Part shown: positions 1 to 64,000 of the stretch, piece by piece | Layout of the letters: every line of letters starts with the position of its first letter | Numbering within the stretch: the stretch's first letter is position 1 | From: a virus | Direction: 5' to 3' (one strand) | DNA length: 64,000 nt | Virus record (IMG/VR): IMGVR_UViG_3300013233_000773 | Notes under the pieces: model-generated | Database searches by the model: none | What the model saw: the letters and a program-made list of their open reading frames with translations, nothing else | Told to the model about the DNA's origin: nothing | Program-made: the position numbers and the translations under genes

Positions 1-342
1 GGACAGGACACCCAGGAGACGCGCAAAGTTGAACCCGGCACGCTCTAGCTCGTCATGCCATGCCTGGGTCTCGGAGAAGGTACAGTCCTGCTGGTCCGCA
101 AACGATTCCACCACCGTCCTTAGGCACTGCAAGGCATGGTCATCCTTCAGGGCGGGATCGCTCAGAGCTAGGAGTAGTGCTCCCATGAACTTCCTGGCTG
201 GTGTCTTCATCTCCTTGCGGCGACGATAGGCGCGCCCCCAGTGATTGCCAGCCTCCTGTATAGCATCTTCCCTACATTCACAATGGAGTGCAACGTCAAG
301 CTGTTCCGCCATTTTCCGCAGGTGACCGGCCATGGTATCCAC
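1..342 (-). CDS. hypothetical protein, partial (runs off window start)
   Basis: Open minus frame from GTG at ~342 (GGAGGA upstream) to the window edge; not in the ORF track because it has no stop. Confidence 0.45.
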   Translation of the reverse strand, partial: MDTMAGHLRKMAEQLDVALHCECREDAIQEAGNHWGRAYRRRKEMKTPARKFMGALLLALSDPALKDDHALQCLRTVVESFADQQDCTFSETQAWHDELERAGFNFARLLGVLS

Positions 343-529
343 GTTGTCTCCTCCCGTCCCAGCTGCAGGATCTGGGCCCCCTACACCCCTGCCGGCGTCG
401 CCAGAGCATTCTGCGCACTTCCTTTGTACGACGCGCCTCCGCAAATGCGCTCTCTAGAAGCTTTCGTTCCAGATCAACGAGTTCAGCGTTCATGTGCTTC
501 TCCTGTCGTCCATGTTCCGTCGCCTTCAT
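296..529 (-). CDS. small hypothetical protein
   Basis: ORF in a tightly packed minus-strand run. Confidence 0.35.
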   Translation of the reverse strand: MKATEHGRQEKHMNAELVDLERKLLESAFAEARRTKEVRRMLWRRRQGCRGPRSCSWDGRRQRGYHGRSPAENGGTA

Positions 530-719
530 AATCAGCCAACAAGCCTGGGTCGACCGGTATGCGCCCCTTAGCCTGTGGTCTCCGGATCCGCTTCAACTTC
601 CTGGAGCTGCTCTGCGCAATCCCTATGATCATCTCCAGGGCCAGCACGAGATCGTCCCTGTGTTCCCTGGGCAGCTTGTGCAGGAGCCGCAGGGCGTGGC
701 GGTCATGACCTTCTTTCAT
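483..719 (-). CDS. small hypothetical protein
   Basis: ORF preceded by GAGG; co-oriented with neighbours. Confidence 0.5.
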   Translation of the reverse strand: MKEGHDRHALRLLHKLPREHRDDLVLALEMIIGIAQSSSRKLKRIRRPQAKGRIPVDPGLLADYEGDGTWTTGEAHER

Positions 720-788
720 AGCGAAACCTCTCTTGGATCGGATGATTACATTGGAGCCGTATCCAGAGAATGCCCGCCGTAAATGGTA

Positions 789-1271
789 TCAGTCGCCGAC
801 CTCCATAACCTCCTCGGCACCCTCCACCGCGATATGGAACAGCTCGTTTGTCACCGTCGGAGGCCATGGCAGCTCGGCCACGATCTCCTCGTAGAACAGC
901 AACGAAAACCTGGCCTGCCTATCTCCGAACGACTCCACAAGCGGCATAAGCGTGAGCCTGGTCGGAAGGTTAATGCCTGCCCGGACCGCAGCAGACCGCA
1001 CACAGGACCTTATAGCTTCGTCCGTGAACCCGATGTGGTGTCTGTTCGCGACGGCATTCATCCTGTCCAGGACCTTCGCGAACCACATGGGTGTGGCCAG
1101 GAAGGATCCTGCCTCGCATCCCGCCTTGTCATAGCACTCGTCGCAGAACGGCCCCTCGCCGTCCACGAACAATGAATCGTCCCTGCGTCCGATCCTTCCG
1201 GTCGGGCTTCCACAGCGACAGCAGACCTCGACGTTGGCGCGTCCAATCCTCTTCATCCCATGATCCTCCAT
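789..1271 (-). CDS. hypothetical protein with CxxC/CxxC zinc-binding motif
   Basis: CCRCGS...CDECY; start at 1271 overlaps the upstream stop (TGATG). Confidence 0.6.
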   Translation of the reverse strand: MEDHGMKRIGRANVEVCCRCGSPTGRIGRRDDSLFVDGEGPFCDECYDKAGCEAGSFLATPMWFAKVLDRMNAVANRHHIGFTDEAIRSCVRSAAVRAGINLPTRLTLMPLVESFGDRQARFSLLFYEEIVAELPWPPTVTNELFHIAVEGAEEVMEVGD

Positions 1272-2062
1272 CAGAAGGCCCTCACCACCTGCGGGCGCGG
1301 AACGTTCCTGGACCACACCAGCTTGGTCGCGCGCCTGATCTCGGTGGCACCTCCCTTCCTGGACCACAGGACGACGTAGGAGCCATTGTCCAGGGCGTTC
1401 CTTACGGCCCCGTCCGACACGCCCAGCCTGCCCGCTATCTGATACTGGGACAAACCATCCTTCACTAGCGGCAGAACCTGCTCGGCAGTCACCCTAGGTC
1501 TTCGCTTCCGCGTCCTTACTCCCTTCTTCTCCAGGACGGTCCTCCTGATCCGGCCATGCAGCAGCTGCCGGTCCCTCACGACGTGTCCATCCGGCGGCCT
1601 GACCTTCTCGTCGACCGTCCAGACGACCTGTCTGAAGGCCTTTGGGTCGATGGACCATATCGAGCAGACCCTAGTAACGTCGAGGTTTCTGATACAGTCC
1701 TCTGCGCAGGTTATCTCGTCGGCGCGGATGAATCTCCAGTTCGGAACGACGTTCCTTGCATAGAGGTACTTGTCCTCATGGGTCTGCAGGTGGAGCGGCT
1801 GGACCTCGACGTGCTCCACGGCTCCGACCGCGTACTCGCGCTCGCCGTCGAACTCGATGCTGTCGTCAAGTATCACCCGGAACTCGCATAGATATCTGCG
1901 TGTCCTCCCCGTGAACCCGTCCTGGTAGTTCGTCCACATGGCGCGGTGTTCCCACCGCTTTACGGAGGGCTTGCTGTCCAGGTAGAGGGCATATCCTAGC
2001 TTCAATAAGGACCGGAACCTGACCAGCCTTGGGTGCTTCACGGGCCTGTAGGTCAGAATCAT
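1271..2062 (-). CDS. TnsA/T4 gp4-like endonuclease-fold protein (degenerate catalytic motifs) with C-terminal HTH
   Basis: FRSLLK...LDSKPSVKRW...GRTRRYLCEF...HVEVQP resembles gp4/TnsA_N; HTH GLSQYQIAGRLGVSDGAVRNAL. Confidence 0.55.
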   Translation of the reverse strand: MILTYRPVKHPRLVRFRSLLKLGYALYLDSKPSVKRWEHRAMWTNYQDGFTGRTRRYLCEFRVILDDSIEFDGEREYAVGAVEHVEVQPLHLQTHEDKYLYARNVVPNWRFIRADEITCAEDCIRNLDVTRVCSIWSIDPKAFRQVVWTVDEKVRPPDGHVVRDRQLLHGRIRRTVLEKKGVRTRKRRPRVTAEQVLPLVKDGLSQYQIAGRLGVSDGAVRNALDNGSYVVLWSRKGGATEIRRATKLVWSRNVPRPQVVRAF

Positions 2063-2078
2063 GGTCTGGTCCGCCGGT

Positions 2079-2783
2079 CTAGTGAGAGAGGTAGAACTCC
2101 TTGCCCTTTGCGCCTATGTACATGCTGCCTGTGCGGTTCTGGATCGACCATGTGCCAGACGTCTGCACCTGTTCCTTGCCGATGATCTCGCGCAGCTTGT
2201 CCCTGGAGCTCAACAGCTTACCGCCCAGCTGGCACTCGGACGCGGGCACGAACTCGCCGTCGCAGCTGACCGGATGGTTCGGGGAACAGGGCAGGAAGTC
2301 ATACTCAGTCTGCAGGACAGTTACAGGCTGACTGCGGTCGTTCCACCTCATTCTTGGCCTGGTGGGACGGAAGGGCGTGACTATCTTCTTGCTGGACCCA
2401 TAGAGGTCCTCTGCAGTGACTGGCCCGTCCACGGACAGTATCTGCGTCCCACCGGGATAGCAGAACAGGAACGACTCGGCGCCGAAGATGTCACCGATCC
2501 TCGTCGTGGCCGGATCCCACTTTACGTCCTTGACCCAATAGGCGTCCGCCGGAAGGGGATAGGTGCTGACCAGTGGTTGCGTGTTGAAGAAGGCGTAGCG
2601 CTCCTCGAGCGGGAAATATTGCGCCACGAAGTCGCCAGTGGTCCTAATCGCCTGCTCAAGCTGGGCTTCGGTCAACTCGACTCTGACAACCGGGTGGCCA
2701 AGCATAGATAGGACTTCAAACTTCATTGGGTCGCTTCGCAGCTTGAGGACCACCGGCAGTTGTTCTGGCCCAATGATAGCCAT
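2079..2783 (-). CDS. neck protein gp13-like N-terminal domain fused to a C-terminal Hint domain
   Basis: LGHPVVRVELTEAQLEQAI resembles the T4 gp13 N-terminus; from residue 108 CYPGGTQILSVDG...CSPNHP...YLSH-stop. Confidence 0.75.
   Translation of the reverse strand: MAIIGPEQLPVVLKLRSDPMKFEVLSMLGHPVVRVELTEAQLEQAIRTTGDFVAQYFPLEERYAFFNTQPLVSTYPLPADAYWVKDVKWDPATTRIGDIFGAESFLFCYPGGTQILSVDGPVTAEDLYGSSKKIVTPFRPTRPRMRWNDRSQPVTVLQTEYDFLPCSPNHPVSCDGEFVPASECQLGGKLLSSRDKLREIIGKEQVQTSGTWSIQNRTGSMYIGAKGKEFYLSH
2082..2462 (-). other. Hint (intein-like) domain, 127 aa, no endonuclease, no terminal Asn
   Basis: Block A Cys1, block B SxxH, F/G-like end GTWSIQ...YLSH followed directly by TAG. Confidence 0.75.
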
Positions 2784-2799
2784 AGCTATCCTCCAGACC

Positions 2800-2807
2800 T
2801 ATCTTTG
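2800..2807 (-). promoter_or_regulatory. CAAAGATA putative late promoter element
   Basis: 16 nt upstream of the neck gene ATG; same 8-mer recurs upstream of other genes. Confidence 0.6.
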
Positions 2808-2833
2808 CAGACGAAACCTGCGGGGAAGAAGAG

Positions 2834-4378
2834 ATGACGAAGCTCGACGATCCAGAATGGTTGCACGACGCCTACGTCGCCAAGGGTATGAGCACCACTG
2901 AGATAGCCAAGCTAGTAAACAGGTCGGCTAGACTGGTCAGCATGAAGCTGAAGAAGCACGGCATACCGGCAAGGACAGCCTCCCAGGCCGCGCTCAAGAA
3001 GTCCAAGGAGATCTCAGAGCGCACCAGGAATAGATGGCGCGAAGAAGAATACAGGAAGAAGGTCACCGAATCGGTGCGCGACGCCTACCGAAACGACGAA
3101 CTAAGGACCAGGTGCAGGACGGCCTCCACGGAACACTGGCAAAGCGAGGACTCCAGAATCAAGGCTTCTACCGCCTCCAGGAAGGCCTGGAAGGAATCAG
3201 GGAAGGACAGGCGCGAGACGGCATCGAGGAACGCCAGAAAGAACGCCCCCTCCGCAGAGGAGACCAGGGCAAGATGGCAGGATGGCGCGTATAGGAGAAA
3301 GGTCAGCGAGGGTGTCCGGAAGGTATGCGAGGACTCCGCGTGGAGAGAAGAAGCGTCCGCAAGAAGCACCAGGCTGTGGGCCGATGAAGCATACCGCAGC
3401 AAGGTCTCGAAGTCTCTCGAGAAGGCAAGAAGGAAGCCTGAATATGCCCATAGACTGGCCCTCGGCAGATTGAGGCAGGAGCGTACTTCCTATGAGGAGA
3501 GAGTCCTGTCCGCCATCCTGAAGGAGGCCGGAATAGGATCTAGAAAGGTCGTCATTGGACCGCATGAGTTCGACCTACAGGTGGACGTCGATCCCCCGTT
3601 GCTGATCGAGGTGCAGGGAGAGTACTGGCACCCTCCTGGCAGGCCGCACGATGCTGCAAAGAGGACCTACTTTCAGAGATACCTCTCTGACAGATATCGC
3701 CTGATGTACGTGCACGACTACGAGTTCATGGCCGAGGGGCTCATTGTGCAGAGACTCAGGGAGGCCGGGATCGACCTGACCGTGCGCAGGATCTCCGCCA
3801 GACAGCTCTCCTTCAGGACCGTCGAAGCGGAACTGTACCGTGACTTCTATGCCAGATATCACTACATCGGCAACAGGGGCCGATGGGGATTTTCGGTCGG
3901 AGGCTTCATGGACGATAGGCTCGTCTGCTGCGTGACCTATGCCGGCTGCACAAGGAAGGAGGCCGCTACCAGGCTGGGTGCCAGGCCCTCGGAGGTGCGT
4001 GAACTCGTCCGGCTGTGCCGTCATCCCTTATATCGCTGCCGGAACATGCTGAGCAGGCTCATTGCGGAGTCGATCAGGATGGTCCGTGCCGAACGTCCTG
4101 GCCTGAAGTGGCTCATATCGTACGCGGACGGCGATAGGGGCCATTCTGGGACAGTCTATCGCGCCTCCGGCTGGCAGAAGGACGGTACGGTCAGAAGCAG
4201 CTACTGCTACATGAAGGATGGCTGTTCCGTACACAAGAAGACGATGTGGGACCGCGCAAGGCGCATGGGGACGTCAGAGAGCGAATATTCCGTGGCGCAT
4301 GGCTTCAGGAAGGTCCTATGTGGGTCGAAGACGAGATATGTGCTGGACCTTTCTACTAGGAGGCAGCCTGCTTCTTGA
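2834..4378 (+). CDS. Hef-like homing endonuclease (HTH + basic helical repeats + DUF559/Vsr-type nuclease) fused to Mom-like GNAT domain
   Basis: FDLQVD...LIEVQGEYWH...DAAK nuclease motifs; YHYIG...ELVRLC...ISYADGDRGHSGTVYRASGW Mom-like motifs; opposite strand to neighbours. Confidence 0.75.
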   Translation: MTKLDDPEWLHDAYVAKGMSTTEIAKLVNRSARLVSMKLKKHGIPARTASQAALKKSKEISERTRNRWREEEYRKKVTESVRDAYRNDELRTRCRTASTEHWQSEDSRIKASTASRKAWKESGKDRRETASRNARKNAPSAEETRARWQDGAYRRKVSEGVRKVCEDSAWREEASARSTRLWADEAYRSKVSKSLEKARRKPEYAHRLALGRLRQERTSYEERVLSAILKEAGIGSRKVVIGPHEFDLQVDVDPPLLIEVQGEYWHPPGRPHDAAKRTYFQRYLSDRYRLMYVHDYEFMAEGLIVQRLREAGIDLTVRRISARQLSFRTVEAELYRDFYARYHYIGNRGRWGFSVGGFMDDRLVCCVTYAGCTRKEAATRLGARPSEVRELVRLCRHPLYRCRNMLSRLIAESIRMVRAERPGLKWLISYADGDRGHSGTVYRASGWQKDGTVRSSYCYMKDGCSVHKKTMWDRARRMGTSESEYSVAHGFRKVLCGSKTRYVLDLSTRRQPAS

Positions 4379-4949
4379 TGACTGCTATGCCGAGGTTCTG
4401 CCTATTCACGTAGATGAGTTCTGCGTCCTGTCTACTGTCCGAGAAGTCGTGGACGCACTGTTCGAGATATGGATGTACGTGGTGTGCAACGTCGTGAATG
4501 AGCATAAGGCCTCCTATCTTCAGTAGCCTTATGCTGTCGACCATGTCCATCATGCAGCCGTCATAGCTATGGTCTCCGTCAATGTGCACCATGTCCAGGT
4601 TGAGCCCGTCTGGAAGTTTCTTGATCAGGTCGTGCGATGATCCGTCCAGGTAATATACTTCATGCTTTACTCCGTATTGCTCCTCTTTTTCATGTATGAG
4701 CTTCAGGATGTGTTCGTGGCTTCCCCTACCTGTTCCGCCGTATTCTTTTCCCCAGGTATCACAGAGATATAGTTGCAGTGGCCTGCTCTTGAGGGCATGT
4801 CGCAGGGACTTCCCTTCCTGTACTCCTATCTCGAGGAAGGAGGTCACTTCATTGTTGTCGGTAAGCCATGCTATCATGGCGTGGCACGATACTTTCGGAC
4901 CTGTCTTCCAGAACTCTTCAAATGATTTGTCGTCAAAGTGCATCGTCAA
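4356..4949 (-). CDS. class I SAM-dependent methyltransferase (Methyltransf_24-like)
   Basis: FLEIGVQEGKS, DMVHIDGDHSYDG, GGLMLIHD. Confidence 0.85.
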   Translation of the reverse strand: MTMHFDDKSFEEFWKTGPKVSCHAMIAWLTDNNEVTSFLEIGVQEGKSLRHALKSRPLQLYLCDTWGKEYGGTGRGSHEHILKLIHEKEEQYGVKHEVYYLDGSSHDLIKKLPDGLNLDMVHIDGDHSYDGCMMDMVDSIRLLKIGGLMLIHDVAHHVHPYLEQCVHDFSDSRQDAELIYVNRQNLGIAVIKKQAAS

Positions 4950-5527
4950 TCTCCGAATCCGTACCTTAGCCTGTCAAGGTCTTCACCATAGATACGCTGG
5001 ACAAGCACTTTCTCGTCCGGTCCATACATTTCCGCATAATGGCAGGTCCTCTTCACGTTCAGACGCGGCAGCTCCCTTGGCGCAAGTCCGAGCTTTCTTC
5101 GAAGCCTCCCATAGTCCTGTTCTATGGTCTCGTAATGTAGAACGTCGTTTACGACTAGCTCGTCGGACTCATCGACTATCTGTGACCATTGTGGGATGCA
5201 GTGCCATGCTTGAAAGGCGTCATCGAACTTCCTGTCCGCGACCATCCTTAGGAACTCGTGAAAGCCAAGTCCGCGCCCAACCTCGTGCCAGCTCGAGACT
5301 GCCCGGTCGTATGGGTTCCGGACTATGGTGAACGAGTGACGACGGCTCCATGCTTCGGTCCCGAAGCACTCGCGCATGTATGCTCCACGGCCCTTATCTT
5401 GGTAGGCCGGAAGCAGGTTCTCTATGTCTCCATCTGGACCCATATATAGCGTGATTTCTTCTTCAAGGGAGCGTCTAACGCTGGTATGCGCAGTCTTTGG
5501 TAGTGCCACAAATATTGCCTGTGTCAT
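4946..5527 (-). CDS. sulfotransferase (Sulfotransfer_2-like)
   Basis: FVALPKTAHTSV and FTIVRNPYDRAVSSW PAPS-binding motifs. Confidence 0.8.
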   Translation of the reverse strand: MTQAIFVALPKTAHTSVRRSLEEEITLYMGPDGDIENLLPAYQDKGRGAYMRECFGTEAWSRRHSFTIVRNPYDRAVSSWHEVGRGLGFHEFLRMVADRKFDDAFQAWHCIPQWSQIVDESDELVVNDVLHYETIEQDYGRLRRKLGLAPRELPRLNVKRTCHYAEMYGPDEKVLVQRIYGEDLDRLRYGFGD

Positions 5528-5535
5528 TGCCGTAC

Positions 5536-6036
5536 CTATATCGGGAAGTGGTATCCGTTTCGGCCATAGATGACGTTAGCCAGCTGTATCCTGTCGACAG
5601 TAACTCCAGTGGCCGTCTCTATGTCGTCCTTCATGCTCTTGACCAGGGTGTCAAGTTCCGGATCAAGGACGGTGTTGGAAGCGTTTGCCGCTCCAACCCC
5701 GGTCTTGAACTCTCCAGCGTTCACTACGGTCCTGGTTCCGACCGGCGATCCGGTGAAGGACATCTGGACACAGGCGTTTCCGTGGAAGGAGAACCTGGCA
5801 CCCTTGTTCCCGAACTGTCTGGTATAGGCGACTGGATCGGTCACGTCGAAATCAACTCCAGTCCCACATAGAGACTGGAGCGCGCTAGATATGCGGTCGG
5901 CTTCCTTTTCGAGGTCGCGTATGGTCTCAAACCGCCGTCCACGGATGGGCCTGGCACGTAATTGTGCGCTGTACGGCACGAAGCGGTCTAGCGAGGTATG
6001 AGGCGGGGACCCCGGAGCCTCTGATAGTCTCTGCAT
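5536..6036 (-). CDS. hypothetical protein (possibly virion)
   Basis: Clean ORF in the structural region. Confidence 0.65.
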   Translation of the reverse strand: MQRLSEAPGSPPHTSLDRFVPYSAQLRARPIRGRRFETIRDLEKEADRISSALQSLCGTGVDFDVTDPVAYTRQFGNKGARFSFHGNACVQMSFTGSPVGTRTVVNAGEFKTGVGAANASNTVLDPELDTLVKSMKDDIETATGVTVDRIQLANVIYGRNGYHFPI

Positions 6037-6068
6037 GTCCGGCCCCTAGTTGCGTTGGCCATGGATGT

Positions 6069-6102
6069 CCGGCCTGCGGGCAAGCATTTGCCCGCAGGCC
6101 GG
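6069..6102. terminator. perfect 15-bp stem-loop (terminator-like or RNA processing site)
   Basis: CCGGCCTGCGGGCAA-gcat-TTGCCCGCAGGCCGG, intergenic, no U-tract. Confidence 0.5.
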
Positions 6103-6115
6103 CATTAGGCAGCTT

Positions 6116-6505
6116 CTAGGCGACGAACGCGTCGGACGGGCAGGCAGCCTGCAGCTCGCCGTAGAGGTCGTCGGCCTTGCTCGCCAGCGTCTTCTGGATC
6201 TGCACTTCGCGCGGATTGCCGGGCAGGCGAACCGGGAAGTCCAGGCCGGAAACGCTGCCGTAGACCGTTCCGACGTCGCAGACGGCGCGCTTGGTCACGA
6301 CCACGGGATGTCCGAACCTGAAGGCGTCCGTGACGAAGGACGTGTCACGAACCTCCACCACCAGGACTTCCTCACCAGGCACGGCGACGATCTCTTCGTC
6401 GAAGGGAGTCGTCAGGTGCTTGATGGAGGTATGTCGGCGGTTGTCCCGCACGACACGCACCCTGCGCAGAACGGAAATGTCGGTATTGGCCGGTTGAGCA
6501 GCCAT
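6116..6505 (-). CDS. hypothetical protein (possibly virion)
   Basis: ATG at 6505 with AGGAGA upstream; CAAAAATA variant motif at 6554-6561. Confidence 0.65.
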   Translation of the reverse strand: MAAQPANTDISVLRRVRVVRDNRRHTSIKHLTTPFDEEIVAVPGEEVLVVEVRDTSFVTDAFRFGHPVVVTKRAVCDVGTVYGSVSGLDFPVRLPGNPREVQIQKTLASKADDLYGELQAACPSDAFVA

Positions 6506-6580
6506 GTCTTTCTCCTTTTCTCGGACCAATCAGGCAATCTCGCCTGCCGACATTATTTTTGACAGGAATGGGCCGCGTTG

Positions 6581-6919
6581 TCAATAGTGGACGTTGGCAT
6601 GCGACCTGAACACGGCAAGCGCCCATGGTGCAAGCCTGGACATGTTAGACAGACATTCCTCGTCTGCACCACACTCCAGGAGCATGTAGCTATAATCGCC
6701 CCGCTCGAACAGGGAACACCGTCTACAGGACATGAAGGACGGCACCGTCTCGTCGCGTATCTCGACGTCGTGCCCGGGGGCAGAGCCATGCTTGACGTCT
6801 ATAGGCATGATGGCAACCGCCACGTTATCGTCGACGAACAGGTCACCACTCCCTCCGATGACGTCAAGGACCGCCATGGTGGTGCCGACCACGACGGTGA
6901 ACTCCACGCTGCAGGACAT
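6581..6919 (-). CDS. hypothetical protein
   Basis: ORF with AGGAGG upstream. Confidence 0.55.
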   Translation of the reverse strand: MSCSVEFTVVVGTTMAVLDVIGGSGDLFVDDNVAVAIMPIDVKHGSAPGHDVEIRDETVPSFMSCRRCSLFERGDYSYMLLECGADEECLSNMSRLAPWALAVFRSHANVHY

Positions 6920-6991
6920 CTCTATCCTCCTGGCCAGCTCTCCACACCGGCCCCGTATCGTCGCGGAGGCATGGACAAGTCAGGACGCTGT

Positions 6992-8698
6992 CTACTTGCC
7001 TATCGGCGGAATCTTAAAGTTACCTGGTTCAAAGAAAAACTTAAGGTCCGTAGAGCCAAGCACTATTATCTCGTTGATACCGATCCCTGCACTGCCGGGC
7101 TCCGCGAGCCTATTCGTCTGTATTATGTCGTCCGCCGGCTCAAAGACGTCCACATACCTTACGCCCGGCAGCTCCTGCAGGGCTCCATAGACGTGCGACA
7201 CGAACAGGCCCGTGCCCATGTCGAAGTTGCGTATGTCGAACAGGCTGTGTATCGCATTCTCGACTGCGACGCGGACTGCCCCCGCGTCAGCGTTCCTGGA
7301 CATGACTATCGTAGCCTTCACGTTCACGGGCTTGACCGCACCGTCAAACACGCGTACCTCGTCCGTCAGCACGTTCAGGGATTCAAAGAAGGTAACGAGG
7401 GCCTTCTTGAGTCCTACGCTCGGAGCGACCGGCACGTTGTCGGGACCGTTCGACAGCGCGAACAGCTCGACTATGTTGCGGTTTATGAACTCGTTCCTGA
7501 TGATCTGCGCTGCTTCCTCGTCGGAGTCAGCAGCCCTGCACCGGCTGGCCACGCCGTCAACGTCCTGGTCAACGCCCGTCCGCACGACTCCCACGGCCTT
7601 GGCCACCGACCCGAACACCGGATGGTTGAACTCCTGAGCCAGCAGGGCATAGTCCTCGCCCGTGACGGCACTGCCCTGCGTGGCGAACTCCCTCGGCGCA
7701 CGCCGCTTAGCCTGTTCAATTGTCTCCTCGTCCAGGCCTCCGGTCGACGGCTCCGGGTTTGTGAACGTGACCTGCACAGCCGCAGTGGACGGCGGTTCGG
7801 GGTTCATCGACCTCGACTCGTTAATGGTCCCGGTGCCTATCCTACCGCGCACACCCCCTCCGGTCCTATATGTGACCGTGATCCTCTGCCCCGCGAGCGG
7901 TGCCCTGCCAGCCCTGTCGTCTCCAAACACTATCCTGGTCTCGACGTCCAGATGCCGAACCTCGAACACCGGATCGTCCGCAGAGGCCTTCCCGATCACG
8001 TCCGCCCTCCTCCATTGCTCGGACGAGGATCCGGAGGACACGACCACGTCTATAGGCTCGTCCAGGACGTTCGGCAGCCCTATCGTCAAAAACTGATCGG
8101 GGCCTCCCTGGGAGACCACCTCGAGGGGAGTCTCGGTGCGCCCCTCTATGGCGAACGCCACGGTGCCGCGCTTGCCAGTGGGGATCACCACCGGAGAAAC
8201 GAAGTCACCGGGTGCGCGGAAGATCTCGAACGTCAATGGCTGAAGGTCTGGGCCGGCGAGCGTGAACGACGTTCCCGCAGGTATCCTGAGTTCCGTCTGT
8301 AGGGGAAGCTCCACAGTGGCTGTCACGTTCACTGTGGCCGGAGTCGCCCGCTGCACCTTCTGCCCGATCAGCTGCAGGTGCTGTATGACGGCCTGCTTGG
8401 TCTGGGCGGTCGGAAGGAAGGCCTCGTCTATAAGGACGTCGCCGCGCTGCGACAGGAGGCCAGCCAAGTAGGAGACCAGCTCCAGCGTCATGATGACGCC
8501 GTTGCTTGCGAAGAAGTCGTTGAAGTCGTCCGGGAAGTAGGTTCTGATGTACTCTATCCCGGCCCGGCGCATCGAGTCGAAGTCGAGCGCGGAGAAGTCC
8601 AGACGGCGCAGCTGCGACGGCGCGAGGGCTACCCCGAGCTCCTCAGGACTGTTCGGCAGGTTGAATATGAACTTACTGGTGTTCTCGGCCACGTCCAC
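6992..8698 (-). CDS. baseplate wedge protein (T4 gp6 / baseplate J-like)
   Basis: LDFSALDFDSM...YFPDDFNDF; FGDDRAGRAP; GGLDEETIEQAKRRAP...AVTGEDY. Confidence 0.9.
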   Translation of the reverse strand: MDVAENTSKFIFNLPNSPEELGVALAPSQLRRLDFSALDFDSMRRAGIEYIRTYFPDDFNDFFASNGVIMTLELVSYLAGLLSQRGDVLIDEAFLPTAQTKQAVIQHLQLIGQKVQRATPATVNVTATVELPLQTELRIPAGTSFTLAGPDLQPLTFEIFRAPGDFVSPVVIPTGKRGTVAFAIEGRTETPLEVVSQGGPDQFLTIGLPNVLDEPIDVVVSSGSSSEQWRRADVIGKASADDPVFEVRHLDVETRIVFGDDRAGRAPLAGQRITVTYRTGGGVRGRIGTGTINESRSMNPEPPSTAAVQVTFTNPEPSTGGLDEETIEQAKRRAPREFATQGSAVTGEDYALLAQEFNHPVFGSVAKAVGVVRTGVDQDVDGVASRCRAADSDEEAAQIIRNEFINRNIVELFALSNGPDNVPVAPSVGLKKALVTFFESLNVLTDEVRVFDGAVKPVNVKATIVMSRNADAGAVRVAVENAIHSLFDIRNFDMGTGLFVSHVYGALQELPGVRYVDVFEPADDIIQTNRLAEPGSAGIGINEIIVLGSTDLKFFFEPGNFKIPPIGK

Positions 8699-8699
8699 C

Positions 8700-9128
8700 T
8701 CACTGTCTATTGCCGGCGGATGCCGTCGGCAGGTTGAGCTCGAGAAGAAGGTCGGTGTTCTCGCCCGCGTTCGGAGCCGAGAAACGGTCCAGCACGAACC
8801 TTCCGAAGAGCTTCACCGTAAGTAGCTCCTCATCCGCCGCGATGAACACGTCAGTGAGCTCCACCCGGCTCTCGAAGCTCTCCACTGCCCGCATGATGTC
8901 CAGACGTAGTTCGCTCAAGGACGTGCTCGCTATCGACTCGAACAGGAACGAGCGAAGCGGAGTTCCGAAGTCCGGACGCATCACTCTCTCGCCAGGAGCG
9001 GTCAACAGAAGCTGTATCATGTCGTTCTTGATCAGCTTCTCGTCCAGCTGTCTGGACATCACCTTCTCGTTACCGCCCGTGAACGGAGCATTGTAGCCGA
9101 AGAACCTGGCCATGCCAATGGTCCTCAC
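8700..9128 (-). CDS. baseplate wedge subunit gp25-like (GPW_gp25)
   Basis: LLLTAPGERVMRPDFGT...FESRV. Confidence 0.9.
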   Translation of the reverse strand: MRTIGMARFFGYNAPFTGGNEKVMSRQLDEKLIKNDMIQLLLTAPGERVMRPDFGTPLRSFLFESIASTSLSELRLDIMRAVESFESRVELTDVFIAADEELLTVKLFGRFVLDRFSAPNAGENTDLLLELNLPTASAGNRQ

Positions 9129-9865
9129 CGCACCAGCTCGCGGACATCCAGGAGGTCGGCGTATAGCCTACCAGACCTCCCTATCTCCTCATTGAGCCCC
9201 GCTATCAGTTCGGAGCGCTCTGCCACCAGCTCACCCTCGCGTTCCTCCAGCAGGAAGACTATCTCGTCGCCGGACCCAGCCAGGGCAACCTTGGCCGCCT
9301 CGAGGGCCTTCCTCACCTCGTTCAGTCTGCGCTGGTTCCCTATGACCGCAGCCTTTGCGTCCGCCACCCTATTCTGCGAGGCCTTAAGGTCGGTGATCAG
9401 GCGCGCGAACGTCCTCTCTGACCCATCCACCAGTTTCGCGACCTGCTCGTCATCCAGACCAAGGTCAGACAGGTCCAGCTCGTTCGTGTCCTGCTGAAGG
9501 GACACCGTCTCCGGAACCTGGTCGTCGACGACCTGCTCGACCTGCTCCTCAGGACCGAACTCCAGGATCTGTCCCGACTCAAACTGCTTGCGCCCGTCCA
9601 TGGTCTCGGTACGACCACCGGCTGACACGTTGAAGACAAGCTTGCCCAACGAGTTCCTGCGCACCTTCGGCTCATGAATCCTATCAGGTAGACTCCGCAG
9701 TTCCTCTCCACGAAACAGTTCAAGGATGACCAACGAAGACCTAGGAGGATCCTCGCTGGAGACAAGGAAGGTAATGCTCTGCCCGTCCTCCGGGGTCCTC
9801 GGCAGCTCAGGTAGGTACAATGCAGTCGGAAATCCGATGATCACTGGTTGGCTCCGATGTCGCAC
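9125..9865 (-). CDS. hypothetical coiled-coil baseplate-region protein
   Basis: Overlaps both neighbours; helical C-terminus. Confidence 0.65.
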   Translation of the reverse strand: MRHRSQPVIIGFPTALYLPELPRTPEDGQSITFLVSSEDPPRSSLVILELFRGEELRSLPDRIHEPKVRRNSLGKLVFNVSAGGRTETMDGRKQFESGQILEFGPEEQVEQVVDDQVPETVSLQQDTNELDLSDLGLDDEQVAKLVDGSERTFARLITDLKASQNRVADAKAAVIGNQRRLNEVRKALEAAKVALAGSGDEIVFLLEEREGELVAERSELIAGLNEEIGRSGRLYADLLDVRELVR

Positions 9866-12000
9866 GACGTCACTATCTTTTCCTCTATCTCCTTGATCTC
9901 CTCGAGTGACTCGGCCCGGTCCTCAGGCTCGCGCTTGCCCTGCTTGACCTCCTCGGGATCGATGACATCGCTACCACCTGGCACCGTCGGAACGTTGAGG
10001 AAGAGGGCACCGCTGGTCAGCTTCATCCTACCACCGCCACCGCGCATGTCCACCGACGTCCCTGCATTCAGGCTGATCCTACTGCTGGCCTTGACGGCGA
10101 CGTCCTCTCCGATCACCTCCACCCTCTTGCTGGAGAATATCTGGACAGGACCGCCCGCCACAGTCTTGATGACTATCGAGCCATTGCCGTCATGGATACA
10201 GATGTACTGTTCCGACCCTTCCGCCCCGCGCCACACGCCCATCTTCTCGTTTCGCGAGAACCACATTCCACGGTGATCAATGTCAACCAGCTCGGTCCAT
10301 GGGCCGTCCGATCCGAACCTGCCGTCCCGCATCTCCACGCCCTGATTAAGGCCTATCTCGGCAGCTTCGAAGGGCTTGGGCTCAGGTCTCCTGCCATTGT
10401 CGCCACCAGCTGCAGTCTTCAGGCGGATATAGCCGTTGAACTTGTCCAGCTTGAGGTGATAGGTGTCCTTCTCCGGATCCTCGACCATGGCGGCCTTCAG
10501 GGCGAACTCGTTCTCGGCCAGCCCGCGCCAGTTTCTGCACAGGTCTCCCTTCAGGTCGGTGCACATCATGACGTAGTCGAACCGGTCGTTGAGCTCAATC
10601 ACCTTGGACTTCGGCGAATACCACCTAGTGGTGTTCAGCTCGTCCTTGTCGTTCGCCTCTATGGCGAAGCCTCGCGAGGACTCCCTCTCGCTCGGCTCGC
10701 TCTCCCAGGAGCGGACGGACTTGAGCATCCAGCCGTTCCCGCGCGGTGCCTCCTCCGTGTCAGCGTTGCGCGGGTCCGTTCCCCTGTCGTCCAGGACGAA
10801 CTTTGAGCCCCACCTAGTGACTATCCTGATCTGCCTTGCATCCCTTCCGGTCCAGTCCGAGTCTATCTCCCCGTCCGGCCCAGCACCTAGCTCGTCAATG
10901 AGTAGCCTCTTATAGAACTTGTCCTCCTCTGGGTGGAAGCCCATGTCCATAGCCTGGATGAGGTGCCCGCCCTTGGTGCGCAGCTTAACCCATCGTTCGT
11001 CCGTATTGTCCCACTTCGACAGGACGCGCGGCTCTCCATATTCACCGTCGCGGGAACGTCCTCCGACGCTGTCGCAGCCGGACATGGCCCCGCCCTTCTG
11101 TGCCCAACCAACGTCGCGCATCTCGAACTTGTGCCCGGCCCTGGTCCTGATCTCGTAGCGCCGCTGGTCCCCATCCTCAGAGACCGGGACATCCTCGTTG
11201 AACAGCCTAGTGAGGTACTTGTACCTCTTGACCTCGAAGGGCCTATCCTTGTCGAAGTCTCCCTCGAACTCTCCAAGATCCCCGTCCCCACCAGATCCTC
11301 CTTCTCCTGCCTTCGACCACCAGTACCCGACGTCGGAGTGGATGGCGTAGGTTCCGTACTTGGACGTCCTGACCATGTACTTCCTGTCGGGATCGTTGAC
11401 GAGCGGTGATTTCCCCTTCTGAAACTGCTTCATGGAGACGGCGTCGGTCCCGGTCGGGGCTGCCCGGTCGGCGTGTTCGACCGGGAAGAAGCCCACCGAG
11501 CTCACCATGTCGAACGACCCGTAGCGGTCACGGGTTCCGAGCGACATGGGCCTGCGGTCCTTGGGAAGGTACTCGACCAGCGCGTCGTCCGGCCTCTCGT
11601 CAGCAGTCTCGTCCTCCTTGAGCGCAAGCGGCGGCTCGACGTACAGTCCTTCGAGCGGATATCTCTTGCGGCGCGTGCCCATCGCAAATCCGAACCAGAG
11701 GATGTTGTACGGGTGATTCTTCTCGAACTGCACCCAGACGACGTCCCCTATGACTGGATGATACCAGGTTCCGGCGTTCTTTCCTCCGAACCATGGCGCA
11801 CGCTCCGCCCATGGGCACTGCTCGGGCTTGAGGTCGAAGTCATGCAGCTCCGGGCACTTTACGCGCACCCTGTGCATCTGGAGCGGATCGTTGGTCTCCA
11901 CGACGAGTGCGCGGTAGAATCCGTGGAACCGGTCTGAAAGTGCCCTTGTGCGCTCGGCGTTGAACTTCTGCCATATGCGTGATATGTTGTCTTCGAACAT
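9841..12000 (-). CDS. baseplate central spike gp5/VgrG-like protein
   Basis: OB-fold motif YRALVVETNDPLQMHRVRVKCP...PVIGDVVWVQFE; RTRAGH/TKGGH repeats; beta-helix-like C-terminus. Confidence 0.85.
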   Translation of the reverse strand: MFEDNISRIWQKFNAERTRALSDRFHGFYRALVVETNDPLQMHRVRVKCPELHDFDLKPEQCPWAERAPWFGGKNAGTWYHPVIGDVVWVQFEKNHPYNILWFGFAMGTRRKRYPLEGLYVEPPLALKEDETADERPDDALVEYLPKDRRPMSLGTRDRYGSFDMVSSVGFFPVEHADRAAPTGTDAVSMKQFQKGKSPLVNDPDRKYMVRTSKYGTYAIHSDVGYWWSKAGEGGSGGDGDLGEFEGDFDKDRPFEVKRYKYLTRLFNEDVPVSEDGDQRRYEIRTRAGHKFEMRDVGWAQKGGAMSGCDSVGGRSRDGEYGEPRVLSKWDNTDERWVKLRTKGGHLIQAMDMGFHPEEDKFYKRLLIDELGAGPDGEIDSDWTGRDARQIRIVTRWGSKFVLDDRGTDPRNADTEEAPRGNGWMLKSVRSWESEPSERESSRGFAIEANDKDELNTTRWYSPKSKVIELNDRFDYVMMCTDLKGDLCRNWRGLAENEFALKAAMVEDPEKDTYHLKLDKFNGYIRLKTAAGGDNGRRPEPKPFEAAEIGLNQGVEMRDGRFGSDGPWTELVDIDHRGMWFSRNEKMGVWRGAEGSEQYICIHDGNGSIVIKTVAGGPVQIFSSKRVEVIGEDVAVKASSRISLNAGTSVDMRGGGGRMKLTSGALFLNVPTVPGGSDVIDPEEVKQGKREPEDRAESLEEIKEIEEKIVTSCDIGANQ

Positions 12001-12004
12001 GTTA

Positions 12005-12313
12005 CTATCTTACCAGGGAGGCGGCTGGAAGGCGTATCGTAGTGCCGGTAAGGGGCCATCCGAGAGGATTCTGTGGGCGGTTGAACATCACGACGACCCA
12101 TGCCAGCAACGGCGTTCCGTACTGCTGCTGGGCAATTAGGTCCGGACGACCGGCCAGGTCCTGGTCTATGGCGATCTCGAGGACGTCGTCGTCGTCAAGC
12201 AGGGATTCGTCGACGAAGGACGGACGCGTCCACAGACCGAAGGTGACGTGGCCGTCCTTGGTGACGATCTGGGTCCCGCTGAACCTGGAGAAAGGCCTGA
12301 TCTCTATCGCCAT
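12005..12313 (-). CDS. baseplate wedge gp53 / LysM tail-X-like protein
   Basis: GRPDLIAQQQYGTPLLAWVVVMFN...GTTIRLP. Confidence 0.8.
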   Translation of the reverse strand: MAIEIRPFSRFSGTQIVTKDGHVTFGLWTRPSFVDESLLDDDDVLEIAIDQDLAGRPDLIAQQQYGTPLLAWVVVMFNRPQNPLGWPLTGTTIRLPAASLVR

Positions 12314-12314
12314 G

Positions 12315-12890
12315 TTATGCCCACTTCGGCTTGAAGGTCTGCAGCTGTCCGCCCTGCTTCACCTTGTTCTTGTCGCCCTTTTTCTTCTTTTTATCGGTTA
12401 TGGTGAGATTCGTGGCTATCTTCATGGTCAGAGTGCACTTGGAGTACAGCGGATAGGGTTTCGACTGGTGTATCACGAGTTCTGGGCCATACTGTATATT
12501 GACGTCCATTAGCCTAAACGGTATTAGCTCGGGCAGTATCTCGCCGTACCTGACCATAACCGTCGGAAACTTCTCCGCGTTGGTCACGAAGTACAGCTTT
12601 ACCCTGCGCAGCTCCTCCGCTATCTTGGCACCGGTGAAGACGTCGCTGGTCGCTATGTACTCCCATTCCATCTGCACCTGTCTGGCCGTCGCTCCGCGCG
12701 CTATCGCCACCGGCTCGCTGGAGAAGACGGCAATCTCGCTCCAGTTGATGCTGTTGCTCTCAGAGATGATCTTGGGTGGGAACTGGAACTTGACCTTGCC
12801 TCCACCGGCCCCGAGACCACTCTTCGGCATAATCAGCTCGATGTCACACAGCAGAGCCTTCTCGAATGGAATGAGGTTTTCGTCAGGCAT
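12315..12890 (-). CDS. tail tube initiator / CIS tube-like baseplate protein
   Basis: FQFPPKIISES...W...ARQVQMEWEY; position between tape measure and LysM genes. Confidence 0.6.
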   Translation of the reverse strand: MPDENLIPFEKALLCDIELIMPKSGLGAGGGKVKFQFPPKIISESNSINWSEIAVFSSEPVAIARGATARQVQMEWEYIATSDVFTGAKIAEELRRVKLYFVTNAEKFPTVMVRYGEILPELIPFRLMDVNIQYGPELVIHQSKPYPLYSKCTLTMKIATNLTITDKKKKKGDKNKVKQGGQLQTFKPKWA

Positions 12891-12893
12891 GGT

Positions 12894-15800
12894 CTAGGTC
12901 CACTGGTTCGCGCTGGGAGCGAGGCCCTTGTTGCCCTTCTCCTTGATCTCAGAGAGATGCTCGGCCGAGGCTCCGAGCCACTTCATCAGCTCCCTGCCGT
13001 CCGGCATCCTCTCTCCTATGCGGGCTAACATCTCGTTCTGCTCCGTCAGCAGACGCAACTGCGTCTCACCAGGCTTTCCGCCAGGCTTCTCCATCTCCTC
13101 GTTGCCGACGAGAGCTGTCTTCATCGGCACGGCCCTGCTACGTGGCCCGCCGCCAAACAGCGAAGCAACTCTACTGAGACTGCCCTTTATGGGCTCCAAC
13201 GGGATCCTTTTCGCCTGTTCAACCTGATATGCCCTTTTCAGGGCAGCTCTTCGCGCAGCGGCAACGTCCTCAGTCGCTCCCTTCTGGCCCGTAAAGCCCT
13301 TAACGAGACCACTAGCTGCGCGCATGATTCCCATTGCCTTCGACAATCCTACACGGGGTCCACGCGCAACCGTGGGCTTACGCCTGGTAACACGCCTAGC
13401 AGACCTGCCGGGAGCCATCGCAGTACGAACAGCCTTGCCGATCCGGGCCCCAACCGCTGGGTGGACAGCATGTCCTACAATGCTGCTCTCGATCCTTGCA
13501 AGCCTGCCGTCTATGCTCGCTAATCCCTTGTTTATCTCTCCCAACCCGGCCAGGACCTTTCCGTCACTGTTTGCCACCATGCCTGTACCGGTCCTCCCGG
13601 CGTGCTTAGCAAGGAATTTACTGAGCACTGAGCTAGCAGTCCCCTTCTTTTTCTTCTCGACGTTAGCGGCAGACGCTACCTTGGCCCGCTTCTGCTCGGC
13701 CTTAGCGGCGTCTACGGTCTTTTTGTGGACGTCCGCCACGGCCTTGGCCCGCTTCTGCTCGGCCTTGGCCGACCCGACCGTGGCCACGTGCGACTTCTTG
13801 ACCTCCTTGCCGATCCTCGCCTCCGCTGACGCCCCCTTTGCCCTTTCCTTGTTGGCCGCAGCGACCGCCTTGTGCTGCTTTGCCTCCCTCGCGGACATTT
13901 CGGCAGTCAGCTTATCAATCTGTGCTGCAACCTTTCTGCGTTCCTTGATATCCTTTCCGGCCAGGCTCTTCTTGAGCTGCGCGATCTTCTTCTCGGTCGC
14001 GTTCTTTTCTACTGCAGCGAACTTCTTCCGCATCTTGATTGCGTGCCTATCCTGCTCTCCCTCGGCACTGAAGAGATTCTTCACCCATCGATAGGCCTTG
14101 ACCGCCTTGGATCCGAGCCAGGTGAAGGCCTTGCCAATGCCGGTAATCTTGTCTATCCACTTCCCGATCTTCCATCCAATGAAGGCAGCTCCTATAAGGG
14201 CTATTGCCTCACCTGCCACAACCAACACGCCAGTCAAGCCTGCAGCACCAACAGCTCCGACAACACCCATGACGGCCTCTGCGACCACAGGCAGGACGGT
14301 TTCAGCAAAGATGCCGAACAGGCTAAAGACGGTAGAGGCGATGCCAAACAGCGAGCTAAGGCCGCCAATGATGGCACCTGCCGCAGCGACGGCAATGATG
14401 CGCCAGTCGCCGAATATATCCATGAAGCCTGACTTCCTTAGCATCTCCACTAGCTTTCCGACCTCGTCCTGAACGCCCTGGAGGCTGATCTGGACCTTGG
14501 CCACGGCCTGGCCGACGGTCAGTGCGAGTTTACGGTAGGTATTCTCCGTATCCTTGGCCCCCTCCTTAAGCTTATCTGTAGCTGCCTTTGTATGGTCAGG
14601 AGCCTTCGATATGCCATTGACCGCGTCCTGAATGCCCTTCTCTGTCATCGTGGACAGAAGCCGGAGCTGCTTTATTCCACCTGCAACACTGCTGCCCGTA
14701 GCGGCCTTTATGCGCGCCTCCAGGTCTATGGTGGACTGACCGGCGGCCTTACGCGCCTTGAACTCCTTGAGCATCGCCTTGGCGGCGTTCTGCATGACCG
14801 TCATCCGTTCCTGGATGGTCATGTTCATCATCTTGCTCTGGCTTACCTGGCTTCCGAGAATCTTGGAGAACTTTATCGCCTCTTCGGTGTCGAACGCCCG
14901 GTCCGTGACCTGCTGGACCTCGCCAGTGTTTATGCCGAGCTTCTTTGCGGCAGCGACTCCGGCCATGACCGTCTTGTTCCAGCGTGCCATCTGGACGACT
15001 CCCGAAGATCCCATGAAGATGGAGTCCTGAGCCAGCTTGACCATTAGCTGATCGATCTCTGCCGAGGTCAGTTGTAGGTCCTTGGCGGCGGTCTGCATCT
15101 CGACCATGCTCTTCGTCGCAAGGTCTAGCTTGTCCACCGATCCGCCTGCCGTGACGACCATTGCGTCCATGGTCTTCACCATGCGCGCGATGGCGTCAGT
15201 GCTTGCGCCGGTCGTCCTGTTCAGGCTGGCTACCCCCATCCGTAGCTTCATTACTCTGTCTCTGCTGTTTCCGAACATGGTCAGCGAAGTCGTGGCCGCC
15301 GTAACCTCCTTGGAAAGGAGGGGCATTCCCTTGGCGGTCATCACACGTATCTCGCTGGCCAGCCCCCGCATCGTTCCTATGCCACGGAACTGTATCAGGT
15401 GAAAGGCCTCCTCCTGCTGCATGGCCTCCATTATCCCGACCTTGTACAGTCCAGTCAGGGACAGTAGTTCACCGAGCTTGCCCATGCCGACCACGTCAAG
15501 ACCCTTCCTGAGACCAGACTTGACATGGTCCACCAGACCGCCCATCTTCTTGAAGACGGCACTCATGCCGCCCGCCACTACGGATCCAACTCGCATTGTC
15601 TTGACGAACTTGCCGCCCTGCAGAACCTGCTCCTCTATGTCCTTGACTCGTTCGTCATCCTGCTTAAGACCCTTCTTTCCGATCTTAAGCCTCCCTTTGT
15701 TCTGCTTCTCCATGAACCCATAGAACTTGCGCCACATAACCTGGAACTTGGTCTGCTTCTTCTCGTTCTTGTTCTGGTCCTTCTGAAAACCAGTGTTGGT

Positions 15801-16193
15801 CTTGCCGAACTTCTTAAGATTCTTCTCCGCAGTCTCCGCTCCTCCTCCACCGCTGCGCTGCGCGGCCACCATCGTCTCCTGAGCCTGCTGCACCGCGTCC
15901 ACCTGTGCCTGCCCAGCCCTAGCCGCCTGCCCGGCCATGTCGCGGTATGACCTGGAGGCCCTATCGACTGCGGCTGGCTGACCGCCCAGGACGTCAAGTG
16001 CTCTCTGGAACTGCTGCGCTATGCGTGAGCCCGCAGACTCGCCGGTTGCGCCAAAGGCATCGAGCTTCCTCTGGACGGAGGCAACCTTGGTCTCGAGCTC
16101 GTTGAGGACGTTTACGGCACCGCGCAGTACCTCCGTGGCGTTGTCCTGGAGGTTCAGGGAGAGGCTGAGGGCATAGGTGTTGATGTCGGACAC
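12894..16193 (-). CDS. tail tape measure protein
   Basis: 1099 aa, Ala/Lys-rich helical with a central hydrophobic segment, inside the baseplate module. Confidence 0.75.
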   Translation of the reverse strand: MSDINTYALSLSLNLQDNATEVLRGAVNVLNELETKVASVQRKLDAFGATGESAGSRIAQQFQRALDVLGGQPAAVDRASRSYRDMAGQAARAGQAQVDAVQQAQETMVAAQRSGGGGAETAEKNLKKFGKTNTGFQKDQNKNEKKQTKFQVMWRKFYGFMEKQNKGRLKIGKKGLKQDDERVKDIEEQVLQGGKFVKTMRVGSVVAGGMSAVFKKMGGLVDHVKSGLRKGLDVVGMGKLGELLSLTGLYKVGIMEAMQQEEAFHLIQFRGIGTMRGLASEIRVMTAKGMPLLSKEVTAATTSLTMFGNSRDRVMKLRMGVASLNRTTGASTDAIARMVKTMDAMVVTAGGSVDKLDLATKSMVEMQTAAKDLQLTSAEIDQLMVKLAQDSIFMGSSGVVQMARWNKTVMAGVAAAKKLGINTGEVQQVTDRAFDTEEAIKFSKILGSQVSQSKMMNMTIQERMTVMQNAAKAMLKEFKARKAAGQSTIDLEARIKAATGSSVAGGIKQLRLLSTMTEKGIQDAVNGISKAPDHTKAATDKLKEGAKDTENTYRKLALTVGQAVAKVQISLQGVQDEVGKLVEMLRKSGFMDIFGDWRIIAVAAAGAIIGGLSSLFGIASTVFSLFGIFAETVLPVVAEAVMGVVGAVGAAGLTGVLVVAGEAIALIGAAFIGWKIGKWIDKITGIGKAFTWLGSKAVKAYRWVKNLFSAEGEQDRHAIKMRKKFAAVEKNATEKKIAQLKKSLAGKDIKERRKVAAQIDKLTAEMSAREAKQHKAVAAANKERAKGASAEARIGKEVKKSHVATVGSAKAEQKRAKAVADVHKKTVDAAKAEQKRAKVASAANVEKKKKGTASSVLSKFLAKHAGRTGTGMVANSDGKVLAGLGEINKGLASIDGRLARIESSIVGHAVHPAVGARIGKAVRTAMAPGRSARRVTRRKPTVARGPRVGLSKAMGIMRAASGLVKGFTGQKGATEDVAAARRAALKRAYQVEQAKRIPLEPIKGSLSRVASLFGGGPRSRAVPMKTALVGNEEMEKPGGKPGETQLRLLTEQNEMLARIGERMPDGRELMKWLGASAEHLSEIKEKGNKGLAPSANQWT

Positions 16194-16195
16194 GC

Positions 16196-17527
16196 CTATT
16201 TCCCCTTCGGTTCAGGAATCTTCTTCGCTTCCGCGTTCCAGTCTAGCCTGTTGCAGTATAGGTCCGTCAACCACCGGTGCGTGCTCACGCGATGGTGGAA
16301 CCCATAGACCATCCAGTTACCGCTCAGGAACATGTCCTTACTGCCAGTCTCCGTCCAAGTGAGCTTCAAGTACGAGACCCCAAGGTTATGGGTGTCAGCA
16401 AGCTTCTTGCTCGGATCTCCAAGGATCGTCAGCTTCAGCCGCATGACGTGCTTCAGCATGTCCAGGAACCTGGTACGGGCACGCCCGTCGATATATTTGT
16501 CGTATCCGATTCCGACGTCCCCGGCATTATGCTGCGGAATGCTGGCGATCGACGTCGACCACTCGTGAGGCTTCTCGACTGGATTCGTCCTGGTCGGTCC
16601 GACCACTCCGCTCGGCGCAGACGGCTTAGTAAACCCGCGCTCCTGGTCCAGCTCGACGTTCCACTTTGCCGAAGTGCGCTCGTCATAGACGTGGACGACC
16701 TTCCTCGGCCTGTCCTGGACCCTGTCAAAATACCTCTCGGACACGGACGACAGGCCGTGCGTTATCAGCTGCTTCTGGAACGCAGAGATGTAGGGATCGG
16801 CGAGGAACTGAAAGGTGGTCCCATCGTTTGCGGACGGAGCCGCAGAGTTGAACACGTACGACCTATAGAACTCCGGCTTCCTGGCGGCCTGCTCCATCAC
16901 ATGGATGGCACCCCTAGTATCGAGGTCGCCGTCACTGGATACGATGTACTGCGTCCTCTGCCTGGTGACCGAGCTAGACCAGTCGATCAGAGAGCCCAGG
17001 AACGTCTTGGGATCCTGGCGCATCTGCCACCACTGGTTCTGGTCCGAGTCGTCCGTCTCGCTTACCCGAACCTCCCCGCCGCCGTTAGGATCCTGAAAGT
17101 ACTTCTGCAGGACCTGCTTCATGACACCGCTGACCTTGCCCTGGTATACGTCTCCGGAGCAGTCGCCGGCATTAAGCCACCAGGTAGGTGGGTCGACCAC
17201 CACGACCGTGAAGGATCCAGAGATGTTCACTCCGGACGCATCGACGTCCGAGAGATATCCGAAGTGGACGCCCGTGGTCTCCTTCTCTCCGCGCCACTTA
17301 AGCTCGAATTGAACGGGGGTAGGAGCCCTTCGCCCGTTGCGGAGATAACCCCTCGTGATCAGGTCGCGGAGAAGCTCCCAGTAGCTGTCGCGGAACTCGA
17401 CCCGCAGGACGAACCCACCGTTCACGAAGGCCATCCAGTCGACCTTGGTGAAGAGATGTCCCGCCTCGGGACCGTCCGCCACCCGTATGGAGAGCTCCGG
17501 CTGATGTGACGTGGTCCTCTTTGACAT
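16196..17527 (-). CDS. baseplate hub protein (gp27/late control D-like)
   Basis: YQGKVSGVMKQVL; LSGNWMVYGFHHRV; start MSKRTT with GGAGGAG upstream. Confidence 0.6.
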   Translation of the reverse strand: MSKRTTSHQPELSIRVADGPEAGHLFTKVDWMAFVNGGFVLRVEFRDSYWELLRDLITRGYLRNGRRAPTPVQFELKWRGEKETTGVHFGYLSDVDASGVNISGSFTVVVVDPPTWWLNAGDCSGDVYQGKVSGVMKQVLQKYFQDPNGGGEVRVSETDDSDQNQWWQMRQDPKTFLGSLIDWSSSVTRQRTQYIVSSDGDLDTRGAIHVMEQAARKPEFYRSYVFNSAAPSANDGTTFQFLADPYISAFQKQLITHGLSSVSERYFDRVQDRPRKVVHVYDERTSAKWNVELDQERGFTKPSAPSGVVGPTRTNPVEKPHEWSTSIASIPQHNAGDVGIGYDKYIDGRARTRFLDMLKHVMRLKLTILGDPSKKLADTHNLGVSYLKLTWTETGSKDMFLSGNWMVYGFHHRVSTHRWLTDLYCNRLDWNAEAKKIPEPKGK

Positions 17528-17582
17528 GCGCTCCTCCGGCCACCAATATCTATCTTTCAGCGACCGGCAGCGAAGCTGGAAT

Positions 17583-18599
17583 TCAGACCATGGCGGCCAG
17601 AACGGACATGTCAAGGACCGATCTGTGCCCAAGAAGATACCGCAGGGCCGTCCCGCACCCTCCCTTCCTGTCCATGTCGTTCCAATCTATTCCAGAAGGA
17701 GGAAGGCAATATTCAAGCCGGCACTTTCTGCGGAACATGAAGAAGTGGTCCCGCAGGGACTTCGCGCCGGCCTCGTCCGCATCCGGCGCGAACAGCAGGA
17801 CCTCGGGGGCCAGTGCAAGAACCTTCCTGGCCTGCCTGCCACCCTCGGTCATTGCCGCCCCGCCCGTAGCGACGCAATCATCCCCTATACTAAGACAGTT
17901 AAAGATGGACTCCACGACGACCAGGCAGGGACACGGTTGCTCGACGTTATCGAAATTGTACAGCCAGTCCGTCTTGCGCAGGCCAGTCCTGCCCTCGTCC
18001 GGGAAGTTGAACGACTTCGCCAGGAAGCTACGCTCCTGCCAGTAGACCATCTCGCCGTACTCGTGATATGGGAAGACTATCGTCGATGGAGTATATCCCA
18101 GACCGGCCGTCTCGACGGTCTGTTCGTCCATGCTCCTACTCAGGAGATAGTTCAGCGCATACTTCCTAATAACGTGGTCCCTGCGCTCAGAGAACATGAC
18201 CGTACCATCAGGAAGGTCCACCAGGTCGACCGGTGCCTGTGCCCTCCTCTCGTCGTCCTGCACCTGGCCGGACGCGACCGCTCCAGTGCAGGACGACAAT
18301 ATCTCCCTCACGGCAGCCCTGTAAGTCAGCCCCCTGTACTTGCGGACGAATCCGATGAACGAGCCGTTGTACTGCCTGTGGTTTGGGCGGTAGTCATTTA
18401 CCCAAAAGTCACAGAGAGGCTTGCCGTTCCTGCCGCGCCTGCTATGTAGCTCCTTGCGCACGGTGCTGACGTTGAGCCTAAAGGCCCTGTCACCGTCCGG
18501 ATTGCATATGTGCAGCTCCTGTCCGCCCTTCCTGGAGCGGAACTCGAAGTTCTTGGCGATCCATGCCTTGACGTGTTCTGGCGTTATCCTTGCGCGCAC
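17583..18599 (-). CDS. DNA primase (DnaG/T4 gp61-like, TOPRIM)
   Basis: YLLSRSM, IVFPY, YWQERS, VVVESIFN, FAPDADEAG, DWND. Confidence 0.8.
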   Translation of the reverse strand: MRARITPEHVKAWIAKNFEFRSRKGGQELHICNPDGDRAFRLNVSTVRKELHSRRGRNGKPLCDFWVNDYRPNHRQYNGSFIGFVRKYRGLTYRAAVREILSSCTGAVASGQVQDDERRAQAPVDLVDLPDGTVMFSERRDHVIRKYALNYLLSRSMDEQTVETAGLGYTPSTIVFPYHEYGEMVYWQERSFLAKSFNFPDEGRTGLRKTDWLYNFDNVEQPCPCLVVVESIFNCLSIGDDCVATGGAAMTEGGRQARKVLALAPEVLLFAPDADEAGAKSLRDHFFMFRRKCRLEYCLPPSGIDWNDMDRKGGCGTALRYLLGHRSVLDMSVLAAMV

Positions 18600-18609
18600 G
18601 GCCTCTCCG

Positions 18610-21600
18610 TCATCCGCACTTGGACCATCCGCAGTCCATGCAGGTCATGCAGAGCCCCTCTACCTTGACGTTGCGCTGGCTGCACGATGGACACTTGAAC
18701 TTGCCGATGGTCTCCTCTGCCCTGACGTATTCGGACAGTACCCGTGCGCAGGCCCTGGCAAAGTTGGTGATCGGAACCTTGGACTTCAATATCTGGTCGA
18801 CCACGAACTCAAGAGGAGTACCATGACGCAGTGCCGTGCTCATCAGGCGGGTCACCAGCGATGCGTCCGTCTCCTCGTACCTGTTGAGCTGCCTTATCAG
18901 CATGGCTCCGCTCTCGAAGCTATAGGTGTTGCCCTTGTCGGTGCTCTCCTTGAAGATGGTCCCCTCCATCCCGCCTGATACGCATGCCTTCTCGTGCTCC
19001 AGGGCGAACACCTCGTAGACCCTGTCGTCAAGGAGTCCCACGAAGACGGCATACTTCTGTCCGTTCGGCTTGATTACATGCACCCTAGCGTCCAGCCGTA
19101 CCGGGCGCCTCGGCGCACTGCGGACCTCTATGGTGTCCTTTGTAGTCCGCTTGCTGACCAGGACTCCCTCGCGGGACCCGTCGCGGTAGACCGTGATACC
19201 CTTGCACCCGGCCCGCCAGGCCTCCACATAATACCGGCCCACTTCCTCCTCGGTCGCAGTCGACGGAAGGTTGACAGTATTCGATATCGACTGGTCGATG
19301 TACCGCTGTATCGCTCCCTGCATCCTGATGCGGAACTCAGGACTGACTTCATGCGCCGACACGAAGTAATGTGGAAGGTCCTGGCCGTGTTCCTCGAGGT
19401 ATTCCTTAGCGACGGGATGGAACACGTCATGCTCCACGACCTCCTTCGCGGTCCCCAGGTTGGTCTTCCGGACGTACTTCATCATGAACACCGGCTCGGT
19501 TGACGACGAGCATCCGGCCAGGCATGATATGGATCCCGTCGGTGCTATCGCGTGCAGGGCTATGTTCCTGATGCCGGTCCGCCGGATGTCACACTGAATC
19601 TCGAACGGGAGCCTCTTGACGAACTCGGACCTGCAGTGCCTGTCGGCGTCGAACGCCGGGAAGGGACCCTTCTCGACCGCCAGCCGGCACGACTCGTCGT
19701 ACGACGCGGTCATGAACGTCTCGAACACCTTCTCGGAGATCCGGACGGCATCGTCCGTGTCATATCCGGTGCGCATCTTCAGGAGCATGTCAGCAAAGCC
19801 CATCGCTCCAAGGCCAAGCCTGCGCCCGTTGTCATTGGCCCATTGCTGGAACTCCATCGGGGCCTTCTCGAGGGTAATGACGCCGTCCAGAAACCGCACA
19901 GCCGACCTGACGTCCTTCTCGAACGCCCCGTGGTCGAACGAGCAATCCTCTCGGAACGGACTGCGGACGTACTTCCCGAGGTTCATGGACCCGAGATTGC
20001 ACGAGTCCCCGTGGGACAGTGCTACCTCGCCGCAGTTGCCGACCCGCAGTCCAGAGACCGTCATCTCGTGATGCTCAGGCTCAGTAAGGCAGAAGGTCTC
20101 TTCCTCTCCGGCGTACTCGATCGAGACGACCTTCTTGTGCGTCCTCCTGGCAGAGTTTCCGGAACCGCAATGTGCGTCGAGCCAGGCGGCCAGAATCACG
20201 TTCCTCCATTCCTGCATGAACCCGATGGTCTCATGAAACCTCACTAGGTTCTCCCTGCGCGAAACGATCAACTCATATTGGGCTCTGAACGGATATGTCT
20301 TCCTGCCACCGTCCCCGTCGTTCATTTCCTTCATGCCAGGCTTCCTGCGCATGGTCACGGTCGAGTCAATACCGAGCTGGGACAGCATAAGCTGACAGTC
20401 GCTCAGTAGCCCGAGCCTAGACTGCGCAAGCCTTATTGATGCTGAACACCTTGACTCATTGATCTGAACGCTACCGTCCGCGCTGAACAGGCCACGCATG
20501 AACATGGCTATGGTCCGTTCGTTGCCGGTCCACATCGACGCAGGAATCAGGTGCTTCGAGCCCGGTACCAGGCCGTCCTCCGCCATCAGCCGCCCAAGGA
20601 CAATTGAGCAGATCTCTGCCTTTGCACAGTCGAAGCCCTTGTCCCGGACGATCCTCGGTTCATATTCCGGACACTGATCGGTCGAGGAGTTCGACCTTTC
20701 ATAGACCTTTTTCATGGCATTCTTCAACGCCGGCATGGCCGCCTCTATGTCCCTGCCCCATGCACGCACATGGGCCCTATGGCCACGTTCGAAACGCGAG
20801 ACGGAACCATCTCCTATGGTCCATCCGGCCAACAGGGCATATTCCTCGTAGTCGAAGTCTCCAAACGACGTGTTGCGCTGGACAGGAACCATGTCGCCAG
20901 GAACGACGTCCCTGAGCGAAATCCTTCCCTTTCCCTTCACCGGGAACCTGTGCCCTGCAGTCGCGACGATGAAGGATCCGTCGTCATAGGTGACCCGGTA
21001 GACCGGTGCGGCCTCGGACGTGCGGTACACGCAGCTGGAACCAGTCAGGCCCGTCCTGCTCACTATTCGCTGAGCCTGTTCCCGGACGGACTCCTCGCAG
21101 TGTTCCTTGAAGCCCTGCTCGGCCCAGAGCTCGCGGGCTCTGCGATATCCACGCTCCGTCAGGATCCGCATATCCCCGGCCAGGCACGGGTTGGTAGTTA
21201 GGCACTTGAACCTGTCGTACTGCTGGGCCGGAACCTCCCTGCAGGTGGCGTCCCAGAACAGCAGTCCTGGCTCTGCGCGCTTCCATGCGAAGTGGACTAT
21301 CTTGTTCCACAGGTCCCGCGCCGAGACCGTGCTGTACGTCCTGCCGCCCCACCGGAGGTCGAACGGCGCATCGTCCAGGACAGCGCGCATGAACTCGTCG
21401 GTTACCTTGACGCTGACGTTGGCGTACCTGATCCTGTCGAGACCGTCGCCCTTGATCTCGACGAACTTCTCCACGTCCGGGTGAGCGACGTCCAGGCTCA
21501 GGAGCAACGCTCCGATCCTGGCGGACTGCCCTATCGTGCAGGTGACGGTGCTGAATAGGTCCATGAAGGCCACCGGCCCGCCTGACGTCCTTGCTGCGTT

Positions 21601-22062
21601 GTGTACGGGATCTCCGCTCGGCCTGAGGACCGACAGGTCCACCCCGCAGCCGCCACCGGCCTTGTACGTCTGGGCCATCCTGTTTAGGCAGGTGAAGATC
21701 GCCTCGACGGAGTCGTCCTCTATCTCTATCACGTAGCAGTTCTTGAGAGTCACCGCAGCCGGATTGTCGAGCCCGTACATGATACGCCCTGCGGGCACGA
21801 ACTTGAAGTCCTCGAGCAGCTCTCGATATCTGCGATACGCCTTCCTGCCGCCGTCCGTCCTGGCCACCGCCTTAGCCATGCGGTCCCACATCGTGGCCGG
21901 ACCGTCCTCCAGAAGCTCGCCATCCTCGTCGTGTAAGAGGTACTTGTCCACCAGCACGGTGGCGGCCAGGCTGTCTCCCAGCAGCTCCGTGCACTCCTCG
22001 ATCACCCTCCTGCGGTCAAGCTTCCTGGTTGCGTCCCTGCGTCGTTCAAGCGTGGCCGTCAT
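18610..22062 (-). CDS. nrdJ: class II (B12-dependent) ribonucleotide reductase with intein
   Basis: FVPAGRI, TLKNCYV, TTNP-[intein]-CGE, SCNLGS, IAPTGS, GCKGITVYRDGSR, C-terminal CxxC...CGWSKCG. Confidence 0.92.
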   Translation of the reverse strand: MTATLERRRDATRKLDRRRVIEECTELLGDSLAATVLVDKYLLHDEDGELLEDGPATMWDRMAKAVARTDGGRKAYRRYRELLEDFKFVPAGRIMYGLDNPAAVTLKNCYVIEIEDDSVEAIFTCLNRMAQTYKAGGGCGVDLSVLRPSGDPVHNAARTSGGPVAFMDLFSTVTCTIGQSARIGALLLSLDVAHPDVEKFVEIKGDGLDRIRYANVSVKVTDEFMRAVLDDAPFDLRWGGRTYSTVSARDLWNKIVHFAWKRAEPGLLFWDATCREVPAQQYDRFKCLTTNPCLAGDMRILTERGYRRARELWAEQGFKEHCEESVREQAQRIVSRTGLTGSSCVYRTSEAAPVYRVTYDDGSFIVATAGHRFPVKGKGRISLRDVVPGDMVPVQRNTSFGDFDYEEYALLAGWTIGDGSVSRFERGHRAHVRAWGRDIEAAMPALKNAMKKVYERSNSSTDQCPEYEPRIVRDKGFDCAKAEICSIVLGRLMAEDGLVPGSKHLIPASMWTGNERTIAMFMRGLFSADGSVQINESRCSASIRLAQSRLGLLSDCQLMLSQLGIDSTVTMRRKPGMKEMNDGDGGRKTYPFRAQYELIVSRRENLVRFHETIGFMQEWRNVILAAWLDAHCGSGNSARRTHKKVVSIEYAGEEETFCLTEPEHHEMTVSGLRVGNCGEVALSHGDSCNLGSMNLGKYVRSPFREDCSFDHGAFEKDVRSAVRFLDGVITLEKAPMEFQQWANDNGRRLGLGAMGFADMLLKMRTGYDTDDAVRISEKVFETFMTASYDESCRLAVEKGPFPAFDADRHCRSEFVKRLPFEIQCDIRRTGIRNIALHAIAPTGSISCLAGCSSSTEPVFMMKYVRKTNLGTAKEVVEHDVFHPVAKEYLEEHGQDLPHYFVSAHEVSPEFRIRMQGAIQRYIDQSISNTVNLPSTATEEEVGRYYVEAWRAGCKGITVYRDGSREGVLVSKRTTKDTIEVRSAPRRPVRLDARVHVIKPNGQKYAVFVGLLDDRVYEVFALEHEKACVSGGMEGTIFKESTDKGNTYSFESGAMLIRQLNRYEETDASLVTRLMSTALRHGTPLEFVVDQILKSKVPITNFARACARVLSEYVRAEETIGKFKCPSCSQRNVKVEGLCMTCMDCGWSKCG
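20035..21186 (-). mobile_element. intein with LAGLIDADG homing endonuclease (384 aa) at the RNR NP/CGE active site
   Basis: CLAGDMRILT start, TAGH block B, LAGWTIGDG and FMRGLFSADG motifs, ends LRVGN/C. Confidence 0.92.
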
Positions 22063-22071
22063 GGTGCGTCC

Positions 22072-22719
22072 TCATTCCTTGACAAAGTCCGTCCCCAACA
22101 TCCGTTCCGCATGCGCCACTATCCTTTGACTGCAGCATAGCCTCGTCCTCGTGCGCAGCAGCTCGCGCATGCCCGGCATCGTTCCCTTCTCGTGTTCCCT
22201 GAGGCACGCCATCGCGCGCAGACATGGACTGAAGACCGCAAGCAGACAGGACGCAACGTATCCGGCATGATGCCACCTGACCATGTCCGGATAGGCGTCC
22301 GGAACAGCCCTATGCAGCAGCACACTGGACCACGGTTCTCCATTCCTCCTTCGGGAACTTATGAAGCAGTATGACCTGGACATAGTACTGATTGTGCCTT
22401 CTTCGGCTTGACGGTCGCGCTCAAGCTTGGCGCAGCACAGCTCGACCAGGTCCTTGCACGCCAGGACACCGAGACCCCTTCGTGCCAGCTCCCTCCTACC
22501 GGCACTCTCCACCACGGCCCCAACGACGTACGGCAACATGTCATCCTCTATTCCGACCGCATCGGTGCGCTTCAGGAAGGCCTCCAGATGACGCCAGCTA
22601 TACGTCTTGCGCGGATCCGTGCCGGAGCCGAACGACACGTTCTTGCCATAGCGGCGCGCCGCGTCCCTGAACACCAGGAACACCTTGGCTATTCTGGCAT
22701 CGTCGACCACTCGTCCCAT
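22072..22719 (-). CDS. hypothetical protein
   Basis: Start MGRVVDD; co-oriented upstream of nrdJ. Confidence 0.6.
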   Translation of the reverse strand: MGRVVDDARIAKVFLVFRDAARRYGKNVSFGSGTDPRKTYSWRHLEAFLKRTDAVGIEDDMLPYVVGAVVESAGRRELARRGLGVLACKDLVELCCAKLERDRQAEEGTISTMSRSYCFISSRRRNGEPWSSVLLHRAVPDAYPDMVRWHHAGYVASCLLAVFSPCLRAMACLREHEKGTMPGMRELLRTRTRLCCSQRIVAHAERMLGTDFVKE

Positions 22720-22772
22720 CCTAGTTGGCTCCGTAGATAACCGATGCAAGCACTCAAATACTGGAGAAGCAA

Positions 22773-23126
22773 ATGAGCAAGAAGGTCCGCAGGAAGCCCG
22801 GAGAACAGGGCAGAAAAGCCACGGAGACCACCAAGGGAGCTTTGTCGGACACCCATCCAGTCGAAGTTGATCCATCCAAGGCCAGGGACGAAGAAGAGGC
22901 CAAGGAGATGCTCGGCGCAGTCGAGAAGTGGATTGATGGCATAGCCGAAGACGTAGGTGAGCTAGCCAAGAAGCACCGCATCAAGGCCTACGCGCTGCTG
23001 TTCGTGCATCCTGCGACCGGCAAGGTGATGTACCTGTCGAACCTCGACCGCTATAACGCCACTCGAATGTCTGCAGTGGCGGTCAGAAGAATGAAGCAAG
23101 AAATAGCCGAAGAACTAGCGGTCTAG
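22773..23126 (+). CDS. hypothetical protein
   Basis: ATG with GGAGA upstream; fills gap. Confidence 0.65.
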   Translation: MSKKVRRKPGEQGRKATETTKGALSDTHPVEVDPSKARDEEEAKEMLGAVEKWIDGIAEDVGELAKKHRIKAYALLFVHPATGKVMYLSNLDRYNATRMSAVAVRRMKQEIAEELAV

Positions 23127-25087
23127 AGACCATAGATGTTGCGCAGGTTCTCGCACAGCGAAGCAACCCTGTCCTTCATTGGAACCTCCCGCATGCGCTT
23201 CAGGATCTCCTCATTTCGCCTACCGTGCACGGTCTGCCATCCCGGCATGCGCACATGGAAGAGGTGAAACAGGACGGTATCTCCGTCCCTACACATCTCC
23301 GTGCATTGCTCCAGCCTATCTTGGAACTCCTTATCCTCGGAACCGTATCCGATGAACTCCTCGCACAGTCCACCTATCCTAATGTACGCTTCCTTCCTTA
23401 TGCCTATGCTTCCCCCCGCAAATTCACTGCTCGTCCTAGTGATCTCGGAGTGCCCAATCGACAGGTTGTCCAGGCAGACCTCGTTGGAGGACTCCTCGGT
23501 CAGGTAGACGACCTTGCCACAGACGTGCGCGGACTCATGGTCGTTCAACGTCCTTACCACCGTGGACAGATAATTTCCGTGGACCAGGACGTCCGCGTCA
23601 TGCAGCACCAGATGCCCGTGCGAGCTGATGGACGCACCCAGGTTTAGGGCCGTCGACTTCGAAAACTCGGACGGGCCGCCGACGAGTACGTGCCGAGCCC
23701 CAGTGGTCTCCGACCATTCAACGCGCCGCTCTCCATCCTGTTCAACCACTATAACCTCGACGAGCGGATGGCGCTGGGCCCGCAGGTTGTTCATGACAGC
23801 CAGGACATGGGGAATATTATCCTGGTCCCTGGACCGAAAAGGGACGATGCAGCTTACCCCTTTCACGTCCGACTGCGTGGTCCTGCCGACGTAAATCCGG
23901 TTCCGGTCGCTGCGTAGCTTCTTGAACAGGACGCGGGACCTGGATAGTTCGGACGACTTCTCCGAGCCAACTGCAGACGCGTCTGGACAGATCTTCAGAA
24001 ACATGTCGGAGCCGACGACGTCGTGATAACCGGGAGGCTGTATTCCGCTCATAGATATGCGGTGTGACCAGTCGACGTGCTCCATGCCATACAATCCGAA
24101 CCTCTCGTCGAAGAAGCCAGCGGTCCTTCCTGCCTCGTCGTCGTACACGAGCACCGCCCCGTGCGGCTTCTCTGTTATAGTCCATATCGTATGCTTGCCT
24201 AACTTCCGCCTGGTCCCATCAGTGGCCCTAGCACCCTGGACTCCGGACTGGCGCATGCAGAAGTGGTGATAGCCGTGCTCCTTCATGGCGGAGACGTAGT
24301 GATGCTCCCATCCCGGCCTGAGCACTTCTACGTCGTCGTTCATGATGATCCTGTACCGGAACCTCTCGAGGCACTGCATGAGCCTGTTCGTGTTTCCAGC
24401 GACTCCGATGCGCCTGTCACTGTGCAGTATGGCGAATTCCTGTCCGGACAGTCCTTCGGTATATCTCCTGGTGCGCGCGTCCGTGGATTCGTCGCTTATG
24501 ACCACGGTTGTCTTCGTCAGGTCGGTGTGTCTACGCAGGGACTCAACCAGCCGCCTCAGGCTGCCAATGCGGTTGTAGCTCAATATTCCGACTCCGACCT
24601 CGTTCGAGACTGGAACCACTGGTATCCTGTCGAGCTCGGTCCCGATGGGCCTGGAAAGGACCGCCGCCTGCTTCTTCCTTGCTACCTTCTTCGGCCTGGC
24701 CTGCATGCGCCGAAGCTTGGTCTGTCTAGCCACCTGCATGCGCTGCAGCTTGGTCTGCCTGACCGCCTGCATCTTGGTCCTCAATCTCTCTGCGTGCTGT
24801 CTGGCCCGGTTCGACGTGGCAGCGTTCCTGGCACGCTCGGCCTCCGACCGCAGGACCTGCGCACGCATCGCCCTCGACTTTGCCTCGGCCATGCGACGCA
24901 CCGGTACGGCGGTTGGCCCAGACACGTTGCTCCTGGTCACCTTGAGATACCTGGGCACGTACCTGTCAAAGTACTGATCGAGGGCCTTGCGCTGAGACCT
25001 TGCGAACTGCACCTTCTCGAGCCTAGGTGGAGGGCCGGTCAATATCACTATCCTGCCCGTTATGTTCAGATATTCGTTTCTCGGCAT
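23123..25087 (-). CDS. two-domain GT-A glycosyltransferase (GT2 + GT2/GT7-like) with basic N-terminal extension
   Basis: VGILSYNR, IMNDDV, FDERFGLYGMEHVD; second domain CIVPFR, LHDADV, FIGYGSEDKEF. Confidence 0.85.
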   Translation of the reverse strand: MPRNEYLNITGRIVILTGPPPRLEKVQFARSQRKALDQYFDRYVPRYLKVTRSNVSGPTAVPVRRMAEAKSRAMRAQVLRSEAERARNAATSNRARQHAERLRTKMQAVRQTKLQRMQVARQTKLRRMQARPKKVARKKQAAVLSRPIGTELDRIPVVPVSNEVGVGILSYNRIGSLRRLVESLRRHTDLTKTTVVISDESTDARTRRYTEGLSGQEFAILHSDRRIGVAGNTNRLMQCLERFRYRIIMNDDVEVLRPGWEHHYVSAMKEHGYHHFCMRQSGVQGARATDGTRRKLGKHTIWTITEKPHGAVLVYDDEAGRTAGFFDERFGLYGMEHVDWSHRISMSGIQPPGYHDVVGSDMFLKICPDASAVGSEKSSELSRSRVLFKKLRSDRNRIYVGRTTQSDVKGVSCIVPFRSRDQDNIPHVLAVMNNLRAQRHPLVEVIVVEQDGERRVEWSETTGARHVLVGGPSEFSKSTALNLGASISSHGHLVLHDADVLVHGNYLSTVVRTLNDHESAHVCGKVVYLTEESSNEVCLDNLSIGHSEITRTSSEFAGGSIGIRKEAYIRIGGLCEEFIGYGSEDKEFQDRLEQCTEMCRDGDTVLFHLFHVRMPGWQTVHGRRNEEILKRMREVPMKDRVASLCENLRNIYGL

Positions 25088-25616
25088 TTCCCTTCCTCAC
25101 GGCCATGATCGCCGAAACCAGACTATCTACGTCTGGCTCTGTAGTACCGTCGAGAAATACCTTCACGTCGGCCATTCTGGACAGCTCTGGGATACTCTCA
25201 AGCATCTTCTCGCGGTACCTGTCCATCGTCTCCGCCGTAAGGAAGTCCTTGCCGCGCTCCACGCACTCCTCTACGGGGCACTTAACGTAGGCATATAGCA
25301 CGGCATGCCGAAACCTTCTAGCTAGGCGAAAGTATCTGGACATGATCCGCAGCGAGGCGCAGGCCGTGTCGTATATCAGGACGTCGCCCGACCCGCAGCA
25401 CTCCATCTGTTCCATTAGGACGTCCAGCGAGACCGCCCAGGCGTCCAGGTCGCACTGCCTCTTCTCGAACTCTGGAAGGTCGTCATAATCCTCGGGACGC
25501 ATTGACTTCGGCTCGATCACAGCATGATCAACGTCCATCTCGCGCAGCCTGTCAACAAGCACGGCGGTACACGTAGTCTTGCCCGCCTGCGGTAGACCTG
25601 CCATGAAGACGACCAT
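25023..25616 (-). CDS. P-loop kinase (AAA_33 / polynucleotide kinase-like)
   Basis: GLPQAGKTT, LIYDTAC, VKCPVEECVER. Confidence 0.75.
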   Translation of the reverse strand: MVVFMAGLPQAGKTTCTAVLVDRLREMDVDHAVIEPKSMRPEDYDDLPEFEKRQCDLDAWAVSLDVLMEQMECCGSGDVLIYDTACASLRIMSRYFRLARRFRHAVLYAYVKCPVEECVERGKDFLTAETMDRYREKMLESIPELSRMADVKVFLDGTTEPDVDSLVSAIMAVRKGNAEKRISEHNGQDSDIDRPST

Positions 25617-25635
25617 GCTGGTCAAATACGCCGGA

Positions 25636-25953
25636 TCATATGCCCAGCTTACCGTACGGATATTTCAAGCTGGTGGTGGCCGCATACGTGCTGGACCCAG
25701 GAGACCATATGCTGCCTCCGCCCCCGCCTGTCTTCTCCGGCTGCCAGACCCTCTCCATGCTCCTGCGCGACTTCCTTCCATACTTGTCCTTCTTCCTGCC
25801 CTTCCTGCTGAGGGACTCTACGGATACCTTCTGCCCGAACCATTTCCGCTTCCGTTTCCTCCTCTTAAGACCGCTCGCTGGAAAATAGTTTCCAGGGCCG
25901 ACGTCTATTGCTGCCGTTGCCGTAACGGACTCAAGCATTGCGCTCAGCTTCAT
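25636..25953 (-). CDS. small basic hypothetical protein
   Basis: MKLSAMLES start, Lys/Arg-rich; GGAGGAAGG upstream. Confidence 0.55.
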   Translation of the reverse strand: MKLSAMLESVTATAAIDVGPGNYFPASGLKRRKRKRKWFGQKVSVESLSRKGRKKDKYGRKSRRSMERVWQPEKTGGGGGSIWSPGSSTYAATTSLKYPYGKLGI

Positions 25954-26581
25954 GTCCTTCCTCCGCGCTTAACTTTGACGGAGGACTTGTCCTACCATAG
26001 ACGGGAACTATGGCCCCGTCACGTTCCATGTGCTTGAACACGGACGGCTTGATGATGAACGATGACCTCCCATACATCTCCTCGCCCGAGATCATCTTGC
26101 CATACAGTGAATCGTCCAGGACCATCGGACCAGCGGCTACCTTCTGGATCGGAACCTCCTGCCTGCCGATGAAGTCACGGAGATAACCTGGACTGCAGAA
26201 CTTGTTGAGCGACACGCGCACGTCAACCAGTAGCGGTCCCTCCGCTCCGAAGGCCCAGTAGAAGATCGCGTTCGGTATGCCGACATACTTCATGGTGGCC
26301 ACTATACGGTGGCTATACTTCTTCATCACCTCCTCGACGACCGGAACGATGTCTCCGGGATCTTCTGCGTCGAGCACCCTTCCGTCGAAGGCGGCCAGCC
26401 TGACGAACACGTCCCCATCCTGCCTGGAGACCAGCATGGCCAGGCCTTCCGTACCGTATTCCTCGATGACGTAGATTATCCTGTTGCGCAGCTGCTGCAC
26501 GTGCTTCAGGCCCACTATCTCTGGATATGGAAGGATCTCCGGAAGCTCTACAATCCTACTCATCGATGTACCAGACTCCAT
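25931..26581 (-). CDS. RNA ligase-fold protein, apparently lacking the catalytic Lys
   Basis: YPEI...YVIEEYGTEG (motif I position), LLVDVRV, FIIKP (motif IV-like). Confidence 0.45.
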   Translation of the reverse strand: MESGTSMSRIVELPEILPYPEIVGLKHVQQLRNRIIYVIEEYGTEGLAMLVSRQDGDVFVRLAAFDGRVLDAEDPGDIVPVVEEVMKKYSHRIVATMKYVGIPNAIFYWAFGAEGPLLVDVRVSLNKFCSPGYLRDFIGRQEVPIQKVAAGPMVLDDSLYGKMISGEEMYGRSSFIIKPSVFKHMERDGAIVPVYGRTSPPSKLSAEEGHEAERNA

Positions 26582-26876
26582 CCTGGAGAACGTGATATTC
26601 TCCTCCCATGGACGACCTCATTGCGGAGAGGGAGACCTTCCTTGTGTTCTTCGCGTATTCAGCCTCCAGCATGGTGAACAACAGCTTAGGCAGGCCCTCG
26701 ATAATTACGTGCAGAACGTCTCCGTCAATCGCCCCTATGACCCCGTACCATCTAGTGAAGAAGCCATGCCAGATGACGAAGTCGCCGATATTAGGAGTCC
26801 ACTTACGCAGAGAGGCAAACTGCGCGAGGGCTACGGACGAGGAACCAAGACGCGTGCCCGCAGTGCTATTCTGCAT
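26556..26876 (-). CDS. hypothetical protein
   Basis: Overlapping co-oriented ORF. Confidence 0.6.
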   Translation of the reverse strand: MQNSTAGTRLGSSSVALAQFASLRKWTPNIGDFVIWHGFFTRWYGVIGAIDGDVLHVIIEGLPKLLFTMLEAEYAKNTRKVSLSAMRSSMGGEYHVLQDGVWYIDE

Positions 26877-27312
26877 CGTCCACCTCGTAGAACTTCAACG
26901 ATGTCGGATCAAACTCGTACGTAGTCCCTCCGAGGTGCCACTGCACACGGTAACCGTTCCTGCGGCCCATCAGCCTACGCTCAATAACGAGGTCCACTGC
27001 AAAGCTGGTCATGCGCAGTCCACCGGCCTCCTTCGCCTCTTCGTCATATTTCCTGACTACTTCCATGCCATCCCTAAGGGCCTTCAGAAGGGAGGGCCTT
27101 GAGCTGCGTGCCTTGATCGTCCCCTTCCTGTCTCCACCGTCCTCCTGCCACCCGACGTCCACCTCGAACCCAACCGGAGCGGTGTTGTCCTGCTCGATCA
27201 TGGACCTTATCATCGCGAACAGGTCCTCGGGGCTGCGCAGAGGCCTGATGGCCACTCCGATCTCATGTGGTTCGTCCACAATGAGGTCAGGAACTACACC
27301 ATCCTCAGACAT
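26866..27312 (-). CDS. hypothetical protein
   Basis: Start MSEDGV with GGAGG upstream. Confidence 0.6.
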   Translation of the reverse strand: MSEDGVVPDLIVDEPHEIGVAIRPLRSPEDLFAMIRSMIEQDNTAPVGFEVDVGWQEDGGDRKGTIKARSSRPSLLKALRDGMEVVRKYDEEAKEAGGLRMTSFAVDLVIERRLMGRRNGYRVQWHLGGTTYEFDPTSLKFYEVDDAE

Positions 27313-27679
27313 CGGTTCCTCCGTCCGGCATGAGTAGTCCGTCATCCTGTCCGGAGTTCTCAAGAACGACATGCCATGGATGTCTCTGGAACCACCTAGA
27401 TAGCAGCTCGTGAAGGACGTTGGAGAGTCTATGCAGCACGAAGATCCTAACGACTACCGACATTGCCGGAGGACCAACGTCAAGAGATGGCAGGTAGAGT
27501 GCCAGGGGAACCGCGACCCACACGGACATGCAATAGCCGCAGCTGACCAGCTTGCTGAGCAGCTGACCCCTCCTCGAGACCCATGCGCGGACTCCAAGAA
27601 GAATGTCCGACGACACCAATATCTCGACGACAGCCTCTACTGCCAGCGTTGCGGCGAACCATGTAGCCAGGACCATCAT
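27305..27679 (-). CDS. membrane protein with CxxC (DUF1360-like)
   Basis: Hydrophobic segments; LVSCGYCMSVWV. Confidence 0.6.
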   Translation of the reverse strand: MMVLATWFAATLAVEAVVEILVSSDILLGVRAWVSRRGQLLSKLVSCGYCMSVWVAVPLALYLPSLDVGPPAMSVVVRIFVLHRLSNVLHELLSRWFQRHPWHVVLENSGQDDGLLMPDGGTDV

Positions 27680-27696
27680 GACGCTATATACGCAGA

Positions 27697-28011
27697 CTAC
27701 CCTGTTATCCGATATCCGCACGACCTGTTTGTGCATACGAATGAATATCTGCGGCGCCTCTCCTTGACGTCATATCTAGGCAATCCTGCCATTGGCCAGG
27801 TACAGCGCGGGCACTTCTTGTGCTTGGCTATCTGCTGTCCGGTCACTCCCCTCGTCACCGCCTTTACAGGGGCCTTGCTCAGCGGCACCTTCCTTGTCGG
27901 CTTCGGCCGCACAGCACTACGCGCCGTGCCCTTTAGTGGTTGGGCGGTCGGCCTGCTCCTCGCAGACCTAGTGTAGAGAACGTTCCGTTTGCCACCTCCG
28001 CAGCAGCCCAT
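27697..28011 (-). CDS. small basic Cys-rich zinc-ribbon protein
   Basis: MGCCGG start, CPRC...CTNRSC; AGGAGG upstream. Confidence 0.65.
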   Translation of the reverse strand: MGCCGGGKRNVLYTRSARSRPTAQPLKGTARSAVRPKPTRKVPLSKAPVKAVTRGVTGQQIAKHKKCPRCTWPMAGLPRYDVKERRRRYSFVCTNRSCGYRITG

Positions 28012-28025
28012 GTCAGGCCCTCCTG

Positions 28026-28616
28026 TCAAGATATTTTTGTCAGGGGCTGAAAGAACTTCTCGGGGTTGCACGACCTGGACAGTGATCTCCATCCGACTAT
28101 GCAAGGAGTAGGAAGGCTCACCTCCTGCTTCTTTACGCCCTTGCGGCTGACCACATTGACGGTCACTACGCTGCGGTAGGAGTCCACGACGATCCTTGGA
28201 CCTCCATATTCGAGGTGCTCAAGGGACCATGCCGTCATGGCCACGAAATCGTTTCCCACGTCCTTGTTCGCAGACCTACCGATCTTGAACCCAAGGAACG
28301 GCTGCAGGCCGACCTCGTCTGCGTCCGAGCACGTCTCGTTCCACCAGGTGGTGAAACAGGCAGGTCCGGCATTGCTGGCTAGTAGGCCTGGTTGAAAGTC
28401 GTTCGGCCTGTTCTTGGACTCTACGCAGAAGGCGAAGAGAGGATCATCGCATATGACGTCGCCGCAGAACCTGTGCTGGGCTATCTTGACTCCGCCGAAC
28501 TTGTTGAATCCGCCACTGCTTGGAGTCTTGCGGAAGCTACGCCCGGTAAGCTCCATTAGCAGCTTCGCCCAGCGTCTCTCTCCATAGTCTCCCTTGCGTT
28601 TCGACTTATTGCCCAT
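28026..28616 (-). CDS. Holliday junction resolvase (Hjc-like PD-(D/E)XK)
   Basis: SKRKGDYGER, RKTPSSGG, GDVIC, VESKN. Confidence 0.8.
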   Translation of the reverse strand: MGNKSKRKGDYGERRWAKLLMELTGRSFRKTPSSGGFNKFGGVKIAQHRFCGDVICDDPLFAFCVESKNRPNDFQPGLLASNAGPACFTTWWNETCSDADEVGLQPFLGFKIGRSANKDVGNDFVAMTAWSLEHLEYGGPRIVVDSYRSVVTVNVVSRKGVKKQEVSLPTPCIVGWRSLSRSCNPEKFFQPLTKIS

Positions 28617-28643
28617 TGGCGGTGCTCCAGGTTCTGGAGCTAT

Positions 28644-29174
28644 CTACCCGGTGATCCACTTGTTCCTGGGAGCAGTAAAGGCATCAGCGCCGGACTTATC
28701 AGGCACGCCACGCAGGACGCCGTTCAGGAAAGCCTTGACGTAGTCGACCTGCTCCGGCTTCAAGAAGGTATCGCTGCCTGGGGCAGGAAGATATACGTCC
28801 AGGACGGTCGCAGCGGCGACCACTACGTTCTTCACCTCGTCGGGAAGGTCCTTGAACAATGAGGAGTTGATGAACTCGCGCACCTCCGCCGAAGCAGGCA
28901 GCTTGCCTTCCCCGCTGAAGTACGGCAGTAGGACCTCGGTGACGTTCTTCTGAAGCTTGGCTCCAGCCTCCTTTGCTGCGGCGGCATCCTTCTCGCTCCA
29001 CTTAGCGAACCCGATCCTGACTCCCTGTCCGACTGCGAGCTCAATCCCGGCCACGATCTGGTCATGGTTCTTCTTGACCACCTCCTGCAGCTTCTGCTTC
29101 TGGGCATCCGTGCATCCCATGTTAGGTACCGACAGGGCACACAACATCGCTACGAGAATGATCTTCCTCATCAT
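28644..29174 (-). CDS. putative lipoprotein
   Basis: Signal peptide ending in MGC. Confidence 0.6.
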   Translation of the reverse strand: MMRKIILVAMLCALSVPNMGCTDAQKQKLQEVVKKNHDQIVAGIELAVGQGVRIGFAKWSEKDAAAAKEAGAKLQKNVTEVLLPYFSGEGKLPASAEVREFINSSLFKDLPDEVKNVVVAAATVLDVYLPAPGSDTFLKPEQVDYVKAFLNGVLRGVPDKSGADAFTAPRNKWITG

Positions 29175-29182
29175 CGATCCTC

Positions 29183-29587
29183 CTAGATTATCAACAGGCC
29201 AAGAAGGCCTATTGCAAGCCTCGTTCCTAGCTTTCTGCCAAGCTCCAGCCAGAAACGCCTAGCCGCCTGGATCTCCAGTGCCGTCTCCATCATCTCCTGA
29301 GCACTGGCCCCGACCCTGTCGACGATCTCGACGTTGTCCAGTGCCGAGTACATCTCCACCAGGGCGTCGAACGACTTCCCCTCGGACATTAGCTCCAGAT
29401 ATCTCACGACGGCATCCTTGCCGACCTGGAGCAGTCTCTGCCGGTTGTTCCGCAGAAGGTCAACGACCTCATCTGAGACTTCGGCCAGTACCTCCTTGCC
29501 AGTAGGAGAGGTGAAGGAGATCTTGCCGTCGTCCTTCAGGGCCTCCTCTAGGACGCTGATTAATTGGCTGAGCCATTCGTTCGACAT
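29183..29587 (-). CDS. hypothetical protein with hydrophobic C-terminus
   Basis: Ends LAIGLLGLLII. Confidence 0.6.
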   Translation of the reverse strand: MSNEWLSQLISVLEEALKDDGKISFTSPTGKEVLAEVSDEVVDLLRNNRQRLLQVGKDAVVRYLELMSEGKSFDALVEMYSALDNVEIVDRVGASAQEMMETALEIQAARRFWLELGRKLGTRLAIGLLGLLII

Positions 29588-29594
29588 GTGGTCG

Positions 29595-29846
29595 CTACTT
29601 CCGGCCCCATCCGTTCACTTCACGGTCGAGGGCCTCTAGGGCCTTTAGCGTCGCTCGCACCATCTTGTCGTCCTGCGCGGGAGTCGGATCGTTCTTCTTG
29701 TCGCCATCATCCTTCCTGTCGATGTACACCTTAAACAGCGCGTGCTGGTCGCGTATCCGGGACGCAGTCGCACGACTTACCGACCTGCACCCAGACAACA
29801 CGGCAGTGAAGGACAACAGGACGAGAATGGCGAATGCTCTGCGCAT
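29595..29846 (-). CDS. small lipoprotein
   Basis: MRRAFAILVLLSFTAVLSGC canonical lipobox. Confidence 0.7.
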   Translation of the reverse strand: MRRAFAILVLLSFTAVLSGCRSVSRATASRIRDQHALFKVYIDRKDDGDKKNDPTPAQDDKMVRATLKALEALDREVNGWGRK

Positions 29847-30109
29847 CAGACAACTTTCTTCGTGATTATCATGCTCTGGTCTACCTGCACAGGCTCGAAA
29901 CCGGCGGCAGCCTCAAGCTCCAGAAACCCCCTGATCGTCGGGTTGCCGGAAGTAGTGGGGATCGTCGGATCGTCGACCAGCCGGTGCTCCTCGACGAACG
30001 ACAGAGCCTCCTTGATGGTGACCGAGTCCTTTCCTACCTGATATATCCTGCCTGTGCTCTGGTTGATCCTGAATAAGCCCATGGCTGCAACATGAACCGA
30101 GACCGCCAT
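29846..30109 (-). CDS. hypothetical protein
   Basis: AGGAG upstream; CAAAGATA at 30151-30158. Confidence 0.65.
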   Translation of the reverse strand: MAVSVHVAAMGLFRINQSTGRIYQVGKDSVTIKEALSFVEEHRLVDDPTIPTTSGNPTIRGFLELEAAAGFEPVQVDQSMIITKKVV

Positions 30110-30149
30110 CTGGATGCTCCTTGTCCTGGGGGCGACGCATCAAGCTCTT

Positions 30150-31004
30150 CTATCTTTGCGCCGCAGCCGCTCCTATTGTCTTGAACGTCTGAAAGGTCCT
30201 GCCGTATTCCGCCAACAGGCCCCTTATCCTGTACCTCGTTGCGAAGGCTCTGATGGCATCGCCGTCGAAGACCGGTCTACGGGCACGGACGCGGGAGACG
30301 TAGGAGACGTTCTCTAGGACGTATGGACACATGGACAGGTCTATCAGGGCCCTATTGCGCCTGTACGTCCCGTCGCCGCGCAGGTCGAAGAACTCCAGCC
30401 TGTGGGCATAGTCGGCGATGATCTTTGCTGCCCTCTTTGGCCCAATCCCGTCGTAGCCAGGAATGTTGTCGGCCTTCTCCCCAACGAACGACTTCACCTC
30501 TACTGGATCGAGATCAACGCAGGCGAGTCGGCCTTTCTGCATCGGATTGTATACCTGCACGCCGCGCAAGTTGAATTCTAGCTGCCTAAAGTCACTATCG
30601 GAGCTAACGATCACGGCCTCGTCTCGTCCTCGTTGTCTACAGAAGGCATATACGAGGTCGTCCGCCTCCTGCCCGGCCCGGACGTAGTTCAGGCAGTTCA
30701 TGTGTTGAGCTAGGGATAGACAGGCCTCCGAACACCTCTGCAGCAGTTCAGTGACTTGTTCACGGTCATATCGGCTGTGCGCATTGCGCCCGCACTTGTA
30801 GGTCGGCAATATCTTGCGCCGCCACAGTCCATCCTTTGGCGTGTCCCAGAACAGATGAACGTGTCTAGGCCTGAAGCGTCTTACCCAGGAGTTGAGGAAC
30901 CGGAAGAAGATCAGGACATGGTCCTCGCCGGCCGGATCGGAGAGGCCGGCGAAGACCGCCCTGTACATGCTGTTCCTGGCATCGACCAGAAGATGTTCCG
31001 TCAT
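30150..31004 (-). CDS. 5'-3' exonuclease / flap endonuclease (T4 RNase H-like)
   Basis: LLVDARN, YKCGR, EADD, SSDSDF, GEKADNIPGYDGIGPKRA. Confidence 0.9.
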   Translation of the reverse strand: MTEHLLVDARNSMYRAVFAGLSDPAGEDHVLIFFRFLNSWVRRFRPRHVHLFWDTPKDGLWRRKILPTYKCGRNAHSRYDREQVTELLQRCSEACLSLAQHMNCLNYVRAGQEADDLVYAFCRQRGRDEAVIVSSDSDFRQLEFNLRGVQVYNPMQKGRLACVDLDPVEVKSFVGEKADNIPGYDGIGPKRAAKIIADYAHRLEFFDLRGDGTYRRNRALIDLSMCPYVLENVSYVSRVRARRPVFDGDAIRAFATRYRIRGLLAEYGRTFQTFKTIGAAAAQR

Positions 31005-31019
31005 GCAAGCTCCGCCCGC

Positions 31020-32093
31020 TCATGCTCCCTTGATCTGTTGAAGAAGCGACGCCAGTTCATCGTCCTCTTCGCCGATGGCTGGCTTCTTTGCTGCCTTAGC
31101 CTTTGGCTTCTCTGCCGTAGGTTCGGTAACCTCGGCAATCACCTCGTTCTCGGTCTCTTCGGACGAGGCCCCGGAGACCTCCGAGACTACCTCCTGGCCC
31201 ACGACCGCAGCAACCTCGGTAACCTCGGCAGTCGTCTCCACGACGACTTCTGACTCCTTTCTATCCTTTCCTGCGACGTCGATCACCTGATCTGCTCCGT
31301 CATGCTTTCCGCCGTTGATCTTGTCGTCTACGATCTTCTGGAGCTTCTCCGGCTTACGCGCAGGGAACTTATTCACGAGCACATGCCGCTTGTCCAGGAT
31401 CGCCTGAATCGCCTTCTCGTCCGGCTTGCCATCCTTGGTCGCGACGAGCGGCCCAAAGGTCTTGGGTAGAAAGCTTGACTCCTCGTAGGTGTTCCAATCG
31501 CCCTTGTTGCCCACTACGAGCTTGAACGTGTAGCCCTCGTATGGATGATAGAAGATCCCGGCGGCCTTTGGATCGAGCTCATCGCCCTCGTCATCGTTCA
31601 GGATGCACTCGTCCATCTTCTTGAAGACGGTCATCGGCATGCTGAACCACATCACCTTGCCGCGCACCGACTCTGGATTGTTCTTGATGTTGAGGAAGTA
31701 GACGTTAACCGAGAAGTATGTCCTCGGGATATACTCCTTGAAGATCTTCTTGCGGACATCATCGTCGGTCTCCCCATCGAGCATGTCCCATCCAAGGCTG
31801 CACAGGGGACAGTCCTCGCTGTCATGGACCCTTGGACACTCCAGCTTGTCGTTCCCGACCCAATGAGCCCCGTTCTCGTAATACCACATGTCACTAGAGA
31901 CCTCACAGGTCCCGGTTGCGCACTTATCCTCCTTCTCGAGCTCCGGCAGTACGCGGAAGTATGCCGTCCACTTATCCTTCCCCTTCATCTTAGGCGCACG
32001 GAACTCGTCCGGATCCTTCGCCCTAGAAGACCGTTCGCTCCTCTTCTGGAGCATGCGCTTGCGCAGCTCCTCCCTGCTCGGCCACTTCTTCAT
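31020..32093 (-). CDS. single-stranded DNA-binding protein (T4 gp32-like)
   Basis: FRVLP, CPR...CPLC zinc site, YFSVNVYF, GYTFKL, YEESSF, acidic tail. Confidence 0.8.
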   Translation of the reverse strand: MKKWPSREELRKRMLQKRSERSSRAKDPDEFRAPKMKGKDKWTAYFRVLPELEKEDKCATGTCEVSSDMWYYENGAHWVGNDKLECPRVHDSEDCPLCSLGWDMLDGETDDDVRKKIFKEYIPRTYFSVNVYFLNIKNNPESVRGKVMWFSMPMTVFKKMDECILNDDEGDELDPKAAGIFYHPYEGYTFKLVVGNKGDWNTYEESSFLPKTFGPLVATKDGKPDEKAIQAILDKRHVLVNKFPARKPEKLQKIVDDKINGGKHDGADQVIDVAGKDRKESEVVVETTAEVTEVAAVVGQEVVSEVSGASSEETENEVIAEVTEPTAEKPKAKAAKKPAIGEEDDELASLLQQIKGA

Positions 32094-32114
32094 TGCACTT
32101 CTCCTTTAATGCGC

Positions 32115-32147
32115 GCTCTAGCTCTAGCTCTAGCTCTAGTCCTAGCT
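32115..32147 (-). repeat. TAGAGC hexamer tandem repeat upstream of the SSB RBS (in-frame amber ladder)
   Basis: (GCTCTA)x4 on + strand; minus strand reads AGC TAG GAC TAG AGC TAG AGC TAG AGC TAG AGC. Confidence 0.85.
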
Positions 32148-32618
32148 ACGGCGCTGTTCCTCACGCTTGAACCCCGCAAGGCTGCGGAGATGTTCAGACT
32201 TCCTGCAGAGAGCATAGACCAGGGCACGGATCTTATGCTCCTTCCTTGACTCATTCACGATCTCGGCCTCCACCCGGATCATTCTCTCATCGGCCAGTGC
32301 CAAGTCCTTAATCACCTGCACGCTCAGCTTGACGCCATCGAGCCTAGCCTTTTCCTGAATCGTAGAGACTATCTGCCCACGGACAGCCTCCTTCCTGGCC
32401 TCCAGGACCGCAACGACCGCACGCTGCTCTGCGAGCAGCATGTCGAAGAACACTAGCTGCTCCGGCAGGACCGCCAATTCCTCCTCGAGATCGTCGAAGT
32501 CAATCCGAAGGTCAGGACGCACATCCTTCTGGAAGACAGTCCGACCCGGAAGCTCAACCCGCAGGTTGAACAGATAATCCGCCACGTCCGGGTCCACGTT
32601 CTTGGCTATCCAGCTCAT
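32142..32618 (-). CDS. UvsY-like recombination mediator (helical)
   Basis: DLRIDFDDLEEEL..P; helical; adjacent to SSB; GGAGG upstream of MSWIAK. Confidence 0.5.
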   Translation of the reverse strand: MSWIAKNVDPDVADYLFNLRVELPGRTVFQKDVRPDLRIDFDDLEEELAVLPEQLVFFDMLLAEQRAVVAVLEARKEAVRGQIVSTIQEKARLDGVKLSVQVIKDLALADERMIRVEAEIVNESRKEHKIRALVYALCRKSEHLRSLAGFKREEQRRS

Positions 32619-32641
32619 GCGTCCTCCAGCCGTCAAATACG

Positions 32642-33793
32642 TCACGGCACAGAACGAAGCAGCTTCCAGCCGCGCCACCGCCGACCGACGCTCACCCTCA
32701 AGGGCATCATTAAGCCCCCGACACCCTCCAACGGCCTGGCCACTATCTCCTGAAGCGACGGAAGTAGTTCTCCAATCGAGTTCTCTGGCGCGCAGAGGAC
32801 GACCGAATCGTGAACCTCCGTCAACACGTTCTGTGGACACCTCCGCAGCAACCTGGCCATCACGGAATGCATGGCGTGCGCCACGGAGCCTTGAAACTGC
32901 GCATTGAACACGCTAAGCTCATTGCGGCCATTCTCTCCCCCGACGCCATACCTACGCCCCAGGATCGTCTCCACGAAGCCCTCCGACCGCATCCTGGCAA
33001 CCCTGTCCGCCATCCACTTCCTAAACTCCGGAAAAGGCTGAAAGACCGGATCGTCGGTCCTGAGCGAATAAAAGGAACGGAAGAAATCACGCTTGCACTG
33101 CTCCCTAGAGGGCTCGCCGAGGCACTCCGCTATCACGCTGTACGGATCACCCCTGGAGAACGCAGCGGCCATCGGCCCGTCCCCGGACATGAACGCAGCC
33201 ATGCGCACGTCCGCAGCCGTCCAGTCGAGACAAACGAACCAGTCATAATCATCCCGAACATGCCTGACGGCAGTCTCCCCGGTCATTCCCTGAACGTTGA
33301 AGCCAGTCGTCCTCGAACGGCCAGTATAGGTCCCAAGATCATAGTGGATGCCATCGACGCGCCTATATCCGTGCATGACCCCACGCTGCTGCAGAATCGC
33401 ATACATGACTGAAGCCCTGCCCATCAACACGCGCCACGGATCTTCACGGACGCTCCGGACAGACTCTACGGCGGCCCTCAACAACGACTTCCGGACCGAC
33501 GCTGCGTCCCTGGCCCGCCCAGCCGCGACCGGCACGCACGACTCAACCAGCCCATGTCCGCCATGAAGCTCAAGACCAAACCCCAGCAAGTGCGTGACGC
33601 AGTCGTTACATAACGCCCCATCCTCGAGCAGCTCACGCACCCTCTGTACGCCATTCCTGACCTGCTTCAGCCTGAGACCAGTACCGGGAAGATACGCGTC
33701 TATGAACTCCACCCTGCCGTCCTCCACCACGACGGACGACAATGGCCTAGGGTGATTCCTGCTCTTATCGAACAGCGTTACGACATGGCGCAT
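32642..33793 (-). CDS. family A DNA polymerase, short, without exonuclease domains
   Basis: TYTGRS...NVQG, motif A LDWTAADVR, motif B REQCKRDFFRSFY, FNAQFQGS, motif C VHDS. Confidence 0.8.
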   Translation of the reverse strand: MRHVVTLFDKSRNHPRPLSSVVVEDGRVEFIDAYLPGTGLRLKQVRNGVQRVRELLEDGALCNDCVTHLLGFGLELHGGHGLVESCVPVAAGRARDAASVRKSLLRAAVESVRSVREDPWRVLMGRASVMYAILQQRGVMHGYRRVDGIHYDLGTYTGRSRTTGFNVQGMTGETAVRHVRDDYDWFVCLDWTAADVRMAAFMSGDGPMAAAFSRGDPYSVIAECLGEPSREQCKRDFFRSFYSLRTDDPVFQPFPEFRKWMADRVARMRSEGFVETILGRRYGVGGENGRNELSVFNAQFQGSVAHAMHSVMARLLRRCPQNVLTEVHDSVVLCAPENSIGELLPSLQEIVARPLEGVGGLMMPLRVSVGRRWRGWKLLRSVP

Positions 33794-33802
33794 TACGCGC
33801 GA

Positions 33803-34519
33803 TCAAATACTCAGCAGACCACCAAGCCCTACTTCGCCGACCCTACGGACTATCTCGTCGCTGCACTCTTTGGTCATGTGGTTCGCCCAATCTCCGACTA
33901 TACCCTTCCTGGGCAAAACGGGATTGCCTTCCCATAGGCCAGGAACCCTCACTCCAGTAAGCTGCCTGTCCAAGAACGACGATACTCTCTTCATGACGTC
34001 GACGAATCGACGCTTCAGGTCCGTGTAACGCACCATGAGCACTCTTCCATCGGACGACCACGGCCTGACGTGCGCGATCCACCTGTCCACAAAGTCCTCC
34101 GACCTGATCCACGAATACGCTCCGTCGAACGGCCACTCATATGGCCTGGTCCTAAGGGCAAACTCCTCGACCGACGAAGGTCTTGGAAATGCCTGGACCC
34201 CTACGGAACGGAAATAGAAGAACATACTGACGATCACGTCCCTTGGATCGCGCACCACGTATATCGTGCGGAAGCGACCCAGCTCCTCTGAGAGATATTC
34301 GTACGCATGGTGCGACTTATATATCGTGCCCGGACTGCTCTTCCTGCAGAACAAAGCCGTCCTGTCGCGGTAACCCTCCTTCCATTCCAAGCCAGGATCA
34401 ACGTAATCAACTATAGGAACGTCCACGTGCGCGGCAGGAAGCCCCAGATTGGCTGACAACGAGTTGATCATGAAGTGAGTTCCAGAACGCTCATGCGACG
34501 CGACCAGGACGCTGCCCAT
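33803..34519 (-). CDS. sulfotransferase (Sulfotransfer_1-like)
   Basis: SHERSGTHF, YVVRDPRDVIVS, RKGIVGDW. Confidence 0.88.
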   Translation of the reverse strand: MGSVLVASHERSGTHFMINSLSANLGLPAAHVDVPIVDYVDPGLEWKEGYRDRTALFCRKSSPGTIYKSHHAYEYLSEELGRFRTIYVVRDPRDVIVSMFFYFRSVGVQAFPRPSSVEEFALRTRPYEWPFDGAYSWIRSEDFVDRWIAHVRPWSSDGRVLMVRYTDLKRRFVDVMKRVSSFLDRQLTGVRVPGLWEGNPVLPRKGIVGDWANHMTKECSDEIVRRVGEVGLGGLLSI

Positions 34520-34522
34520 GTC

Positions 34523-35335
34523 CTATGCCTCCCTTATCCTTCCGGACAGAACGTCCACGCTCCTGTTCCCGTCGTACTCGTCCAGGTCCAGGAGATGCTT
34601 GAGCACGGCAGGCAAGGTAGAGGGGTCCACCTTGCCGAACCTGTAGTCCGCATCAACCTCGCGGCAGAGACGGTCCGCGTCATACCGTCCCTCCTTGAGC
34701 ATGCGCATGCACAGGTTCCTGGCCCTGACGTAGTTCGCCGATCCGGGATAGAGGACACAGTGGTTGATGTGCTTGTTGCACACCTGCCTTGGAAAGCACC
34801 AACCGACGTGATACACGGTCGCCGCAGAGGGCACTGCTCCCCTCACATCGAAGCTATATCCGTCCTGAATGCTCCTGGCACCATGGTCGATTATGCGCAC
34901 AGCCCTGTCATAGGTCGGATTGAGGATCCTTCGATCAAAACCGTTCCGAAAGTGGAGGAATCTGACGGAGGCAGGTCTGCCTGCGTCCAATAGCATCTCC
35001 AGGGTGGTCATGTCGCTCTCGTGATAGACCTCGTCGGCCTGCACGTAGAACAACGGACCAGCGTCCGGCCACGTCGCCGATATCATCCTCATGGCGGCGT
35101 TGGTGGCGACGGCTATGGAGCTGCCGCCTGGGGATGGCGGAGGCCAGACGGCGGTCCTGATGTGCACCTTGCCGTTCAGTCCGGAGATCCTCTCCAGGAC
35201 GTCTCCCGTTCCGTCGTCGCTTCCACAGTCGACCACCATGAACGAGTCGACCGTCGGAAGTGCCGAAAGAATAGCCTCTACGAACGGGTATCCAAGCCTG
35301 ACGCCATTGCGCAGGACCATGAACGCAGTCTTCAT
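34523..35335 (-). CDS. GT2-family glycosyltransferase
   Basis: GYPFVEAILS, VDCGSDDGT, YVQADEV. Confidence 0.85.
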   Translation of the reverse strand: MKTAFMVLRNGVRLGYPFVEAILSALPTVDSFMVVDCGSDDGTGDVLERISGLNGKVHIRTAVWPPPSPGGSSIAVATNAAMRMISATWPDAGPLFYVQADEVYHESDMTTLEMLLDAGRPASVRFLHFRNGFDRRILNPTYDRAVRIIDHGARSIQDGYSFDVRGAVPSAATVYHVGWCFPRQVCNKHINHCVLYPGSANYVRARNLCMRMLKEGRYDADRLCREVDADYRFGKVDPSTLPAVLKHLLDLDEYDGNRSVDVLSGRIREA

Positions 35336-35347
35336 TGTCCCTCCAGT

Positions 35348-35716
35348 TCACTTGACACTGCCCTTGCGGGCCTTGTGCGACCTTCCATTGACCGCGAAGT
35401 GCCTCGGGTTCTTCTTCCTGCGCCCACCCTTGCGGAGACGGTCCGCAATGTCCGCCTTCTCGCCAGGCATCCGCATGCCAGCATAGGGATCGTCGTTGAC
35501 CAGCTTGTGCAGGTGCATGTCCCGCCGTCTGCCCTTCTTGTCCAGCCACCCGTTTCCGCGCACGTAGCTGATCGGAATCGTCAGGAACGCAGTTTCTGCC
35601 CTGCCGCCGCACCTGGGGCACTTAACCTTGGGCTTCCTGTCCATCGGATGCTCTATCTCGAACGTGAAGAGGTCCTCGCCGTCGCTGCAGCTCCTACAGA
35701 AGTAGTCGTATTTCAT
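35348..35716 (-). CDS. FmdB-like zinc ribbon protein
   Basis: YDYFCRSC...FEIEHPM...CPRCG. Confidence 0.75.
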   Translation of the reverse strand: MKYDYFCRSCSDGEDLFTFEIEHPMDRKPKVKCPRCGGRAETAFLTIPISYVRGNGWLDKKGRRRDMHLHKLVNDDPYAGMRMPGEKADIADRLRKGGRRKKNPRHFAVNGRSHKARKGSVK

Positions 35717-35727
35717 TCTTCCTCCAA

Positions 35728-36102
35728 TTATTTTCTCTTGCACGCCCATTTTATGGCTAGGTGGACGTGTAGGACCTGCAGGGAGGAGAACATTGATCTC
35801 CGCCGCTCCTTGGATGCCACCTCAGCCCCCTGTAGGTACCATTGCTCCAGCAGCACGTCGTCCACTCCATAATTCTCGATCAACAAGTCCCTCTCGTCTC
35901 CTGACTCGAACCACTTCCTGGTAGAGGCCACCTCCTTTAGCGGCATCTCAAGATGGACCTTCTCCCACGTCGCCCGCCTAGTCGCGACGAGGACGCCCTT
36001 CTCCTCCTTGAACGGAAACCTATACCTCGGCCTGTCGACGGCGTACAGGACCTGTCCGCCCTCCAGTCCAGATATCCTCATCGACCAGTTACCGCGTATC
36101 AT
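35728..36102 (-). CDS. hypothetical protein
   Basis: ATG overlaps the helicase stop. Confidence 0.55.
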   Translation of the reverse strand: MIRGNWSMRISGLEGGQVLYAVDRPRYRFPFKEEKGVLVATRRATWEKVHLEMPLKEVASTRKWFESGDERDLLIENYGVDDVLLEQWYLQGAEVASKERRRSMFSSLQVLHVHLAIKWACKRK

Positions 36103-37430
36103 CTAAGGTCAGCCTCCCGCATCACCATCGTCTCGTAGTTGATCGTGGACGACACGGTCACGAACTTCTGCCCGTTCCTGTTCTTCGCCACGTAGAATCG
36201 GCACTTGGCGTCGGTCACCGGTCCGCCATCGCCCTGCCTGCCGGACTCGTACTCGTCCCTCGTCTGGTTTATCGTGACCACGTAGCTCAGAGGCATGTTC
36301 TTGCCATAGCTCTCGGCCGTCTTGTTGAGGTCAATCACCTTGTCGCCACCCTTGCCGTCCTGTGGCTCCAGGCCGGCCCTGTTAGCCTGGCTGGCCGTGA
36401 CCACGAACACGTTCTCCTTCTTAGCTAGGCGGCAGATCTCGGTGCTTACCTTCTTCTGGGAATGATATGGGCCGTCGTCGCGCTGCATCGTCCGCGGAAC
36501 GAGCAGCTCCAGATAGTCGATGATCACCACGTCGATGGTCAGCCTGTGCATCCTGCGGAGACTGTCTATCAGGGCATGTATGACGTCCACGGAGACGTCG
36601 TCCGGAGGATACTCCACGATAACCAGCTGGGCCTTGTTCGTGCTCTTGATCGCGTTCAGGTTCTTGGCCATATAGTCCCTATAGTCGAGCCTCCTGCGTA
36701 TGGGCTTGTGCGTGAAGGTGCCGAGGTACCTGTGTCCGACCTGCTGCCTGGTCATCTCCAAGGAGACGTGCAGCACGTTCCTTCCCCTGCGCACGTTGGA
36801 CGCGGCCACGTTGCCGAGTGCTATAGACTTCCCGACCCCCGTCGGAGCCATGAAGCACAGCACGTCCTTGCGCACGGGGCCACCGTCGTTCAGACACCTG
36901 TCCAGCATCGGGAATCCAGTCGTGAACCTGTCCTGCTGCTCCTCCGAGAAGAGCTGATCATAGTCGTCGAAGAAGAACATCAGGTCCGTGCCGAACCTGG
37001 TTATCCTCCTGGCCTCCTCGATGATTCCGTCCTGGACCGCATAGTCGCCGCGCTCGTGTGCCTCCAAGGCCTCCCTGCTATATAGCTGAGCATACTGCTT
37101 GTGGCGCGCCCACTCCATGAGACGCTCGACCACGACCGGCTCATCCCTGGGATCCAGCTCCTCCTTGATCAGGTCGATCACGTCGTCATGGGGATCGTCC
37201 ACCGTGAGCTGCTGCTCGGCCACGTCCAGGGCCATTCGCCTACTGAGGACCACGTCGTGCTTCTCGTGATAGAACTGCACGATGCTGAACACGAACCTAG
37301 TCTCGTACTGCTCGAAGTATTCAGGCTTGAGGAACTTCAGGACCGACGAGAAGAACTCGGGCTGATCGAACGCCAATGATATGATCGCCCGCTCCTCGGC
37401 GGGACCGAACGTCCTGTCGTCTGCATCCAT
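36099..37430 (-). CDS. dnaB: replicative DNA helicase (DnaB / T4 gp41-like)
   Basis: APTGVGKS, HVSLEM, VIIDYLEL, TASQANR, AESYGK, KNRNG. Confidence 0.9.
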   Translation of the reverse strand: MDADDRTFGPAEERAIISLAFDQPEFFSSVLKFLKPEYFEQYETRFVFSIVQFYHEKHDVVLSRRMALDVAEQQLTVDDPHDDVIDLIKEELDPRDEPVVVERLMEWARHKQYAQLYSREALEAHERGDYAVQDGIIEEARRITRFGTDLMFFFDDYDQLFSEEQQDRFTTGFPMLDRCLNDGGPVRKDVLCFMAPTGVGKSIALGNVAASNVRRGRNVLHVSLEMTRQQVGHRYLGTFTHKPIRRRLDYRDYMAKNLNAIKSTNKAQLVIVEYPPDDVSVDVIHALIDSLRRMHRLTIDVVIIDYLELLVPRTMQRDDGPYHSQKKVSTEICRLAKKENVFVVTASQANRAGLEPQDGKGGDKVIDLNKTAESYGKNMPLSYVVTINQTRDEYESGRQGDGGPVTDAKCRFYVAKNRNGQKFVTVSSTINYETMVMREADLR

Positions 37431-37444
37431 GTGCGCTTCCGTGG

Positions 37445-38173
37445 CTATGCAGTCGCCTCAGGGCACAGGCTGGTGAGCCTCGCCTCGTCGTTAGAGACCG
37501 ACCTCTCCATGAAGGACACGGCCAGGCCGAGAGCCTCGCATATTGAGCACAGCTCACTCTCCCTATAGGCTACTACCTTATCGTGCTGCATCGTGCCCCT
37601 GTCTCCGACCGGCAACGGCCTCTCCGGACGCGGCTTGAAGACGACCTGGTATGACCACTGCCCGGCCCCGACGTCCCACGACGACTGGTCGAGTCGAAGC
37701 CCCTCCAGGCGGCCCGTCGTCTCCGCAGTCTCCCTCAAATACGCCACCTCGTTGAACCCGAACCTCGGAGCAGGAAGGAAGTCAGACGATCCAGACCTCG
37801 TCGCCCGGCCTGGCTCCACTGGATGACCAGCGTCCGTCCCACCGCACAGCGAATCGAACCTGCTCCGCAGGTCCGCAAGCTCCCTCGCAGAGACGGCCAG
37901 CCGAATAGGAAGGGCCTCGCACAGGGTAGCCAAGTTCTCCTCCCGGACCTCGACTGGGCCAATCGCCGCGTCCTTGCGAGCGACGAACCTGCCGAACGAC
38001 TTCCGGAACTGCCTCTCCGCCGAATAGACGTATGCACTCAGGGATGGCTCGAACCTAACACCAGCAACGAGGACCGCCTCAATGAAGCCCTTCCTGGCGG
38101 ACGGAAGCAGGTACACCACCTCGCCCACCCCGAACGATGGCTTCCCCGGCCTAAGGACGCTCCTATCAGGCAT
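37445..38173 (-). CDS. hypothetical protein with an internal two-fold domain duplication
   Basis: PSFGVGEVVYL...LATLCEAL and PRFGFNEVAYL...LCSICEAL. Confidence 0.65.
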   Translation of the reverse strand: MPDRSVLRPGKPSFGVGEVVYLLPSARKGFIEAVLVAGVRFEPSLSAYVYSAERQFRKSFGRFVARKDAAIGPVEVREENLATLCEALPIRLAVSARELADLRSRFDSLCGGTDAGHPVEPGRATRSGSSDFLPAPRFGFNEVAYLRETAETTGRLEGLRLDQSSWDVGAGQWSYQVVFKPRPERPLPVGDRGTMQHDKVVAYRESELCSICEALGLAVSFMERSVSNDEARLTSLCPEATA

Positions 38174-38177
38174 TCCA

Positions 38178-39236
38178 TCACTCCCCAGGCTCTAGCTCCA
38201 TGCCGACCAGGACGTCCTCACCACCAGCCTCGTCAATAGTTTTGGGCAGAACCTTGGCCTCAAGGAGCTTCCTGAGGCCGTCACGGACCTCCTGAGCACC
38301 ACTGAGGAACTTCACAGCGTTCATCCACCCCATGCCTAGCTTCTGCTCGCCAATCGAGAAGCTGGTGCCCCTCCGCTGGATGACCTTATGCTTCAAGCCA
38401 AGGTCCAGCAGATCCCCCTCGGACGAGATACCATGATTGAACAGGATGACGAACTCCGCAGTCCGGAACGGGGGAGCCACCTTGTTCTTCACGACCTTGA
38501 CCTTAGTCTTGTTCCCGGAGAAGCCGGACTCCGAGCCAGAATCCTTCATACTACCTATCCTACGGATGTCCAGACGAACCGAAGCATAAAACTTCAAGGC
38601 ACGGCCGCCAGGAGTTACCGTCGGATCTCCGTGCCCAAAACTTCTGATCTTCTCCCTTATCTGATTGATGAACAGTAGACACGTGTTGGACCGGCGCACG
38701 GACCCCTTGAGCATCCGCAGGGCCTTCGACATCATCCTCGCCTGCGCCCCGACCTGCACGTCGTCCATTGCGCCCTCCAGCTCCTCCTTCGGCACGAGGG
38801 CGGCCACCGAGTCCACCACGACGACTCCGACTATTCCGGAATCAACGCACTTCTCCACGATCTGGAGAGCCTGCTGGCCGCTATCCGGCTGCGAGAACAG
38901 GAGCTTCCGCATGTCCACCCCTATGTTGATCGCATATTCCGGATCTACAGCGTGCTCGGCGTCGATATATGCGGCATGCAGCCCAGAAGCCTGCGCCTCG
39001 GCCACGACGGTCATCGCTAGGGTTGTCTTTCCGCTCGACTCCGGACCATAGATCTCGGCTATCCGCCCCCTTGGAAGGCCACCAACGCCAAGCGCGGCGT
39101 CCAGGCTAAGGCACCGAGTGGATATAGCATCGCACCGCTTGATGACGCCGCCCTCTCCGAACCTGACCGCATCGTCGCCAAAGTCGGTCCTTATCTGGTC
39201 AACGAGGTGTTCAATGTCGTTCTCTTCCTTAGCCAT
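38178..39236 (-). CDS. recA: recombinase RecA
   Basis: GGLPRGRIAEIYGPESSGKTT, VVDSVAAL, FINQIREK, GGRALKFYASVR, KNKVAPPF. Confidence 0.97.
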   Translation of the reverse strand: MAKEENDIEHLVDQIRTDFGDDAVRFGEGGVIKRCDAISTRCLSLDAALGVGGLPRGRIAEIYGPESSGKTTLAMTVVAEAQASGLHAAYIDAEHAVDPEYAINIGVDMRKLLFSQPDSGQQALQIVEKCVDSGIVGVVVVDSVAALVPKEELEGAMDDVQVGAQARMMSKALRMLKGSVRRSNTCLLFINQIREKIRSFGHGDPTVTPGGRALKFYASVRLDIRRIGSMKDSGSESGFSGNKTKVKVVKNKVAPPFRTAEFVILFNHGISSEGDLLDLGLKHKVIQRRGTSFSIGEQKLGMGWMNAVKFLSGAQEVRDGLRKLLEAKVLPKTIDEAGGEDVLVGMELEPGE

Positions 39237-39534
39237 CGTTCTCCTCCACACTGTGCACGTCAAGGACACGTTCAAGGTCCTTCCTTGTTCGAATACTCCG
39301 CGCGAGCTTCGCGGCGGACTGCGGATCATATGAGCCAACCTTGACCACGTCCTCCTGTGGAACCTGTATAAGGGTATGATTCCTGGCGAGCAGCAGCATA
39401 TCACTGCCCTCCACCCCGGCCACGACCGTCCAGGTACCCATGGGAGAGGCCGACGCCCCCGCAGGCCCGGAGACCCACGCCACGCGCCGCACGGACAGCA
39501 GCCTTACGAAATCGAACCTTCCAATCATGGTCAA
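39229..39534 (-). CDS. hypothetical protein
   Basis: Overlaps the recA start; fills gap. Confidence 0.45.
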   Translation of the reverse strand: MTMIGRFDFVRLLSVRRVAWVSGPAGASASPMGTWTVVAGVEGSDMLLLARNHTLIQVPQEDVVKVGSYDPQSAAKLARSIRTRKDLERVLDVHSVEENDG

Positions 39535-39571
39535 AGATATCTACGGAAAACCGGAACGGCGGAGAATCTCC

Positions 39572-40048
39572 ATGCGCAAACAAGAGAAGACCGTACTCGA
39601 GGCGATAAAGAGCATACTCGGAACCGGCAAGACCAAGCACGGAATAGTGGACGTAGACCGTGACGAGACCTCGCACCGGTTCGAGCACGAATGGAACTCC
39701 ATAGAAGCAGAGTTCGCCCTCAAGTGCGCAGGTTCCCCACACCTGGACGGCCTCACGGCCGCCTTCCACGACATCCACAGCTACAAGTACCTCGACGACC
39801 CAACCTTCAACGTCTCCCTCGAAAAGAGAATGACCGCGACCGGCATCCCAGCAGAGGACCGCACCAAGGCCCAGAAGGCCCTCGGCGACATGCTCAACGA
39901 ACGCAAGGACATGGCCGAGAAGGACACAGGCTGGCATCCACAGCTAGACGAAATAGCCGACATGACCCGGAACGCCGACAACCGCGACGCCAAGATCACC
40001 ACCCCCTACACTGGAGGCGGACCCGCCCCGTCCGAAGACGGCCAATGA
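39572..40048 (+). CDS. hypothetical protein
   Basis: ATG 39572 with GGAGA; CAAAGATA at 39532-39539. Confidence 0.65.
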   Translation: MRKQEKTVLEAIKSILGTGKTKHGIVDVDRDETSHRFEHEWNSIEAEFALKCAGSPHLDGLTAAFHDIHSYKYLDDPTFNVSLEKRMTATGIPAEDRTKAQKALGDMLNERKDMAEKDTGWHPQLDEIADMTRNADNRDAKITTPYTGGGPAPSEDGQ

Positions 40049-40281
40049 AGCTGGACTCCCTCAGCGGAATGAGTCCACTGGAGGCCGCGCTGGCCACCAA
40101 CCCACTTATGAAGGACATCTCCAAGCGGACCTACATGCACCAATGGCAGGACTCGGACAAGATAGAACGACAAAAGCAACCAACCCTACGCACACAGGTC
40201 GGGAACGGCGGAGACTCCTACCTCGAGGCCAGACCACGGCTAAAGAAGTACTTCGGAGGATCGTTCGCAAGGGCCCTCTAA
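40045..40281 (+). CDS. small hypothetical protein
   Basis: ATGA overlap, MKLDSLSG. Confidence 0.55.
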   Translation: MKLDSLSGMSPLEAALATNPLMKDISKRTYMHQWQDSDKIERQKQPTLRTQVGNGGDSYLEARPRLKKYFGGSFARAL

Positions 40282-40282
40282 C

Positions 40283-40723
40283 ATGAAGAGCATAGGCATA
40301 CTGAACAACGTCCTGCTGGCCAAGATCAACTCCCAGGCAGGGCCCGGAAACCAGTTCCAGGTGCTCGGTCTCGACAACAGACCCAGGATAGACGCAGGAT
40401 CGCTCGGAGCCCAGAGTGGACTCGGCGTCGAAGACTTCACCATCTACGACACCAAGGTAGTCCCGGACGACAACACAGTCAACATAAGGCAGGTGTCCGT
40501 CAACTTCCTGGCGTCGTTCGGAACCGTCCTGTCCTACGTGGCCCCGGGTCTCTCCGGACTGAGCCAGGACCAGCTCCGCAGCACCATATTCAACGCGCTA
40601 AACCAGAGCGCCGGAAAGGTCCAGGAAGGACCGGGAGACGAGAACGGCAACGAAAGGTTCATGTTCGTGATGGGCAGCACCAACGCCACCTTCCGCAAGC
40701 GTCCCCCGGTATGCCTGCGCTAG
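40283..40723 (+). CDS. hypothetical protein (possibly virion)
   Basis: Follows the previous gene by 1 nt. Confidence 0.65.
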   Translation: MKSIGILNNVLLAKINSQAGPGNQFQVLGLDNRPRIDAGSLGAQSGLGVEDFTIYDTKVVPDDNTVNIRQVSVNFLASFGTVLSYVAPGLSGLSQDQLRSTIFNALNQSAGKVQEGPGDENGNERFMFVMGSTNATFRKRPPVCLR

Positions 40724-41568
40724 ACATTGAGAAGGCCCATTCCACCACACTTCTTGCACTGAACCTGCTTTCCCCTATCCTTGACCGCGCCAAGGCCCTT
40801 GCACAGGGTGCAGTCGCGCACATCCGGGCCACTCTTGGCAAACGAGTGAAACGAGTCGCCGTCCAGTGACTCCCTTGCGAGCCTCTTGAATCGCTCCTGG
40901 ATCACCCTGTCGTCCACGCTCACTATATTGGTCATGGACTTGCCGCTTATGTTGCTCACGGTCTCCCTGGGGATCTCCACGGTCCGCGGGCCAGCCTTGA
41001 TCCTCTGTACGTCCAGGACCCTAGTCACCGGCTTCACCTTCTTGGCGTCGGACGGCAGCTCCCCCGCATCGACCCCAGCACTGATCTCCTGCTGCACCGC
41101 CTCCGTCGGATCGACCTCCTGATGCTGCTCGATCTGGACTCCACCGACCTTCCCGCCTATCGACCGTGCCCTCCGCACCTTCCGGGCCCTCCTCCCGCTG
41201 ACGTCCACCTCCGCACCAAGCTCCTCACCCGGACTAGGCTTTCCTGGCTCCGCTACGGCCTGGACCGACCCAGTCTCCTCGGAGACTACCTCCACAGCAT
41301 CGCTGCGGGCCGTGCTCGACGCCAACACGAGGCCTGTACTGCTCTCCTCTCCGGTCATTCCGAACTCGCTAAGGACCTCTAGGGCCTCCTTTACCTTGCG
41401 GAGCTTCTCGACAAGGAGCTTCTTGACGGTCCGCGGAGTCATGTCGTCGGAATGCTCCTCACAGACACCGACGACGTACTCGCTCCCATCGATCCTGACG
41501 CCCATCGTCACGGAAACATCGGCGGAACCGCACGATATGCACGACTTCCTCAGTCTAGAAAGGTTCAT
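40720..41568 (-). CDS. hypothetical protein with N- and C-terminal zinc fingers
   Basis: CISCG...CEEH; DnaJ-like CTLCKGLG...CKKCGGMG. Confidence 0.7.
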   Translation of the reverse strand: MNLSRLRKSCISCGSADVSVTMGVRIDGSEYVVGVCEEHSDDMTPRTVKKLLVEKLRKVKEALEVLSEFGMTGEESSTGLVLASSTARSDAVEVVSEETGSVQAVAEPGKPSPGEELGAEVDVSGRRARKVRRARSIGGKVGGVQIEQHQEVDPTEAVQQEISAGVDAGELPSDAKKVKPVTRVLDVQRIKAGPRTVEIPRETVSNISGKSMTNIVSVDDRVIQERFKRLARESLDGDSFHSFAKSGPDVRDCTLCKGLGAVKDRGKQVQCKKCGGMGLLNV

Positions 41569-41571
41569 GGC

Positions 41572-41979
41572 ATGGCCTCCGGCTCCGACAAGATCGACCT
41601 CGACATTAAGTACTTCCTGACGACCTCACCAGGCCCCATACCGAAAGCGACCATCAAGGCCATCGACCACGCGGTCAGCCTGGAAGGAGCGGTCGAAGCG
41701 CGCATAAGGAAGGTCGCCCCAAGGCACGGACCGACCGAACAGGACCTCCACAGGACCCTACACGGCCTGCTAAAGGCCGCCCAGCACGGGCAGGGACTGG
41801 CCAAGACGCAGCTGCTGGAACTGGCCAGCGTCAAGAAAGACAGGCTACCCATCCTCGTCAAGAGACTGCGGAAGATGCTCGGAACGGAAGGGCAGTACGT
41901 CCTCGAAAGGAAGGGAACCGGAAAGGCTACATCCTACCTTCTGAAGGTCGACCACCGGCGAACCTCAGGATCCGCCTGA
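41572..41979 (+). CDS. hypothetical basic protein
   Basis: MASGSDKID; divergent ORF. Confidence 0.5.
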   Translation: MASGSDKIDLDIKYFLTTSPGPIPKATIKAIDHAVSLEGAVEARIRKVAPRHGPTEQDLHRTLHGLLKAAQHGQGLAKTQLLELASVKKDRLPILVKRLRKMLGTEGQYVLERKGTGKATSYLLKVDHRRTSGSA

Positions 41980-42856
41980 CGCATCCCGTCACGTCCATCA
42001 TGTCATCCCACTGTGCATTGCTGCCGACGCACAGCACCCCGAGCTCCTCCAGCCAGCCAAGGTCGGGAGGAGACCCGACCGGAACTGCGCCCGGAATCCT
42101 CCTTGCGTCGACTATGTCAAGGTCGTATCCCAGACAGCTTCCGAAGTGCAGGTACGGATTGTCCACCGGCTCGAACGTGAAAAAGACATGCTCAGACACG
42201 CCCGTCCTAACCACCTTGTAGAACCCAATGTCAAGGTCACTGACAAGACACTGCCCGGCTCCCTCCAGATCGACCCTTGATGACACTATCCGGTACGCGC
42301 ACGAATCCCTCGCGCGAAGACCAGAAGCATCCCTCCCGCAGAGTCCCAGGAAGGCATCCAGCGGAACAGTGCTCACCAGCCTGTCGTACTCGAGCTCGCC
42401 GCTGGAGCACCTGACCCTCCTTGCCGACAGGTCAATGGACAGGACCTTGCCTATCTCGGCCGCTCCCTGGATCTCGTCCCAGAACTTCCTCTGAAGCCCA
42501 GCATAGAGCTGCATTACCGTGCCGGCGAAGGTCATGAAGGCCGTCTCCAGGGCCTTGGCGGCATGCACTGGCACGCTCTCCCCATATACCTTCCTGAGGT
42601 ATGGGTCGACCACCATCGGATGCGCATTGTAGAACAGCTGACCTTGATAGGAGAAAGGACGCTTGTACATCAGCTTCGGGCCGCAGTCCCCAAGGACGTC
42701 GCCCAGACCATCGACGTCGGCGTACCGTATGAAGTCGTCCGCCAAGGGACGGTCGAACGAATAGTATCTGGACTTCCTAAACGGCACCATCCTTGCACCG
42801 TCCAGGATTAGACGGGCCAGGCATCCAATGACCCCGGAACCGAGGATGACAGTCAT
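41927..42856 (-). CDS. FAD-dependent oxidoreductase / mutase-like protein
   Basis: VILGSGVIG Rossmann motif, YDRLVSTVPLD, VGSNAQW. Confidence 0.65.
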   Translation of the reverse strand: MTVILGSGVIGCLARLILDGARMVPFRKSRYYSFDRPLADDFIRYADVDGLGDVLGDCGPKLMYKRPFSYQGQLFYNAHPMVVDPYLRKVYGESVPVHAAKALETAFMTFAGTVMQLYAGLQRKFWDEIQGAAEIGKVLSIDLSARRVRCSSGELEYDRLVSTVPLDAFLGLCGRDASGLRARDSCAYRIVSSRVDLEGAGQCLVSDLDIGFYKVVRTGVSEHVFFTFEPVDNPYLHFGSCLGYDLDIVDARRIPGAVPVGSPPDLGWLEELGVLCVGSNAQWDDMMDVTGCVRRILRFAGGRPSEGRM

Positions 42857-43374
42857 CGCCAACAGCCCAAGTCCCACGAAGCCACGATGTCCTCGACGTC
42901 GCTCAAACCGGAAGGAGGCTCCGGCATTCCGTCGAGGACACGAGGAAGTGCTACCGTATCCATCGACACCGTGCCCTCATAGGCCTCGAAGCCATCGGTG
43001 TACGGAGCATGCCCGAGATGCATCTCGGAGGCGTAGAACGATCCCTCAGCCACCGGGTCTACGAACACGTCCTGCTCAGCTGCCCCCTCCTCCTCCGGAT
43101 CGATGATCTTCTGTCCGACGTTCTGCACCACCGTGCCAGAGGCGGACACGGAAGCGTCCGGACCACACGCAGCGCAGGTCACCGGAACCACCTCAAGGCC
43201 GACAGTGATCCCAGCATCGAACGTGACCATACCACCACAGGACGGACATGTGGTCTCGTACGTCAAGGCCCGCACGACGTTCCCCTCGCCGTCCATCTCG
43301 AACTCGACCGGACGCCCAGTCAGGCGCTCCCCATAGACGTCGACCATCACCCTATCGAACGGATTATCTCCCAT
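42853..43374 (-). CDS. hypothetical acidic zinc-ribbon protein
   Basis: CPSCGG...CAACG. Confidence 0.6.
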   Translation of the reverse strand: MGDNPFDRVMVDVYGERLTGRPVEFEMDGEGNVVRALTYETTCPSCGGMVTFDAGITVGLEVVPVTCAACGPDASVSASGTVVQNVGQKIIDPEEEGAAEQDVFVDPVAEGSFYASEMHLGHAPYTDGFEAYEGTVSMDTVALPRVLDGMPEPPSGLSDVEDIVASWDLGCWR

Positions 43375-43615
43375 CGCCCGACTCCCCGATTACGCGCCTG
43401 ACCCGCTCCATTATCCCATCCCAGCACGACCTGCACAAGTCCAGATCCATGAACCTCCGGTCGATCTCCTTAGGACCAACCTTCTGGGCGACGCTGTCCA
43501 CGGAGACCAGGTCGACCTTCGCGCTATAGTACTCGAACACATTCTGATGCACGGAACCGCACAGATCGCACCGGATACCTGTACACTTGCCGTTGGCGTA
43601 GTGACCGGCCACCAA
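43364..43615 (-). CDS. small zinc-finger protein
   Basis: CDLCG...DLCRSC. Confidence 0.6.
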   Translation of the reverse strand: MVAGHYANGKCTGIRCDLCGSVHQNVFEYYSAKVDLVSVDSVAQKVGPKEIDRRFMDLDLCRSCWDGIMERVRRVIGESGDGR

Positions 43616-43622
43616 AAGGCTC

Positions 43623-44996
43623 CTAGTACTCGAAGACGAACCTCGCCCTGCGCAAGCCCCACTTCCTCACGTATCCGCGCTCGGCTGCAAGCTCCGCCTC
43701 CCTCATCCCCATCTTCCGGGCATGGTTGTACATCGTCTTCTTGTGCATCACGAACCCGTCCCGGTCTACGTACCAGTATGAGCGACCAGACCACCCATCG
43801 AACTTCCAGTTGCACGCCCGGTACACCGACCCAGAATGCCCGAACGTACCGTCCGCAAACGACAACAGCAGCCTAGTGGACGACCTGACGCCGCGCAGCA
43901 TCCGCATCGACCTGGACAAGAACCAGCTCAGCAGATTTCTGTTCTCATATCCAGCCCTCCTGCACAGCCTGGTAAGCTCCCTCACCTCCCCAGGGCTCCG
44001 CCCGAGCCTGATCAGGCTCTCATTCCTCGTCACCCCGGCAAACGTGCACACCGCGACCAGTTCGCCATCCATCACGGCTCCGAACCTTATCTGGCTACGG
44101 CCATGGCCCAGCGAATAGGTATAGTGATACTTCTGGATAAACTCCACGGCCTCACGGTTTCCTATCGGGACTACCGAAAGGTCCGACAGGTCCACGTGGA
44201 CCATGCCCACGTCCGCACCCGTCCATGAGCGCACGAGCTCCACCACCTTGCCCCTACACAGGAACTCATGTTCCCATATCGTCCTGACCTTAAGCTCCGG
44301 AAAGTACCGCTCCACATAGGTCGTCTTCGCCTTGTCGTTCCTTACGTGCACCGGAGTGTTGTGGAAATAATCACCATTGCACTCTATCAGGACTCCATGA
44401 TCGGGCAGAAAGCAGTCGAACGCATAATGCCCGATCCTGTGCTCCGGCACGTGCTCGACACCGAGCTCATCAAGGATCGCATAGAGCGTCCTCTGGATGC
44501 CTGAGATCCTCGGCATCGGAGCAAAGATGCCGGTCCCAGCCTCCCTCTGGGAGTCCAGGATCCTCCTTCTCTTGGCGCGGTATCCGTCGTCCAGCCAATA
44601 CCTGCAACGAGCGGCGCAGACCCTCTGACGGTACCCCTCATCCTCTGCGAACTTCCTGCTAACCGTCTCTCCTATCCTCCTACGGACTTCCCCTGACATG
44701 GCCTCCCTACTGCGCCTGCTCCTCTCCTCGCCGGACAGTCCATCCCAGAACGCCCTGGATGCCCTAGACGCCCTCTCCCTGGCCTCCCTGGAGGACCAAG
44801 CCCTAGCCTGCGAGGACTTGCGCGCAGCGACGACGACCGGATGCCTGCGGTAGCACTTAGGGCATAGGTAGGATCCCACGTTACACGCCTGTCTCCTGCA
44901 CTTACGGCGGTGCTCCTTCGGGACCACGCGGTCCTCCCTGCCACACTCCGAGCAGCGCGCAGTGTTCCCGGACAGGCACTGGTCGAAGTCTACCAC
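43623..44996 (-). CDS. second Hef-like endonuclease / Mom-like GNAT fusion
   Basis: Zn finger, basic repeats, FDCFL...LIECNGDYFH...DKAK; YHY...ELTRLC...LSFADGTFGHSGSVYRACNW. Confidence 0.75.
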   Translation of the reverse strand: MVDFDQCLSGNTARCSECGREDRVVPKEHRRKCRRQACNVGSYLCPKCYRRHPVVVAARKSSQARAWSSREARERASRASRAFWDGLSGEERSRRSREAMSGEVRRRIGETVSRKFAEDEGYRQRVCAARCRYWLDDGYRAKRRRILDSQREAGTGIFAPMPRISGIQRTLYAILDELGVEHVPEHRIGHYAFDCFLPDHGVLIECNGDYFHNTPVHVRNDKAKTTYVERYFPELKVRTIWEHEFLCRGKVVELVRSWTGADVGMVHVDLSDLSVVPIGNREAVEFIQKYHYTYSLGHGRSQIRFGAVMDGELVAVCTFAGVTRNESLIRLGRSPGEVRELTRLCRRAGYENRNLLSWFLSRSMRMLRGVRSSTRLLLSFADGTFGHSGSVYRACNWKFDGWSGRSYWYVDRDGFVMHKKTMYNHARKMGMREAELAAERGYVRKWGLRRARFVFEY

Positions 44997-47464
44997 AGCA
45001 CCTGTCCCTCCGAGTACACGTCAAGTTCCTCCTCCGGAGAGGACGCCTCTCCGCGCCGGCTCAGGGGGACTATCACGGACCGAGGCCCTATCTTGAAGCT
45101 GTCCCTCTCCCTATCGTACACGACGTTCATCCTGATCCCGGCTCCCTCCTGCAGGGCCCTCTTGTCGGACGAACCATAGGCGTCCGCCCACACGAAAACC
45201 CTAGCCGTCCGTATCCCGTCATTGACGTGCAGCACATAGAACTGATTGCCCGCCTTGGACGACCTACTCTCTATCTTCTCCACCACGCCCTCAAGCGTAC
45301 CGCCGACCTTCGCCCTCTCGACCGTATGGCCATGTGACCGGAAGGCCTCCATCGGAGAGCTCCAATAGTGTCCGAGAAACTCCTTCTCCATCTCCAGACG
45401 CTCAGCCAGGGACCAGTCCGTCCCGACCGTGGACATGACCTGCCCCCTGGTAACCGTTATCTTAGGTCTCCACTTCGCGATCTTGGACGGCAGCTTCTTC
45501 CTCCTGGGATATAGCTTGAAGTACTCGCTCGCCTGCCTCGCGCGCTCCTTCTCTACCTTCTCCTGCGGCCACTCGAACTTGGCTTCTATCTCCCGGCGGA
45601 GAGCCGTTATCTCCTTTCCAGAGCAGTACTTGTAGAGATACCAGGTCCAGAGAGCCTTCCTGTTCGGATGGATGGAGTCGAACCCACCCAGCTTTATGAG
45701 CCTCTCGAAGATCCTCTTGTCCTTCCCGCACCGCTCGACCATCTCGTCCACGTCACGGAAGGGACCACATACCGACGCAAGCTTCTCCGCCGCCTTGTCT
45801 CCAATTCCCTTGACGGACGCGAGGCCGGGCAAGACCTGGTCCCCACTGACGGTAAAGTCCTTCTCAAGGGAGTTGACGTCCATGGGGGCAAACTCCACGC
45901 CGTCCGACCTTGCCGAGCCCATGTAGCTGCTCATCTTATAGGCAGGACAGGCTGACAGGACTGCAGCCCACCATTCGGCCGGATAGTGCGCCTTGAGATA
46001 CAGGCACCTGTAGGTCATGATGCTGTAGGCCACGGCATGGGACTTATTGAATGCGTATCTCCCAAAGGTAACCATCTGGTCCCACCATTTCCGCGCCTCC
46101 TCCTCGCCGAGCTCCTTGCCGGCCCCGGACATCCACCTCTCCTCGACCCCAGGAAGCTTGTCCAGCCACTTCTTGGAGACTATCTTGCGGGCCTTCTCCG
46201 CCTCAGGAACAGTGAACCTACCAATCTGGATCCACACCGCAGTGAGCTGCTCCTGAAAGCAAATTATCCCATGCGTCTCCTCAAGGATGCGCACGATCCT
46301 AGGATCCATCCCTTTCCTCCAGGACCCCGAATGATCATCGCGCCGCCTGATGTACTCCGGAATCATGTCCATCGGACCCGGACGACCGAGAGCATTATAC
46401 ACGATCAGGTCCCAGAAGTCCCTAACGCCACCGTCCGAAATGATCCCCTTCTGGATGTCAGTCTCGATCTGGAATACAGAGTCCGTCCGCAGATCATTGC
46501 ACATCCGGAGAGCCTCGACGTCGTTGAACGAGATCGGCTCCCTCCTCCCGTCCCTCTCAAGATATCCTGCGACCGGAAGATCGGACCTCGGATCCATCCC
46601 GTCCCAGACGACCAGGACGCCCCTATTGCGCAAGACAAGGTTCCCCGCCTGCCAGACATAGAACATCGTCTTCAAGCCGAGGACGTCGAACTTGATGAGC
46701 CCGAACTTCGAGAGCTGCATGCTCCGGCCCTCGGTCCACTGGCTCGTCCATGTCCCCTTCATCCTAGACAGGGGCACCACCCCACGCAGGTCCCTATCCG
46801 CAATCACGATCCCACCCGCATGCGTAGACTGCGCGCGTATCTTGCCCACGAGCCGAAAGGCCAGATCGACTATCTCCGGATGCTCACTCCTGTACCGCAT
46901 AAACTCCTCAAGACGAGAAGCGTCCACATGAGCCTGCCTGCGCACCTCCGGATCCGGATCCTCTGCGCGCTCAACAAGGCCATCTATGTCCCCCAGCGAC
47001 ATGTCGTCGAACTCGTCCGGAAGACCCTTGGTCATCCTGGACACTGCACGCCAGTCCGCCCCGAGCGCACGCGCCACGTCCGTCAGAGCACTCCTTGGCT
47101 TATACGTCACCCAGTTTCCTATACTGCAGACATGCACATACCTCTCCCTGGCATATTGCTTGATCGTCTCCCGCGCATGCGGCAAGAAGTCAAGGTCTAT
47201 GTCAGGGAAGTCCGTGAGCCGCACCCATTCATGCGAAACTGCCTCGGCCACGGGATCGACGGGAGTCATCCCAAGGAGAAACGGTATGACAAGGCCGTTC
47301 TGATTGTGTTCCCACCTACGCCCCTCAGACACGCACTCGGTCCAGTATGTCTCCGCGCCCTGCTTCGAAATCTCGGCGACCTCAGTCTGAAGACGCTCGA
47401 CATACTCCCCACCCCTCACGGCAGCAGCCGCTGACGCTCTAGAGCACACCTCGTCCCAGTCCAT
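44990..47464 (-). CDS. dnaE: DNA polymerase III alpha subunit, C-terminal catalytic part
   Basis: FPDIDLDF, THAGGIVI, KFDVLGLKT, VFQIE, RPGPM, FQEQ, YAFNKSHAVAY, OB fold. Confidence 0.93.
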   Translation of the reverse strand: MDWDEVCSRASAAAAVRGGEYVERLQTEVAEISKQGAETYWTECVSEGRRWEHNQNGLVIPFLLGMTPVDPVAEAVSHEWVRLTDFPDIDLDFLPHARETIKQYARERYVHVCSIGNWVTYKPRSALTDVARALGADWRAVSRMTKGLPDEFDDMSLGDIDGLVERAEDPDPEVRRQAHVDASRLEEFMRYRSEHPEIVDLAFRLVGKIRAQSTHAGGIVIADRDLRGVVPLSRMKGTWTSQWTEGRSMQLSKFGLIKFDVLGLKTMFYVWQAGNLVLRNRGVLVVWDGMDPRSDLPVAGYLERDGRREPISFNDVEALRMCNDLRTDSVFQIETDIQKGIISDGGVRDFWDLIVYNALGRPGPMDMIPEYIRRRDDHSGSWRKGMDPRIVRILEETHGIICFQEQLTAVWIQIGRFTVPEAEKARKIVSKKWLDKLPGVEERWMSGAGKELGEEEARKWWDQMVTFGRYAFNKSHAVAYSIMTYRCLYLKAHYPAEWWAAVLSACPAYKMSSYMGSARSDGVEFAPMDVNSLEKDFTVSGDQVLPGLASVKGIGDKAAEKLASVCGPFRDVDEMVERCGKDKRIFERLIKLGGFDSIHPNRKALWTWYLYKYCSGKEITALRREIEAKFEWPQEKVEKERARQASEYFKLYPRRKKLPSKIAKWRPKITVTRGQVMSTVGTDWSLAERLEMEKEFLGHYWSSPMEAFRSHGHTVERAKVGGTLEGVVEKIESRSSKAGNQFYVLHVNDGIRTARVFVWADAYGSSDKRALQEGAGIRMNVVYDRERDSFKIGPRSVIVPLSRRGEASSPEEELDVYSEGQVLW

Positions 47465-47935
47465 CTAGAACACCCCACTGAAGGACTCATTGCCCGCCCT
47501 GGCCGAGGTCACCAGCTCCTCACGCATCGACTCCAGCTCATCCGGAGAAGGGATGACCGAACACCTCCCATATTCAAGGGACAGGTCGCGGACTGTCCAG
47601 ACCAGACCCGGATCCTTCACCGCCTCGACCCGCCACGTGTCCACGAGCGTGCGCTCCAGGACCAGAGCGGCATAACTGCACGTTGTGCGCACCACCATAG
47701 TCGTCCCCGCCCGCGCGTCCTCCCCGACGCTCCTGAGGATATACTCCATGGCCTTCAGCTCAAGCTGTCTAGCCTTGATGACCATCCCGCCTGCATGGAC
47801 GATGCGCCTGAACCCATGCTTACCGCATGCAGCCGACGCGCTGAACCACGCGCCGTATGGAGACTGCCTAAAGACCACTGCCCTTGCCTCAACCAGAGCT
47901 CCCGTTCCCGGCTTCACCACCTCCATCAGGTCCAT
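47465..47935 (-). CDS. RNase H-fold-like protein, degenerate
   Basis: QLELKAMEYIL...VVRTTCSY...VKDPGLV resembles RNase HI helix A / TDSQY / VKNxDL. Confidence 0.45.
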   Translation of the reverse strand: MDLMEVVKPGTGALVEARAVVFRQSPYGAWFSASAACGKHGFRRIVHAGGMVIKARQLELKAMEYILRSVGEDARAGTTMVVRTTCSYAALVLERTLVDTWRVEAVKDPGLVWTVRDLSLEYGRCSVIPSPDELESMREELVTSARAGNESFSGVF

Positions 47936-48338
47936 TTCGCTCCTCCAGAATTGATTGTATGCCTCCGACCGCCACCCCGGCGGACGACAGTACTCTTGCG
48001 GACCTACGGCACGCCGAGACAAGCCCACTCTTGCCCACCAGGAGTGCATCCAGTGAATCCACCGCGACCCGCCCGGCCACGGCCCCTATCGGACCACACC
48101 CCTGCGCAACCATCCTCTCCGCCAGGCCCCTCGCCACGGCACCGACCGGCCCGCACGTCACGTACTCCGCGTCAGCCCAGAACCTAGACTCGTCCCCGTC
48201 AAGATACGAGCGTACCAGGTCCGGCCACTTCGCGAGATATCCGGACGCCGCAGCCAGGCTCCCACAGGACGCCACAAGCAGTCCAATAGAATGCTCCGCC
48301 TCGGACAGCACCCTCCTGAACGAAACCTCATCCACCAT
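47889..48338 (-). CDS. hypothetical protein
   Basis: Between the two dnaE parts. Confidence 0.55.
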   Translation of the reverse strand: MVDEVSFRRVLSEAEHSIGLLVASCGSLAAASGYLAKWPDLVRSYLDGDESRFWADAEYVTCGPVGAVARGLAERMVAQGCGPIGAVAGRVAVDSLDALLVGKSGLVSACRRSARVLSSAGVAVGGIQSILEERNGPDGGGEAGNGSSG

Positions 48339-48341
48339 TCC

Positions 48342-49688
48342 TCACTCCATCTTCACCTGCAGCATCCTGCCGCCCCTGTTCGGGCTCAGGAACCTGTTGA
48401 ACGAAAGTCCCCACGCTATGGGATCCAGGGACGTTATCCCCAGAAGCCAGCACACCAAGGACCCGCCCGCACTCCCCCTCGCCGGACCGATCGGCCAGCC
48501 CCTCCTATGGGAGCAGTCCACCAGGTCCTTAGTAATCAGGAAGTACGAGGCAAAGCCCTTCTCGACGAACCTCCTAAGCTCCAGGATCATCTGCTCCCGA
48601 TAGGTCACCTCCAGGCCGTCCATCGTCGAATACTTCGTATCATCCAGGTGAAGACCACGCCTCTTGAAGCCCTCCCACGCGGCCTGCACCAGGACCGGCA
48701 CGTCGTTCTCAAGCCTAGGTAGCTTCGGCGAGACGTCCGGATCGAACGCCTCGCACATCTCCGCGACCAGCAGCGTCCCGTCACAGGCCTTCTCAAACTC
48801 CGCCAGCCCTACCCCGTCCGAATAGCCCTTCGTAAGGAAGGTCTTCCGAAGCTCCTCCCTCGTCTTGAAGAACTGCTCGTCCGAATTCACGTGGAAAAGC
48901 TCCGGATCGTCTACCGTGGTCCCCTGGTCTATCGCCATCATCGTCTTCTGGACCTCGAAGTCACGCCGTTCGAGATAGTGGCAGTCGTTCGTCAGGACGG
49001 TCCGTATTCCGAACCGGCCGGCCAGCTCAACAAGGGTCCTGAAGGCCTTCACGTCCCCAACCTCCTCGTCGAGGCACGGCATCTGCAGCTCGATGAAGTA
49101 GTTCTCACCGAACGCCTCCTTGAACATCTTGACGTACTCGACCGCGCCGCGGAACTCGCCGCCTGAGAGGTTATCCTGCCTGATCTCGTGAGCGACTGGA
49201 CCGTTAAGGCATCCGGAGAGGACGATGAGTCCCTCGGAGTGCGCGGCCAGGTTCTCGAACCACACCCTGGGCTTGTAGAAGAATCCGTGCTTTATCGCAT
49301 AGTTGTTTATCTTCAGGAGGTTGCCGTATCCGGTCATGTTCCTGCACAGGACGGTAATGTGCCTGTTCCTGCGCATCCTGGCGTTCAGTCCGCGCTGCGT
49401 CTCGAGCAGGTCCTTGACCTTTCCTCCGGACTCGACCAGCTTCCTCCTGCGCTGCTCGTAGTCGTTGTAGTACAGCTCGCACCCCGCTATGAACTTCACG
49501 GAGTGCTCAGTTGCCGAGATGTGCGCGTCCGGGATGCTGCTCATCGTCCCGTGCTCGGTTATGGCGAAGGCCGGCCACCCCCGTTCTGCGCAGGCACCGA
49601 AGTAGGCCTCTGGTTCGGCGACCCCGTCCAGCATGCTGAAGATGGTATGGTTGTGCAGGTGCACGAACTGTTCAGGAGCAGCGTCCAT
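48342..49688 (-). CDS. dnaE: DNA polymerase III alpha subunit, N-terminal PHP part
   Basis: FVHLHNHT, AITEHG, GCELY, LSGCLNG, TNDCHY, RGSAGGSLVCWLLGIT..DP, FNRFLSP. Confidence 0.93.
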   Translation of the reverse strand: MDAAPEQFVHLHNHTIFSMLDGVAEPEAYFGACAERGWPAFAITEHGTMSSIPDAHISATEHSVKFIAGCELYYNDYEQRRRKLVESGGKVKDLLETQRGLNARMRRNRHITVLCRNMTGYGNLLKINNYAIKHGFFYKPRVWFENLAAHSEGLIVLSGCLNGPVAHEIRQDNLSGGEFRGAVEYVKMFKEAFGENYFIELQMPCLDEEVGDVKAFRTLVELAGRFGIRTVLTNDCHYLERRDFEVQKTMMAIDQGTTVDDPELFHVNSDEQFFKTREELRKTFLTKGYSDGVGLAEFEKACDGTLLVAEMCEAFDPDVSPKLPRLENDVPVLVQAAWEGFKRRGLHLDDTKYSTMDGLEVTYREQMILELRRFVEKGFASYFLITKDLVDCSHRRGWPIGPARGSAGGSLVCWLLGITSLDPIAWGLSFNRFLSPNRGGRMLQVKME

Positions 49689-49713
49689 GACGGGTAAAAT
49701 ACTCCGCCAGTGA

Positions 49714-49721
49714 CAAAGATA
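49714..49721 (+). promoter_or_regulatory. CAAAGATA putative late promoter element
   Basis: 48 nt upstream of the tail-tip cassette. Confidence 0.6.
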
Positions 49722-49769
49722 GTATGGAGCACGGGAAAGTCCACTGAACCGGCACGTGGAGACACCTAG

Positions 49770-50114
49770 ATGAGTAGCGTCGATGGAATGGGAGCCAGGG
49801 GCGTCGTCCGTGCATGGGCAAGGTACGACGTGAAGAATAACGTTATTGGAAATTCATATCGGCTTCTCTCCATAACGGACGGCGACACCGGACAGGTTTC
49901 GTTCAACTGGGACGTGAGCTTTTCGGCCACGGACTATGTCACCGTGATAGGAACATCGTACCAGAACGGAGTCATCTTCAATGCGTTCGGAACTCTTCCT
50001 GGAAATCCATCACAGACTGTTACTGCGACGACCGTTCAGGTCAGAAGGGCTTCCGATGGAGCACTGGTGGAGACTGACAACATGAACGTCGCCGTTCTCG
50101 GGGATTTGGTATAA
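49770..50114 (+). CDS. stand-alone tail-fibre tip-like domain 1
   Basis: RAWARYD...SITDGDTG...F...DYV pattern typical of fibre C-terminal domains. Confidence 0.6.
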   Translation: MSSVDGMGARGVVRAWARYDVKNNVIGNSYRLLSITDGDTGQVSFNWDVSFSATDYVTVIGTSYQNGVIFNAFGTLPGNPSQTVTATTVQVRRASDGALVETDNMNVAVLGDLV

Positions 50115-50147
50115 CACCAGTCAAGACCGACAAAGCGAGGATCAAGA

Positions 50148-50483
50148 ATGTCATCGGCGGCACATGGAGCTGGTTCTATAGGAATAACTAAGGCGTGGTG
50201 TTCGTGGAACGGCGACACCACCGCCATCTATTCCAGTCTAAACGTGTCCAGCGTCACGGACTCTGACGTAGGAATCTACTCAATCAGCTTTACAATACCA
50301 TTCAAGGACACCAACTACGCAGCAGTCGTGTCCGCAGGATATGACGAAGGAGTAGTCTTCGATGCAGGATTCAGTCTTTCCCAGCACGGCAATAACCTAG
50401 TCACACAAGTTGAATGTAGAGCCAGAAGGGGCTCCACGAAATATGATCCTGACAACAACACCGTCGTGGTCTACTCGACCTGA
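50148..50483 (+). CDS. stand-alone tail-fibre tip-like domain 2 (paralog)
   Basis: KAWCSWNG...SLNVSSVTD..VGIYSISF..PFKDTNYA. Confidence 0.65.
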   Translation: MSSAAHGAGSIGITKAWCSWNGDTTAIYSSLNVSSVTDSDVGIYSISFTIPFKDTNYAAVVSAGYDEGVVFDAGFSLSQHGNNLVTQVECRARRGSTKYDPDNNTVVVYST

Positions 50484-50500
50484 AGACTAGGAGACAAAAC

Positions 50501-50962
50501 ATGAACCCCACTACCAAGAGGATAATCCTCAAGGACCAGACAGGACACCTCCACGTCGTCATTCCGGCCAGACCAATCAAGCCCGGAGAGACCGAGAAGG
50601 AATATCTAGACGACATAGCCTCCAAGGCAGCCATCCCAGGAACCGCCGAGATAGCCAGGATCGACGCCTCCGAACTCCCAGCCAGCCGCTCCTTCCGCAG
50701 TCAATGGCGGCACGACGGAACGGCCGTCAAGGTCGACATGGCGTTGGCAAGAGTCGAAAAGATGAAAAGAATACGCGAAAAGCGCAACCAGCTCCTAGCC
50801 GCAACGGACGGCGAATACCTGAAACAGAGCGAGAGAGGGACCGCAAGCCAGGCCCTGAAGACCAAGCGCCAAAGCCTCAGGGACATCCCACAGAACACCA
50901 ACCTGTCCACCATCTCCACGCCAGAGGAGCTCGAGGCCTTCGAGCCGACATGGCCGGCATGA
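50501..50962 (+). CDS. tail fibre assembly chaperone-like protein
   Basis: LPASRSFRSQW; IREKRNQLLAATD...RQSLRDIPQ...WP. Confidence 0.75.
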   Translation: MNPTTKRIILKDQTGHLHVVIPARPIKPGETEKEYLDDIASKAAIPGTAEIARIDASELPASRSFRSQWRHDGTAVKVDMALARVEKMKRIREKRNQLLAATDGEYLKQSERGTASQALKTKRQSLRDIPQNTNLSTISTPEELEAFEPTWPA

Positions 50963-50996
50963 CGGCCTGATCCCCAGCCCTCAAACATAGCACGAC

Positions 50997-51434
50997 ATGG
51001 CGACAATACTAGGACAGGGATCCACCGTCCCCAGCTTCAGCGCATACGAGGGGACCAGCGCCGGTTCAAAGACCGGTGCCCAGGTCATCACCTACGACAC
51101 CAAGGTCTTCGACACCCACGGCTGGCTCGACGTCACCGTCAACAAGGGAAGATACACCCCCAAGATAGCCGGAAAGTACCTCTTCACCGCCTGCTGGCAA
51201 TACGGCCTCTCCGACGCCAACAACATAACCATAGGCATCGCGCTGAACGGCACCGTCATCAAGTGGGGAAACGAAATAGAGTTCTCGGGCGGCTTCCCAT
51301 GGGTCCAGTCCAGCTGGATCCTCGAGCTGAACGGAAGCACCGACTACGCCGAGATAATGTCCAGCGCAACGTCCACCTACGCCAGGCAGCCAGAAGCCCA
51401 GGACACCTGGGTAATGGGCACCCTCCTGGCCTAG
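50997..51434 (+). CDS. C1q-like beta-sandwich protein (fibre tip-like)
   Basis: PSFSAY...FDT...GRYTPKIAGKYLF...LELNGSTDYAEI. Confidence 0.7.
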   Translation: MATILGQGSTVPSFSAYEGTSAGSKTGAQVITYDTKVFDTHGWLDVTVNKGRYTPKIAGKYLFTACWQYGLSDANNITIGIALNGTVIKWGNEIEFSGGFPWVQSSWILELNGSTDYAEIMSSATSTYARQPEAQDTWVMGTLLA

Positions 51435-53980
51435 GTCCCACCACAGTCCGGCGGCAAAGCCAGCCGGTACGTCACCGACACCACCCCGGACAGCCGACCG
51501 GGCCTCCGCACCGAATCCCACAGCCCAGCCAGGAGCACCGCGTCCGTAGCCTCCCCGTCCAGACCCTCAAGGTCCACGTACAGGTCAAGGTCCAGGTGCC
51601 TAGCGTCCGGATCAAGCATCTGCGACCCCGGAGAGTCCGCACCGCCCGGATTGTTCGCCGACAGGCCATTCTTGACCGACGTCACGAAGTCCTGGACGTC
51701 CCTCGTAAGGAACTGCCCATTCCGCACCACCTGACTCCTAGTAAGCAGGTTCCCCTCATCGTCCTCCGCATACTCCGGGAACAACGGAGGCGGATCCGCA
51801 GACCTGTCCCCCGTCGGATCCACGTGCGCCCCATCCGGCCACACGTTCCCCTTCGTGGAGATCCTCGCGATTATCTTCCTCTGCTGCGAATCCAGTATCT
51901 CGTACAGGTCCCCCGGAGAAGGAGTACGCACCTTAGTCCCACCGGACAGCGTAACCGCCCTCCACGGCCTCCTCAGGATCAGCGTGTCCGAAGTATTGTC
52001 CCTGATCGTCCTGGACTGCCCGGCCAGGTCACCGGTCAACAGCGTCACCCGAAAGCCGTTGTTGGCCGGGAACGACCCATTGTCGTCGTTCTGGCGCTCC
52101 TTCCACTGGCCGTTCGTCCACGTCTTCGTCGTGTCTATCAGAACCCGCCTCGACGAGGAAGCCGTCGACACCGACCCCGTCCCATCCACGGGAGGGCCCG
52201 AAGGCGTAGTGGACGACAGCACCACCAGCTCGTCCCGCAGGGTCGGATGCAGCGTATGCCCGTCTCCGCGCAGGTTGTCCCTCTTCGACTCGAACGCCTC
52301 CCTGTCACCCGGCCACTCCTGCCTCGTCGCCCTGTTCGCGGACGGATCGCCCTGCCTCCGGCGCAGCGTCATCAGGTCGAACGTGTAATAGTTGTTCAGG
52401 GCAAAGTCAGGATTGTTCGAGTTCCTAGAGACGCGCAGCGCCGCCGTAAGGTCGACGATCAGCACGTTCGCCCCCTGCCTGGTAAAGTGCAGCGGCGTAA
52501 TGTACTCATAGTCCTTGTCCAGGTTCCGCCTGAACTGCTGCGCATGGCTCCGCCCGCTCACCGGAACCGTCTGCTGGAACGTGTCCACCGACACCCACGA
52601 TCCAGTGGTCGACGCATCAACCGCCCGCACCACATCCGGATCGAAGTAGAACAGCATCTTGCGCGCCGTATCGAACCACACCCGGCAGTCCGAAGCCGTA
52701 GCCGTCCCGGACGTCCCCGTCGCAACCACCGGACAGTCGGCCTGCGCACAGAACGTAAAGTCCCCACCCACGGCTACCGGCAACCACCCCGTCTTCTCCC
52801 CATCGTTGAAGACCTTGATCCACAGCGTAGTGTTCTCGTCCGGCGGATCCGAACCCGAAGGATCGCCGCTAGAACGGCCATAGACCGCACCGATCCGGCC
52901 CCGCACCACCCCCTCCGGACTGCCCGGACCGAACTTGACGTTGTCCCCCGTCACGAACCCATCGTCGTCCAGCAGGCCATTCCCCTCGCCGCCCACCGCG
53001 TTCTTAAGGCCACCCGCCACGACGGACCGGGATACCAAAGCCTCCCCAAGGACGTCCAGACCCGACGACGAGAAGAACCCACGCACTGACGGACACACCC
53101 CGACCGCGCCCGTCAGGAACCTGACGAAGCCACCGGAGCCAGTCGCCGACGCGTCCGACACCACGTCCACCACCGCCGAACCGCGCGAAGTCGAAGAGTC
53201 CAGCGAACAGTCCGAAGTACCACCAGTGCCGAGCCCAAAGGAAACCCCCGCGCTCAACAGGGTATGTTCGGAGTCCGGTCCGAACAGGCCCTTTGCCGCC
53301 TGCACACGGCCCAGAACGTCGCCGAGCTCCAGCTTGTAGGACAGCAGGCCACCGGCCATATCCAGGAGGACGTCGCCGCCAGAGACCTGCAGCCTGTTTC
53401 CGAGGCCCTTCACGGGCACCGCCGTCCCGATCCCGACGGTGCCCTCAGAGTCGATGCGCATGTGCTCGACTATCGCGAAGTCAGAGCCAGTGCCCCCGAC
53501 CGTGCCACCGGTCGCCGGAAGATCCATCGTCGTCGCGAACTGCAGATACCCAGCCCTGCTCCCATCCTCCCCCTTCTCCTTGCGCCCAGCCACCGTCCCG
53601 AACGCAAAGACCTCATCAGAGAGCGACGAGCTCTTCCCGCTGAACCTAAGCTGCGGGCCGACATCAGCACCCGGAACATCACAGCTTATCAGCCTGACGT
53701 TGCCCGCCAGCTCACCAGAGTCCACCACGTCCGACGGAATCTGGAAGCCAACGGAGCTCCTGAAGATCTTCAGGCCGTCTATCTCGAACTGGTCGCTGAA
53801 CGTGTCGACGAACTTCTTCGTGGACTCCCCCGTCCCACCGCTCGATATGGGCAGGACGAACCCCGTCGTGCCGTCCAGGGAGCCGGATATGGCCACCGAC
53901 AGGGCCTTCTCGGCGGTGGCCCGGATCTCGTCTATGAGGGCCTCCACCCGCCTCAGCCCATCAAGGTTCTCGTTAGCCAT
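51431..53980 (-). CDS. tail fibre-like virion protein
   Basis: LPISSGGTG, MRIDSEGTVGIGT, GSPEGVV..IGAVY; Gly/Ser/Thr-rich; CAAAGATA at 54018-54025. Confidence 0.7.
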   Translation of the reverse strand: MANENLDGLRRVEALIDEIRATAEKALSVAISGSLDGTTGFVLPISSGGTGESTKKFVDTFSDQFEIDGLKIFRSSVGFQIPSDVVDSGELAGNVRLISCDVPGADVGPQLRFSGKSSSLSDEVFAFGTVAGRKEKGEDGSRAGYLQFATTMDLPATGGTVGGTGSDFAIVEHMRIDSEGTVGIGTAVPVKGLGNRLQVSGGDVLLDMAGGLLSYKLELGDVLGRVQAAKGLFGPDSEHTLLSAGVSFGLGTGGTSDCSLDSSTSRGSAVVDVVSDASATGSGGFVRFLTGAVGVCPSVRGFFSSSGLDVLGEALVSRSVVAGGLKNAVGGEGNGLLDDDGFVTGDNVKFGPGSPEGVVRGRIGAVYGRSSGDPSGSDPPDENTTLWIKVFNDGEKTGWLPVAVGGDFTFCAQADCPVVATGTSGTATASDCRVWFDTARKMLFYFDPDVVRAVDASTTGSWVSVDTFQQTVPVSGRSHAQQFRRNLDKDYEYITPLHFTRQGANVLIVDLTAALRVSRNSNNPDFALNNYYTFDLMTLRRRQGDPSANRATRQEWPGDREAFESKRDNLRGDGHTLHPTLRDELVVLSSTTPSGPPVDGTGSVSTASSSRRVLIDTTKTWTNGQWKERQNDDNGSFPANNGFRVTLLTGDLAGQSRTIRDNTSDTLILRRPWRAVTLSGGTKVRTPSPGDLYEILDSQQRKIIARISTKGNVWPDGAHVDPTGDRSADPPPLFPEYAEDDEGNLLTRSQVVRNGQFLTRDVQDFVTSVKNGLSANNPGGADSPGSQMLDPDARHLDLDLYVDLEGLDGEATDAVLLAGLWDSVRRPGRLSGVVSVTYRLALPPDCGGT

Positions 53981-54032
53981 TCAAGGACTCTCCGGGGATG
54001 CGCCTGGTCCGACCCGATATCTTTGTCCAGCG

Positions 54033-54362
54033 TCACGCATAGAACCCGTCCGAGTCCACGCACACCAGGTCGTCGAACGACACTATACAGTACACAGGCC
54101 GCTCCGGATCCTCCACCGTGGGACATATCTCATAATAGAACCTGGCCTCGCGGTCTATCACCACCCTGTCCCCGACCGCCACCTCACGGCACCCGAACCT
54201 CCCGTCCTCCTTCCCGCAGAGCGGACAGTCCCTCCCGAAAGAGACCACCCTCCCCACCTGCGCAGGACCGTCCGCGTCCTCCAGCTCCAGAAGGACATGC
54301 CTCCCGACAGGCACCGGCAGAGCCTTCCCGCCCGGTCGTCCGCTCTCCGTGCCCTCACTCAT
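54033..54362 (-). CDS. GroES/Cpn10-like co-chaperonin (short mobile loop, CxxC insert)
   Basis: PVGRHVLL...GRVVSFG...VAVGDRVVI...YCIVSFDDLVCV. Confidence 0.6.
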   Translation of the reverse strand: MSEGTESGRPGGKALPVPVGRHVLLELEDADGPAQVGRVVSFGRDCPLCGKEDGRFGCREVAVGDRVVIDREARFYYEICPTVEDPERPVYCIVSFDDLVCVDSDGFYA

Positions 54363-55407
54363 CGGAGTGCATCTCCGCAGCCGTCAAGCAGCCCCTCGAC
54401 ACCGCAAGCAGCGGCTCAGGAGCCTGCCTCACCTCCCCAACGGGAACGCCCAACTCCCCAGAGTGCTCCGACAGCTTCGCCGAGAGCAGAACCATAAAGC
54501 CCTTCGGCATCGACGTCCCCCCAGCGTTCACCACCGTCACCGGCTCCGGAAACCTACACTTGTCCCTGTTGTCGCCAAAGCCCCTCGCTATCGAATGCAC
54601 GATATTCTCAACCTGTATCTCGTACATGATCCTCAGGGCCTGCCCCACCGAACCCGCCGGATGGTCAACCCCAAGGTCGAACTCGGGAGACGTCTTCACC
54701 GCCGCCACCGACGTAGGAGTCTCCCTATAGTCCCCCTCCGGACGCGCCGGATCGTACCCGAACCTCCTCGCCGCCTCCAGGTCGATCAGGTCACCCGCCC
54801 CCACCACGCAGAACTCGAAGATCGGGATCCCCATGTACGCCGCATGCACCGTGATGGTCCCCGCGCCCCACGAGATGCCAATGGCAGGCCCCTGCACGTC
54901 CATGATCAGGCACCGCGCCTCGTTTACATGGAAGGCACTGATCCGCTCCTGCCCCACGAACTTCTCGATCATCAACTGGACGATCCTACGGTGAAAGTCC
55001 ACGTTCAGGGACTCGGAGTTCACCGCCTTGGCCGTCGTGCAGTAGTACAGCACCGTCCCCTTCTCCGGAGACTTCCCCACCACCGACTCTATTATCGACT
55101 TGACGATGATCGCCATGATCTCCTGCGCGGCCGGATCGTCCCGCGAAACCCCACCCTCCGCCATCGGACGGCGCAGCGTCTTGTTGAACATGAACGCAAG
55201 CTTCTCCGCCTTCCCCCCGATCGCTATCAGCGACCCACCATGCTCCACGTGCGGCACCCCCTGCTTCACCAGAAGCTGCCTGGTGAACTGGTCGTCCCGC
55301 CTCAGCTCAATGTAGCCGTTCACCTCGTACCGGCTCCTGACGCGGCCATCCTCCCTCCACGACAGCACGATGTGCTTAGTGCCCAGGTCAAGTCCAAGCC
55401 TATCCAT
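54355..55407 (-). CDS. actin-like ATPase (MreB/ParM/MamK superfamily)
   Basis: GLDLGT phosphate 1, RRPMAEG, VNEAR connect 1, ISWGAGT phosphate 2, AGDLID, AGGTS adenosine, AVSRG. Confidence 0.85.
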   Translation of the reverse strand: MDRLGLDLGTKHIVLSWREDGRVRSRYEVNGYIELRRDDQFTRQLLVKQGVPHVEHGGSLIAIGGKAEKLAFMFNKTLRRPMAEGGVSRDDPAAQEIMAIIVKSIIESVVGKSPEKGTVLYYCTTAKAVNSESLNVDFHRRIVQLMIEKFVGQERISAFHVNEARCLIMDVQGPAIGISWGAGTITVHAAYMGIPIFEFCVVGAGDLIDLEAARRFGYDPARPEGDYRETPTSVAAVKTSPEFDLGVDHPAGSVGQALRIMYEIQVENIVHSIARGFGDNRDKCRFPEPVTVVNAGGTSMPKGFMVLLSAKLSEHSGELGVPVGEVRQAPEPLLAVSRGCLTAAEMHSDE

Positions 55408-55705
55408 GATGATCCTCCTGATCCGCCCCCTTGACGTCCTCGCCGAACCCGACGGGACTGCTCCCGAGCCCCCCAAGGCCCGACGCGAACTGCTCGAGCC
55501 GCTCCTCGTCGGACACCGGAACGACAGGCCCACCACCTGGGCCGCCTCCTCCCGCCTCAACCCATGGTCCGGATCCACCGGAAGGCTTCCCCTCCGCAGG
55601 CCCGGCGGGTCCATCGACGACGACGCGAACCGGCGCGACCTCAACCCGCACCTCCAGTCTCCCAGGACAAGGACCGAACAGCCACCTCAGGAACCTCCCG
55701 ATCAC
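55400..55705 (-). CDS. small hypothetical protein upstream of the actin gene
   Basis: GTG start; overlaps the actin start. Confidence 0.45.
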   Translation of the reverse strand: MIGRFLRWLFGPCPGRLEVRVEVAPVRVVVDGPAGPAEGKPSGGSGPWVEAGGGGPGGGPVVPVSDEERLEQFASGLGGLGSSPVGFGEDVKGADQEDHHG

Positions 55706-56202
55706 CGACCACCCCCATCCCTCCCGGCCAGATGCAAGAACCTGGCCGCGTCCCCCTCCCGCACGAACATGACCGAACCCACCCCCACCTGCGAGACGGT
55801 CACCTCCCCATCCCATATCACCATGAGCTCACGGTCCCCACAACCGCACACCGTCCCCAGCCTCTCCCCACACGAAACCCTCACTGGAGCAGGACCCTCC
55901 CCATGCCTCTCCTCACACCACAGCACGCACGCCCCCGCGTCCCCCGAGCAGGAGGAACCGGAACCAGGGCAGGCCCTATACCGCGCGAACCGATAGCGTG
56001 CCCCGGAACGCTCCTCCCGCCCGACCAGCCACCCGTCAACCTCCCGCCACAGGACCCACGCCCCGCTCCTGCCAGTCCCCGACGACCGGAGAGTCCTAAA
56101 GCCCCCACCCCCGGCACGGTATCCTGCGGCCAGCCGGAGCCTCTCCCGCCTCGATGGAGGATCCTCTGGAACCATCGTCTTCACGAACCTAGGCACGCCC
56201 AT
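55702..56202 (-). CDS. hypothetical protein
   Basis: Overlapping co-oriented ORF. Confidence 0.45.
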   Translation of the reverse strand: MGVPRFVKTMVPEDPPSRRERLRLAAGYRAGGGGFRTLRSSGTGRSGAWVLWREVDGWLVGREERSGARYRFARYRACPGSGSSCSGDAGACVLWCEERHGEGPAPVRVSCGERLGTVCGCGDRELMVIWDGEVTVSQVGVGSVMFVREGDAARFLHLAGRDGGGR

Positions 56203-56512
56203 GGCCGACCCCGCGCACCAGGTGCAGCTTCAGCAGGCTGCACACGAACCCCGGACACCCGGCCCAGCCAGGAGGAACCCTAGCGTCCAGCCCAGCGTCA
56301 AGCCTCACCGCAGCCTCCACCGCCTCCCTCAGCCTACCCATCCCAAGGAAGTGGAGCACCATGTTCCGGTGACCAACTGGAGGAAGCTGCTCCCAGCACG
56401 CCCTGGAGGCCTCGTGCACGTCCATGAACTGCCTCGAGCACGGCCACGCCGCAAGATACGCCCCGCGCCGCCGTTCCGGGCAGCCGTCCAGAAAGTCCTC
56501 GAGACCGCTCAC
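56189..56512 (-). CDS. hypothetical protein
   Basis: GTG overlapping the upstream stop (MSGLEDF). Confidence 0.45.
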   Translation of the reverse strand: MSGLEDFLDGCPERRRGAYLAAWPCSRQFMDVHEASRACWEQLPPVGHRNMVLHFLGMGRLREAVEAAVRLDAGLDARVPPGWAGCPGFVCSLLKLHLVRGVGHGRA

Positions 56513-56844
56513 TGCCCCAGGGCGTCCCCTACGGCATCCTCGAACGCCCTCATCACCCTCTTCCTCGGAGAGTCCAGCCGCTCCCCGTCCTGGAACGGTA
56601 GGAGCCCCTGCACCATCTCGACCTCCCCATCCGGAACGGATGGCTCCTCTGCCGGCTCGCTGCTGCACTTCCACCCCTCCTTCTTCAGCCTGGAGACCAC
56701 TATCGGAATCCTGGCCGAAGGCGTCCCTATCGACCTGGCATAGCGCCACCAGGCGTTCGCGCACGCCTTCTTGGCAGACACAGCCTCCGTCATGCACGAA
56801 AACTTGACCATCCCCCGCAGAGAAATGGTGCACGAATATGTCAT
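56509..56844 (-). CDS. hypothetical protein
   Basis: GGAGGG upstream. Confidence 0.5.
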   Translation of the reverse strand: MTYSCTISLRGMVKFSCMTEAVSAKKACANAWWRYARSIGTPSARIPIVVSRLKKEGWKCSSEPAEEPSVPDGEVEMVQGLLPFQDGERLDSPRKRVMRAFEDAVGDALGQ

Positions 56845-56856
56845 GCAGTCACCCTC

Positions 56857-57423
56857 CTAGAACCCGTAGCCAAACAAGTCTATGTCCGGAGCAAAGGTTC
56901 GGCCGACCAGCTCCCTGGTCTCCTCGTCGTAGAAGTCACGATAGGACACCCTGTTGGAGACGTTCAGCCTCGGCAACACGGCCGACACTCCAATCCTGGA
57001 ACATATCGACCGAAAGTCATCCTCAAGACGTTCAAAGCGACCAACGAAGTCAACCAGCGCCTCCCCATCGTCTGAACAGACGAGGTCCTTCTGAAACCGG
57101 ACGTCGTTATCGCACCGCCACTTGACGTACGCCCCAAAGCTCCCAAGGCCCTTGACGAGACCGTGCTGAAAGTGACGCTTCTCGAGCAGCATGTAGCAGT
57201 ACTGCGAAACCTGCCAGTCCCACGGATTCCTAACGAAGGCAAAGGAGAAGAGTGACCTGAACCTCTCCCTCCCAAGCCTCTCGACGACCTCGGCAGCGCT
57301 GACGTGGGCATGAAACGGCCCGGGATTCTTCTTCGCGAACGGACCAAGCGCCCTAGCAATGCTCATCCCGGCATTCTTGTAGACGTGTATGAAGATGAAC
57401 CCATGCCTGTAGGAGATAAGCAT
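56857..57423 (-). CDS. sulfotransferase (Sulfotransfer_2-like)
   Basis: MLISYRHGFIFIHVYKNAGMSI, FAFVRNPWDWQVSQY, DFVGRFERL, DIDLFGY. Confidence 0.88.
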   Translation of the reverse strand: MLISYRHGFIFIHVYKNAGMSIARALGPFAKKNPGPFHAHVSAAEVVERLGRERFRSLFSFAFVRNPWDWQVSQYCYMLLEKRHFQHGLVKGLGSFGAYVKWRCDNDVRFQKDLVCSDDGEALVDFVGRFERLEDDFRSICSRIGVSAVLPRLNVSNRVSYRDFYDEETRELVGRTFAPDIDLFGYGF

Positions 57424-57530
57424 CCAGCATCCCCAGCGAAGAAACCATATTTACGTTTTGCCCGCACACTCTAGACGCCTGAGCGGCCCCGCCAAAGATC
57501 AAACAGGAGACCGGACCAAGGAGACGGAAC

Positions 57531-58379
57531 ATGGCAGATCGCGCACGCACGGCAGCCACGCTCATCCTCGTCGCCGCAACCGCCGGCTGCATATCCGGAA
57601 ACCGCGCCAACCACACCGACACCGGACCACAGGTCCTGGCAGGCCCCGTCATCGCCGTCCGCGACCCCGCCGACGCCGCCGCAGGCAGGAAGCAGATAGT
57701 CTCCGACCTCAAGGACCAGATAGTCACCAGCTCCAACGCCACCAGGAACCAGCTCTCCGGAATGGTCACCACCAGCATATCCAAGCTCGGAGAGAAGGTG
57801 ACAGGCATAGAGGCCTCCATCCAGAGCCTCCTCCACATGGACCTCACCGCAGACGTCAAGGCAAGCCTCAACAACCAGCTCAAGGCCACCGCCGAGATGC
57901 ACAACAGCATAGAGTCCCTGCTCAAGGTGCAGAGCACCGTACAGGGAAACCTCGAAAGCCTAGTCCGCATCAACGGAGAGCTCCGCGCCCAGGTCAACGG
58001 CCTCGAAGCCAGCCTCAACGCCCTCGCCAACGGCCAAGCAGGCATAGGAAACAAGATAACCAGCAGCATGGACCGCATTGATTCGTCCATGCGCGCCAAC
58101 GCAGGACGCGACGTCAACATGTTCCCAAAGCAGGCAGTCGACGCCCTCATAGCCTCCTGGCGCACCTTCACGGCAGTCATAGCCATGATCCTCGCCCTCA
58201 TCGCCGCCATCACCGCATACCTCTACCGCAGCAGAAGGGACGAACTCCACAGACGATACGAACTCGAACGCGCCCGCAACAAGGCGACGAACGACCTGCT
58301 CCACCACGCCCTCCTCCACGTCCCGCCCGAAAAGGCCAAGCAGATATTGCCAGACCAGCCACCGGCCCCGACCACATAG
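57531..58379 (+). CDS. putative lipoprotein with coiled coil and C-terminal TM (u-spanin-like architecture)
   Basis: Signal ending ATAGC; long heptad region; TM FTAVIAMILALIAAITAYLY then RSRR. Confidence 0.6.
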   Translation: MADRARTAATLILVAATAGCISGNRANHTDTGPQVLAGPVIAVRDPADAAAGRKQIVSDLKDQIVTSSNATRNQLSGMVTTSISKLGEKVTGIEASIQSLLHMDLTADVKASLNNQLKATAEMHNSIESLLKVQSTVQGNLESLVRINGELRAQVNGLEASLNALANGQAGIGNKITSSMDRIDSSMRANAGRDVNMFPKQAVDALIASWRTFTAVIAMILALIAAITAYLYRSRRDELHRRYELERARNKATNDLLHHALLHVPPEKAKQILPDQPPAPTT

Positions 58380-58389
58380 GACCGAGCGG

Positions 58390-59178
58390 TCAAACCGGCC
58401 ACGGAACGACAGGCCTCCGCCTCCTGGAAAGCCTCCCAGGAACACGGGGCACGCACTCGGAAGGGTTCAGGATACAATACAGGTCATCTATCTCCCACCC
58501 CTGACGAACCACCCCACGGCACAGCGACGACTCAAGCACCGCCGCCCACTTCCCCTCCCCACGATCATGCACCCACGCCCTACACACCCGCCCGACCAGC
58601 CTAGAACCCCAAGCGTTCCAACCACGCTTCGGGGAGAACCTCTGCCTACGCACAAGCTCACCACAGCGGACCCACCCGGCACCGGGCAGCCTAATGAAAC
58701 CATCTCCGAAGAGCACCCTCTCGTGTACCGGAGCCCCAGTGCCCCTATCCGCCCTAAAGCACCCATGGTCACCACCGCGCAGGACCCTCGGAAGGTCCCC
58801 AACCGACCTCACGGACGGACGGACGAAGTCAAGGACCGCCACTACGTCCCTGGCGGCCTGCTCGAGCACCACGGGGTGCACCGGCCTCAGCTCCCTGTGC
58901 GACCATGTTAGCTCAACCAGGTCCCCTAGGACGTCCTTCATCTCGAACACTGGTAGGGAACGGCCCTCCACGATCGCCCTATACCACCCGGACAGGATCC
59001 AGTTGTGGACGAACCTAGTCGCTAAACATGACCTGCTGAAGGACTCCTCCTGCTCCTCCCCAGGATACAGGTGTACGGCGTGCCTGTCGAACAGCCTGAT
59101 CCCGGACCGTATGCGGACATCGAACTCGGCCATCCGGTCAAGTCCTCCACTCAGTGCCTCTTTGCACATTGGAAACAT
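58390..59178 (-). CDS. hypothetical protein
   Basis: 262-aa ORF with GAGG upstream. Confidence 0.55.
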   Translation of the reverse strand: MFPMCKEALSGGLDRMAEFDVRIRSGIRLFDRHAVHLYPGEEQEESFSRSCLATRFVHNWILSGWYRAIVEGRSLPVFEMKDVLGDLVELTWSHRELRPVHPVVLEQAARDVVAVLDFVRPSVRSVGDLPRVLRGGDHGCFRADRGTGAPVHERVLFGDGFIRLPGAGWVRCGELVRRQRFSPKRGWNAWGSRLVGRVCRAWVHDRGEGKWAAVLESSLCRGVVRQGWEIDDLYCILNPSECVPRVPGRLSRRRRPVVPWPV

Positions 59179-59214
59179 ATCCTCTGAACCAGGACTCTCA
59201 GGAGAGGGGCAAGC

Positions 59215-59924
59215 GGCCTGTCCTCTTAGTCGATCCAGAGCGTATATAGCGTCACTGGAGGGAAAGGACCCTCCCGAGGGGACAGGCCTGATCTTTAGAA
59301 GGGCCAGTCCAGGCGGTCGTTAGAAAGGCAGCCGGGTCACCGACCCTGCAGCGCGTCGTGATGACGCCCTGTGTGACCAGGCGGACCCGTTCAAATGGGT
59401 ACGGCTAGACCGCCAAGACAAAAACAGCAAAGCCTAGGGCGCAGTTAAAGCCAAGCAGGACAGAGGACCGCCGGTGAACTCTAAAGTCTCATAGCCGGCA
59501 ACACAGAACGCCATCGTGAACCGGACCGGGCGTGGCACCCCGGAAACGACACGATGCCGGCACGGCGCTGCACATGCTGCTCGATCACGGCACTAGAAAA
59601 AGCCGAACGGGGCACACACGACGCTGAGTGAGGATGGAAAGGGACGACAAGCCACCTTCTCCTGAGAGCACATGTGCAGGACAGACCGACCGGAATAACC
59701 AGCGGGCCAAGAACAGGCGACTGTCCTTGGCGCCGGAGAGTAGCGGTAATCAGTCCGCCACGATGGAACTCCGGCAATGCGGACCTCTGCTTGGTCGTGA
59801 CCGCCCGGACGAGATCCGGATGGACGCGCGAAAGGAAGCATCCTGGCCACGCCATGGTCACCTGTCTAGAGGACCATGGCCCACGTTTAACAAGGATGGT
59901 ACCTTGGAGGTGATGAACTAGGCT
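59215..59924 (+). ncRNA. candidate large structured non-coding RNA (~700 nt), class unknown
   Basis: About 20 complementary segments, mostly nested, including long-range AGCCTAG/CTAGGCT and CCAAGCAG/CTGCTTGG; A-rich linkers on + strand; no convincing ORF. Confidence 0.65.
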
Positions 59925-59965
59925 ACTGACAACCAAATAACTGGATCCATCTCATGGCCAGTGGG

Positions 59966-60115
59966 CTCATTCTCTCCTGCCACATGCAGCGGCACACCAA
60001 GGAGAAGAGGAAGAGGAAGAGAAAGATAGACATAAAACCAGTGCCATTGACCTCATTGACCTCATTCTCTCCTGCCACATGCAGCACAACACCAAGGAGA
60101 GGAAGAGGAAGTAGA
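59966..60115 (+). repeat. two ~55-nt direct repeats (25-nt identical core plus purine tract)
   Basis: CTCATTCTCTCCTGCCACATGCAGC at 59966-59990 and 60061-60085, each followed by CACCAAGGAGA...GGAAGAGGAAG. Confidence 0.9.
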
Positions 60116-60448
60116 AGGCGGCAGTCGTTCCCTTCTGCCATATGGAGTGGATCCAGTGCTGGGGGCCAGGAAGTTCCTCTCCCTTGTCCTAGTGGGCCAT
60201 GGACAGCAGGATAGATCAGTGGTCACCGCAGGATCTGGAGGCCAACAGCTGAGGTTCCGGTTATCTTGTTGAAGTCCCGGTTACCTCTACCCCTGATAGC
60301 GATGGGACAGCTGACTGTTACTGGTGGACTGCTAGTATAGAGTACCGCTGGTCCAGGGCCTTGCAGGCGGCGGATGCGGATGCAACTGGAGACATCATAT
60401 CCAGACAGAGAACGGACAACTAGAAGAAAATGAGCCAATGAGTGAGAC

Positions 60449-60495
60449 AAAACAACCGGTTGTGATAGATAAGGAACATAAAACAACCGGTTGTG
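60449..60495. promoter_or_regulatory. paired palindromic operator/iteron-like sites
   Basis: AAAACAACCGGTTGTG at 60449-60464 and 60480-60495, containing palindrome ACAACCGGTTGT, 31-nt period, AT-rich context. Confidence 0.7.
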
Positions 60496-60562
60496 GTCTA
60501 AAGAAGTTACTTGCATTTAGTCTCTTATTTGATATCGTGACCCTGGTCTTGGAGAAGACAAA

Positions 60563-61072
60563 GTGGCCATGTTCTGGATATGTAAGGAATGTGGTGAAAG
60601 GATGACCGATAGGCAGTCATATCTCGAACACTCGTGCGCGCCAAATGGTTCAGTGCAGGCTTGCCTCTCCAAGCGCGACAAGGCCCTGGAAGAGATAAGG
60701 TTCTGGATAGGCAAGGTTCCCTATGAGTTGCGTTCAGTCCTCGTCATGACCGTCAACCTGCTTAAGATGATCGATCCTGACGAGAAGACCTTCGTCGTAG
60801 ACGGCGAGCTGTATAGGAGAAAGATGGAGGATGCGGAGGAGCGCGCCAAGGATGCGGAGGGGCGCGCCAAGGAGGCGGAGGAGCGTGCCAAGGAGGCGGA
60901 GGAGCGTGCCAAGGAGGCGGAGGAGCGTGCCAAGAGAGCGACGGAGAGATTCATGGCCCTGATGGAGGACAACAACGCACTAAAGGCGAAGCTGTTCGAC
61001 CTGCAGGAGGAGATGGACAGGCTCCGCGCAAGGATGATGTCGACTGAAAAGAGGATGCTGGACCTGGACTAA
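60563..61072 (+). CDS. zinc finger + heptad-repeat coiled-coil protein
   Basis: CKECG...H.C; (EERAKEA)n encoded by 21-nt repeats. Confidence 0.7.
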   Translation: MAMFWICKECGERMTDRQSYLEHSCAPNGSVQACLSKRDKALEEIRFWIGKVPYELRSVLVMTVNLLKMIDPDEKTFVVDGELYRRKMEDAEERAKDAEGRAKEAEERAKEAEERAKEAEERAKRATERFMALMEDNNALKAKLFDLQEEMDRLRARMMSTEKRMLDLD

Positions 61073-61105
61073 CCTCAAACATATCTGGTCCGGAGTCCTT
61101 GCAGA

Positions 61106-63214
61106 ATGCCGAGCGCGACCAAGCTGCCAAAGAGAGCAAACGATGGTGACCAGGTGGCCGACCACCTCGGCAACGTCTACGAGTACAGCTCCGAACAGAA
61201 CTGCTGGCGCAACATAGGCATCCTGAAGCCTCCACAGGTGGTCGACTCCGAGAACAATGGTATCATCACCCCAGAAATATTCGATAGGATACAGTCCATA
61301 CGGAAATTCAAGAAGGACGGAGTCAAGTTCGACCTCAACAAGATATTCGTCGGCAGGACCGACCGGCACCCCTACTTCTACATGTTCCACTCGACGGACG
61401 ACCTGATCAGGTTCGACCCCTACGTCGAACCGGACGGAACCGTCAAGCTGCCGATAGAGTTCGACCGCCAGAGGTTCTATCAAAAGCTCACGCGCACACC
61501 GTGCACAGGGCCACGTGGTCACCAGGGGCCGCCAGGACTTCCTGGAAAGGACGGCAAGCCGGCACCGAACGAAAGGCCAAGGTCACCGGTCAAGCTCGAC
61601 AAGGACTCATTCACGATCAATCCGGTCAGGATCCCCGCCCCGCTTCCCGACGAGCCAATCTCGGTTCGGGTCTTTGACAACGACGAACAGGTTCTCGAGG
61701 TGCTCGTTCCGGTCGGCACCGGAGACCTGGAGGCCGTTGATGGACCGGTCTTTACCGTCGACCTCGAGAGGACAGACCTCTCGTTCAACGATGGCATGCT
61801 CGGCGGAACTGTCTTCGTCAGCAGCGGAGAGTTCGTCAACGAGCCGAACAGGTGGAGGTACAGGGCTAGGCAGCGGGGCAGGGCGGGGCCGCCAGGAAGG
61901 GACGGATCCGGTCTGCTTGAGGTCGTCGAGGACATGTTCGTTGACGATGCAGTGTCCTTCAACGGGTTCGTGGCGTCCGTTCACGTTACCCCGACGGAGG
62001 ATGTAGTCGTCCTTAATGGCTCCTTGTCGGACAAGCTGTGCAGCAGTTCCCTTAAGCTGACCTCCGAGGACCTGCCGGTCGCCGACCTGCTCGAGAGGCG
62101 GGTGGTGGCCGTGGAGCAGGCCGCGAAGAGCTGCAAGGACGTGGCCTCGTACACGTTCAAGCCGGACGAGGTGGTGGTCCCGAAGCTCTCCCTGCCCGAC
62201 TGGACTCCGACGATGGCGTGTAGGGATCAGAGGAGGTTCGAGTTCCAGAAGTTCAAGTGGTTCGACGAGATTGGGGAGATAGTGCCCGAGAACGCCGACT
62301 GCATGACGGCGGGCTTCGCGTTCACGATCCTTGGAGAACCGAAGCCTGGCGTGGAGTGCTGCAAGGAGGATTTCTTCCTATGCAACAACCAGGGAGACTT
62401 CTGCGTGATCGACGGGTCTCCTGCAGTCGTTTCGCGCGGTGAGAACTCGCCGGAGCCGTCCGCCACGGTCGGGACGGTCAGTTCGAGCACGGCAGTCGTG
62501 GAGACGCCCGACTTCATCATTCCGGAGCCGGAGCCCGTCAAGGAGGGGAAGATAGTGCCGGCGAGGTGTCCGTTCGGATCCTCGTCGTCTTCCAGTTCGA
62601 CAAGCTCCTCCAGTTCGTCCAGCTCGAGCTCATCTTCACTCGGGTCCAGTTCGTCCAGCTCGTCGTCCAGCTCTTCATCGTCTAGTTCAAGCTCGTCGAG
62701 TTCAAGCTCGTCCAGCTCTTCGTCGTCGAGTTCGTCCAGCTCCAGCTCGTCCAGCGCATTGACTGAGTGCTGTACGGACGGGCTGTCGGCGTCGTATAAG
62801 GTGATCTGCGGGGCGGTGTTCTGCGACTCGAACGATCCCTCAGGATTTGCCAAGAACTTTGCATTCCTGGAGTTCAACAAGGGATGCTTTATCAAGTGCA
62901 CGGAGGTCAATAGTGGTGCCTGCACGTCGTGCACGACGAATGAGTTCGTCGGGCGGTGTGAGCTGACGTGTCCAGCCGGTGGCGCCAATGGCTTTGGTCA
63001 TCTGGACGAGAAGACAGTAACCCTGAAGTGGAAGGACAAGATCCTACAGAACGTACTCCACAATGAGTGTGGCGCAGATAGCGTCAACACCCCCTTCACT
63101 GGTACGATAAAGCTTGCGTGCGACGTTCTCTGTGAGAACGGAAATCCGAAGGTGAAGTACATAAAATTCATCTTCACCAACGGATGCCTGAATGGTATTA
63201 TTGGCTGTCAATAA
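61106..63214 (+). CDS. virion-like protein with collagen-like triplets, long poly-Ser tract and Cys-rich C-terminus
   Basis: GPRGHQGPPGLPGKDG; 56 Ser in 59 codons (62579-62755). Confidence 0.75.
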   Translation: MPSATKLPKRANDGDQVADHLGNVYEYSSEQNCWRNIGILKPPQVVDSENNGIITPEIFDRIQSIRKFKKDGVKFDLNKIFVGRTDRHPYFYMFHSTDDLIRFDPYVEPDGTVKLPIEFDRQRFYQKLTRTPCTGPRGHQGPPGLPGKDGKPAPNERPRSPVKLDKDSFTINPVRIPAPLPDEPISVRVFDNDEQVLEVLVPVGTGDLEAVDGPVFTVDLERTDLSFNDGMLGGTVFVSSGEFVNEPNRWRYRARQRGRAGPPGRDGSGLLEVVEDMFVDDAVSFNGFVASVHVTPTEDVVVLNGSLSDKLCSSSLKLTSEDLPVADLLERRVVAVEQAAKSCKDVASYTFKPDEVVVPKLSLPDWTPTMACRDQRRFEFQKFKWFDEIGEIVPENADCMTAGFAFTILGEPKPGVECCKEDFFLCNNQGDFCVIDGSPAVVSRGENSPEPSATVGTVSSSTAVVETPDFIIPEPEPVKEGKIVPARCPFGSSSSSSSTSSSSSSSSSSSSLGSSSSSSSSSSSSSSSSSSSSSSSSSSSSSSSSSSSSSALTECCTDGLSASYKVICGAVFCDSNDPSGFAKNFAFLEFNKGCFIKCTEVNSGACTSCTTNEFVGRCELTCPAGGANGFGHLDEKTVTLKWKDKILQNVLHNECGADSVNTPFTGTIKLACDVLCENGNPKVKYIKFIFTNGCLNGIIGCQ

Positions 63215-63788
63215 GGAGGACGGGATGCACACCCTCAAGAACAAGCACCGGCTGCCGGCAGCCAGGAAAAAGTTTCTATACCCATGCAAGCACCGAGTGC
63301 CGGTGACCGAGGTCGAGAACCCACCGTTGGTGGCCAACAAGAACAGTAGCGTGTGTCTTGCCATCAGTGAACGGTGCGGGGCCATGACCTCGACGAACGC
63401 CACAATGTGTGCGCAGTGCCAGCTAGACGGAGAGATGAATGAGGGCTACGTCCGAAACTGGGCGGACAAGATGATAAGCACAGCGATGCGGAACGCCTAT
63501 CATGGCTTTCATGCCAAGGAGGAGATTCTGAACGTGGCCCGGGTGGCCCATCAGGGCATCTGCGACGTACGCGCTGGCCGGAATAAGCTACGTAGCTTCC
63601 TGGAGCAGATGGTGATGTTGGACAGGCTATCCTTCGACGAGGTCGAGAAGCTGATCAGGGAAGAGATGCCGGAGATCAACGAGGATGAGCTTTCTAGAGA
63701 ATCTGAAGGAACTCAAACAGGGCAAGCCAAGGACGACGCCACAGCACCTCGCAACGACCGGAATGCCGAGTCCGGACGAGCTACCTGA
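63192..63788 (+). CDS. Cys-containing hypothetical protein
   Basis: YPCKHR, CAQCQ; likely start near 63225 after AGGAGG. Confidence 0.6.
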   Translation: MVLLAVNKEDGMHTLKNKHRLPAARKKFLYPCKHRVPVTEVENPPLVANKNSSVCLAISERCGAMTSTNATMCAQCQLDGEMNEGYVRNWADKMISTAMRNAYHGFHAKEEILNVARVAHQGICDVRAGRNKLRSFLEQMVMLDRLSFDEVEKLIREEMPEINEDELSRESEGTQTGQAKDDATAPRNDRNAESGRAT

Positions 63789-64000
63789 GAACCTGAGGAC
63801 GCGCGGCGGCTGTGGATCGTGTGGAAAGAAGAGCCTTGGTGGAATCAGCTACGTCCGCGCCATGATGTCCGGCAAGGTTCCGGAGTCCGTGGCGAAGGAA
63901 CGAATGACGGCATGCGAGGCCTGCAACGGCAAGGATTCCGCAGGTGAGCGTCTCTTCCGGATAGTGGAGGGCAAGCCATTCTGTGGTCTTCCGCGCCTAA
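63685..64000 (+). CDS. Cys-rich hypothetical protein, partial
   Basis: Open frame MSFLENLK...GGCGSCG...CEAC...FCG to the window end. Confidence 0.5.
   Translation, partial: MSFLENLKELKQGKPRTTPQHLATTGMPSPDELPENLRTRGGCGSCGKKSLGGISYVRAMMSGKVPESVAKERMTACEACNGKDSAGERLFRIVEGKPFCGLPRL

Follow-up and report, generated by a model that had tools for sequence, protein, structure and literature searches.

A phage gp13-type neck gene divided by a mobile cassette with a Hint domain at one end and a predicted mini zincin at the other

The window analyzed here, a stretch of 64,000 nucleotides from a viral record (IMG/VR IMGVR_UViG_3300013233_000773), contains near its start one part of a divided gene for a neck protein (Table 1). 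This ORF, the N-piece, encodes 107 residues of a gp13-type protein followed directly by a Hint domain and a stop codon. Its residues 1-107 align at 81% identity with residues 1-113 of P0042, an unsplit relative of 246 aa, and an HMM for the N-terminal half (gp13N) matched the N-piece at 3e-59. When the whole ORF was searched as a single sequence, there was no match in Pfam or PHROGs, and a profile search from the N-piece gave a weak match to the T4 gp13 structures 9mkb/9lu4 (E=0.2). PF26809 (Phage_T4_gp13) is precomputed on the unsplit relatives as well as on the proteins that carry the other half of gp13, the C-pieces. Downstream of gp13, relatives have genes for gp15-like, sheath and tube proteins, and the present genome has a sheath gene there. 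By its sequence and by its position in the neck-tail module, the split gene belongs to the T4 gp13 neck/adaptor family (PF26809). The first-pass annotation of this DNA had pointed to an RBS-like GGAGG and a CAAAGATA motif kept upstream of the ORF, and both were located there (2790-2807). The CAAAGATA motif occurs five times in the window versus 0.66 expected, and each of the five copies sits 17-50 nt upstream of an RBS and ATG.

Table 1. Features of the divided gp13-type gene and of the cassette between its two pieces. Positions refer to the window unless a contig is given.
Feature	Position	Strand	Remarks
N-piece ORF, gp13(1-107)-Hint	2079-2783	-	234 aa
gp13-type neck protein, N-terminal half, codons 1-107	2463..2783	-	ends ..GAESFLF; homology to unsplit relatives
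Cassette-encoded complete Hint domain, codons 108-234	2082..2462	-	Cys108; block B S-P-N-H (167-170); His234 last, no Asn
TAG stop	2079..2081	-	immediately 3' of His234 codon
GGAGG ribosome-binding site of N-piece	2790-2794	-	8 nt before ATG
CAAAGATA motif upstream of N-piece	2800-2807	-	
TnsA-like (PD-(D/E)xK) homing endonuclease gene remnant with C-terminal HTH	1271..2062	-	without N-terminal HTH array
ORF of unknown function, cassette interior	789-1367	-	192 aa
ORF of unknown function, partial, cassette interior	1-444	-	
Cassette beyond window start: GT2 glycosyltransferase and Mom-type endonuclease		+	2.9 kb; then zincin-gp13C gene (-)
zincin-gp13C gene (C-piece)	G000:C1:57563-58228	-	222 aa; own AGGAGG RBS and ATG

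A homology search returned three groups of relatives. Those of the first are unsplit proteins of ~246 aa with PF26809, in which residues 1-107 are 70-80% identical to the query. Those of the second are ~235 aa long and have the architecture of the query over its full length at 39-69% identity. The third group, at ~367 aa, equals the second with a true mini-intein added between GAE and SFLF, an insertion point four residues before the Hint-like tail. The first-pass proposal that 107 gp13-like residues are followed by a complete Hint domain ending at a His-stop was confirmed by this homology and by a confident structural model. In that model, obtained with AF2 from an alignment of 40 relatives, residues 108-234 form an all-beta domain with pLDDT >90. 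The top PDB matches by Foldseek were 2lwy, the bacterial intein-like (BIL) domain of C. thermocellum, 6riz, the gp41-1 intein in fused form, 8ubs, the NrdJ-1 intein, and 1at0, the autoprocessing domain of Hedgehog. The match to 6riz had a TM of 0.83 over the whole 127-aa target. Since these structural matches cover the full fold, the Hint domain is complete and not an N-intein fragment. The assignment also holds at the profile level, as a profile of the 40 relatives matched 2lwy at E=5e-4. The single Hint sequence had no significant Pfam match (PT-HINT, E=0.22), and PT-HINT clusters are among its structure neighbors at TM 0.85-0.87.

The catalytic positions of the Hint domain are kept even between copies that are only ~20% identical. 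Position 108 is Cys or Ser in all 40 relatives. In block B, position 167 is Thr in 39 and Ser in one, position 169 is Asn in 39 and Ser in one, and His170 is invariant; the copy in the window has Ser instead of Thr at 167 and Arg instead of the usual Gly at 139. The domain has the fold of an intein with the N-terminal Cys/Ser and the block B T-x-x-H, but in place of a terminal Asn (Gln/Asp) followed in cis by the Cys/Ser/Thr of a C-extein there is a stop codon in all relatives. The chain ends right after the last strand in 40/40 relatives, with His (35), Lys (3) or Arg (2) as the final residue, and this residue always occupies the position before the catalytic Asn of inteins. The fold model and the 40 relatives agree with the initial view of the domain as complete and devoid of both a terminal Asn and a cis C-extein. 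Both of the Hint subtypes described below also share the conserved T-P-[F/Y]-G, which is not an intein motif. Autoprocessing by an acyl shift had also been suggested. The part of this suggestion that stands concerns the residues for the shift (N-S or N-O), which are under strong purifying selection; the partner proposed for it does not stand, as discussed below.

We examined the possibility that the stop codon is read through, as the DNA in this copy reads CAC TAG ACC and insertion of Gln at the amber codon would create a His-Gln/Thr intein junction. All relatives have their stop at this column of the alignment, where it is TAG, TAA (TAA TAA in one case) or TGA. The residues after it are not conserved (L, N, a stop etc.), and the 70-codon extension past the TAG overlaps the next gene, that of the endonuclease, out of frame. 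Because the stop codon varies among homologs, readthrough was rejected and the stop is regarded as a true one; the differing stops and the non-conserved 3' residues likewise ruled out an alternative genetic code. Readthrough is one of three readings considered on first pass, the others being a Hedgehog-style transfer and a decaying pseudogene. Taken together these are very improbable, and readthrough itself is counted as refuted. An assembly error is contradicted by the recurrence of the gp13N-Hint-His-stop architecture in more than 40 diverged proteins.

The first-pass statement that no further gp13 sequence follows downstream is wrong. When the entire record (140.5 kb, 59.6% GC) was searched with an unsplit relative, gp13 residues 95-246 were found outside the window, at G000:C1:57563-58018(-), with 81% identity to that relative. 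They are encoded by a separate gene for the C-terminal part of gp13, zincin-gp13C, which lies on the same strand 4.9 kb downstream of the N-piece and ~2.9 kb beyond the first base of the window. The encoded C-piece begins with a leader of ~83 non-gp13 residues that contains a Trp and the sequence HELAH, with a third His twelve residues further along. The first 62 residues were modeled as three strands and two helices, one of them the HExxH helix, with pLDDT 79-91; the linker between this domain and the gp13 half was modeled at low confidence (pLDDT 43-48). A single search with residues 1-100 of the C-piece returned nothing on account of a word-index limit, and a four-sequence profile then recovered 32 homologs. 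A leader profile of 30 homologs matched the minigluzincins proabylysin and selecase at E ~1e-3. Foldseek placed proabylysin (4jiu) first (prob 1.00, E=0.012), with Wss1 and Spartan lower in the list, and the structure neighbors in the Atlas were SprT-like (TM 0.73). The Pfam SprT-like family matched the leader at E=3e-4 with 21.1 bits, which is below its 25.6-bit gathering cut-off, and one relative has a precomputed PF10263 match.

Over the 32 homologs of the leader, D15, E39, H42 and H50, numbered on the C-piece, are invariant. Position 38, that of the first zinc ligand, is His in 26 and Asp in six. The leader combines HExxH and a third zinc ligand with the fold of a beta-sheet and an active-site helix that is characteristic of SprT-like proteins and minigluzincins. 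These models and profiles identify it as a mini zincin (SprT/minigluzincin-like, HExxH..H) and a predicted protease. Only ~60 of its residues are folded, and we know of no characterized zincin as small as this. In the window's C-piece, the residues VVHN before the extein resemble block G. This tetrapeptide is absent from the relatives and is followed by Ile, and with the leader being a zincin, a C-intein was rejected. The C-piece has neither a C-intein (blocks F/G, His-Asn) nor a nucleophile at +1, as the first gp13 residue after the leader is an invariant Asn and not Cys/Ser/Thr. The 43 sequences examined at this junction share a motif before Asn108, with P3 being I/F/L/V in 40/43, P2 Ala in 29/43 and P1 Ala or Gly in 31/43, and the spacing from HExxH to N108 is mostly 42-52 residues. 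The hydrophobic-Ala-Ala/Gly motif and the spacing fit a candidate site for self-cleavage by the zincin. Self-cleavage has been described for Wss1, a minigluzincin-like protease (PMC4559962).

To follow the two pieces across loci, HMMs for gp13N, Hint, zincin and gp13C were run over 80 IMG/VR loci and further fetched loci. Where there was enough downstream DNA, gp13N-Hint was followed on the same strand by zincin-gp13C in 22/22 loci of the first scan and, with locus L096 added, in 23/23. The distance between the pieces ranged from 0.8 to 4.9 kb. Neither module was present in any of 60 unsplit loci. No intact gp13 paralog and no extra copy of Hint or zincin was detected in the phage's own 140-kb record, nor by the same search in the records of five relatives, which include a 341-kb genome that is 100% complete with terminal repeats. 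A full-length paralog, which the first-pass annotation had proposed to look for, is absent from both the own record and this complete relative. Since there is no intact gp13 elsewhere, the two pieces must supply the neck protein. The lack of an intact gene even in a complete genome, the more than 40 diverged intact copies that share the His-stop architecture and the conservation of their catalytic residues also refute the pseudogene, and the initial argument against a decayed relic is upheld. Removal of the insert at the RNA level was considered and rejected, as no group I or II intron was matched by Rfam at E up to 0.1 across 7 kb spanning both pieces.

The DNA between the pieces usually contains a single ORF, 300-500 aa in length, in which HTH repeats are combined with a PD-(D/E)xK nuclease domain like that of Tn7 TnsA. 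In some loci this ORF is inverted, or it is replaced or joined by a Mom-type endonuclease. The ORF in the endonuclease position of the relatives is annotated as HTH and Tn7_TnsA-like_N. The corresponding ORF in the window has phrog_218 and HTH matches, and it aligned with 10 cassette endonucleases over residues 5-105 (hhalign prob 96.9%, E=1.8e-10). Its nuclease motif reads E..EVQ for the D..EVK of the relatives and the nuclease is truncated, so this TnsA-like endonuclease is probably inactive. The host halves are on two ORFs around a homing endonuclease gene, as in fractured genes with split inteins. The cassette begins with the Hint domain and its stop, continues with the homing endonuclease gene(s) and ends with a start codon and the mini zincin.

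The boundaries of the cassette were determined by comparing a split locus (L029) and an unsplit locus (L058) with ~80% DNA identity through their flanks. The homology covers codons 1-107, breaks for 3.4 kb and resumes at codon 108. Since the break falls exactly between F107 and N108, the insert takes in the Hint domain, the endonuclease gene and the zincin together with its linker. The site is in the most conserved stretch of gp13, with ..GAESFLF on one side and NVGNVTGIQ.. on the other. In a tree built from the concatenated exteins (71 distinct rows), split and unsplit alleles are interspersed. The split or unsplit state changes 13 times on this tree, with at least 8 changes forced by well-supported branches, against a mean of 16.2 when shuffled. 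Extein identity was no guide to the identity of the Hint domains (rho 0.08) or of the zincins (rho 0.13). The locus in the window and L017 (a pair listed as L008/L017), for example, are 87% identical in their exteins but 23% in Hint and 24% in zincin. The two Hint subtypes, which end in ..FYL[ST]H and ..EP[IV]L[IV]H, occur with the zincin subtypes in mixed combinations. These combinations indicate that the two ends of the cassette reassort, and this reassortment argues that each module acts on its own chain. The sporadic presence at one precise site, together with an endonuclease gene whose role is predicted, is that of a homing element. From these sequence comparisons we conclude that the split is a mobile cassette between F107 and N108 and not a relic. 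The cassette was looked for in other host genes by three approaches of limited reach: an exhaustive phmmer search returned only gp13-linked proteins and weak generic Hint matches, HMM scans of the loci with flanks of up to 10 kb on each side found the modules in gp13 ORFs only, and a search seeded with the cassette endonuclease found gp13 loci only.

We compared this arrangement with known systems. Fractured genes with split inteins (Dassa et al. 2009, PMC2677866) are alike in that a phage gene is divided into two ORFs by an insert with a homing endonuclease gene, that a Hint-superfamily module follows the N-terminal host fragment and that the insert is sporadic among close relatives. They differ in that the N-piece of gp13 carries a complete Hint domain (blocks A, B, F, G) without the terminal Asn, whereas its C-piece has a mini zincin, no C-intein and Asn as the first C-extein residue. 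The paper on fractured genes makes no mention of neck/gp13 genes or of proteases (PMC2677866). The NrdA-a/NrdA-b pair of phage Aeh1, split by mobE, is another essential gene divided by the insertion of an endonuclease gene; its new C- and N-termini, derived from the element, are needed for function, and the product works without RNA or protein splicing (PMC3045599). The tails in that case are short and non-catalytic, whereas the gp13 cassette provides two folded domains with conserved catalytic residues, and it recurs and moves among many phages. Minigluzincins, SprT and Wss1/Spartan share with the gp13 zincin a three-stranded sheet and the HExxH, with a third His placed on the helix that follows, but the gp13 zincin is a leader of ~60 folded residues fused to half a structural protein. 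Searches of the literature on Hint domains with metalloproteases, on SprT with homing endonucleases and on inteins in gp13 yielded no account of the arrangement. In none of the systems compared here does a homing cassette have a complete Hint domain lacking Asn at one end and a zincin leader at the other.

The closest structural neighbors of the gp13 Hint are the cleavage-type domains of Hedgehog (HhC), BIL and PT-HINT, which have in common with it the Hint fold, Cys/Ser1 and T-x-x-H. Such domains are not expected to splice, their thioester or ester being resolved through cleavage or through attack by a nucleophile from elsewhere. The absence of Asn from Hedgehog-type Hints and the presence of 1at0 among the structural matches are in keeping with the early idea that the N-terminal half is activated as a thioester for transfer to another virion protein or a small molecule. 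However, the gp13 Hint is without the C-terminal region for recognition of a sterol or other adduct, 1at0 being matched in its Hint part only, and the ORF ends at the last Hint strand with nothing downstream. It also differs from cleavage-type Hints in having no toxin or secreted context and in its location, a homing cassette that interrupts a virion gene. The partner half-gene, on the other hand, is always present. Because the C-half is encoded by a separate gene with its own zincin, the natural partner of any thioester would be the C-half of gp13 itself.

The lack of Asn and of a C-intein, along with Asn at +1, makes canonical splicing impossible in cis or in trans. At the same time, the retention of catalytic residues at ~20% overall identity in both modules argues that Hint and zincin are both enzymes. 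We propose that each module trims itself off and that the two halves co-fold into the neck protein, a reading that we judge from sequence to have about an even chance of being correct. The cleavage by each module, the site cut by the zincin and the unligated state of the halves are the parts of it that we infer. The insertion between codons F107 and N108 has turned the single gp13-type neck gene into two genes. The Hint domain on the N-piece would carry out an N-S acyl shift at Phe107-Cys108, and the resulting thioester, with neither Asn nor a cis C-extein, would be resolved by scarless release of gp13(1-107). The zincin of zincin-gp13(108-246) would cut its own C-terminal linker between [I/F/L]-A-[A/G] and N-[I/V]-G-N, freeing the native N-terminus of the C-half. 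Each half would contribute two helices to the four-helix bundle of the adaptor, and the peripheral domain would be formed jointly as the halves co-fold into a neck subunit.

Domain I of T4 gp13 is made of the two N-terminal and the two C-terminal helices, and a peripheral swing domain comprises residues 54-188 (PMC12929629). Our models likewise have two bundle helices in each piece, and the split falls inside the peripheral domain, which makes non-covalent reassembly of the halves plausible. A complex prediction with the full-length pieces gave a score of 0.56 versus 0.00 for the best control, with at least 83% of contacts agreeing between runs and a partner pLDDT of at least 68. The mark used for such predictions was reached by 58/80 solved complexes and 2/110 mismatched pairs, and a score of 0.60 or less that still reached the mark was seen only for 7/80 solved complexes and for both of the passing mismatches. 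The prediction lends weak support to binding between the N-piece and the C-piece, and its passing may reflect memory of the solved T4 gp13 structures.

Since the prediction used full-length pieces, its weak support extends to the possibility that there is no processing at all and that Hint and zincin stay on the neck as peripheral decorations or docking domains, with their catalytic motifs as inherited baggage. Bulky additions may be tolerable in the peripheral swing domain to which the split maps (PMC12929629; our models), and there is a precedent for element-derived tails that serve as interaction domains (PMC3045599). Yet sequences with only 19-25% overall identity show little or no variation at Cys/Ser, T-x-N-H, E and the zinc ligands, which would not be expected of purely structural domains, and the reassortment of Hint and zincin argues against their being a specific docking pair. 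Given this catalytic conservation, we consider unprocessed docking domains quite unlikely.

Trimming followed by co-folding leaves some observations less well accounted for. The protein may not bear a permanent chain break in its most conserved stretch as well as this reading assumes, and conservation of the terminal His (or Lys/Arg) has no obvious reason if the Hint simply cleaves at its N-terminal side. The zincin, moreover, is below the Pfam cut-off and very small, and its linker was modeled at low confidence. The Hint copy in the window also departs from the usual residues at 167 and 139. The conserved break site favors an alternative in which the halves are re-joined. Here the zincin would bare the amine of Asn108, the halves would dock and the amine would resolve the Phe107 thioester to give an intact 246-aa gp13; we regard this as unlikely, if worth consideration. 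The joining might be a proximity-driven aminolysis, with the incoming N-terminus entering the Asn/+1 pocket that is left empty in the truncated Hint. Ligation would explain why the boundaries between F107 and N108 are exactly scarless, why so conserved a site is split and why the terminal residue is kept as His/Lys/Arg, as it is in 40/40 relatives, whose Hint ends exactly before the missing Asn. The catalytic residues kept in both modules, the movement of the cassette between nearly identical alleles with no visible adaptation of the exteins, and the conserved T-P-[F/Y]-G as a possible docking surface are also in line with it. The predicted new N-terminus, however, is Asn, and without a conserved Cys/Ser/Thr the usual transesterification is unavailable. 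The free reassortment of Hint and zincin types implies that their cooperation is not required, and a general ligation device would be expected in many genes whereas the cassette was found only in gp13. Capture of an amine by a Hint thioester in vivo has, to our knowledge, no precedent, which further counts against ligation. In sum the reaction is chemically reasonable and without direct support; it has a small chance of being a natural ligation system distinct from intein splicing.

Selfish elements in essential genes are known to be remedied by RNA splicing, by protein splicing or by non-catalytic interaction tails. The gp13 cassette points to a fourth way, in which a self-processing domain on each new end hands back halves of a virion protein with native ends, and the pairing of Hint and zincin may represent a new route by which a single protein is reassembled from two genes. 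Should trimming be all that happens, an essential structural protein of high conservation withstands a lasting break in its chain, and the modules are a compact pair of scarless self-removing tags. If they are re-joined, this would be a new natural protein-ligation chemistry with a clear use in protein engineering, and a protein-level repair for a mobile element by a mechanism distinct from intein splicing. Genes for "truncated" gp13 in phage metagenomes may be functional halves. The intervening gene carries the PHROG 218 label "head closure", but it appears rather to encode an endonuclease.

We found that the same conserved stretch of gp13 is the target of two different selfish elements. Two Hint domains, four residues apart, are present in some N-pieces, the gp13(1-107)-Hint proteins of the split neck gene (P0012, encoded at L007:10001-11053, P0004-P0007 and P0025). 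The first, a genuine mini-intein (C...HN|S), interrupts the GAE|SFLF site; the second, placed after SFLF, is the Asn-less Hint of the cassette. The GAE|SFLF intein site is also occupied in the unsplit gp13 alleles P0109 and P0101.

The cassette Hints carry a T-P-[F/Y]-G motif, which is not a standard intein block and is kept at 95% or more in both Hint subtypes (alignment A4). There are two exceptions to the rule that these domains end at a basic residue, usually His, with the stop codon directly after: the Hint of L015:9983-10792 has Glu as its last residue and its ORF continues for 25 aa more, and that of L022:9992-10714 has Ser at its end. On the other side of the split, the start of the extein is repeated in the linker of the P0146-type zincin subtype (..DVGN-I-NVGN-IAG|NVGNVTG), and this repeat may represent either a second copy of the target sequence or a pseudo-substrate.

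The endonuclease encoded by this genome's cassette appears degenerate: it is without the N-terminal HTH array present in its relatives, and its PD-(D/E)xK motif reads E..EVQ versus D..EVK in the latter. This gene and the intervening ORFs of related loci (L003, L005, L011, L017, L020 and others) match phrog_218. What PHROG 218/14892 matches in the intervening endonuclease is its TnsA-like nuclease domain. The 'head closure (connector)' label of this PHROG probably arose by association with the split neck gene.

Positions of the features described
Feature	Location	Strand	Remark
Cassette endonuclease gene	window 1271-2062	-	looks degenerate
T-P-[F/Y]-G motif, own copy	P0001 residues 136-139, window about 2367-2378		reads TPFR
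Linker repeat of extein start	P0146 residues 70-87, G000:C1		outside window; also in L007 and L009 C-pieces
Mom-family/HTH/Vsr-DUF559-type nuclease genes	window 2834-4378; L008 8252-10078, 9952-10842	+; +, +	
Methyltransferase/sulfotransferase-family genes	window 4356-5527; L008 6145-7017	-; -	adjoin neck and tail genes
CAAAGATA copies	window 2800-2807, 30151-30158, 39532-39539, 49714-49721, 54018-54025	-, -, +, +, -	

The window holds five copies of CAAAGATA against 0.66 expected, and each of the five is followed 17-50 nt downstream by an RBS-like GGAG and an ATG, which together make it a candidate phage promoter element. An exact copy is absent upstream of the C-piece (zincin-gp13C) gene.

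Both gp13 pieces have at their start a divergently oriented gene in which a Mom-family domain is joined to HTH repeats and a Vsr/DUF559-type nuclease; one of these two genes is paired with a GT2 glycosyltransferase within the cassette. Related loci have up to four such genes within 21 kb (L007). One methyltransferase and two sulfotransferase-family genes adjoin the neck and tail genes.

Follow-up and report, generated by a model that had tools for sequence, protein, structure and literature searches.

The gap between divergent genes

The window, 64,000 nucleotides of viral DNA that make up bases 61117-125116 of a 140.5-kb IMG/VR record, belongs to a phage that encodes a ribonucleotide reductase with an intein, a split DnaE, DnaB, a baseplate hub, and Mom-fusion proteins. 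The CheckV completeness of the record, 38%, implies a phage size of ~350 kb. DnaE occupies two ORFs on the minus strand of the window (44990-47464 and 48342-49688) that are ~880 nt apart. Genes run leftward up to position 59178 and rightward from 60563, and the ~1.4 kb between them (59179-60562) is the longest non-coding gap of the 140.5-kb record, counted after removal of three ORFs that scored as non-coding. Inside the leftward block, an ORF on the plus strand (57531-58379) scored as gene-like in its codon usage (0.26) and carries both a lipobox and a C-terminal transmembrane helix; a 286-aa minus-strand ORF that overlaps it scored as non-coding.

The leftward block ends at the gap with an ORF (58390-59178, minus strand) that carries the N-terminal half of a TnpB, described as its WED/REC half, without RuvC or zinc ribbon. 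This ORF matches PF12323 (HTH_OrfB_IS605) at 23-26 bits and has phage-like codon usage. Over residues 32-178, it is 29-31% identical to full-length TnpBs, aligned with their first ~165 residues, and it ends ahead of the RuvC motif. A GGAGGA located 9 nt before an ATG at 59133 suggests that the true start is at 59133, and the N-terminal TnpB remnant amounts to 215 aa. No PF01385 or PF07282 match and no RuvC or zinc-ribbon remnant was found near it, and close homologues were found neither among 5.8 billion proteins nor in IMG/VR; a structure prediction made without an alignment was unusable (pLDDT of 38). The ORF could be a pseudogene, or a fragment exapted for binding RNA or DNA. Elsewhere, a 407-aa TnpB-like gene (P0005; L010 644-1867 and L011 1107-2330) has no detectable zinc-ribbon/TNB domain and sits tightly wedged between phage-like genes and a Cpn10 gene, where starts and stops overlap. 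This packing leaves no room for a 3' guide RNA, and P0005 may be a domesticated TnpB.

A preliminary description of the window had proposed a structured noncoding RNA of ~700 nt in the gap, noting the lack of a convincing ORF and an abundance of complementary segments. Both observations hold. ORFs of 59179-60562 have codon-usage log-likelihoods of -0.19 to +0.01 versus a real-gene mean of 0.24 (SD 0.13) and no Pfam or PHROGs matches, and the complementary segments are in place when the sequence is read directly. On the same codon-usage scores and empty Pfam and PHROGs searches, we also rejected the idea that the gap is degraded coding sequence. All three domains that the preliminary description drew fold better than dinucleotide shuffles, with z-scores of about -3 to -4: -3.73 on the plus and -2.07 on the minus strand for domain 1, -2.98 and -3.23 for domain 2, and -4.02 and -4.01 for domain 3. 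The whole 741 nt yielded -3.55 and -2.49, compared to a background of -0.2 to -0.4 (mean; SD 1.3) for 200-nt windows of the same phage. Thermodynamics alone does not allow a choice of strand.

The proposed lack of group I, group II, RNase P, and tmRNA hallmarks was likewise borne out, with zero matches in Rfam 15. Its 4227 families returned nothing at the gathering score in the 64-kb window and nothing relevant at E ≤ 10 between 57500 and 61000, group I and II introns included, so that the region matched none of the covariance-model families GOLLD, ROOL, OLE, HEARO, RNase P, tmRNA, or group I/II intron of that release. ARAGORN detected no tRNA or tmRNA genes.

A covarying core shared with two other huge phages

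A DNA search of GenBank phages yielded no relative of the RNA region, and the phage's own genome holds no second copy. The 702-aa gene to the right of the gap (61106-63214) does have relatives, and an alignment of its family (A2) led to one IMG/VR record (G001; 354 kb, 98% complete) and 25 JGI loci (L020-L044). Using nhmmer with the window gap as query, we obtained matches only in L020 (8606-8812, E = 2e-5) and L021 (8538-8725, E = 1.6e-4), both metagenomic huge-phage contigs, whose neighboring 702-aa-family genes are 39-44% identical to that of the window. In both, the element occupies a non-coding gap of about 800 nt, oriented as in the window, with the 702-aa-family gene 1.3-1.5 kb downstream. 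The two regions fold with z-scores of -4.4 (L020) and -2.1 (L021), GC content rises at the element in L020, and Rfam at E ≤ 1 returned nothing in either contig. We then have an RNA that looks to be common to three distantly related ~350-kb phages.

More distant relatives gave no detectable copy. The first relatives obtained (L006, L007, and G001) contain no similar DNA, and covariance model R1 detected no copy anywhere in the 354 kb of G001, which also has no large gap. The syntenic region of G001 consists of a ~100-nt divergent junction and a ~350-nt, poorly structured spacer with (CCAGTTGAA)n repeats, which also carries GCAGGACAG. A tandem (CCAGTTGAA)n array occurs at both G001 contig ends (L019 7920-8092 and L013 1-120), indicating that the assembly broke inside the repeat at this syntenic intergenic region. 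Across 30 loci and the whole of G001, R1 recovered only the three known copies, besides a weak partial match at L031 6237-6285 (E = 0.18) that keeps the small hairpin and GUCGU-AAAA without the 18-mer and hairpin Ha (see below), and that could be a reduced relative or a chance match. A strict invariant-column pattern had 0 matches in IMG/VR and in one genome per bacterial or archaeal species. Pattern CAGYARGACRGAGGMCCGC had four matches in IMG/VR, which we dropped: L045 and L048 had no HMM match, and L046 and L047 matched the core HMM solely across the pattern itself, in what reads as a protein-coding gene, and are thus chance matches.

Because MAFFT misaligned the covarying stems, we compared the three sequences by coordinates and by covariance-model alignment instead. 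A covariance model built from the window sequence and structure alone (59705-59822) found, in 371 kb searched on both strands, only two other significant matches, L020 8810-8906 and L021 8700-8794 (E of ~5e-4). The shared core would begin with a small hairpin, Hs (59432-59440, GCC-UAG-GGC), whose place is taken by other stems in the relatives, CAGC/GCUG in L020 and CGUC/GACG in L021 (alignment A4, cmsearch). There follows a conserved 18-mer, AGCAGGACAGAGGACCGC (59454-59471; L020 8737, L021 8624), identical in L021 and with four changes in L020. It overlaps the 5' arm (59451-59458) of a long-range helix, Px, whose 3' arm lies at 59787-59794 (L020 8734-41 with 8872-79; L021 8621-28 with 8761-68). 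Px forms 8 bp in all three sequences, with three compensatory columns and one column changing from G-C to G-U. The GCGGA that precedes its 3' arm (59779-83) pairs with CCGC, as 59468-71 with 59779-82 (L020 8751-54 with 8858-61; L021 8638-41 with 8748-51), a pairing that is invariant and hence uninformative for covariation. We envision that Px, continued by CCGC/GCGG, closes a multihelix junction containing hairpin Ha, a variable arm, hairpin Pv, and hairpin Pw, with hairpin Pz beyond it.

Ha (59472-59497; L020 8755-79; L021 8642-65) has two compensatory columns, compared to 0 in slid controls. Pv (59707-59730) is capped by a GNRA tetraloop at 59717-20, GCGA in the window and in L021 and GCAA in L020; both its stems covary, with 7 of 9 pairs changing on both sides. 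Pw (59733-59774; L020 8836-57; L021 8728-48) pairs in 100% of cells, with half of its pairs (3/6) compensatory. Pz (59805-59819; L020 8889-8903; L021 8775-93) shows three compensatory pairs out of five around a conserved pentaloop, C-R-A-G-A. Beyond Pz comes a block ending in GACAACC (59927 in the window). The four hairpins common to the three phages thus have covarying stems and fixed loops (the GNRA tetraloop and the C-R-AGA pentaloop). Two helices of the preliminary description, CCAAGCAG/CTGCTTGG (our Px) and GCCGGAG/CTCCGGC (our Pw), reappear here with compensatory changes among the three phages, and its AGGACAG/CTGTCCT arm is displaced by the conserved Pv. A loop-linker pairing in the window, CUUUAGA/UCUAAAG, was dropped since it is not conserved.

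Overall, the two relatives keep the base-paired structure with abundant covariation and without a protein frame. In the covariance-model alignment of the 3' core, which comprises three sequences and leans toward the modeled structure, 96.6% of cells are paired and both sides change in 13 of the 20 pairs, a number reached by 0 of 500 shuffles; controls with slid partners gave at most three such pairs. A count by coordinates across seven helices, which excludes Hs, finds compensatory changes in 18 of 35 pair columns and a single unpaired cell among 105. With only three sequences, these event counts are small. The homologues hence display compensatory base pairs (in a model-fitted alignment of three) and no conserved reading frame: the aligned core contains in-frame stops in L020, and loops differ by indels of 1-2 nt. 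Sequence conservation of the RNA region is not above that of the neighboring gene, which we count against a conserved RNA. The comparison also settled the strand, where thermodynamics could not. All eight G-U cells fall on the plus strand, with one A/C mismatch pointing the other way, and together with the GNRA loops they bear out the earlier assignment of the plus strand as the RNA. From these sequence comparisons, a conserved structured RNA at the locus is very probable.

The window copy, at ~680 nt, is longer than those of L020 and L021 (~350-390 nt), and the extra length stems from two lineage-specific expansion segments, by which it would have grown. Expansion 1 (59500-59704, ~205 nt between Ha and Pv, where the relatives have only ~28-33 nt) contains the arms CATCGTG/CACGATG and TGCACATG/CATGTGCA, as well as a partial copy of the 18-mer at 59675. 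Expansion 2 (59823-59915, ~90 nt after Pz) includes GCCATGGTC/GACCATGGC; the relatives have ~20 nt between Pz and a block resembling GUUGAGGAG / GACAACC. The fold of the 5' domain (59305-59421; domain 2 of the preliminary description) is seen in the window only. It scores a z of -2.98 and its motif UUAGAAAGGCAGCC is shared with L020, but covariance model R3 of the fold found nothing in L020 or L021. The proposed AGCCTAG/CTAGGCT closure competes with Hs and is without comparative support. Domain 1 (59215-59288) folds better than shuffles, yet it spans a promoter-like box (see below) and has no counterpart in the relatives. Hence, of the ~700-nt anatomy originally drawn, two helices covary, whereas ~285 nt are window-specific expansions and domain 1 straddles the box.

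Promoter-like box, downstream genes, and competing readings

Upstream of the element, all three phages carry a GTATATA[AG] box, GTATATAG at 59242-59249 in the window (plus strand), with counterparts at L020 8590 and L021 8445. In the 140-kb record, all four GTATATAG sites lie outside genes or just upstream of them, and the site at 59240 shares a 15-nt identity with 27693-27679 (minus strand), which directly abuts an ATG. Start codons follow the box by 3-56 nt in related phages, and one and the same gene has it in five phages; GTATATA[AG] sites occur at 27684-27691 (minus strand) and at L013 449 and 5162, L025 13273, L028 13919, L031 13765, and L039 13703. GTATATA[AG] is accordingly our candidate for a phage promoter of this huge-phage group, which would drive transcription of the RNA on the plus strand. 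The RNA would start at about 59255-59260, ~7 nt past the box, which would leave the 5' arm of the earlier domain 1 outside it. We place the structured RNA tentatively at 59256-59935 (plus strand), with ends suggested by the folding z-scores and by L020/L021 homology that reaches from UUAGAAAGGCAGCC (59320) to GACAACC (59927).

The explanation that we favor, and consider probable, is that ~59256-59935 is a plus-strand gene for a conserved, highly structured noncoding RNA of a non-Rfam family, transcribed from the GTATATA[AG] phage promoter. Homology, synteny, covariation, strand, and the conserved promoter-like box are direct observations; we infer that the RNA is transcribed, and that it has a folded role of its own rather than being part of the downstream mRNA. 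The 5' domain fold, which is not conserved, and the distant relatives without a detectable copy, G001 among them, speak against this explanation. If the RNA is indeed conserved and structured, a stand-alone molecule has an even chance of being correct, a cis-acting leader a distinctly smaller one, and an origin primer a slim one. A stand-alone RNA might serve as a scaffold or as the partner of a phage or host protein.

The most serious competitor is that the RNA is a cis-acting structured leader, i.e., a long 5' untranslated region of the rightward operon that includes the 702-aa-family gene, where it would govern the read-through or translation of those genes, for instance through processive antitermination or the binding of a protein. 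The order of RNA, one small gene, and 702-aa-family gene, all co-oriented, is constant in the three phages. No intrinsic terminator was found in the window, and a strict scan detected none on the plus strand of L020 or L021. Between core and gene there is also an island, GCGGATGCGGAT (60370-60381; L020 9267-9278; L021 9107-9118; plus strand), that is invariant in all three and lies 90-190 nt before the next gene. The hairpin that comes after it has its own stem sequence in each phage, and L020 and L021 repeat the heptamer GCGGAUG within their RNA cores. Constant orientation and position before the 702-aa-family gene, the missing terminator in the window, and the GCGGATGCGGAT island are what favor a leader.

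Against it, the gene immediately downstream is unrelated among the three phages (a coiled-coil protein with a CxxC motif, a coiled-coil protein, and a rubrerythrin-like protein), and 300-600 nt of low-complexity sequence separate the core from it. In L020 and L021, a hairpin and U-run follow the RNA after a long C/A-rich tail, with the GCGGATGCGGAT island coming only after them, and ahead of the next gene there is a match to a further recurring, promoter-like motif, CAAAAGATAA / AAAACATAA. A CAAAGATA-type motif has five exact copies in the window. Expansion segments of 200 nt would moreover be unusual in a regulatory leader. The differing downstream gene, the hairpin with U-run, the separate motif before the gene, and the tolerated expansions thus favor a stand-alone RNA.

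Phage processive-antitermination and leader RNAs include the boxA/boxB of lambda nut and the put RNAs of HK022. Like these, the window RNA precedes an operon of the same orientation with a probable structural gene among its members, and ~11 nt beyond a conserved segment it carries a short hairpin whose pentaloop is fixed. However, it is 5-10 times larger, and we found no N-like or Q-like partner for it. Compared to lambda nut, the segment before the pentaloop hairpin is base-paired (Px) rather than a linear boxA, and the loop starts with C, not G. We regard a leader as unlikely, though it fares best among the alternatives.

The preliminary description had also suggested an origin-associated primer, i.e., an RNA transcribed into the repeats on its right that would prime replication through an R-loop. 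Transcripts of this type are known from ColE1 (RNA II) and from the T4 origins oriF and oriG, and the predicted long, folded, noncoding transcript of the window resembles them in pointing into repeats at a skew minimum. In the window, cumulative GC skew reaches its minimum at the element, where the two gene blocks also diverge; downstream, between 59940 and 60560, come two direct repeats of 62 nt that contain polypurine tracts, as well as two ACAACCGGTTGT palindromes. The gap contains motif GCAGGANAGA five times versus an expected 0.14 (59455, 59676, 59971 on the minus strand, 60066 on the minus strand, and 60206), and only once more elsewhere in 140 kb.

L020 and L021 have none of these direct repeats, polypurine tracts, or ACAACCGGTTGT palindromes, and their downstream tracts are C/A-rich, poor for R-loops, and, in contrast to the ColE1 and T4 transcripts, no conserved hybrid-forming G-rich block is present. 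In L020, a tail-fibre-like gene of the same orientation precedes the element, the strand switch is 1.5 kb away, and GC skew shows no turn at the element. In the window itself, gene orientation switches where the skew does, so that the skew cannot count as separate evidence for an origin. The conserved 18-mer and its duplicate within the RNA account for two of the five GCAGGANAGA copies, and the 98%-complete G001 has neither the RNA nor a large gap. Since repeats and origin-like context are not conserved, the origin reading comes down to window-specific features, and we consider it very unlikely.

Finally, we considered whether the RNA is the noncoding part of a decayed mobile element tied to the tnpB remnant, such as an IStron group I intron, an omega-RNA-like guide, or IS ends. 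An IStron is a group I intron fused to an IS200/IS605 element, with a ribozyme that shares the strand of tnpB and lies on its 5' side within a host gene, and TnpB omega-RNAs lie at or overlap the 3' end of tnpB on the same strand and are co-inherited with it. The resemblance is that a structured RNA adjoins a tnpB-derived ORF, as it does for omega-RNAs and IStron ribozymes, the latter placed 5' of tnpB (PMC4227781; bioRxiv 10.1101/2023.11.20.567912); here the TnpB fragment begins 37-80 nt from the structured region, and more distant relatives lack both the big gap and tnpB. Yet the ORF has no nuclease half, and the RNA lies 5' of it and is encoded by the other strand; nor is the association conserved, as L020 and L021 have the RNA and no TnpB homologue in their flanks. 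There is no group I/II match even at E ≤ 10, tnpA and resolvase remnants were looked for and not found, and the invariant-column pattern found no copy in IMG/VR or in one genome per bacterial or archaeal species. An IStron was rejected since there is no group I match, the strand is opposite to tnpB, no gene is interrupted, and relatives lack tnpB, and a group I intron or IStron on the minus strand since Rfam gave no match at E ≤ 10, the strand is wrong, and tnpB is not conserved with the RNA. An omega-RNA was rejected since the RNA lies 5' of the ORF on the opposite strand and occurs without tnpB in L020 and L021. A mobile-element origin is hence scarcely credible, and the TnpB ORF next to the RNA is a bystander that is unrelated to it.

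Comparison with large phage RNAs and significance

The preliminary description had offered a new large noncoding RNA class as one of its two readings, and in broad terms this is the one that stands: the region is non-coding, matches no Rfam family, and has a conserved structure with covariation, although the link to an origin is not supported and the proposed anatomy holds only in part. The closest comparison is with GOLLD and ROOL, large ornate RNAs that are often borne by phages or prophages and whose structures have been described (PMC12286853). Like them, the window RNA has several hundred nucleotides and many helices and is phage-encoded and noncoding. Unlike them, it and its relatives match neither their Rfam models nor any other, its three known members all reside in T4-like huge phages, and no tRNAs lie near it. 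It looks, from its sequence and predicted fold, like a new RNA family within a known kind, the large structured RNAs carried by phages.

To our knowledge, few large structured RNAs of bacteria and phages are known. The classes described to date, GOLLD, ROOL, OLE, and HEARO, proved to be guide RNAs or to build assemblies that had not been expected. We put forward, as a tentative proposal that falls somewhat short of even confidence, that the locus encodes an undescribed class of structured RNA of 350-700 nt, restricted to a clade of ~350-kb T4-like phages, that would stand alone during infection and have an active role of its own. If true, it could act as a ribozyme, make up an RNA scaffold or cage, or serve as a decoy that draws a host RNA-binding protein to its A/C-rich or purine-rich tail. 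Its tolerance of 200-nt expansion segments would be shared with RNase P and ribosomal RNAs. The comparison also exposes a GTATATA[AG] promoter-like box that is conserved across the phage group, and covariance models R1 and R2 can now be used for mining metagenomes. With its covarying core, fixed loop motifs, and natural expansions in uncultured huge phages, the RNA offers a ready target for probing and cryo-EM.
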